Shown here in pieces: positions 1 through 41,602 of a stretch of 41,602 bases of DNA. A program made the translations under genes and the position numbers. The DNA is taken from NCBI GenBank assembly GCA_000442015.1, contig KE560467.1, forward strand, positions 1-41,602, read 5' to 3'. How positions within the stretch are numbered: position 1 is the first letter of the stretch; each line of letters opens with the position of its first letter. The stretch is from Rozella allomycis CSF55. Lineage: Eukaryota. The notes beneath the pieces were generated by a model, which was given only the letters and a program-made list of their open reading frames with translations, did no database searches and was not told the DNA's origin.

Positions 1-89
1 TTAGTTTTGTTTTAAAAGTTTAACCTATTAATCTTTATTTTTTCCATTGCAGAGGGCATTGGAGCAAAATTACGAATGATGGCGAACGT

Positions 90-1589
90 TTATGCTTGAT
101 GGGTAGCTGAAAAATCCAACGAATTTTTAGGACGGTCATGTATTTTGTCAGCATCAATGTAACCATAATTGAAAGCTAAATGAATTGTTTTTCTTTCTAT
201 CGCATTTGGATCGATTCTAGCGTCTTGTAAAATTTTGACTACTTCCACATAATCATTCTCAGAAGCCCATCGTAGGGCATAATCGTCCCGATCAGTTGGG
301 TCTATTCTAGAATCTTCAAGTAGAATTTTGACAATATCGGCATGACCGTACTTTGAAGCATGCCGTATTGCATAGTTATCCCTCACACTAGGGTCCACTC
401 TAGAATCTTGAAGTAGAATTTTGACAACTTTAACATGACCGTTCTCAGAAGCATGACGTATGACGTAATTAGTACATGCACTAGGGTCTACTCTAGGATC
501 ATTTAGTAAAATTTTGACTATTTCCACATGGCCGTTCTCGGAAGCATGCTTTATAGCATTATTACTCCTGCAACTCGGATCTACTCTAGAATCTTGAAGT
601 AACATTTTGACGGATTCAACATAACCAAGCTCAGAAGCACGTCTTATGGCATAATTATTTTGTTCACTTGGATCTACCCTAGAATCTCCAAGTAGCACTT
701 TGAGAACACCGCTGTGATCGTTCTCTACAGCCCATAACATGGCCTCATTATTATCAGCACTTGGGTCTACTCTTGAATCGGTAAGTAAAATTTTGACTAC
801 TTCAGCATGGCCGTATCTTGAAGCGAGTAGAATGGCTTTATTGCTCAATACACTTGGGTCTACTCTATCATCATCAAGCAAAATTTGGACAACTTCCACA
901 TATCCTTTCATGGAAGCACTTCGAATGGCATAATTTCCCCTTTCACTTGGGTCTACTCTAGAATTTTTAAGCAATAGTTTGACAACATCAGCGTGGCCTC
1001 TTGAAGAAGAGAGTTGAATAGCTTCATTTTGAAGGGCACTAGGATCGACTCCAGCTTTTGCTAATAGATATCTTACAATTTCGGTATGGCCATTACGCGC
1101 AGCCAATCGGATGGCATAATTTTGGCCTGCCGAAAGATCGGGTGTGATATTGTTCTGATATTGTAAGATAGTTGAATCATTTGTCTCCATTCTGTCATGA
1201 TTGCTTTCATGATCAATCACGAGGGAAAGATATTTAGTGATACCATACTCACAAGCAAAATGTAGCGCGCCGTTAGCAGCTTTTTGAGTTTTGGGATTTT
1301 CAATGAGACACTTCAAAAAATTTACCAGCCCTTGATGTATTCCATCGTCGTTAAAGAAAGCCGTGCAAATATCCATGCTTAACACTTTTCCGCATCTATG
1401 CTTAATTATCTTTTGGATAATATAGGGGCATTTCCATGAGCAACAAATCTCAGGATCCCGATGAAGGATTGAATCCAAGCAAAGTGAGCGAATCCAGCGT
1501 GACGTTTGTGACATGTGTTGTATGTCATATAGGTGTAAATTTGACAGAATTAGATTCCAAATCTCGCATGGGAAGTTTTGGTTGACCAT
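90..1589 (-). CDS. F-box + ankyrin-repeat protein (31-aa 'VDPS' type repeats), intronless
   Basis: N-terminal F-box-like FPCEIWNLILSNLHLYDIQHMSQTSRWIRSLC, then about 10 repeats of GHxxVVKILLxDSRVDPSxxxNxAIxxASxx. Paralogue of 6728-9423 (shared SWKCPYIIQK linker). Confidence 0.88.
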   Translation of the reverse strand: MVNQNFPCEIWNLILSNLHLYDIQHMSQTSRWIRSLCLDSILHRDPEICCSWKCPYIIQKIIKHRCGKVLSMDICTAFFNDDGIHQGLVNFLKCLIENPKTQKAANGALHFACEYGITKYLSLVIDHESNHDRMETNDSTILQYQNNITPDLSAGQNYAIRLAARNGHTEIVRYLLAKAGVDPSALQNEAIQLSSSRGHADVVKLLLKNSRVDPSERGNYAIRSASMKGYVEVVQILLDDDRVDPSVLSNKAILLASRYGHAEVVKILLTDSRVDPSADNNEAMLWAVENDHSGVLKVLLGDSRVDPSEQNNYAIRRASELGYVESVKMLLQDSRVDPSCRSNNAIKHASENGHVEIVKILLNDPRVDPSACTNYVIRHASENGHVKVVKILLQDSRVDPSVRDNYAIRHASKYGHADIVKILLEDSRIDPTDRDDYALRWASENDYVEVVKILQDARIDPNAIERKTIHLAFNYGYIDADKIHDRPKNSLDFSATHQA

Positions 1590-1875
1590 TACTTCAGGTT
1601 GTGGCTAGGACTTGAACCTTAAACGTCACTTCGCCTATGCTAATTTAAGCACCTATGTTCCCTTACCCTATTATATAAATGTTTACACTATGAAATAAAG
1701 TTGCTATTATTTTATTATTCGAGAAAGGAAAGATGAAAATCTAGAGATAGGATAACTATTGTACCGAGATCGAATAAATAACTTTTCTGTTTGACTCTTT
1801 TATGTTAGGTTTCGCTATATTTGATTTTGAACAATCTTCTGTTGTTGCCTATATTTTTACCAGGGTTAGTCTTAC

Positions 1876-3355
1876 ATGGCAGAAGATAATAGCTGGAAAT
1901 TCGCGCAATGTTTCGGTGACAAGGGTGATGTTGATGAAATAACAAATGGTAATATCACTTTATAAATTATTAGGTAGCTGATATAATATCCGCTGTCGAG
2001 TTTGATCCTACTGGTGATTTTCTAGCAACAGGTGATCGGGGTGGGCGTGTGGTTCTGTTTGAGAGATCCAAAAACGTAATACTAGTGTTTCATTATTTAT
2101 ACAGAAGAAAAACTGCGAGTATAAATTTTATACAGAATTCCAATCACATGAACCAGAATTTGATTATTTAAAGAGTGTAGAAATAGAGGAAAAAATTAAT
2201 AAAATACGGTGGTGTCCTAGACAGAATGATTCACACTTCCTGCTAACTACTAATGGTAAGTTTGTTTGAAAGCGTATTATAGACCGCACGGTTAAACTTT
2301 GGAAGGTTTATGAAAAACAATTAAAAGTTGTAGCAGAAAATAATACAAATCATACAAATTTTATTCCTAAGAGTCGCCAAGACTTGAAACTCCCATTAAT
2401 GCAATACCGTGAAACAGCTGTTGCCGCTACCCCTAAAAGAATTTTTGCAAATGCACACACTTATCATATTAATTCAGTTTCTATTAGCTCTGATGGCGAG
2501 ACTTTTCTTTCGGCGGATGATTTAAGAATTAACGTTTGGAATCTCCACAATAGAGATGAGAGTTTCAGTAATAAAAGGTTCATGAAGTGAAATAGATATT
2601 GTCGATATTAAACCTGCTAATATGGAAGATCTTACTGAAGTGATTACAGCAGCTGAATTCCATCCCCATCACTCCCATCTATTCATGTACAGTAGTTCCA
2701 AAGGAATAATCAAATTGAACGATATGAGAATGTCCGCATTGTGCGACACACATTATAAAAGTAATTCAGCTCGTCATGATAATATTTTAGGTTTCGAAGA
2801 CGTAGATGACGATCCTTCAAAGAAGAATTTTCTGAATGAAATCTTGGCTTCTATTACGGACATTAGATTTAGTCAAGATGGGCGTTATATTTTATCGAGA
2901 GATTACATGACTGTCAAAGTTTGGGATATCAATATGGATAATCGTCCCGTAGCTACATTCAACGTGCACGATCATCTCAAAAGCAAACTTTGCGATTTGT
3001 ACGAAGCTGACTGTGTCTTTGATAAATTTGAATGTACATTTAACGGTGATGGAACGTAATTTTAAATATTTGATGTAATAGTTCAATCATGACAGGGTCT
3101 TATCATAACTATTTAACACTCTTCAATATGAAAGACAAGAGTGAAGTAACATTGCAGGCCGACAAGAGCGCATTTAGACAAAAACGAAATCCAGGTTCAG
3201 CTAGAAAATTGTTGAGTAGAAAGTCCAAGAAAGATGATATAAATGTTGATGCAATTGATTTCAATAAGAAGATTCTCCATACTTCATGGCACCCAAAAGA
3301 AAATTCAATTGCAATAGCAGCTACCAACAATCTATTTATATTCAGCCAATTGTAG
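1876..3355 (+). CDS. CDC55: Protein phosphatase 2A regulatory subunit B55 (WD40), 6 exons
   Basis: [78 protein letters not shown]. Introns at 1949-1977, 2076-2104, 2256-2282, 2568-2595, 2761-2790 and 3056-3081 restore the frame. Confidence 0.96.
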
Positions 3356-3413
3356 TTCAAATAAAGAATTTTTTAGATTCCATTTTAATCTTTCTTTTGG
3401 AAAATTACTAGAA

Positions 3414-3896
3414 ATGTCGTTCCTCACAAAATATAGAATAACGCCATTCCACCCAACCAATTTACTAAATTCGAACAGTATATACAGGTTTTATGCCAAA
3501 GCCAAGAAAAAGTCTGGTCCAGCGTCCACCTCAAAAGAAGAAGGTAATTTCAATTAACAGCCATCAATAGAAAAACTGGACATCAAGGATCCACACACAT
3601 TGCAGCCAGGCGATCCCTTGACTGGCATTAGTATAATGAATGGTGTACCAGATCCAGTTGTAAAGCCAATGGACGAGTATCCGCCATGGCTNTGGCTATT
3701 CAAAATGCTTGACACGCCTGTTGTGAAATGGTATTCACAGCGCCAAGATCTGCTTCAAAAAGAAAATATCGACAATATCACGCATTATAGGGCGTATCGA
3801 AGAAGTGTGAGACGCAAGATTATGCAGGAGGATGTGAGGAATGCGAAGAAGAGGATTTTTGTTACAAGGCATGGACTACGTCCTTGGTATTTGTAG
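3414..3896 (+). CDS. MRPL54: Mitochondrial large-subunit ribosomal protein mL54 (L37)
   Basis: Basic N-terminal presequence, intron 3544-3570, motif GISIMNGVPDPVVKPMDEYPPWLF. The N at 3692 sits in a short duplicated overlap. Confidence 0.72.
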
Positions 3897-4219
3897 ACAA
3901 TGACATTAATTAATAAAATGATGAGGATGATAAACCATTGTACATTTGTACTTCATAATTGCTAGTGTTAACATGCAGCCTCTAGTCATTCTGTTTATTA
4001 AAAAATTAAGAACACTCATTCATAATAAGATAACTATGTCATCATGTCTGCGTACATTGAAACTATGATTGATAGATTTTTACATTTGCAAAGTATTGTT
4101 ACCGACACTACCCTGCAGAACACACCACGAACATCTAGCTTCAAATTATTAAATTAAAATTTATGTTTCTTTGTACATTTTCTCCATTCCAAGTACGACT
4201 TGATTACCCCTGTAATCCG

Positions 4220-5473
4220 ATGAAGAAAAAGCAAATTTGGCGAAAACATGCCCAAGTAGAAGAAATTATAGCGGGTCAAGAGGAGCTAGAAAATCAGAAA
4301 AGAACTACGTAAAACAAATGTATTAAATTAACGCAGTGGAATTTTAGATGATCTTAAAGACGAAGAGCTTTTTGTTTTAGATGCTACAGAAGATAAAACC
4401 AGTAAAAATTTAAAAAAGCCGAAAAATAGTTCGTAAAGGACTGAAGAGATTAAGAGTTGATGAAATCTTGCAGCCTCAGTCGAGATACGAGGCGTTGAGG
4501 AACAAGCCGTTTAAAGAGCTTTCCAAGAGTGAAAAGAAGGAGATGAGAGTGCAGAACAAGATGATATCTAGGAATACAGAGAAACAGATTCGTGAGATGT
4601 TAACGAAACCAAAACCATCCGTGAATAAAAAGGGGGCGGCGCCTGCACTAGTGAGTGGCGCTTATGATGTTTGGGCTGATGAAGTGCCTGGGCTTGAGAC
4701 TGTTAGAGTGAAGAGAAAGACGCCGCTTCCAGCGAGTGTTGATCTTGAAGCTGTATCGCTGCCACATCCCGGACAGAGTTATAATCCAGATGCCAAGGAC
4801 CATGCTGAAGTTGTTATAGCGGCTGCGTATGAGGAGGTTAAAAAAGATGAAGAGAAGGAGAAATATAAAACTAAAATAGTTGTTGATAGACGAAGGGATT
4901 ATGATGACTATGATTTGAAAGGATTGATGAAGCTTTTAAGTGAAACAGTTGAAGAAGAAGAAGAAACAAATGGTGAAGTTGAGGAAGGGTTTCGTAAAGT
5001 TAATGTTGATCCAGTGAGGAAAACAACGGCGCAGAGGAACAGAGAGTTGTTTTTGAAGGCTAAACAAAAAGTAGAAGAATTGAAAAAGAAGGAGAATAAA
5101 TTAGAAAAACAAATAGATCAGTAAGAATGTTTTTAAATCTAAAAATAGAATTGAATCTATTGAAGGCTTAGTTAAACATATATTGAAGAAGCAGGCTAAA
5201 TTGATAGCAAAGAGGAATCAGAGAAAGAAAGAAATGGAATTAAAGCCTAAAAGATTAGGAAAACATTTATTTCAGCCGGCGGATATTCCAGTTAAACTTT
5301 CAGATGAACTTCCAGAAGCGATGAGGACTCTTAAAGCAGAAGGGAATTTATTTCTTGAAAGCTTTAAACGATTGCAAGAAAGAAATATTATTGAGCCTAG
5401 AGTTAGGGTTGGTAAGAAGAGAAAATACAAAATCAAATTTTATGAAAAACGTTCATTTAAAGAATTCAAATAA
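4220..5473 (+). CDS. NOP53: Ribosome biogenesis protein Nop53/GLTSCR2
   Basis: MKKKQIWRKH start, LFVLD, YDVW, PHPGQSYNP, RKTTAQRN and EGNLFLESFKRLQERNIIEPR motifs. Introns 4309-4336, 4402-4429, 5121-5148. Confidence 0.9.
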
Positions 5474-5759
5474 AGCAAAAACAGAAATGTTTAGTACAAA
5501 GTTTTTGAATTTTAATCTTGATACTTGTTTATTGAATGTTTATGCGGTGTTAGAGATGTTGATGTATGCTTCAATGCAACGGCAAGGAATTATTTCGAAT
5601 GACTATTCTTTTATTTGACAGTAACAAATACCATAAGCATGTCTTAAAGAAAGTGGTTCGAGTTTGAACGTACAAAAATCTGCATGTTGATTTGAAATTT
5701 CAATTGCAATTTGAATACAGTCCATAAAAAGGTCAACCACTTTGACCAACGTAATTGAA

Positions 5760-5825
5760 GTGAGAATCTGGATCTACCTTAGAATCTTATTTCTAAATGA
5801 CCATTCTTAGTCGCCATAATGATTG
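5760..5825 (-). pseudogene. Degenerate fragment of the 93-bp ankyrin repeat family
   Basis: GGATCTACCTTAGAATCTT and TTTCTAAATGACCATTCTTAGTCGCCATAATGAT match the ankyrin gene at about 8940-9012, with an internal deletion. Confidence 0.7.
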
Positions 5826-5990
5826 CTAGCGTCATTGCATGAATGTTGTCAAATGTGATCACCCCTTGTCTTCCAAACGCTTCAGGAATTAAATGGTCAA
5901 ACGACCAAATATATTTGGCTTATTTGCCAATCATATAAGTTAGGTGAAAGTTAAAAATATACATTTGACATACATAATGATTCAACCTAA

Positions 5991-6410
5991 TTTGCTGACA
6001 TACAAGCCCTTGAAGTTCAGTATCTTAGTGCTGCTGCGTTTCCATCAACCTTTCCAGTGGAAGGCTCAATACTTGGGGGAAATCATCGCTTGATGATAAA
6101 TCTTGCATGTCGCCGCCGATCAAAAACTTATGCACCTGTTGTTAAAATCATTTTCTTGGTTGACACAGGCTCTCCTGTCACCTACCTGTCAAAAGATGCC
6201 ATAGAAGCGTTGATAGGAAAGAAATCTGAGAATCTTCCAAGTAGTATCCACGTGTTGATTCAACAGCAAGAAATCGCTGTTGAGTGTCACATGTCTCCAG
6301 AAAAATCTTATTTTGCTGATGTAAATGTTCTAGGAATCAACTTTCTGTCCAAGCTTGGTTTAACAATGTCTATGGATTTCAAGATGGATCAGTTTACTCT
6401 CAATAAATGA
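5991..6410 (+). pseudogene. Single-domain retropepsin-like aspartic protease, probably 5'-truncated
   Basis: IIFLVDTGSPVTYLS catalytic motif and downstream VNVLGINFL motif. The frame opens after an in-frame TAA at 5988-5990 with no convincing ATG. Confidence 0.6.
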
Positions 6411-6727
6411 AGTCTTGCACAAATATTGCAATCGTTTTGAAAGTCGATAATCAACTATTATATATCCTCTTGCAACACTTCAATCAAGATACCAATGCAA
6501 ACCATAATTTCATCAAATTTGGCGCATACTGCATCATGATGGTCACCGTCATCAACTGTCAAATCTAGCATTCCCTGTAATTACGAAATAGCTAAGGTAC
6601 CTCTTAATATCTTGGCTTTTCACTATTAAAAAATAATTTCATCCGATTCAACATAAAAGAATAGAAAATAGTTGTTTTGTGAAGAAATTTATTTTTATCT
6701 CATCTCTTAATTAACTCCCCGTCCGAT

Positions 6728-9423
6728 TTAACAAGCACTGCGAGACTTGTACTCCATGTTAGTACTCTCATTAACTCTACGGTCTTGCAAAAAAAGGTCA
6801 ACAACGTCCCCATGGCCGTTCTGAGAACTTGGATCTACTCTAGAATCTTGAAGCAAAAGTTTAACAACTTCTGAGTGCCCGTTCTGTGAAGCGAATCGAA
6901 TAGCATCATTACGCTCATCACTTGGATCTACTCTAGGATCTTGCAACAAAAGTTTAACCACTTCTGCATGACCGTTCATTGAAGCCATTCGAATAGCACC
7001 ATTGTTCCAACCACGTGGATCTACTCTAGAATCTTGAAGCAAAAGTTTAACCACTTCGACATAACCGTTCTGTGAAGCGAATCGAATAGCATAATTGCTA
7101 TGAGCACTTGGATCTACTCTAGGATCTTGCAACAAAAGTTTAACCACTTCTGCATGACCGTTCTTTGAAGCGATTTGAATAGCATAATTGTCCCGAGAAC
7201 CTGGATGTACCCTAGAATCTGTCAACAAAAGTTTAACAACTTTTAAGTGGCCGTACTGTGAAGCCATTTGAATAGCATTATTACGCTGAGTACTTGGATC
7301 TACTCTAGGATCTTGCAACAAATGTTTGACTACTTCTGAGTGCCCGTTTTGTGAAGCAATATGAATAGCATAATTGTGCCACACACTTGGATCTACCCTA
7401 GAATCTTGCAACAAATGTTTGACTACTTCTGAGTGCCCGTTCATTGAAGCCATTCGAATAACATAATCGTTCCAACCACGTGGATCTACTCTAGAATCTT
7501 GAAGCAAAAGTTTAACAACTTCTGAGTGCCCGTTCTCTGAAGCGAATCGAATAGCATAATCGACGCGAGAACCTGGATCTACCCTAGAATCTTGAAGCAA
7601 AAGTTTAACAACTTCTGAGTGCCCGTTCTCTGAAGCCAATCTAATAGCATAATTGATGCGAGAACCTGGATCTACCCTAGAATCTTGCAACAAAAGTTTA
7701 ACCACATCTGCATGACCGTTCTTTGAAGCCATTTGAATAGCATAATCGCTCCAACCACGTAGACCTATTCTAGAATCGTGAAGCAAAAGTTTAACAACTT
7801 CTGAGTGCCCGTTCTGTGAAGCGAATCGAATAGCATCATTACGCTCATCACTTGGATCTACTCTAGGATCTTGCAACAAAAGTTTAACCACTTCTGCATG
7901 ACCGTTCATTGAAGCCATTCGAATAGCACCATTGTTCCAACCACGTGGATCTACTCTAGAATCTTGAAGCAAAAGTTTAACCACTTCGACATAACCGTTC
8001 TGTGAAGCGAATCGAATAGCATAATTGCTATGAGCACTTGGATCTACTCTAGGATCTTGCAACAAAAGTTTAACCACTTCTGCATGACCGTTCTTTGAAG
8101 CGATTTGAATAGCATAATTGTCCCGAGAACCTGGATGTACCCTAGAATCTGTCAACAAAAGTTTAACAACTTTTAAGTGGCCGTACTGTGAAGCCATTTG
8201 AATAGCATTATTACGCTGAGTACTTGGATCTACTCTAGGATCTTGCAACAAATGTTTGACTACTTCCGCATGACCGTTCTGTGAAGCAATGCGAATAGCA
8301 TAATTGTCCTGAGAACCTGGATCTACCCTAGAATCTTGCAACAAAAGTTTAACCACATCTGCATGACCGTTCTTTGAAGCCATTTGAATAGCATAATCGC
8401 TCCAACCACGTAGACCTATTCTAGAATCGTGAAGCAAAAGTTTAACAACTTCTGAGTGCCCGTTCTGTGAAGCAATATGAATAGCATAATTGTGCCACAC
8501 ACTTGGATCTACTCTATAATCTTGCAACAAAAGTTCAACCACTTCGGCATGACCGTTCTTTGAGGCGATTCGAATGGCATCATTTTTCTTATAACCTGGA
8601 TCAACTCTCGAATCTTGCAATAAAATTTTAACAACTTTCGCGTGACCGTTTTGTGAACCATTGTGAAGAGCACCATTGTCGGAATCACTTGGATCTACTC
8701 TAGAATCTTGCACCAAGAGTTTAACAATTTCTGCATGACCGTTATTTGAAGCCAATCTAATAGCATAATTGAAGCGAGAGCCTGGATCTACCCTAGAATC
8801 TTGCAACAAAAGTTTAACAATTTCTAAATGNCGTTACGCTGATCACTTGGATCTACTCTAGAATCTTGAAGCAAAAGTTTAATCACTTCGACATAACCGT
8901 TCTGTGAAGCGAATCGAATAGCAGAATTGCTATGAGCACTTGGATCTACCATAGAATCTTGCAACAAAAGCTTAACAATTTCTAAATGACCATTCTTAGA
9001 CGCCATAATGATAGCGTTATTTTCAAAAACACTCGGATCAATTATCGGTAAATGAATCATCATTGACACATATTGATTGAGACCGTACTTACAGGCAAAC
9101 ATAAACGCATAATTTGCAGTCTTTTGAGAACAAATGTTTTTCACTTCTAAAGCTTTGAGGAAATCCACCAGTTCTTCAAGTTCTCTTTTAGTATCAAACA
9201 TGTGCCTGCAAGTGTCTATCTGTAGAAATTTACCACATTTCTGGTTGATTAGTTTTTGAATAATGTATGGACATTTCCATGAAAAATGTTTTTCTGGAGC
9301 TTGATGAAGGATTGATTCTGAGCAAACCAGATGATGCCATTGGGAAGTCCTTGAGATTTGCTTTATGTCAGTTAAGCTTAAGTGTGACAATATTATGTGC
9401 CAAATCTCATATGGTAAGTTCAT
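6728..9423 (-). CDS. F-box + long ankyrin-repeat protein (about 24 or more 31-aa repeats), split only by an assembly N at 8831
   Basis: MNLPYEIWHIILSHLSLTDIKQISRTSQWHHLVC F-box, followed by near-identical repeats GHxEVVKLLLQDSRVDPxxxxNxAIxxASxN. Intronless. Confidence 0.88.
6790..9010. repeat. Tandem array of 93-bp units with higher-order block duplications
   Basis: Conserved core GGATCTAC(T/C)CTAG(A/G)ATCTTG every 93 bp. Identical blocks recur at offsets of 930 (7201 vs 8131), 651 (7750 vs 8401) and 1116 (7375 vs 8491) bp, all multiples of 93. Confidence 0.95.
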
Positions 9424-10258
9424 TATATTTTTTTGTGGCTGCCGCCCGCTGGAAACCTAAGGTATAGACCTCAATGGAAAACATTAGAGATTAATAAACG
9501 CCGTACTCGGTACTCCGGAGTGGATATATTTTTCGCTATACCTACACTCGTACCGTCGTACGGATATTTCAACCTTCAAAAGTCAATACTTAAAAATGTC
9601 CAATCCTTGGCTGGATTTATGTATCGAAAATCAAAAATAAAAAAATTGTACCAAGCAGGTAAATCATATTTCCCTATTGCAGCTTGTCCAACCGCGGCTG
9701 CTTGACCCACTTTGGATGCTACTTTAGTGGTTTTATTTATTGCTTTAACTACATTAGTGGCATTGAAGGCACTCTTGAGGCCATTAACAATTTAACAATG
9801 AATTAGCGTCCTCTTGCTATCCAGGGAAGGATTGCTGCGAACATGGGTATTTGATTATATTAACCTATGGCAAATCGCATCCATTGATTGAACTTAAAAT
9901 AACCTCTAAAAGTCCAGCGCCCTCTCCAGTTACTCCACATGATCCTGGAAGAATAGGAGTGAGAAGGAAATTTCAGGAAGGAAGTGAGAAACCGGGGTAT
10001 AAATACGAGTCTACGACCCTTAAAATATACAAAAAGTTTTTACTTTTTCACTTCTCTAAAGGATTTATTTATTAGTCTTTATATTAAGGTGACACCGTGA
10101 CTACTAGTCTACTTTGTTGAAAGGAAGACAAAATCTCCCAGAAGCTTTGTCGTAAACTCCCAGTCCGATTAATTATAGTTTTCAATATACCAACTTTTGG
10201 AATTGAAATCATTTAAAATATCTCTAAATTTGAAAATTGAAACAAATTGTTAATTTAT

Positions 10259-12109
10259 TTATAGATTAACTTTTAATGCTAGACAATTTCGGTTATTTAA
10301 AATGTTTGATAGTTTGAGATCAAAATATGAATTTCCAATCAGATTTATTTCAATTGATTTGCAATAAATATTTTGCAAGAGAATAATTAAACCATTTTCA
10401 GTGAGTGAATTGAAAGACAAGTCGATCTTGTTTAATCTTTTAGACTGGTTAATCCAATTAATAATTTCATCAATGGATTTATCATCAATGTAGTTGTAAG
10501 AGATATCTAAATAGTTGATATCCAATTGGTTATCAAGTAGAAATTTCATGAATTGAATTAAACCAACGCTTTTAAAGTCATTAAAATTCAGATTTAAATA
10601 CTCCAAAGTTTGCGTTGAAATAGTGATACTATCATTTAATGATGTGTTGCTATTATTGGAAGAGGTACAATTTTCAAACCTATTTTCTGAAATACCTGAA
10701 ATTTTGTTTTCAGATAAATCTAATCTCTTTATCTTTGTAGTTGAAATAATTGCAAGTAGATTTGAAAATGATTGATTTGAAATTCTTAATCCTCTAAGAT
10801 TCAAGTTTTGTAACTTTGAATTTGATAAGCCTTGAAACATATGTGCAAGGGTTGTAGAATGAAAGAAGCAAAATGATAAATCAAGATGAATTAACTTAGT
10901 TTTATGTAAAAGAGAGAAAATATTTTCACTTTTTAAATTGTTTTTTGATAAATTTAATGATTTTACATTTGAATGAATTAAATGGGAAACAAAGTTGGCA
11001 GCTCCAACGTCTGTGAATTGATTCCCTTGAAGATTAATGGAAATCAAATTCGAATCTTTTAAATTTGATCCAAGAAATTCTAAATCTTCATCATTAATGT
11101 AAAATCTTTCAAGAGTTAAACTTTTCAATGATTTTGTTGCTTTAATTAATTTCTTTATTAATCCTTTAAACTCTTCAAGTCCATTATTAGTCAATTTCAA
11201 CGTTTGTATTTTAGATTGTGGCAGATGTTCAATCAAAGCTTCTAATCCATCTCGATATATAAATTCATCCAACTCTAAATGCTCTAAATTCGATTTAATC
11301 AATTCTCTCATTTCTGCTGCATGAATCATATACGCATTATCAACCAACTTTAATCTCTTCAAATTATGATTCAACTGAATCGGCTTTTCGTACTCCATCT
11401 CATTTTCCATTTCCAGACTAAAATATTTGACTTGGCTATTCTTCAACTCATCCATAATTCTTTCTATTTTAGATCCAAAATTATTGTTAAGAAAAATCAA
11501 CTCTTTCAATTGTCTCGATTGCATCACCTTAATCAAAGCATCAATCATTCTGTTATTCCAATTAACACGCACATCGGAAACCTGAAATTTTGAATAGATT
11601 AATGGTAAAGATGTAATCAATTCAAGCATTCGTTCCAAATCATGCCCTCTTCTCACATCTCTAATTACAATCTCATCAATCTTTTCGATCCCCTTAAATC
11701 TCCTTTTATATTCTCTGAAATTTACGATTCTTGATTTGAAAAGAAATCTTATGACACAATTCTTACTATAGAGAACATGCCTAGGAACCAAATTTTGAAA
11801 TTCAATCAATGCACCAGGTGATTCAAATGAGAACACTACTGGCTTTCCATAAACTATTTTTCGGTTGGTAATTCCCAATTTACCCAAATCTTTCCATTCT
11901 CTTAATTCTTTAGGTTTAAATTCATGCATGACGAGACTATTCTTTACATCTGGACTAGTGCGAACCAAATTCTCAACATCACTTGTTTCCAAATATTGTA
12001 CTATTTCATTCAACATTTCGGTTGGCAAAGTTTCCAACATTGATTTCGCTACATTAGTTATTGATAGGCACACATGAATAAAAATTGAAAATACTAGTGT
12101 TAATCTCAT
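10259..12109 (-). CDS. Signal peptide + F-box + RNI-like leucine-rich-repeat protein (putative secreted effector)
   Basis: Hydrophobic leader MRLTLVFSIFIHVCLS, F-box LETLPTEMLNEIVQYLETSDVENLVRTS, many LxxLxLxxNxI/F repeats (e.g. LISINLQGNQFTDVGA). Intronless. Confidence 0.88.
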   Translation of the reverse strand: MRLTLVFSIFIHVCLSITNVAKSMLETLPTEMLNEIVQYLETSDVENLVRTSPDVKNSLVMHEFKPKELREWKDLGKLGITNRKIVYGKPVVFSFESPGALIEFQNLVPRHVLYSKNCVIRFLFKSRIVNFREYKRRFKGIEKIDEIVIRDVRRGHDLERMLELITSLPLIYSKFQVSDVRVNWNNRMIDALIKVMQSRQLKELIFLNNNFGSKIERIMDELKNSQVKYFSLEMENEMEYEKPIQLNHNLKRLKLVDNAYMIHAAEMRELIKSNLEHLELDEFIYRDGLEALIEHLPQSKIQTLKLTNNGLEEFKGLIKKLIKATKSLKSLTLERFYINDEDLEFLGSNLKDSNLISINLQGNQFTDVGAANFVSHLIHSNVKSLNLSKNNLKSENIFSLLHKTKLIHLDLSFCFFHSTTLAHMFQGLSNSKLQNLNLRGLRISNQSFSNLLAIISTTKIKRLDLSENKISGISENRFENCTSSNNSNTSLNDSITISTQTLEYLNLNFNDFKSVGLIQFMKFLLDNQLDINYLDISYNYIDDKSIDEIINWINQSKRLNKIDLSFNSLTENGLIILLQNIYCKSIEINLIGNSYFDLKLSNILNNRNCLALKVNL

Positions 12110-12240
12110 TCAGAAATACCAGGGGTGCCGCAGAAACGGAAACGTGTCAATCACATCATGGCCTAGCAATGGCACTCGACACCATTTATAATTTATAATT
12201 CACTAATCATCAAATAATCAAGCCGTCAACTTTAATATCC

Positions 12241-12405
12241 CATTTCGCTTCACAATCTGAAATTTCCTAAATGGCGCGACCCCAAAGATTAGCAAGATTC
12301 AACCCAGAATCATGTGCCAACCCACTTTACTACGAATGGATGCACGAGCTGTACACAGATGCCGCATCTATCGGCTCCAAATCTGTCTTTTCTCTCAAAA
12401 AAGTA
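12241..12405 (+). pseudogene. Truncated duplicate of the MUS81 5' UTR and exon 1
   Basis: Near-identical to about 16608-16772 (MARPQRLARFNPESCANPLYYEWMHELY...SLKK). Homology stops at the first intron donor. Confidence 0.85.
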
Positions 12406-12542
12406 GTCGCGCGATTTCTTTTTAGCGGATCAATTATTTTCGCACACATCTACTCCCTTAAACATTCAAAATCCACAAGCGTTTAATAAGATAGTTAATT
12501 TGCAAATGAGATTTATTAAATATTTAAACTCAATGTCTTCAC

Positions 12543-14171
12543 CTAGGCCTTTAAGCATCTGACGAGGCACATGCTATCCATTTGTCTCATCAAGTATGGT
12601 GTCAATATAGAATTTTGGCGTATTATGGCCTCCTTCAACGAGTCCTTCTGAGAATAGTCTCGCACATACAGATCAAAATATTTGAAATTCGATGTCTTGG
12701 CTAAAAGTTCGCCAGTTCTTCTTTTAACACTTTGATTAAATTTTGTTAGCTTTTGGGAGTATGAAGTGTATTGATTAAGTGTTGGAAGACTAACATCCAA
12801 AACAGGGACAGAAAATTTGTCATTGTTAATCCCTGATTCGTTCATCTTTGCCTCACGATAGTCTTTGAACGCCTTGTCAAATAAATGTTGGTTATCTCCA
12901 AGGCTGGACCTAATCGAGTCTTCAATATCACGTCTGTGTAAACCAAACAATGGAATCCAATTAAAATCCTTATTAATGTTTTGCACATCGAAAACATCGT
13001 ATTGATATTTTGCATCAACGCCTTGGCATGAATTTAACATTGTCATAAATTTGTCTTTAGCTTCATTGTAGCTGTTAAGTAAATTTGTACTCTCTTCTTT
13101 AAGACTAGTTATGTTTTTCGCAAAATTATCTATTTCAGTCTCCAAAATCAAATATTTATCAATTTGCTTCTTTAAGTTCTCATTTTCTGTAGCAAATTTC
13201 TTTTCATTATTCAATAAATCTTCGCGTGTCGTAGAGTCCGTGGTATTTAATTCTTTTAATCCAATTTCCTTTATTTCAAGCATCATAGAATTTAAATCTT
13301 CAGGTAAAGTTGTAGATCTTGTCGTGATCTTTTGAAAATCAAGCACAAATTTCTCTCTCGCTTGACGATAAGTCTCGATCTCTTGGTTCATTCTTTCATA
13401 CGCAGCCTTGGCTTTAATCATAGCGTCAGTGCTAAAAGTCTTACCATTATTTTCCACGCATTTTTTGACAATTTCAGAATACGCTTTAACTGCAAAAGCT
13501 TTTCTGGCCTCGGCATGAGACATTGGCCTAGATCCTCCAAATGCTACCCAGTGCCTATAAAATAAATATTTCACAGTATCCAGGAACTCCTTAGCTTGGG
13601 GCGCAACTGCCATAAATTTTCCCTTCAATTCTTCAATTTTCTTTTGTTCATCTTCTTCCGTCACCACAGAATCCGCTTTAGTAAACACAATAAAACCTTG
13701 TTTAAAACCTTCCTTGGTAATTAATGATGTCATGAAATTGAATACATTAGCAAGCTGAGATTTACATGCCCTATCCACAGGATATAAGAAAAAGAAAGCA
13801 TCAATTCCATCTTTCAACAGTGTCGGCACCTTTTCAGCTATTAAAGTTGCCACCTCATTGTTTTTGGCTTCGTCATCCTCAAATCCAGGAGTATCCACAA
13901 CGTGCAAATTGACACCATCAATAGAGCAGTCATAACCTTTACATTCAGTAGTAACGGAATCCATAGAGTTAGATGATTTCGCAACTTCTCTGTTGTCGTT
14001 TGGCATCAAATCGAACAAGCCATGCAATACGTTAACCATAGTCGATTTTCCTGACCCGAAATAGCCGAGCAGCAGAACGTTCAAGCGCCTATTACATACG
14101 TCAGACTCAATAGGTGAAGCATGGAGTAGCTCGGGAAACCAAATAAGTGTGAGGACTGAAAAGAATTTCAT
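12543..14171 (-). CDS. Signal peptide + AIG1/GIMAP-like GTPase + coiled coil
   Basis: Leader MKFFSVLTLIWFPELLHA, G1 VLLLGYFGSGKST, G2 SVTTEC, G3 VVDTPGF, G4 VFTKAD, long helical C-terminus. Intronless. Confidence 0.85.
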   Translation of the reverse strand: MKFFSVLTLIWFPELLHASPIESDVCNRRLNVLLLGYFGSGKSTMVNVLHGLFDLMPNDNREVAKSSNSMDSVTTECKGYDCSIDGVNLHVVDTPGFEDDEAKNNEVATLIAEKVPTLLKDGIDAFFFLYPVDRACKSQLANVFNFMTSLITKEGFKQGFIVFTKADSVVTEEDEQKKIEELKGKFMAVAPQAKEFLDTVKYLFYRHWVAFGGSRPMSHAEARKAFAVKAYSEIVKKCVENNGKTFSTDAMIKAKAAYERMNQEIETYRQAREKFVLDFQKITTRSTTLPEDLNSMMLEIKEIGLKELNTTDSTTREDLLNNEKKFATENENLKKQIDKYLILETEIDNFAKNITSLKEESTNLLNSYNEAKDKFMTMLNSCQGVDAKYQYDVFDVQNINKDFNWIPLFGLHRRDIEDSIRSSLGDNQHLFDKAFKDYREAKMNESGINNDKFSVPVLDVSLPTLNQYTSYSQKLTKFNQSVKRRTGELLAKTSNFKYFDLYVRDYSQKDSLKEAIIRQNSILTPYLMRQMDSMCLVRCLKA

Positions 14172-14344
14172 CAGATGACAAGGGTAACGGATTCAGGAAA
14201 TTTGGATCTAAAAGCGCATCTGTGAAATTTATGTAAAATATGACTGAACCTCAATGTTCCCAAAGTGATTTCGGCGAATGGTTTCCATTTGTTTTACTTC
14301 AAAATGATCTGAAATATAAAACACTGAAAATGTGTCATCAGTTC

Positions 14345-14500
14345 AGCAAGACCATTCTCTGAAGCAATGCGAATGGCATAATTTTCCTGGGAACCTGGTC
14401 AACTCTCGAATCTCTCAACAAATGTTTAACCACTTCATCAAGACCATTCTCTGAAGCAATGCGAATGGCATAATTGTACCGAGAGGCTAGATCTACTCTC
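14345..14500 (-). pseudogene. Degenerate ankyrin-repeat units
   Basis: ACCATTCTCTGAAGCAATGCGAATGGCATAATT occurs twice about 92 bp apart and matches the 93-bp unit. Contains indels. Confidence 0.8.
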
Positions 14501-14637
14501 ATTAGACCTACTTACGTGTCTTTGACGATATCACGGATATTCACGCCCATAAACATAATAAGATCTTAACACTAGTCATTAACACGAAATATTTCATTGT
14601 TATACCTATAAGCTCATCTGGATCACTTCGATGACTG

Positions 14638-14808
14638 TCTATGTTGAGGACAACTTATTTCGTCAATCAGAATGATTAATGTGATCAATAATCACATTAT
14701 TCAATATAATAACTAATTCTAACATTAAAATCCAATGAAGCCTACTATATGATGAGGACAACTAATTTCCTCTTTCAGAACATTGAATGTGATCAAACAT
14801 CACATTAG
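14638..14808. repeat. Two ~60-bp direct repeats, each ending in an inverted repeat AATGTGAT-N5-ATCACATT
   Basis: TATGTTGAGGACAACTTATTTC...TAATGTGATCAATAATCACATTA and TATGATGAGGACAACTAATTTC...GAATGTGATCAAACATCACATTA. Confidence 0.7.
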
Positions 14809-14994
14809 CACTTAATGGGATTGTGTATATAATTATTTCGCAACTGATGTGACTAGATATTGTTGGATCTCGTATACTACTATTAATAGAACAAACCGAG
14901 TTAAAGGCTCGGAGATATTATAAATAAATAATCCGATCTCATACGACATATGTTTTGTTTTTAACTAAGTTTCTTTCTATTTCACTCAAGCAAG

Positions 14995-15428
14995 TTGAAT
15001 AGAATAATTGTCCTGAAAACGTGGATCTACATTAGAATCTTGCTACTTGCGCATGACCGTTCTGTGAGGCGAATCGAGCATTGTCCTGAGAACTTGGATA
15101 ATTGAATCTACCCTATAATCTCGGAACAAGACTTCCGGATGACAATTCTATGAAGCAATGCGAATAGCTTAATTGCACCGGAAAGCTGTCTCAACTCTCG
15201 TCGTCCAATAAATGTTTAATCACTTTCGCAAGGCTTAAATTCATGCATAACTAGACTATTCTTTACATCTGGGCTAGTGCGAACCAAGTTCTCGACATCT
15301 TCTATTTCCAAGTGTTGTACTATTTCATTCAACATTTCTTTTGACAAAGTTTCCAACGTTAATTTCGATGCATTCGTTTTTGATAGGCCCACATGAATAC
15401 AAATTGAAAGTACTAGTTTGAATCTCGT
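14995..15428 (-). pseudogene. Chimeric pseudogene: signal-peptide/F-box head of the LRR family joined to degenerate ankyrin repeats
   Basis: 15231-15428 aligns to 11912-12109, with the start ATG changed to ACG at 15426-15428. Directly downstream on the same strand, 14995-15230 carries ankyrin-unit remnants (AKVIKHLLD, GCATGACCGTTCTGTGAGGCGAATCGA). Confidence 0.78.
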
Positions 15429-15477
15429 TCAGAAATACGTCAACTTGTCAATGAATTACATCATGGCCCATTACTGG

Positions 15478-16315
15478 CAGTGTTTATCGTGGGTGATAAC
15501 TGATAATCGGAATCCCATTGAACGGGTGCAGTTCTCATCGTCTCAATTTGGTAGTGATGAAATTTTGGAGGGCAAAATGGCCCTCTTTTCGAAAGTGACC
15601 ATGCTTATGAAAAAATTTAAGAACAGCGTGAATAGAAGGGCTAAGCTTGCACAACATGTTGATGCAAAAAACCAAATAGTCTGGTCCTTATTCTATGTTC
15701 AAACGTTATGGGCAGATTAAGAGTCATTTGCATCATTTCCCGGTAAGCTCTTAGAATTGTACAAATAAGAATGATACGATAATTGAAGCAGAAGGTGAAG
15801 CAAACAAGTCTCGCAGTGCTCGTTGAATCGGACGGGTAGTTTATAAAAAATTCACAATAAATTTCTTCACACAAAACAACCATTTTTCAATGATTATCGC
15901 CACTTTCGCCTTGTAGATCTGATTCCGACCCCAGCTGTGAATCTGGGAATTGCTGAGTTGCTGAGCAAAATAACGTCTTGGTTGACACTCGCAAGTGTTT
16001 GCTTGCTGAGAATCTTGAAGCAATTATGTTCTTGAAATTAAACGATAGCCACTGGACTGTTCACACAGTGGCAGACGCTTTGAAGGCTCTCAAACTGGCA
16101 GTGGCGAATAACGAAAATGATACTGCAAATGATGACAATAATAAGGATTCAAGACTCAAGTGATGAAGACGACGATTATTAAATCAATAACTAGCAATTT
16201 CCTCAATTTTTGTCACAATATTATATTTTTCTCTAATATTGTCAATCTCACATTAATTGATTGTTGACTCTTTCCTCCTAACAATATATTGTCAATAGTA
16301 TTGTCCCCAGCCCTG
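15478..16315 (+). mobile_element. Internally deleted hAT-family DNA transposon remnant
   Basis: Starts CAGTG and ends CCCCAGCCCTG, flanked by ACTGG at 15473-15477 and 16316-16320. The empty site is visible at about 12154-12187. Transposase remnants LFSKVTMLMKKFKN..RRAKL and dimerisation-type VLVDTRKCLLAENLEAIMFLKLN..W; ATTGTC/ACAATA subterminal repeats. Confidence 0.75.
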
Positions 16316-16637
16316 ACTGGCACGGGACACCATTTATAACTTATAATTTACTATCAAGCCATCAAGTTATCAACTTTATATCTAACTCTATATTTTATTT
16401 TTTAATATAGCAACCTAAGTTTTTTATATATTTTAAATATATACAGTTATTTGAATAATCGTATTTATTAAGGATGAGGGATCCACATCGTCAAANATTT
16501 CGCTTCACAATCTGAAATTTCCTAAATGGCGCGACCCCAAAGATTAGCAAGATTCAACCCAGAATCATGTGCCAACCCACTTTACTACGAATGGATGCAN
16601 TAAGTCCCATTTCGCTTTACAATCTGAAATTTCCAAA

Positions 16638-18769
16638 ATGACACGACCCCAAAGATTGGCCAGATTCAACCCAGAATCATGTGCCAACCCACTTTACTAC
16701 GAATGGATGCACGAGCTATACACAGATGCCGCATCTATCGGCTCCAAATCCGTCTTTTCTCTCAAAAAAGTACTCACGCATTCCACTATATAGCCACAGG
16801 CCATGGACGCAATAAAATCACATCCAGAAAAGATACGCAATCCAAAAGATTTAATCAAATTAAAGGGTGTTGGAGCATCGACTGTTGGTAGACTGGAGAA
16901 AAGGGCTAGAGAGCTGGTGGCTGCTGATCCGTTTTACAAGGACCATTTCGAGTTTGACTACGAGGATGGGCAGGAGGGAAAGGGTAAACCAGAAAAGAAG
17001 AGGAAGAATGCGGCAAGAAAGACGAGAGAGTATGTCCCCGAATACAGATCAGGAGCATATGCATTGTTGATTGCACTTTCAACAGCTCCCGAGGAGGGGC
17101 TAACCAAGCTGCAGCTGATTGAGCAATCTGAGAAGCACTGTAATGCTAGTTTTACGATTGCCGAGAAGAACCAGTTTTATACGGCGTGGAATTCTATAAA
17201 GACGCTGGTGGACAAGGAGCTGGTTTATAGTTATGGGTTTCCTGTGAGGTATAGGTTGACGGAAGATGGAATGGATCTTGCGGAGAGGCTGAAGAAGGCG
17301 GCGTCGGGTGGGGGAAGTGGGGTTAAGAGTAGCAGGCCTGAATTGAATAGTTTGAATAGCGAGAGTATAAGAGTGATGGATTTTGAAGATGTAAAGAAGA
17401 AGAAGAGAAAAGTTGGAAAAGAAGTTGAATTAAATACTTTGAATCAAGAGAGTATTAGAATGTTAGATGTTGAGGTGGATGTTGGGAAAGTACAAACAAA
17501 GAGAAGGAAAGTAGATGAGACAGTAACGCAAGTTGTAAGTTCAGCTGTGAAGAAAATGCAAAAAGTTGAAGAATGCTTGTCAGATTCAAGTTTAATTGTT
17601 TTATCAAGCGATGATGATTATTATAAGAAAGATGATATTACGAAGAGATTTATGGATGATTCAATTGAAGACAAACTTAGCCAAAAATCTAATAGATTGA
17701 CATCAGAAACTTTTATCATTGATAGCTTCAAATCTTCTTCTCAAATAAAGTCAACCTCCATTAGCATAAGCGATGGCATCAATGACTTTAATGTGGACTC
17801 ACTTCAATTTGAACCCCATGTTTTAAAGGCTGGTTCTTATAAAATTCTTTTTGTTCTTGACAACAGAGAAAAGCTCAGTCCCCAAGATAGCGCGTACATT
17901 CAAGATTCACTCGCCAAAAAACAAACCCCTGTCATTACATTACCTTTAGATGTTGGTGACTTTTTGTGGGTTGCAATTGGACATGATCAACGTAAATAAA
18001 TCATATGCGTTTGAATAGATGGCAATGAATTGAGAGTAGTTTTAGATTTCATGGGAGAAAGAAAGAGGCTGGATGATCTTCTTCATAGCATTGATGATGG
18101 TCGATATGCAGAACAAAAACATCGATTGTATTTATCAAATATTGGCCACGTCTTTTACATTATAGAAAATTACTCTGTGAATCAATCAGATGACGATGCG
18201 AATGAAAAGCAATTTGAGAAAATTCAAAGTTCCATCATCTCCAGCCAAATCGTTGAATCGTTTATCGTCAAAAGAACAAAATCTCTTGATGACACTATTG
18301 ATTATTTCTCCATTCTCACAAACAAAATAAACAAATTTTACAATGGCAAGGATATATACGTGTATCCACATCATTTATTCGGTAAATTCGAATCTCTCGC
18401 GGAAATGAATAAACGGAGCACAAAAATTTATCCAAACATTGAACGTTTTCATTACCCTTACGAAGCTTACATGGAAAGTCTCTCGAAATCTAAAAACTTA
18501 ACCATCAAAGAACAATTCCTGAAAATGCTCAAGAGAATTAGAGGAATCAGTGGTGATAAGGCAATGGACATTGTCTACAAATACCCAACTTTAAAATCGT
18601 ATGACATTAAGTATACATTAATAGGTTAATGGACGCGTACGAAAGTTGTCTCAGTGAAGAAGAAAAGAAGAATTTATTCACAAATTTCCCTAACAGGGCG
18701 AGAAGATTTGGCCCGCAACTGTCGACAAAGCTTTATCATCTGTTTAATGATTTTGAATACACTAGCTAA
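16638..18769 (+). CDS. MUS81: Crossover junction endonuclease Mus81
   Basis: N-terminal HhH (LKGVGASTV), winged helix YVPEYRSGAYALLIAL, ERCC4 nuclease VLDNRE / VGDFLWVA / ERKRLDDLLHSIDDGRYAEQKHRL, C-terminal HhH IRGISGDKA. Introns 16770-16799, 17992-18018, 18599-18624. Confidence 0.95.
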
Positions 18770-18902
18770 CTCTGAGTGATGAAACGGGGTTTGTTGTAAA
18801 ATAGTTTATCGTTAATTCAATCAATTAAAATAAAATAATATCTGCTCTTCTGCTTCAAATAGTAACAATGTTTTATTTGCCATTTTATTACCTATTTCGT
18901 AA

Positions 18903-20037
18903 TCAATTCTTCAATTCAACTCTTTCTAATTTGTCTTCTAGTGTCCTTATTTTTTCATACTATCATCTCTACTACTTAAAATAATTACTTGTTGAGCGCA
19001 TAACTCCTGGTATTTGTTCTCGTCAGTTCTTGATGACGCCACTGGCGCGTTACTATTCACAGATTCCATTTTCCGTTCCATTAATTGTATAAGCAAATCA
19101 TCATCTTCAGACTTTTGAATCAATACGCAAATATGCTCTTTCAATTTTCTGACTTCCTTTTCTAAATTGTACGCGCGGCATTGAAATTGTTCCGCCTTCT
19201 TTTTACTCTTTTCCGCTTCCAGATGCAAAGCCTATCCCAAATATTTGCACTAAATACCTTGACAGTCTCCTCTAAATTCTTGACTTTAGAATTCACCTCC
19301 GGTTGAGGCGCCGGTTGGAATTCCATGGAACTGTGTGCTACAGAATCTGGCCGACTGCCGTTTTCAGAATGTAAGCCGGATTCCTTCAACTTGATTTGCA
19401 ATGTTTTGATCTTGTTTTTTAATAGGCTGATAATCTGCTGCCTGCCTTTCCAGCCCACAGGCGGCACTCCATTGGTCACCTCTTCAATTCCTACCTCTTG
19501 AGCCACTATCTTTTTTAAATTCATATTCTCCTGCTTCAATCCGCGCACTTGTATTCTTTCTTCTTCTAATTTGCGCTGCAGTATTTGGATCTTCTCTTTT
19601 AGGGATTTAACCTCGATTTCAGCTTGATTGTGTTCTTTATTGCTCTCCTTTGCTTCTGTTATGTCTCTTATAGAATTTTTTAAATGTTCGATTTCTTTTC
19701 GTAGGGAATCATTCAAAGTTCGTTCCTTTTCCAAGGACACATTCAGTCTTCTTGCCTTTCAACTTTAGTTTGAATTATTACTCGTTTACTCAACTCTATA
19801 ATCTTGCTTTCCTTTAGCTCATCTGGATCCACAAAATCATCCTCATCAATCCGTTCATGAAANCAAAATCATCCTCATCAATCCGCTCATGAAAACTCTC
19901 TAAAACAGCGCGGCCAAAACTTTACTTTTATTTTCATTTTGCTCAAGTGCATTTTTAAGAAACCTGTTTTCTTCCTGAAGCTCATGAATGAGTCCCAAGT
20001 CATCGGGATTAAAAAGTAAATCTTTATCGTTTAGCAT
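18903..20037 (-). CDS. CCDC13: Coiled-coil protein, CCDC13-like (centriolar/ciliary), several short introns
   Basis: ESKIIELSK..RRLNVSLEKE and GWKGRQQIISLLKNKIK resemble CCDC13 motifs. Long heptad pattern. The start codon is approximate; N at 19863. Confidence 0.62.
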
Positions 20038-20092
20038 AAAAATCAATAGTAAATAAAAACAAATGTGCCAATCATCATTGTTTATTTGCAAG

Positions 20093-20895
20093 TTACATCT
20101 TGTTGTGCCTCTTGATCATTTCATACATTCTTTGACTGAATTCATGAGATGATTGTGGGTTTTGGCCACTGATAAGACGTTCCTCTTCAACAATGACGTT
20201 GGGTTTAAATGGAGACTGGGTTTCAACACGGGCACCAACAGATTCCAATTTTTCTTCTACATAGTATGGGACTTCCTCTTTCAATGACTTTTCTTCTTCA
20301 TTGGACATGCATGTAATTCTTCTACTCTTGAGAAATGGTTGTCCCTTGTCGCTCTTCATGTTCAAAAGAGCGATGGATCCTTGGCCGATGGCCCCAATAA
20401 TTCCGCGGTTTTGATACCAAACCTTGTATAGTCAATTAGTTTTTTCCTTACATTTTGGAGTAATTGTGGCAACTCGTTGGACTGTGGAAAGTCAATCAAA
20501 CATCCATGACCTCCAATCAAAACAACCGCAAAAATTTCTTCAGAGTTCAACTCGGAAATTCTCTTGGTGTTCTTAAGGCATTCACAAACATGGTTGTTTT
20601 CAATGAATTCTTTCAAGTTTGGATCTCTTTCAGCTTCCTCCTTGGACTGTGTGAATTAAGAGATGATGAATTACGCGCGGAGACATTCTGCATTCACCAC
20701 CTCTTGGTGATGCGAAAACCAACTTCATGTTTTCTTCTTGTTGTAACTTTTGCATATATTCTATATTCAATGTCTAAATGCTATACTGTATGAATAACCT
20801 GCTTCGATAGCATTAAAACCAGTTGTGTTTTGTGACCCCTTCAATTGGGTGGTGTTGGTCATAATCATCACAATTTGGTTTTTTCCGTGAGTCAT
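20093..20895 (-). CDS. DJ-1/PfpI family (Hsp31-like) protein, paralogue 1
   Basis: MTHGKNQIVMIMTN...TGFNAIEAGY, SPRGG, VVLIGGHGCLIDFP, GIIGAIGQGS, RLISGQNPQSS. Short introns. Confidence 0.85.
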
Positions 20896-21181
20896 TTTGT
20901 TGTATTTTGAGAAGAAAATCTCTCATTTTATAACTGCTTGACATTAATCTATCTAAAATGACAAAGTCTAAACAATTTGATTGCAAATCTTTGACAATAC
21001 GGTGTCTCTTAAAACAATTGACATAATTTAGCATTTCATTTACTTATGCCATATGGTTCAACAAAATGACTTTCAGTATGTGCCGATTCTTCCGATGAAA
21101 AAATGAATTTGATAAATAGTCAACTGTCAAACGTTGAATGAATTGCAAATAAAAAGAGTGTTTTATTCAATAATTCAATAG

Positions 21182-21679
21182 TTAATCGTTCTTGCTATAA
21201 ATCCATTTTCCAAGCTCAGTAAGTTGATCAATTGCTGACTCTTGATGGTGTCTTTCAGCTTGCCATTGATCTGAGACTTGCTCATCGCGGTGAGGTTCGG
21301 TGTTATGGAAGTCTAAATTTACCTTTCCATCATAACTAGAATCATTGAAAACGTGATAGATGTCCTTTGGGCCAACAATATTGTCAAGTGATTCAAGAAT
21401 CTTGGCACTCATCATAAGACTTTCGTTCATTTTGGAGTTTACTAGATTGTTTCCAAATGTTACTTTGAAGGATTCGTGAACTTGCATTCCATGCTTCAGA
21501 GAGATGGAGTTGGCTCTGGCTACTATTGCCTGCATTTCTTGTTGCACTGATATCAGAACCGTCTCCAATGAGAGTTGATAGCGAGTCAGCGCTTGCTTTA
21601 GTTTCATGCTCCGATCGATGTTCAGTGAAGGATACTCTGGCGTTGGAGGGGTTAACATTATGTCGCTCTTCTTGTTCAT
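21182..21679 (-). CDS. Hypothetical protein (165 aa)
   Basis: ATG-started open frame filling the gap between the two DJ-1 genes, helical composition, no recognised motif. Confidence 0.5.
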   Translation of the reverse strand: MNKKSDIMLTPPTPEYPSLNIDRSMKLKQALTRYQLSLETVLISVQQEMQAIVARANSISLKHGMQVHESFKVTFGNNLVNSKMNESLMMSAKILESLDNIVGPKDIYHVFNDSSYDGKVNLDFHNTEPHRDEQVSDQWQAERHHQESAIDQLTELGKWIYSKND

Positions 21680-22027
21680 TTGCCAATTTTCAAGAAGTGA
21701 TATGTCAAAGTGACACTTACAATGGATATTGAATCTGAAATTTAATGAAAGGTCAACAAAGTCACACTTAGATCTTCAAAATCCATGTGTTTATCTTGAG
21801 CGAGGCGATATGCCTGCACGGGTTTGATTTCAAGACCCGCAACCCGAAAGTATCCAAAAGCGGTATCTAGCGACCCAATCTATTAAATATCAACCTTCTC
21901 ACCGCCCCCGATTTCAAAAATGGAAGTTGACAATGAAAATCATACCCATTTAGTTGGGAAATATATAAGTGAAGTGTAAAATAGTAGTTGCAAAGGAAAA
22001 TCTTTATTTGCAAATAATTGATAAAAA

Positions 22028-22814
22028 TCAGACCTTCTCGGCATATTGTCTGATCGTTTGATGAAGTTTGTCAGCGAATTGTCTCGAAGATTGAGGATTT
22101 TGGGCAGTGATAAGCCTTTGGCTGTCAACAATGACGTTAGGCTTGAATGCCTGTTGATTTTCAACTTTAACACCTAGCTGTTCCATCTTCTCTTCTACGT
22201 AAAAAGGAAGTTCTTCTTTGAATGATTTTTCTTCTTCATTAGACATGCAAGTGATCTTCTTATTTTTCAAAAATGGTTCACCGCGATCATTTTTCATGTA
22301 AGCCAAACCAACAGATCCTTGAGCGATAGCACCCAAAACACCCTCGCTTCTATACCAAACGTTGGAACATAATTTGTGCAAGCCTTCACAGTTTGGAAAG
22401 TCAATCAAACAACCATGACCCCCAATCAATACAACAGCGGCGACATCTTCCGCAGAAATACTTTCAATGCGTTTGGTGTTGCGTAAACTTTCAGCTGTTT
22501 CGCGACATTCGAAAAATTCTTTGAGTTCAGAGTCATTTTCTGCTTCTTTTCGTGACTATTTAAAAGAAAACAAAATTATACTTGAGGGGACATTTTAGCT
22601 TCACCTCCGCGTGGTGATGCCCAAGTCAGAGTTAAGTTCTTCTCTTGTCTTAGTTTGTGCAGGCATTCTAACAAAACTATCCTATGTGATTACTCCAAGC
22701 GTATCCAGCTTCAATGGCGTTAAAACCAGTGTCGTGAGACATGCTTTTGCCAGATTCTTTCAGACTTGTTACAGTGGTTACTACAATAACTACTTGGGTT
22801 GGATTGCGAGTCAT
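22028..22814 (-). CDS. DJ-1/PfpI family (Hsp31-like) protein, paralogue 2
   Basis: MTRNPTQVVIVVT...TGFNAIEAGYAW, SPRGG, VLIGGHGCLIDFP, GVLGAIAQGS, RLITAQNPQSS. Confidence 0.85.
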
Positions 22815-22915
22815 TCTCTACAGAATCAGCCATGAGATTGGATGTATTTATAACTTGATGACTTTGACGTCAAATAAATGGCAAATTGCAATGATCAGAT
22901 TCATGAAATTTCTTA

Positions 22916-24337
22916 ATGCTGACGTTACGAAAGACAACGATAAATGCCAAGCAAGTCTTTCGATTGGCAAAGAAGAGTTTGTCATATTCATTAATAGATC
23001 GTAATAAATACTAATGAGATTTCATTAGCCACCAATGGATTGAGTCTAGAGCAGAAACAAATATATGAATTGGCATCCAAATTTGCTGAAAGTGAATTAT
23101 CTCCGTTCATGTCAAAATGGGACGAAGAAGAAATATTTCCAGTTGAAACACTTAGGAAGGCTGCCGAGTATGGATTCGGTGGGATCTATGTAAAAGCAGA
23201 AAGTGGTGGTGCTGGGCTAAAGAGAATTGATGCTTCGATTATATTTGAGGCGCTTTCCAATGGCTGTGTTAGTACGTCAGCTTACCTTAGCATTCATAAG
23301 TATTGAAGCTTGCAATTTATTTATTTAAGTATGTGCGCATGGATGATCGACCAATTTGGTACAAAAGAGCAAAAAGAAAAGTATTTACCTGATCTTATTT
23401 CAATGAAGGTAATATCTTTAATGTTTGGGAAAAGAAATTTGCGTCGTATTGCTTGACGGAACCTAATGCAGGTAGTGACGCGGCATCGCTTTCCACATCC
23501 GCGTTACTGAAAGAAAATAAATACGTTTTAAATGGATCAAAAGCATTTATTAGTGGAGGCGGAGAAAGTGACGTTTATTTAGTAATGGCCAGAACAGGCG
23601 ATGAAGGTATGAATTTTTCTCCCAATTTTTAAATGGCGCCAAAGGAATTAGCTGCTTTATAATTGAAAAGGGGACAAAAGGTTTAAGTTTTGGTAAAAAA
23701 GAAAAGAAGGTAAGCCAATTGGAAAACTTGGAAAAGATGGGATGGAATTCTCAACCAACAAGGTCAGTGATTCTTGAAGATTGTATCATACCTAAAGAAA
23801 ATCTTCTTGGAAAAATTAACGAGGGGTTCAAAATTGCAATGAAGGGTTTAGATGGAGGTCGAATAAATATCGCGTCTTGTAGTCTCGGCGCTGCACAGGC
23901 CTCATTAACAGCAGCGATTGAGCACGCAAAGGTTAGAAAACAGTTCAAGAAGGAATTAGTATGTTTCCAAGTACGATTCAATATCTTGGCGGTTTCAAAG
24001 GACATTCAATTCAAACTAGCAGAAATGGCCACTACTTTGAACGCTTCACGATTGATGATTAGAAAGGCGTGCGAGTCTCTTGATAATGGGTATTCCACAG
24101 CCACAGGGGATTGCGCCATGGCAAAGTTGTTTGCTACAGATTCATGCTTCAATGTACCAATAACTTTAAGAATTATATCAGATTTGCAATGAAGCACTTC
24201 AAATACATGGCGGTTATGGATACTTGAAAGAATACAAGGTTCAGCAGTTTGTACGTGACACGCGAGTCCATCAAATACTAGAAGGTACTAATCAAGTAAT
24301 GAGAATGATAATTTCGCGTCAACTAATAAACAATTAG
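22916..24337 (+). CDS. ACAD8: Isobutyryl-CoA dehydrogenase (mitochondrial acyl-CoA dehydrogenase)
   Basis: Presequence [85 protein letters not shown]. Several ~30-nt introns. Confidence 0.92.
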
Positions 24338-24521
24338 ATTTAACCTTGTCATCCTTCTTTCAATTTCACACTCCGCCTAATAGATATTTAATATATCAAA
24401 GAATAGTTTATTCATTTAATGATTTAGTCAAACTGATTATAGACATGAAATGTACAAATAATGGTTACAAGAGCTTGCTTCTCAACATGGGCATAACATA
24501 ATTCTCCCAATAGTGTTCCAN

Positions 24522-24853
24522 GGTTATGGATACTTGAAAGAATACAAGGTTCAGCAGTTTGTACGTGACACGCGAGTTCATCAAATACTAGAAGGTACTA
24601 ATCAAGTAATGAGAATGATAATTTCGCGTCAACTAATAAACAATTAGATTTAACCTTTTCATCCTTCTTTCAATTTCACACTCCGCCTAATAGATATTTA
24701 ATTGTTGTGAAGCGTAGACATTAATATATCAAAGAATATTTTATTTATTTAATGTCTTTAGTGAAACTGATTATAGACATGAAATGTACAAATGATGGTT
24801 ACAGGAGCTTGCTTCTCAACATGGGCATAACATAATTCTCCCAATAGTGTTCC
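24522..24853. repeat. Overlapping second copy (probable allele) of 24211-24520 after a scaffold N
   Basis: Near-identical sequence restarts directly after the N at 24521, with SNPs and a ~22-bp indel. Confidence 0.85.
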
Positions 24854-26130
24854 ACTTCTTTGTTAGGGATCGTTACTGCTTTTGCTTTGTAGAGATACGT
24901 CAGATGACCTGTCAACACGAGGTAATTCATTATTTTCTTCAATTGCCAATTTGATTCAGAGTAATTTACCTGGGTGCTTGTTAATTCGATTTCAAATGAG
25001 TTTCCTTCTAGCAAAATTGTAAAGATGTCCATTATTATAGATTTCTCATGGTATTTCATGAATTCTGGCAAATATGTTGTGCTTGTCGTTCCAGTCCAAA
25101 ATNGGTTTCCTTCTAGTAAAATTGTAAAGATGTCCATTATTATAGATTTCTCGTGGCATTTCATGAATTCTGGCAAATATGTTGTGCTTGTCGTTCCAGT
25201 CCAAAATATTGCACACTCTTTGCCTCGAGTTAACCAACTCATTAGTGAAAACGGATTAAATACTTGGTAGTCTCCAAAGTAGTACCCACCGTACCATTTC
25301 ATGACATGTTTCAGTGCTTCCTCATCAACTCCTAGCTGACGAACTTCTTCCACTGTAATCCCAAAATATGGACTGTATTTGTCATTCAAATACGAATGGA
25401 CTGTCATATGTTTACATTGAGACATCCAATCCATTTTAACCTCCCCCACTCCCACAATGCAGGCCTTGAAAAGTGCATCGTTGCCGTTCAAAGCGCTTGA
25501 CAAAAATTCCCCCAGGAATTCCATCGTTTGAGCATAGAATACTTCCCTGTGTGTTTTGTTAAATGGCGTATCATATTCATCGATTAATACAATCACTTTC
25601 TTTTTGTGGTACTCGCACAAGGTTTGCATCAAGTTGGAAAAACTACTTTTAACAAAGTCTTCACTGGGAGGATCTGAGAAAAATTTATTAAAATGAAAAG
25701 GATCTTCGCCAGGATATTTTAGGTCTATTACACTTCTATGCTCTTCAGCCATTTTTTGAACTGCGCTCCATAACTCCCTCAGTATTTCCATCCATGTACT
25801 CCCATGGACATGCATTAAATTTAGGTGTAGAACCGGATATTTTCCGCAATATTCTTCCATAAATGTTTTCACGTTTTCATTTGAAGACGAGCTTTCTTCA
25901 GCACCAATCTTCCTCTCAAATATAACCAATCCCCTAAATAAATCAGGATCAGTACCAATGCGAAAAAAGGATTTCAACATGGACAAATTCAAGCTCTTGG
26001 AAAATCTTCTTGGTCGAAGAATAAGATCAACTTGAGAAGGACTATTAATAAAGTCCTCGATAAAAAGTGACTTGTCGACGAAAAGAGCATCAAGATCTCG
26101 GAACTTTTCAAAAGATTGCGAACCAATCAT
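24799..26130 (-). CDS. Bacterial-type AAA-ATPase-like protein (family usually fused to a PD-(D/E)xK nuclease), intronless
   Basis: IGSQSFEKF..FVDKSLFI, LILRPRRFSKSLNLSMLKSFF (Walker A), VIVLIDEYDTP (Walker B), WYGGYYFG..VFNPFS, IPNKEV. Overlap duplication at the N at 25103. Confidence 0.85.
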   Translation of the reverse strand: MIGSQSFEKFRDLDALFVDKSLFIEDFINSPSQVDLILRPRRFSKSLNLSMLKSFFRIGTDPDLFRGLVIFERKIGAEESSSSNENVKTFMEEYCGKYPVLHLNLMHVHGSTWMEILRELWSAVQKMAEEHRSVIDLKYPGEDPFHFNKFFSDPPSEDFVKSSFSNLMQTLCEYHKKKVIVLIDEYDTPFNKTHREVFYAQTMEFLGEFLSSALNGNDALFKACIVGVGEVKMDWMSQCKHMTVHSYLNDKYSPYFGITVEEVRQLGVDEEALKHVMKWYGGYYFGDYQVFNPFSLMSWLTRGKECAIFWTGTTSTTYLPEFMKCHEKSIIMDIFTILLEGNXFWTGTTSTTYLPEFMKYHEKSIIMDIFTILLEGNSFEIELTSTQVNYSESNWQLKKIMNYLVLTGHLTYLYKAKAVTIPNKEVEHYWENYVMPMLRSKLL

Positions 26131-26439
26131 CAAGTCACACTGCGGCTCAGTCAAAGGTGCAAGCGAACCTCAAACTTTAATCGTTACATGCAATAAAAAT
26201 CAGGTTTTGAGGTTTATCACATAACAATATCCAATCTGATGACTGATAAATTTGTGTTAACTTTAGAAAAGCTAACAAACGGCGTCGATGAATAGGTGAT
26301 TCTCATTACAAAACGGATTGCTATATGAAAGACTCTTGGCAGTGACATCGCTTCGTATTCAAAAGATATGCGATCCTATCGCGCGCATGTACTTTGTTGA
26401 GTTTTATGAATTATACAATCCAGTGGTGGAGAATAGCGG

Positions 26440-26570
26440 CTTCAGGAACCCTAAGGACTATTAAATTATTAATAAATTCCTCGATGAAAAGTGACTTGTC
26501 GAAGAAAAGAGCATCATCACGTTTTCGGAAATCGTCAAAAAATGCAAACCAATCATCAACTCTGTCAAAG
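26440..26570 (-). pseudogene. Fragment of a second AAA-ATPase-like paralogue
   Basis: FDDFRKRDDALFFDKSLFIEEFIN matches FEKFRDLDALFVDKSLFIEDFIN of the adjacent gene, then the match ends. Confidence 0.6.
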
Positions 26571-26834
26571 GCACAAACCAACCTCACAATTTTAGCATTA
26601 CTTGCCCTTTGGATCCATATTAGTAAGTACATGCAAAACTTCAGTCTACCTTCATAAGGTGCACCACATGTCCACACGGGTTATCGGTCAAATCTCTAGA
26701 TAGATACGATAAATTAACAGTAACTCAATTTAAAAAAGATTCTGTAGAATGATTTCTTTAATTACAAATTCGCACATTGACACACGATTGACATGTTAAC
26801 CATCAAATTTAATCTTACATGGGTCGACCCTGGT

Positions 26835-28591
26835 ATGTTTGAGAAGATAATATTTTTTCTGTTTGTTCTTTTCACTAGTATACGCGCTGTCGATAAGTCA
26901 ATACTATTAAACAATCCCAATGATATTATGTTACAAGTATTTCAGAGTCTTGACTTCCCAGATATTAGGAGAATTGGAAATACTTGTCGTGCGATGAATA
27001 TGGCTACGACCAGGCACTTTGATCAATTTATTAATAGAGTATATATGGAAAATTACAAGGGAAAGATTCAAATTGACCAAGATGAAGCTTGCTCCGTTTC
27101 GTTGGCTGTTAATGAGAACTTTATCGATGAAGAGATGGATTGGTCTTTAGTTCCATTTAAAGTAACACTTGTCTTTAATGACTTTAATATCTTTCTACGA
27201 ATGAGAAACAAGAGTTTCTATCAGAATCTAAGATATAGCATATTGTTGGATAAGGAATATACATTTGATATCAATGTGTTGTCTAATGCATTAAACACTA
27301 TAAGGTCTTCTTATATTAACTTGAACACATTAAGAATAAATGGGCCCTTATCCTCTGAATGCTGCTCTGTCGTATCCAATTTTGCATCGGAATACAAAAC
27401 ATTAAAAAGCGTCGAAATTACAAATGCTCCTATGTCTTATTGTGAAATAGAATTACTTGAAAAACTTGTTAATCGTAGTAGCAAGGTCCAAAGGATAACT
27501 TTATCACATAATGGGCTTGTTTTCAATAGAGACGACGCTACAAGATTTNGCGAATGAAAAACAAGAGTTTCTATCAGAATCTAAGATATAGCATATTGAT
27601 GGATAAGGAATATACATTTGACATCAATGTGTTGTCTAATGCATTAAACACTATAAGGTCTTCTAATATTAACTTGAGCACATTAAGAATTAAAGGGCCC
27701 TTATCCTCTGAATGCTGCTTTGTCGTATCCAATTTTGCATCGGAATACAAAACATTAAAAAGCGTCGAAATTACAAATGCTCCTATGTCTTATTGTGAAA
27801 TAGAATTACTTGAAAAACTTGTTGATCGTAGTAGCAAGGTCCAAAGGATAACTTTATCACATAATGGGCTTGTTTTCAATAGAGACGACGCTACAAGATT
27901 TTCTGATCTTCTAATTAAAACAAAAATCACATCATTAAATCTTTCGCATAACAAGATCCGATCAGATGAATTTGTGTTTATTTTAGAAAAGCTGTCAAGA
28001 TTAGAAACCCTTGATTTGAGCTATAACAAAATGGTAATTTGGAAAGATCAGTTTTTTGTATTACTGAACGCATTATCGAGATTAAAGAAATTAAATCTTT
28101 CAGGAAATAATATTTATAGACTAGTAGCTTCAAGCGAAATGCTTCCTCCAAACTTGGAAGAATTGTCAATTGAGTTTTGTGATTTGAGTCGAATCAATGA
28201 TATAACAACATTGATTCATAGAAATAGCAATTTAAAGTCTCTAAATATTAAAGAAAATGGCTTTTTTGTTGATTTGGACTTCCTTGATGCTGTCATTGCA
28301 TCGAACTTGACGAAATTGCAAATATCCCGAAATTCCATTACATTGAAGCATTTAAAATATTTGGCAAGTGCATTTTACTCATTACCGAGATCGTTTATTG
28401 TGGAATTAGAGGTGCGCACTGAAGGGTTTTTGGCAAAATATGAAATGAATGTTCTTCTTTCGTTTATTGAAAAAATAAGAAATCACAAATTCAATGTGAA
28501 ACTTGTTCCGTATAGTCCACGTGAATTTGTTGAGCCATTATCAATGGGTGACATGTTTGCATCATTTCGCACGTTGTTTTTCCAAAACTAG
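26835..28591 (+). CDS. Signal peptide + F-box + LRR protein (putative secreted effector); ~350-bp overlap duplicated at the N at 27549
   Basis: Leader MFEKIIFFLFVLFTSIRA, F-box LLNNPNDIMLQVFQSLDFPDIRRIGNTCRAMN, LRRs ITSLNLSHNKI, LETLDLSYNKM, LKKLNLSGNNI. Intronless. Confidence 0.85.
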
Positions 28592-28993
28592 TTGCAACTG
28601 TTAATAAAAACAATTAATCTTAATTGCTAATATGTACCAAGTTAAGGGCTTGAGTCCTTGTAGCCAGTTGTTGTGGAGAATTTTGGTTTAACATTTCCCC
28701 ATTTGGTCTCAATCAATTAAAATTTCAATCATTCAGTTTGACTATAAAAATAAAATCCTTTTAAGTATCAATATTATTCGATCTATATTTTTACTCCTTC
28801 CCTCGAGCGTGTATAGAAATCAATATCTTGGGGTTAGAGGATTGTTAATTACAGAGGGCACTATCGTATGACAATGATAATTTCACGCCAAGTATAAACA
28901 ACTAAATGTGATTTGTTGTTATCCTTCTTTAGAAACGCCGTCAATTTCAAACTCCGATTTTAATTAGGGGCCCATTAAACAAAAACAACAAGA

Positions 28994-30629
28994 ATGTCTC
29001 CGAATCCAGTCAACACATCCTTAAAACCTATTGATACGTTTCAATTGAATAAAGGTTTTAATTTAAAGGACCGTTGGGAAATAGTAATACATACATTTAG
29101 TTAATTACGATAGTCCCAAAAAATAGGGCAAGGTGCATTCGGTACCGCTGATTAAATAATTAAAATAGGGCAGACATATACAGCCTTTGATAAATTAACA
29201 AGCGAGCATGTAGCAGTAAAGATAGAACCGCTCGCAAACAAAAAACAAGTCTTAAAAGTTGAGGTTACATTACTTCGCAAACTTCAAGGTTAAAAATATT
29301 CTATTTTTAAAGATTAGACACTCCATATGTTGCTCGATACATTGGATGTGGTCGACAAGATGATTTCAACTTTATGGCCATGGAGTTGTTGGGAAAGAAT
29401 ATTTCAGAGTTAAGAAAAAAGAGATACGACCACTGCTTTTCATTAGCAACTACCGCACTATTGGCAAAGCAAATGCTTGGAGGGATTCAGGCTATTCACG
29501 ACCACGGATACCTACATAGAGACGTCAAACCAGTAATAATCAACATTGTTATAAACAAGAGCAATTTTGTCATGGGTCTTAGAAGATCCACTGAACCTAG
29601 CCTGTATGGTAGAAGTCGGTGCTACATTATTGATTTCGGTTTATCACGCCGCCACATGGACAATAATAATCAGATTCGCGAGGTACAATTATATAAACTC
29701 TAATATTTAAAGCCAAGAGAAACAGCGGGATTTAGAGGAACTGCTAGATACGCATCTATTGCTTCCCACCAAAACAAAGTACATTATAGTAGTTGCTTAA
29801 ACTTTAGGAGCTTGGGCGAAAAGATGATCTTTGGTCTCTCTTTTACATTATCCTGGAATGTCTAACTGGTGGCCTTCCATGGAGGAGAGAAAAGGAAAAA
29901 GAGAAGATTGGAGAAATGAAGATGAAATTGCACACTCCAGAACTAGTGGAAAAGCAACCAGCACCTCTTCTAGAAATGATGAAATACTTGGATTCGTTGC
30001 AATATGCTGATAGGCCAAACTATTCTTATTTGAATAAACTGGTAGACAATTTGTTTGAGCTTTCAAACGAACCGCCCGACATTCCATACGACTGGGAACG
30101 CCCATCGCCGCTACAATCAGTCGGTTCCTTTATCAGTACCGCAGGAGTTACCAGCTCACATCCCGGAAGACGAAATCTGGTCAATACGAGTAATGTGATG
30201 GGTGGTATCGTTACGACTGCGACTGCAAACAACGGTAGAAGTGTTCAAGAGTCTACCAGCCACGAACTGTCCGAACGAAGACAAATGGAGTAAGAACATT
30301 TTCTTTAAGAAATTAGAACTGGTGCCCATCGAGCCAGCCAGGCGTCCTACCCCAAAAGAGAAGTAATGCATATTTTAGGATCTAATTTCCAGAAAAGAGA
30401 ACACAGTACAATGAGTATTTTTAAAAGAATTGCAGAAAAGCTTCATTTGACAGGAGGAGCCAAGACAAAAGCTGAAACTAATGAGGCACCCGACATTGAA
30501 ACCAATTCGATGGAGAAAAAGAAGAAATCTGGATTGATGAATAGAATCTTCACTCCAAAGCCACCAAACGAGTCCCCACCAAAAAGAAAAATATTCGCTA
30601 GAGGATCACGTTCTAATGTACATACATAA
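28994..30629 (+). CDS. TTBK: Tau-tubulin kinase-like CK1-group protein kinase, many micro-introns
   Basis: KIGQGAFG, VAVKIE, KQVLKVEVTLLRKLQ, YLHRDVKP, IIDFGLSR, AGFRGTARYASI, RKDDLWSLFY, PYDWE. Confidence 0.85.
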
Positions 30630-30690
30630 ATGTTAATAAATGTAATTTTGTGTATTATTTTGTGATTGATTAATTTCGAATTATCGTAAA

Positions 30691-32424
30691 ATGATGTCAA
30701 TATTGAAACAGGTTACCCGTTTGGGCATAAGGAACAATCAGAATTATAGGATTGCTACTTTTAGGTTTAATGCAGTTAGAACATTTTCAACGAATGTGGG
30801 AACAAATGCGATTCCTAATAAATCGAAATGGGCTGAATCCGAGACAAATGTGTACACTAAAGCTATAATTGAAAATTTGAGTGAATATTATACGAATCAT
30901 AGTGGCGAACAAGAGCAAGGATGGAACTATATAGAAACGCAGGAATTTCCTGCCGACATATTTCTTGATATTGGAGAGCCAATTTTACTTGATAACTCAA
31001 GAAACAAGAGGACGCGGTGGATGGAAGTAGAATATAACAAGTTGCAAGAAGAATATGACAGAGAAAAATCAGAAAGAGCTTTGAGTGATGATGAATTGAT
31101 TGATATTTGTTTTAGAATAGGTCATTGTTTTAGAAAAGATACATATTTCCCTTTTGCTATTAAATTATTGCAAGATAATAAGAGTATACCATCTTTAGCG
31201 TTAGAGAATTTGATGTATCCGTTGTTACTCAGGCTGTATGGACGGGCGATATCTGAAAGCATATTTAACGATACAAAGAAGGCACCACTTTTAAAGTCAT
31301 TGAGATATTTTCATAAATTATTAAACTTGAATGGGTCTGGAAGTTTCATCTATTCAGAAGCAATGAAAAGATCGAGCTCGCCAAGGGCGTACGTAACGGC
31401 AAAAGATTTCATATATTTGATGCTCTCAGAAGGAATTGAACCTTCAATTAACGAATATAATGTATTGTTGCAGACTTTGATTAACTCCCAAAGACTGTTT
31501 GAAGCGAAAAAACTATATTTCCAGTTAGAGTCTAGGCAATTAGTAAAAGAGAAGACGATTGAGATCATGGTCAAGGCGTTCTGTGATCATGGAAATTATC
31601 AAGTAGCTTTAACTATGATGAAAGAATATTTGCAAAGAAACGGAAGTTTGAATTATCTTTGTATTAGATACTTTATGGGAGCATGCACAAAGGCCAATGA
31701 TATTCAAACAATGGAGGAGTTTATAGAAGTTATAAAGCCACTGGACGACATTGCAGTTGATGCCATTGGAGACGCGCTTTGTCAAAGTCATAAATCTCAC
31801 ATTTTTGTGAGGTTTTTGAATAAATGGATTGCTGAGGAGTCACCATCGGCTGCTGCTGCCTATTGCTGTTTGATTGCTGAATTAATTCATGCAAAGGAGT
31901 ATGAAAAGGCCAAAAAGACTCTTGATTTCCTCAACGCCTATAAAGTCAAAACGAACACCTCTAACCCTTCAAATTACAATACAATAATTGAAGTTGCATT
32001 GGCTAGATATTTAGTGTTTCAAAGAAGAGGAATAGATTTAAGAAAGCAATTAAAGCCTCTCTTGCCAACCAACATTCCACTTGTTTCAAAAGAGCCACTG
32101 TTGGAGTATTTCGATGAATTCGTTAAACAATGTGTTCACGCTTCTTTGTATGGCGAAAATACTGCAATCAGAAGAATAAAATTGAAAAATATTCTCATCA
32201 CCCATTTGGCTGAAACGCGCCAAATTGAAGCCCTGGCAAAAACATTGGAAAATAGAGTCCCATTGTCTGCATTGTATTTTACTACACTAAATTCTACAAT
32301 AGAAGCTTTTTATGATGCAATGGATAAAAAGAGATTTCTATTTTTGGGTGATTACATGAAGCAACGCTCAATACATATCAATTCCTCTGCAGTACGAGAA
32401 GCAATCAGGTCATACCAAAAATAA
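30691..32424 (+). CDS. Mitochondrial pentatricopeptide-repeat (PPR) protein
   Basis: Arg-rich presequence and PPR-like helices MLSEGIEPSINEYNVLLQTL and TIEIMVKAFCDHGNYQVALTMMKE. Confidence 0.72.
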   Translation: MMSILKQVTRLGIRNNQNYRIATFRFNAVRTFSTNVGTNAIPNKSKWAESETNVYTKAIIENLSEYYTNHSGEQEQGWNYIETQEFPADIFLDIGEPILLDNSRNKRTRWMEVEYNKLQEEYDREKSERALSDDELIDICFRIGHCFRKDTYFPFAIKLLQDNKSIPSLALENLMYPLLLRLYGRAISESIFNDTKKAPLLKSLRYFHKLLNLNGSGSFIYSEAMKRSSSPRAYVTAKDFIYLMLSEGIEPSINEYNVLLQTLINSQRLFEAKKLYFQLESRQLVKEKTIEIMVKAFCDHGNYQVALTMMKEYLQRNGSLNYLCIRYFMGACTKANDIQTMEEFIEVIKPLDDIAVDAIGDALCQSHKSHIFVRFLNKWIAEESPSAAAAYCCLIAELIHAKEYEKAKKTLDFLNAYKVKTNTSNPSNYNTIIEVALARYLVFQRRGIDLRKQLKPLLPTNIPLVSKEPLLEYFDEFVKQCVHASLYGENTAIRRIKLKNILITHLAETRQIEALAKTLENRVPLSALYFTTLNSTIEAFYDAMDKKRFLFLGDYMKQRSIHINSSAVREAIRSYQK

Positions 32425-32573
32425 ATCTAAAGCTTTATATTAAATTTACTTAATTTGTAACAGTTCAAAACTTTTTTATTTTTATGCCAATTGTATTTTA
32501 ATCGATCCACTCGTTATTGAATTTAATGTGTATTTTAGTTTATTACCGTCAGCCTTTTTAATCAAAATCTATT

Positions 32574-33909
32574 TTAGATTAAACTACATTCATTTACTTC
32601 ATTCTGTGAAACTGATGATATTAGCCCATGAATTGTTGAATTTTGTTTATCTGTAATGATTACATTCTGCTCTGGTGAAAACACTGTACCATAATAGTGC
32701 AATCGTCCACCATTAGTAAATACCATTTGCTCTTGTAACATCTGTTTTGATGTCTGTCTTTTACTGACATCGGAATTAGGAAACTGCAAATTAAATTTCA
32801 GTTCATTCTGTGGTGTCTGTAGAAAAACTGGGCTTTCTAATGTCTTTGGAAACGAAATTTCTTGGTTAATTAATTGCAGATCGTGATTAATCTCGTCTTC
32901 TTGTAACTCGATGCCTTTCTTACAGAATAATTCATTTTACTAATTAGCTGCTCATCAAGATAAGAAGTACCACTTGTTTTGGGATAAGTTAGATTATTGT
33001 TTTCTGCATCTAAAACCATTCCATTAATGAAAGCATTTTGACCTGTTATGAGGCGATTTTCTCTTATTTACTTTTGACTTCATTTGATTCCAAGAATTCT
33101 GTTTCTAGCTGCTTTAAATCGCTAATCATTTTTCGCATCATCGAATGCATTAACATTTTTTTATCATATTCAAATTGCCTTTCAATGGCTTCAGCTTGGG
33201 CTTCATAGGCTTTAATTGTTGCTTCTCTTTGAAATTTATACAGATTCCTATTGGCTATATTCTGTCTCTCTTTTAATTTATCGTTTTCAAATATCTGTTT
33301 TCTGAACTCTTCATTCTCGCCTTTTCTTTGCACATTAATGCGGTTACCACTTTTTACACTCTGAATCTCTAAATCGATTAGGTGGGCTTGTTCATCAATC
33401 AATTTAAACTTTATATTCTTATAATTTTCTTCTATCTGTTTCAATTTATTATAAGCGTTATTGACTTCATCATCAAATTCATCAGTAGATCCCGTANCAT
33501 CATCGAATTCATCAGTAGACCCCGTATTCGATGCATTTTCTATTTCGCCATCGTTTTCAAAATCGCCAAGGGTTTCATGGCTTTTAAGCAAATCTTCATT
33601 CGCTGAATAATCTTCTTCTTTTGAAGATCGCGGTCTTTTCCTTTTCCCTGGCGACGCCGATACTGTTCTGGTTTTCCGTTTGCCGGATTCTTCTGTTAAA
33701 TCTGTACCTGATCTCCGTTTAGTTTCAATTAAAGACTCTCTTTTTTCATCATTGTTGGGGAAAGGGGCTGCCGGAGGGGGGAGTTCGGTTAGTTGCTGGT
33801 CAAGTGAATCTTGTGATGATCCTGGGCTTATTGAGCCAGCCGCGTTTGGAGATTCACTGGCATCAACATCGGAATACGAGCGAGGCCGGTTTCGTGATCT
33901 TGATGGCAT
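32574..33909 (-). CDS. Sds3/Dep1-like Sin3-HDAC complex subunit (putative)
   Basis: Acidic disordered N-terminus, then coiled coil LKQIEENYKNIKFKLIDEQ..IDLEIQSVKSG...EEF typical of Sds3-like proteins. The 3' exon structure is approximate. Confidence 0.55.
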
Positions 33910-34235
33910 CTACTTATTTGTTTTTGTTTTGGAACGCTAAGCCCCAGGATGGCCACCGCCCCATAAGAATAGGTAATAGCTCAGTAATCAATGAAATTGG
34001 TACGTAATTAAAAATATATGAAGCCAGTCATTTATTTTTTCGCAACCGTAGATACTGATTCCAAGAGACTTTATTACACATTTGCTTCAGACTATGTTGT
34101 TAATATAAGATATTTGGTCATCTGCCTTTTGTTGAAGTGTTCGATACAGAAATATTTCAACGGGGCTTAAAGATCCCAGAAGTTTGAAAAATTGATTACG
34201 ATTGAGGTGAAAATAAGAGATAATACTATTCTATT

Positions 34236-35388
34236 TCATTTATTTGCCTTAAATTTATCGAATGAACTTCTTCTAATTACCAATGCTGGATGAATCGGTT
34301 CTAATGACGTATTTGAATTCAGCAGAGACAAACCAGCTAATGCGAAAAATGTATGAGAAATATCTTACAACGGTAAATTAGGATCTTTACCTGGATATGT
34401 ATCATTATGCTTTGCAATGCCTCCGTACGTAAATTGGCATTGAGAAATGAATGATGTTAAATAATCAGAATTTATGAAATTATTATCTGAATCACAAAGC
34501 ATCTAAAATATTTTTGTATTTTGTTTTACTTTTATGGAAGAACCTACCCAGAAACTGTAACAAGAATCTTCTTGTTTATTGATTCGACCTTGAAAACCTA
34601 TACCTTGCCTTTTCAAGCACCAACTAAGCGTTTTCTGTGTGTCGATTTCATTTAATCTATTTAATAAGTACAAAGAAGCAATGGCGCAAAATGTAGAACC
34701 TCCGTGAGATTCTTGTCCAGGGCCTTGTCCGATGCCATAATCGTAGCTCTCAATAAAGGATCATGAAATAGCTTACCACACTTCTTTTTATATAATTTAC
34801 AATTTTCTCCACGTCAATAGTGGAAAAATCATCAAGAATATAAGCGATTGCGCAAGCACTGAAAACAAATCTCATGTCACTTTCGGAATCAACTGAAAGG
34901 ATACGAAAACTGATTGCAATTAGGTTTTTATAGTACCTTCCATTCTCATTTTGATGAGATTTTAGAACATTTAAAAGTGCCTGACGATTTAGACATTCCA
35001 AGTCGTCTCCTAGCATAATTAAAGACGCCATAGCACTATATGCAGCTGTCAAATTGGAGTAGTCGTAGAGTGAATTTTTCTATTATTGTAAAAAGGGTCT
35101 TGTACTGTTTTGGAGTCTAGGTTCCCGAAAATATCACTTCCTCTAAAGCCTCCTGCATTTTCACCGCAGATTTGATTTGAATATATCCAATCAATAATTT
35201 CATCTTTTTTATATGGTAATTTATCCATGCAGCCGAGGGTTCCAAGCCCACCAAGTGTCAAATGCAATAGAGTCAGCCCATATGAATCATCAAAAATAAT
35301 ATTACTTTTGAGTATCCGCTGCAGTATATGGGTAGGGAAAACTTTCTAAACACTTTAACAAAAAGTCTCTGTGCTTCTCTAATTCCAT
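34236..35388 (-). CDS. PGGT1B: Geranylgeranyltransferase type I beta subunit
   Basis: IIDWIYSNQ..GGFRGS, AYSAMASLIMLGDDL, ESDMRFVFSACAI, GIGQGPGQESHGGSTFCAIASL, GFQGRINKQEDSCYSFWVG. Several short introns. Confidence 0.9.
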
Positions 35389-35419
35389 CGAAAGGGTTCA
35401 CCAATTTTCAGAAATTGCA

Positions 35420-36295
35420 ATGACAAGTGAAAATGGAAGCAATCAAAGACCATTAACAGCGAGACCGATCACTTCTCGACCAATAACTTCAAGAACTGTG
35501 CGTACATCAACCAAGTCAACTACATCTAACGAAACATTAAAGAGTTTTAACTTGTCAAGAGAGTTTTTATTAAAATGCGTTGGAAACTTGGATACATTCA
35601 GCACAGTCACTGAATTAACTTTAAAGGTTGATTTTACTCAGCTAGATTCTAATAATTTTGGCTTAAAAATACCTAATCTACGAATCCTATGTTTCAAGGA
35701 ATCAAAAATTAATTCATTAAAAGATATTGGAGTTGGGTTCGATAATATTACAGTCTTAAATATTTCTAATTGCGATTTAAAAAGTCTAGATGGGATTGTC
35801 AATTTCCCATCGTTAATAGAGTTCTTTGGATCATCAAATAAAATTAAAGATTGTGACATTCTTTGGCAACTGAATAACTTGGAGATTTTGGATCTTGAAT
35901 CAAACCAGATCGAAACATTTGAACAGGTAGAGTTTTTAGGACTATGTCCAAAGTTGAATAGTCTCAGTTTAACAAACAATCCAATATACAATAAAATACT
36001 AAATAATGCGTCAGAAATGGCATTATTTTCTTCAAAATCCCTTCCCCCGAAAGTGTGGTACCGATCTTTGCTTAAAATGATCATACCTTCTTTGAATTGT
36101 CTTGATGAATGCCAAATAGATCTTCAAGATACACTTTTAAGTGTTACTGATATAGAAAAGTTTAAATCTTTAATAATTAGTGGAGATTTAAACTCTCTCA
36201 GTAGTCGGAAAACAAATGAATCATTTAAGAATCCATCATTGATATTTTGCGGGTCTCCAATTTTATCATTGCGCAGATTAATTAATAGAACTTGA
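35420..36295 (+). CDS. LRRC56: LRRC56/ODA8-like ciliary LRR protein
   Basis: PNLRIL..SKINSLKDIGVGFDNITVLNISNCDLKSLDGI..LEILDLESNQI..EQVEFLGLCPKLNSLSLTNNP, plus LRRcap YRSLL..IIPSLNCLD. Confidence 0.72.
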   Translation: MTSENGSNQRPLTARPITSRPITSRTVRTSTKSTTSNETLKSFNLSREFLLKCVGNLDTFSTVTELTLKVDFTQLDSNNFGLKIPNLRILCFKESKINSLKDIGVGFDNITVLNISNCDLKSLDGIVNFPSLIEFFGSSNKIKDCDILWQLNNLEILDLESNQIETFEQVEFLGLCPKLNSLSLTNNPIYNKILNNASEMALFSSKSLPPKVWYRSLLKMIIPSLNCLDECQIDLQDTLLSVTDIEKFKSLIISGDLNSLSSRKTNESFKNPSLIFCGSPILSLRRLINRT

Positions 36296-36805
36296 ATAGA
36301 ATAATTAAAATTCATTTTGAACATAGAAAGTTAATGCATGACTCTAAATATTAGTCGTCGACTAAGATAATAAAGGGTATCTATTTTTAAATTATGCATT
36401 TATGTACGCGAATATTACTTTAAAAGCTTTTTTCAATTGGATTTTTCTCTGGTAAATGAAGTATTCTTCTTTCTTGCGCCAATATCCAATAAAAAGAGGT
36501 TTACTCGGATATTAACTCATTCATTAGTTAATATTACTATAACCCATCTTACATTCAGTTCCTTATTACAATGAATGTCATTTCCAGGGATCCTGTTAAA
36601 AATGTTAAATATCAGAGAGAAGTTAGAACATCTAGAGTAGGCCTAGGGGCAAACTGAAACATTTCTTCCAGAATTTCCAGGCATGAATTAATGGCTAAAC
36701 GATTATATAATTTAAGGGAAGTCTATGAAATCTAAATTCTAAAATAATCAGCTTTTCGGTGCTTTTTTTAGTAAATGCTATATTTCCTTTTGGAGTTAAA
36801 TCAAT

Positions 36806-37352
36806 TTATTCTGACGCTTTAAGTTTTAGTATATGTGAATTAAAAATATATTTGTTTTCTTCAAAGACATGCTTGGGTAAATATTTGGCGCCTTGAACCT
36901 CTTTGATGCACTGTATTCATAAACAGGTTGTACTTTACCTTTGGATGTGAACACCAACATTGAAATGGCTGATCCATATCCCACTCAGTAGTTGGATAAA
37001 AGAAAGTCAATTCCGCACCAGGTGCGATGTCTTTCATTGCAATCACAAATCTATTATCAGTGTCGACGTTTACTGAGGGGTCGCATGAATGATTCATGTA
37101 TACCAAATCGCTATTCAATTCAATGTGATTGTTTTCCCCAATTTGAACTGTAGTGTACCTTTTCTTTGCTAATGTTAGTCCCTTCAATGGATAAATGATC
37201 TGACCAGCTTTGAAGTGTACCTTGGACACGAGTTTAGACGTGAAATTCTTTTCACCGTTTAATGGCTTTAAGACTTGCACCAATTCCGAAAGATCCTTAT
37301 TGAAAGATAATGGCTTATTCACATCAGTCTCGCATTCTTGATTGGATGGCAT
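36806..37352 (-). CDS. Small SET + post-SET domain protein
   Basis: YMNHSCDPS and ELTFFYPTTEWDMDQPFQCWC..C motifs. One intron near 36910-36938. Confidence 0.85.
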
Positions 37353-37491
37353 TTGTAAATTTCTAAATTAGCACTAAATTAATTTGATTTGTTTATTCAA
37401 AATTTATAATCATTAATGCAAACAAATATAGTTTATTGAATGTTTTGCACTCGTCCCAAGTGGCGCTCGACCAGGGTGTTCGAAATATTTT

Positions 37492-38526
37492 ATGTCTCTA
37501 GTGTAATATATTTTGTCGATTTTAATAAAGCAAAGTCGCCAAAACAGCGTTAGGCAAACGAATCTTGGAATCTCGAGAGCCCAAGGTTGTTGAAAATCCA
37601 AAATCTGTGCTAGTTATGAAGGGCCACAGAACAAGTCAAATAGTTATTCAAGCTCTAAATAATATAGTAATTTTAAAGAATATTTATTAAGCAGTATGCA
37701 TTAAAGAAGCCTTTTGGGATTCACTTTTCCAGAAAAAATGATATAAAACCATTTGAATCTGAGACTCCTTTGGAGTTTTTGTGTGAAAAGAATGATACAT
37801 CGCTATTTGCTATTGGATATCATACAAAGAAGCATCCTAATACAATTACTATGGGGAGATTATTCGATCATCATATATTGGATATGGTGGAACTATCGAT
37901 TGAGCAATTCAAGACTCTTGAAGATTTCAAAGTAACAAGATGCGAAACATTTTATGATAGGTTGAAAAATGTGCCGTTGGAGCAAAACCATCTATCATTT
38001 TTGTTGGCGAATTGTTTGAAATGAACGAAACATATCGCCATTTGAAGAATTTCTTTCTAGATTATTTCCGTGGCAAGGAGGTCAAAGTTATAGACTTGAC
38101 GGGTCTTGAGCATGTTATTGTATTCACAGCAACAGAAGCGAACATTTTCATGAGAACTTATCGTCCATTGCTTTTGAAGTCAGGAAATAAACTTCCCCGC
38201 GTTGAGCTTGAAGAGATGGGACCTAGATTTGATTTTAAAGTGGGAAGAACAAAGTTTGCACATGAAGAATTGATGAAACGCGCTACTCGTCAACCAAAAG
38301 AAACAATGGTAAGGTTTAAAATTCTATTTCAATGTAGAAACGCAAAAAGAAGAATATAGAATTTAATGCACTTGGAGAGAAATATGGAAGAGTTTATGTT
38401 GATCACCAAGATTTGTCTAAACTTCAAACTAGAAAAGTTAAGGCTTTGAAAAAGTACCTTTCAAAGAAAGAAGACGGTGAAGAAAAGCAAGCCAAGAAGC
38501 AAAAAATGGATGTAGATTCTGAATAA
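37492..38526 (+). CDS. RPF2: Ribosome production factor 2 (Brix domain)
   Basis: REPKVVENPK, KNDIKPFE, LEFLCEKNDTSLF, HTKKHPNTITMGRLFDHHILDMVEL, LPRVELEEMGPRFDF, QDLSKLQTRKVKALK. Confidence 0.93.
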
Positions 38527-38607
38527 TTAACAAATAAATTTAAAATTTCATTGACATTTTTGGTAGTTAATCATTTTAATTTCCATTTCAATGTGAAGAC
38601 AATTTAA

Positions 38608-40865
<2,258 letters not shown>

Positions 40866-40917
40866 TCTAATAAACCTTTACTCTTCTTTAGCCTTTTTCA
40901 TTTTCTTCATTGTGGCT

Positions 40918-41602
40918 NCTTGGATGATTTGTTGAATAAAGACATTGCGTTAAAGTGTTGAATAAAGACATTGCGTTAAAGGTATTTTCAAAGTGAATAT
41001 GCCACACCGAGCCATCATCTCCAATCCACACAAATTCCCAAGTATTGTTTAAGTCAGTGAGTAGACCAACAGCAGATCTTGCAACGTTTGTGGTAAAAGT
41101 ATCAGCAGCAATCAACGCAACCTTGATTTGATTAATATGCTCTCCTCAAAATTTTTCTTCAATTCAACAATTAAGCGGAGCCCAGCAAATATCGTGCGAT
41201 ATTTTTTAGCCAATCTGTCAAAAATGGCCCGATCTGCACCACTTTTGATATCATATTATCAAATAGCAATCTGGAATCATCCTTGATAGTTAGAAGCACC
41301 TTCTTTTGAAAAATACCCACTACTTGAATGTCATCAGGTAAATATGGCTTCAAGTAATCTTAAATATAATCCATGTAAGCTGCCACTTGACTTGGACAGT
41401 CCTCAGTCAATTTTGTCCATTGATAGCCTGGAATCCTAACTTCGACTTCAGGTTCTTCAACGTCAACAAATATCTCCTTCAGCTTCAAAGCGGTTGAGAT
41501 TTTTCTCCAATCTGACATCCCAATTCCAGATATAGACTTTGTCTCTCGCTTTCTCGATTCCTGCAGAATTTTTCTTGAATCTTGGCGATGATATTTGCCT
41601 CA
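40918..41602 (-). pseudogene. Crinkler (CRN)-type restriction-endonuclease-fold effector pseudogene, 5' end outside the window
   Basis: Reading across frameshifts gives YQWTKLTED..AYMDYI*..LLFD/IKSGADRAI..GLRLIVELKK..Q..ALIAAD..GLLTDLNNTWEFVW, the D...ExKK...Q...LTDL..W.F.W pattern of CRN REase domains. Premature TAA at 41360-41362 and a 26-bp tandem duplication at about 40931-40981. Confidence 0.7.

What the first reader, a model, noticed from the sequence alone, without database searches (positions are those of the whole stretch)
6728..9010. Ankyrin array assembled by shuffling 93-bp cassettes with variable binding positions
Seen: the 31-aa unit is shorter than the canonical 33 and has NxAI in place of TPLH. 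The scaffold is nearly invariant, while the four residues after DP (SAHS, RGWN, SDER, STQR, SVWH, GSRD, GYKK, GSRI) and a few helix-1 positions vary. Whole units and multi-unit blocks recur in new orders at offsets of 7, 10 and 12 units. Known: these positions correspond to the hairpin/helix-1 binding surface randomised in DARPins, and repeat shuffling changes specificity in fungal HET-type NLR arrays. Inferred: a recombination-driven variable-binder system fused to an F-box.
Basis: partly seen in the sequence, partly recalled or inferred. Interest (0 to 1): 0.8.

Follow-up and report, generated by a model that had tools for sequence, protein, structure and literature searches.

The report
Allele-variable F-box ankyrin array, partly misassembled

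Summary
The array is real: 21 full 93-bp ankyrin units on the minus strand (16 distinct), a conserved scaffold, and hypervariable loop and helix-1 sites. Public read contigs show it joins two haplotype ends that share the F-box exon but carry different first units, so unit order is polymorphic. A paralogue shows a 2-unit difference between its two versions. The 7- and 10-unit block repeats are doubtful: both vanish if the assembly chained an 11-unit and a 14-unit allele through one 44-bp shared stretch, and contig depth weakly favours this (about 60%). The 12-unit offset is only 47-59 bp. Exchange points lie inside units, so these are recombinant mosaics, not cassettes. Loop codons 5-7 show a nonsynonymous excess (neutral simulations P 0.007-0.023); site sets chosen in advance give weaker support. 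The gene belongs to a family of about 30 in Rozella allomycis. The 31-aa unit and the F-box+ankyrin layout are common in chytrids, amoebae and giant viruses. Best reading: an SCF substrate adaptor diversified by intragenic recombination, working like fungal NLR repeat domains without being an NLR. Four look-ups found no earlier scan note on this family.

The parts
9310..9423 (-). Start codon and F-box (residues 2-38)
   Evidence: Pfam PF00646 24.3-25.4 bits against a cut-off of 20.5; 15 of 16 family members match at E<=0.05; three helices in the model
9046..9309 (-). Family-specific helical linker of about 88 aa, ending in a degenerate ankyrin-like repeat
   Evidence: Conserved in 16 aligned members. 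The profile finds only 7 of 1.84 billion representatives; five map to G000 family loci
8950..9042 (-). Unit 0, first full 31-aa unit, next to the unique linker
8832..8949 (-). Haplotype A continuation: a unit 2 nt from units 9/19, then 25 nt of a unit 2 nt from units 11/21
   Evidence: Contigs of runs X3 and X5 end at 8894, the last unique 31-mer of this version; the X5 contig also spans the F-box
8831..8831 (.). Single-N scaffold join between two overlapping haplotype ends (157-nt overlap); not a real frameshift
   Evidence: 6 of the other 11 N in the window have abutting flank duplications at 93-97% identity
8792..8830 (-). Haplotype B version of the unit-0 tail
   Evidence: F-box contigs of runs X1 and X2 end at 8947, the last unique 31-mer of this version, with exactly two unlisted differences
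6839..8791 (-). Assembled array of 21 units of 93 nt (u1-u21), 16 distinct, ankyrin fold
   Evidence: AF2 on u1-u8: pLDDT 91, pTM 0.87. Foldseek top hits are DARPins and ankyrins, TM up to 0.84
7779..8266 (-). 488-nt block, copy 1 (unit position 6.65-11.9)
6849..7336 (-). 488-nt block, copy 2, identical in the assembly; runs X1 and X2 show a differing base at 7279 (unit 17, codon 9)
7779..7822 (-). 44-nt stretch shared by u4 (8473-8430), u11 and u21 (6892-6849): probable point where two alleles were chained
   Evidence: u11 has the u21 head (83 nt exact) and the u4 tail (54 nt exact)
7660..7822 (-). 163-nt exact repeat of 8473-8311 (offset 7 units)
7304..7675 (-). Units 13-16: four mosaic units; in the two-allele reading they take the place of unit 6 (8326-8234)
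6728..6838 (-). Truncated last unit (10 residues including helix 1 missing) and tail; the last codons and the stop lie in a dispersed repeat of about 40 bp (6712-6750)

Best explanation
This is one member of a lineage-specific family of about 30 genes in Rozella allomycis, built as F-box + helical linker + 31-aa ankyrin units. The protein most likely works as an SCF ubiquitin-ligase substrate adaptor: the F-box docks on Skp1 (inferred), and the concave ankyrin face binds a target that is then degraded (inferred). Unequal crossing-over and gene conversion between near-identical scaffold stretches of units within the gene recombine loop heads with helix tails and add, drop or swap units (shown as mosaics and as haplotype differences). 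Selection favours change at the loop and inner-helix sites (moderately supported). The chromosome copies therefore carry different arrays. The 21-unit version in the window is most likely not one molecule: two alleles of about 11 and 14 units were chained through a 44-nt shared stretch (about 60%), and a further haplotype end was joined at the N. With no signal peptide evident, action in the parasite's own cytoplasm against fast-changing foreign proteins is my first guess (about 50%), ahead of delivery into the host (about 30%).
For: Fold. F-box; Skp1 domain present in G000. Family: 43 F-box/linker matches, 32 at E<1e-20, some of them haplotype duplicates; 386 units in 41 loci, with 287 of 300 short spacings equal to 93 nt. 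Haplotype variation: contigs of 4 of 4 runs (four studies) end at the two positions predicted for the two versions, 8947 (X1, X2) and 8894 (X3, X5). The flanks of these contigs differ at only 4-8 sites in 580-910 nt, against 30 in 157 nt at the overlap. Paralogue L047 has two versions anchored at both ends that differ by 186 nt. L003 has a 383-nt repeat at 5 units with a unique 82-nt spacer. Recombination. Selection: codons 5-7 pN/pS 2.3; neutral simulations allowing the best triple give P 0.007-0.023; in 21 paralogue loci, concave-side columns taken from public homologues give 1.45 (CI 1.17-1.70) against 0.41 elsewhere. Chained alleles. Block depth is 0.51, 0.76 and 1.04 times that of u2-u3 and 0.89-1.32 times that of the F-box contig in 3 of 3 runs holding these pieces, where a duplication on every copy predicts 2. 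The species is reported as triploid (PMC6784888, PMC9457484, passages; labelled diploid in figure legends of PMC10845963). Short-read assemblies omit or create such repeats (PMC12222747, passages).
Against: Site sets fixed in advance give only pN/pS 1.1-1.35 in the focal array, with intervals including 1, and 0.82-0.96 in paralogues for the DARPin-equivalent and a priori face sets. Synonymous sites may be constrained in this AT-rich genome, and mosaic units are not independent events. Contig depth is not a copy number, and 31-mer contigs cannot tell a cis duplication from two alleles. The F-box score is only 4-5 bits over the cut-off, F-box-like falls just under its cut-off, and the N-terminal profile has no PDB hit. 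The last unit is truncated and ends in a dispersed repeat, and the main contig of X1 and X2 has a 1-base insertion near the end, so the gene may be decaying. 5 of 6 paralogue overlaps aligned were collinear. The four runs may all be one strain.
Confidence: 0.6

Rival explanations
1. The 21-unit array is one true haplotype with a recent in-cis duplication of about five units; other haplotypes lack the block or differ.
For: The array lies in one contig without N between 8830 and 6728. Read-contig ends match the unitig borders predicted from the assembled array (7134-7321, 8324-8459, 6948-7033, 7412-7498). L003 shows a probably real 5-unit repeat. Any read spanning 46 nt or more over the u11 junction would support it.
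Against: One 44-nt overlap explains both the 7- and the 10-unit offsets. Block depth is not double. This assembly has exact same-contig repeats at non-unit offsets (329 and 339 nt in L002) and joins haplotype ends at N.
Confidence: 0.3
2. The family are effectors delivered into the host fungus to redirect the host SCF ligase, with the array tracking host targets, like Legionella AnkB or chlamydial F-box families.
For: Expanded F-box + repeat families occur in intracellular parasites (PMC4209131, passages). The parasite is intracellular (recalled). The closest viral folds are F-box+ankyrin proteins of pithoviruses and marseilleviruses.
Against: The F-box starts at residue 2, with no hydrophobic leader (best 9-residue mean 1.66, a crude test). 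The focal C-terminus has no CaaX pattern. No delivery route is known to me.
Confidence: 0.3
3. Neutral repeat instability: slippage and unequal crossing-over churn a young or decaying gene, and loop sites are merely unconstrained.
For: Truncated last unit, dispersed repeat at the stop, frameshift variant. Decayed units nearby. Homogeneous runs of 7-8 near-identical units in L005. A priori site sets near pN/pS 1. Purifying selection dominated in the chlamydial F-box families (PMC4209131, passage).
Against: Loop codons exceed neutral simulations. The scaffold is conserved, with pN/pS 0.4-0.5 outside the variable sets, and the frame is open over 21 units. The concave-side excess in paralogues has a CI above 1.
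Confidence: 0.2
4. The whole mosaic pattern is an assembly artefact.
For: N join with overlapping ends; fragmented short-read-type assembly, with many family loci broken by N.
Against: Units and their junction words are present in contigs of four runs with 0-1 differences. Focal units are at least 17 nt from any paralogue unit, so they are not borrowed from other loci. The two haplotype paths are each linked to the F-box exon in separate runs.
Confidence: 0.05

Closest known systems
Repeat domains of fungal NLRs with high internal conservation (Podospora HNWD WD40; ANK of Pa_3_8560). Source: PMC4986451, passages and sections 8 and 13
   Same: Repeat shuffling, repeat-number polymorphism, and positive selection on the concave ankyrin face (inner helices and hairpin loop)
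   Different: No NACHT or NB-ARC; an F-box stands in its place. Units are 31 aa, not 33-34. Identity to consensus is 0.77, below 0.85. No exchange between paralogues is seen. The host is an early-diverging parasite.
F-box + ankyrin proteins of giant viruses and protists with the 31-aa VDPS-type unit (Pithovirus and Marseillevirus entries; P0052, P0176, P0206; Thecamonas P0085)
   Same: N-terminal F-box followed by the same short ankyrin unit
   Different: The Rozella F-box+linker module has almost no outside relatives. None of the 28 longest public arrays listed has identical unit pairs. Allelic variation in them was not examined.
Legionella AnkB and Parachlamydiaceae F-box families (PMC4209131, passages)
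   Same: F-box + protein-binding repeats; expanded family in an intracellular parasite
   Different: Those are secreted bacterial effectors, and the chlamydial families evolve by birth-and-death under purifying selection. Here delivery is not shown, and the units recombine within the gene.
Expanded, positively selected F-box genes of Caenorhabditis elegans (PMC8120010, abstract only)
   Same: Large F-box family with variation mapped to the substrate-recognition part
   Different: The abstract describes point variants; here the binding part is a recombining tandem array.
DARPins (designed ankyrin libraries; position numbering recalled)
   Same: Constant scaffold with variable loop and helix-1 residues; top structural matches
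   Different: Overlap of positions is partial. The equivalents of DARPin 5 and 14 (unit positions 8 and 17) are nearly fixed here, while 9, 12 and 13 vary. The unit is 2 residues shorter.

Membership tests
Ankyrin repeat proteins | Stacked helix-turn-helix + loop repeats | tested here: met
   Pfam Ank_2 E 2e-115; AF2 pLDDT 91 with two helices per unit; Foldseek hits are ankyrins and DARPins
F-box proteins (SCF adaptors) | N-terminal F-box over the curated cut-off | tested here: met
   PF00646 24.3-25.4 bits against 20.5; 15 of 16 members match at E<=0.05; PF12937 just below its cut-off
F-box proteins (SCF adaptors) | Binds Skp1 | not tested
F-box proteins (SCF adaptors) | F-box and substrate-binding array on one reading frame | tested here: met
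   Intact paralogues; read contigs join the F-box exon to both array starts
Fungal NLRs with HiC repeats | Central NACHT/NB-ARC domain | tested here: not met
   No such Pfam hit in either part of the gene; only about 88 aa lie between F-box and repeats
Fungal NLRs with HiC repeats | At least 85% internal conservation over at least 100 aa | tested here: not met
   Identity to consensus 0.77; best 100-aa self-identity 0.75 and 0.81 in the two model alleles, 1.0 only through the doubtful block. T-reks itself was not run.
Fungal NLRs with HiC repeats | Repeat order or number polymorphism | tested here: met
   Between haplotypes: focal first unit; L047 2-unit difference. Between isolates it could not be established.
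Fungal NLRs with HiC repeats | Positive selection on the binding face | tested here: inconclusive
   Loop 5-7: P 0.007-0.023; paralogue concave columns 1.45 (CI 1.17-1.70); a priori sets include 1
Fungal NLRs with HiC repeats | Repeat exchange between family members | tested here: not met
   Focal units are 17-26 nt from the nearest of 363 paralogue units; 21 of 23 have their nearest neighbour within the locus
Secreted F-box effectors (AnkB type) | Delivery into the host cell | not testable with these tools
   No leader or CaaX pattern by a crude check

The most novel reading that the evidence does not exclude
The family is a natural repertoire of programmable degraders. About 30 F-box adaptors, each in up to three allelic versions, have their ankyrin binding faces re-assorted by recombination fast enough to track host or viral proteins. 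The parasite releases them into the host cytoplasm to steer the host proteasome, coupling an NLR-like diversity generator to ubiquitination in a lineage near the base of fungi.
Probability: 0.2. Interest if true: 0.8.

Novelty: new variant of a known kind. Interest (0 to 1): 0.5.

Why it matters
Repeat-shuffled binding domains under diversifying selection are known in fungi mainly from NLR receptors of filamentous species. The same regime on F-box adaptors in Rozella would extend it to ubiquitin ligases and to one of the earliest fungal-related branches. It points to a candidate arms-race family in a parasite whose host-interaction genes I found undescribed in the library searched. The 31-aa scaffold with natural loop diversity is also a ready test set for ankyrin binder design. 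As a caution, exact block repeats in this assembly cannot be read as biology without long reads.

Tried and rejected
1. Second assembly of the allele. Three protein searches found no hit above 62% identity to the array and none at all to the F-box+linker at 108-345 aa, so unit order could not be compared with an independent gene model.
2. Expression. No RNA holder listed; this says nothing either way.
3. Coverage gaps. Run X5 has little or no cover over 7587-7820 and 8172-8639; not used, since contigs drop variants.
4. Joints. Those with under 30 letters on one side (for example 6873-8844, 8873-8972, 6995-8832) were set aside as probable paralogue contigs. The 7557-8832 joint in X5 (43 letters, in register) is only a hint.
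The N-terminal profile had no PDB hit, and the VIA search was filled by the ankyrin part and barely tested residues 1-87.
6. A viral-contig scan with the array found no pattern match.
7. A fixed cassette boundary or site-specific integration was rejected, because exact matches begin and end inside units.
8. An adenine-directed retroelement mechanism is unlikely, because variable codons differ at all bases; no reverse-transcriptase search was run.
9. Paralogues or the nearby decayed units as donors: too distant (at least 17 nt per unit; 82-89%).
10. Literature. Rozella+ankyrin gave 3 unrelated papers by listing. Four searches gave 0 papers: Rozella+F-box+expansion+effector, F-box+ankyrin+chytrid+expansion, ankyrin+F-box+repeat shuffling+diversifying selection and the five-term search. 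One search listed nothing on this family. The library lacks subscription papers, and I read no supplements; a genome paper or its supplement may list the family.
11. No Rfam match for the terminal repeat.

Full report
What is in the sequence. The minus strand from 9423 to 6728 encodes an F-box (residues 2-38; PF00646 24.3 bits, cut-off 20.5), a linker of about 88 aa and ankyrin units. From 8791 to 6839 there are 21 exact 93-nt units and a truncated 22nd; 16 are distinct, with mean pairwise identity 79% in DNA and 67.5% in protein. Positions 4-7, 9, 12, 13, 16 and 20 vary; the rest is nearly fixed. AlphaFold2 on units 1-8 gives two helices per unit, pLDDT 91, and Foldseek returns ankyrins and DARPins. 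Positions 4-7 fall in the inter-repeat loop and 9-16 in the first helix. That these form the concave binding face follows from established ankyrin structure (PMC4986451, passage); I had no coordinates to measure it. The exact repeats are as reported at offsets 10 (488 nt) and 7 (163 nt), and 0 of 1000 unit-order shuffles reach 488 nt. Offset 12 is only 59 and 47 nt.

Organism and family. A paralogue in this genome (L022) matches a named Rozella allomycis protein at 149 of 149 residues; earlier scan notes use the same name. The species is reported as triploid (PMC6784888 and PMC9457484, passages) and labelled diploid in PMC10845963 (figure legends); either way it has more than one haplotype. 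The F-box+linker has 43 matches in G000, 32 at E<1e-20, some of them duplicated haplotype ends, so about 30 genes. I extracted 386 units from 41 loci; 287 of 300 short spacings are 93 nt. A profile of the F-box+linker finds 7 of 1.84 billion representatives: five map to G000 family loci, one is a family-like protein at 40%, one is an F-box-only match. The unit itself is not special. 70 of 120 public hits carry at least five 31-aa spacings, from chytrids, Planoprotostelium, Thecamonas and viral metagenomes. F-box plus this unit occurs in P0052, P0176, P0206 and P0085, and F-box+ankyrin proteins of pithoviruses and marseilleviruses are top viral fold hits.

The N at 8831. It puts the F-box out of frame with the array. 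The 157 nt before and after it begin at the same half-unit (2 differences in 39 nt, against 5-12 to other units) and then diverge: 21 differences in the next 93 nt and 7 in the last 25. Six of the other 11 N in the window have abutting duplications at 93-97% identity, the mark of two haplotype ends joined. Read contigs decide the matter. I computed where the last unique 31-mer of each version falls: 8894 for the version before the N and 8947 for the version after it. In one search the F-box contigs of X1 and X2 end at 8947 with exactly two differences not listed in the variant table, matching the two sites 8971 and 8951 (inferred; the letters were not shown). The X3 and X5 contigs end at 8894, and the X5 contig spans the F-box. 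So the F-box is linked to both array starts, and haplotypes differ at the first unit after unit 0, while the unique flanks differ at 4-8 sites in 580-910 nt. The reads show more paths absent from the window: a break at 8665-8694 with 30 unmatched letters in X3, three differences at the u8/u9 border, and a difference at 7279 inside the block. The runs come from four studies but may be one strain. In paralogue L047 two versions anchored at both ends (93% and 97%) differ by exactly two units; the five other overlaps aligned are collinear at 92-95%.

The block repeats. Unit 11 equals the head of unit 21 (83 nt) plus the tail of unit 4 (54 nt), overlapping by 44 nt. If allele 1 is u1-u10+u21 and allele 2 is u1-u4+u12-u21, both the 7- and the 10-unit repeat disappear, and the word sets are identical to the assembled array for word lengths 21-45. 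The two alleles would differ by one unit (u6) against four (u13-u16). 31-mer contigs cannot separate this from a cis duplication except by depth. Block depth is 0.51, 0.76 and 1.04 times that of u2-u3 and 1.32, 0.93 and 0.89 times that of the F-box contig in X1, X2 and X3, not 2. The tool warns that depth is no copy number, and one haplotype with two copies beside one with none would fit too. This assembly also has same-contig exact repeats at non-unit offsets in L002, and short-read assemblies are known to omit or create such repeats (PMC12222747, passages). I give chaining 60% and a true cis duplication 30%. L003 has a 383-nt repeat at 5 units with a unique 82-nt spacer, which needs a real end-to-start junction, so true block duplication probably does occur in the family.

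Recombination. Among 17 informative sites, 30% of pairs under 15 nt apart and 48-67% of pairs 15-74 nt apart show all four gametes (distance correlation 0.18, permutation p 0.03). Heads and tails have different nearest neighbours, and 13 unit pairs share 37-83 nt exactly. Borders lie inside units, in the scaffold. This is homologous exchange, not cassette insertion. It is intragenic: focal units are 17-26 nt from the nearest of 363 paralogue units, and 21 of 23 have their nearest neighbour in their own locus (216 of 386 family-wide).

Selection. Over distinct units, codons 5-7 have pN/pS 2.28. In five neutral simulation settings of 300 runs each, the best of all adjacent triples reached this with P 0.007-0.023. 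Column variability in the focal array follows that of paralogues (Spearman 0.81). I also used spanning-tree edges of at most 15 nt in 21 paralogue loci (80 edges; L041 dropped as a duplicate; only units starting V/I/L-x-P used). There the five concave-side columns among the eight most variable in public homologues give 1.45 (CI 1.17-1.70), the three outer ones 0.78 and the rest 0.41. Against this, DARPin-equivalent and a priori face sets give 0.82 and 0.96 in paralogues and 1.08-1.35 in the focal array, with intervals including 1. Synonymous constraint and non-independent mosaics could inflate the ratios. Support is moderate.

Mechanism. Shown: architecture, fold, mosaic units, haplotype differences. 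Inferred: Skp1 binding (a Skp1 domain exists in G000; binding untested), substrate recruitment by the concave face, and unequal crossing-over or conversion as the driver. Guessed: where it acts. There is no obvious leader or CaaX pattern, so I favour the parasite's own cytoplasm over host delivery, 50% to 30%. Decay is possible: the last unit lacks helix 1, the stop lies in a dispersed repeat with 40 genome matches, and X1 and X2 carry a 1-base insertion near the end.

Comparison and novelty. It works like the shuffled ANK, TPR and WD domains of fungal NLRs (PMC4986451, passages and sections 8, 13) but is not an NLR: no NACHT or NB-ARC, 31-aa units, identity to consensus 0.77, and no exchange between paralogues. 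It is an F-box/ankyrin protein by sequence. Each ingredient is known. The combination in Rozella, with allelic unit variation, was not found in my searches of a library without subscription papers, nor in earlier scan notes. Verdict: new variant of a known kind, interest 0.5.

Noticed in passing
window 6712-6750: A dispersed repeat of about 40 bp overlaps the gene's last codons and stop. It has 40 matches in G000 (reversed control 0), a sharp right end, an AT-rich left side, tandem copies in L059, very high read depth and no Rfam hit; possibly the end of a small mobile element.
   Followed up: partly
window 14328-14496 and 14988-15188: Decayed ankyrin units closest to focal unit 6 (81-89%), beside a decayed piece (15231-15438, 87%) of the start and upstream of the LRR gene at 10259-12109; looks like an old local duplication.
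   Followed up: partly
window 5752-5826: Short remnant of the unit 0/unit 1 junction (95% over 38 nt) downstream of the gene.
   Followed up: no
window 93-1589 (minus): Intact paralogue (F-box + linker + about 10 divergent units, mean within-gene identity 62%, no exact repeats): a slow member of the same family 5 kb away.
   Followed up: partly
window 5991-6410 (plus): 139-aa frame with a weak retroviral-type aspartyl protease match (PF13975, below cut-off), convergent with the array gene.
   Followed up: no
window 26781-28591, 10259-12109, 12543-14192, 24799-26169: Other candidate arms-race genes nearby: an F-box + LRR gene (split by an N with a 351-nt, 97% overlap), an LRR gene, an AIG1-type GTPase and a PF09820 AAA-ATPase.
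   Followed up: no
L005 2094-2850 and L008 1609-1990 (oriented coordinates): Paralogues with runs of 7-8 and 3-4 identical or near-identical units; recent expansion or assembly loop.
   Followed up: no
L047 (G000:C837): Two versions of one family gene joined at N, differing by two units; the single unit of the short version looks like a head/tail mosaic of units in the long one.
   Followed up: partly
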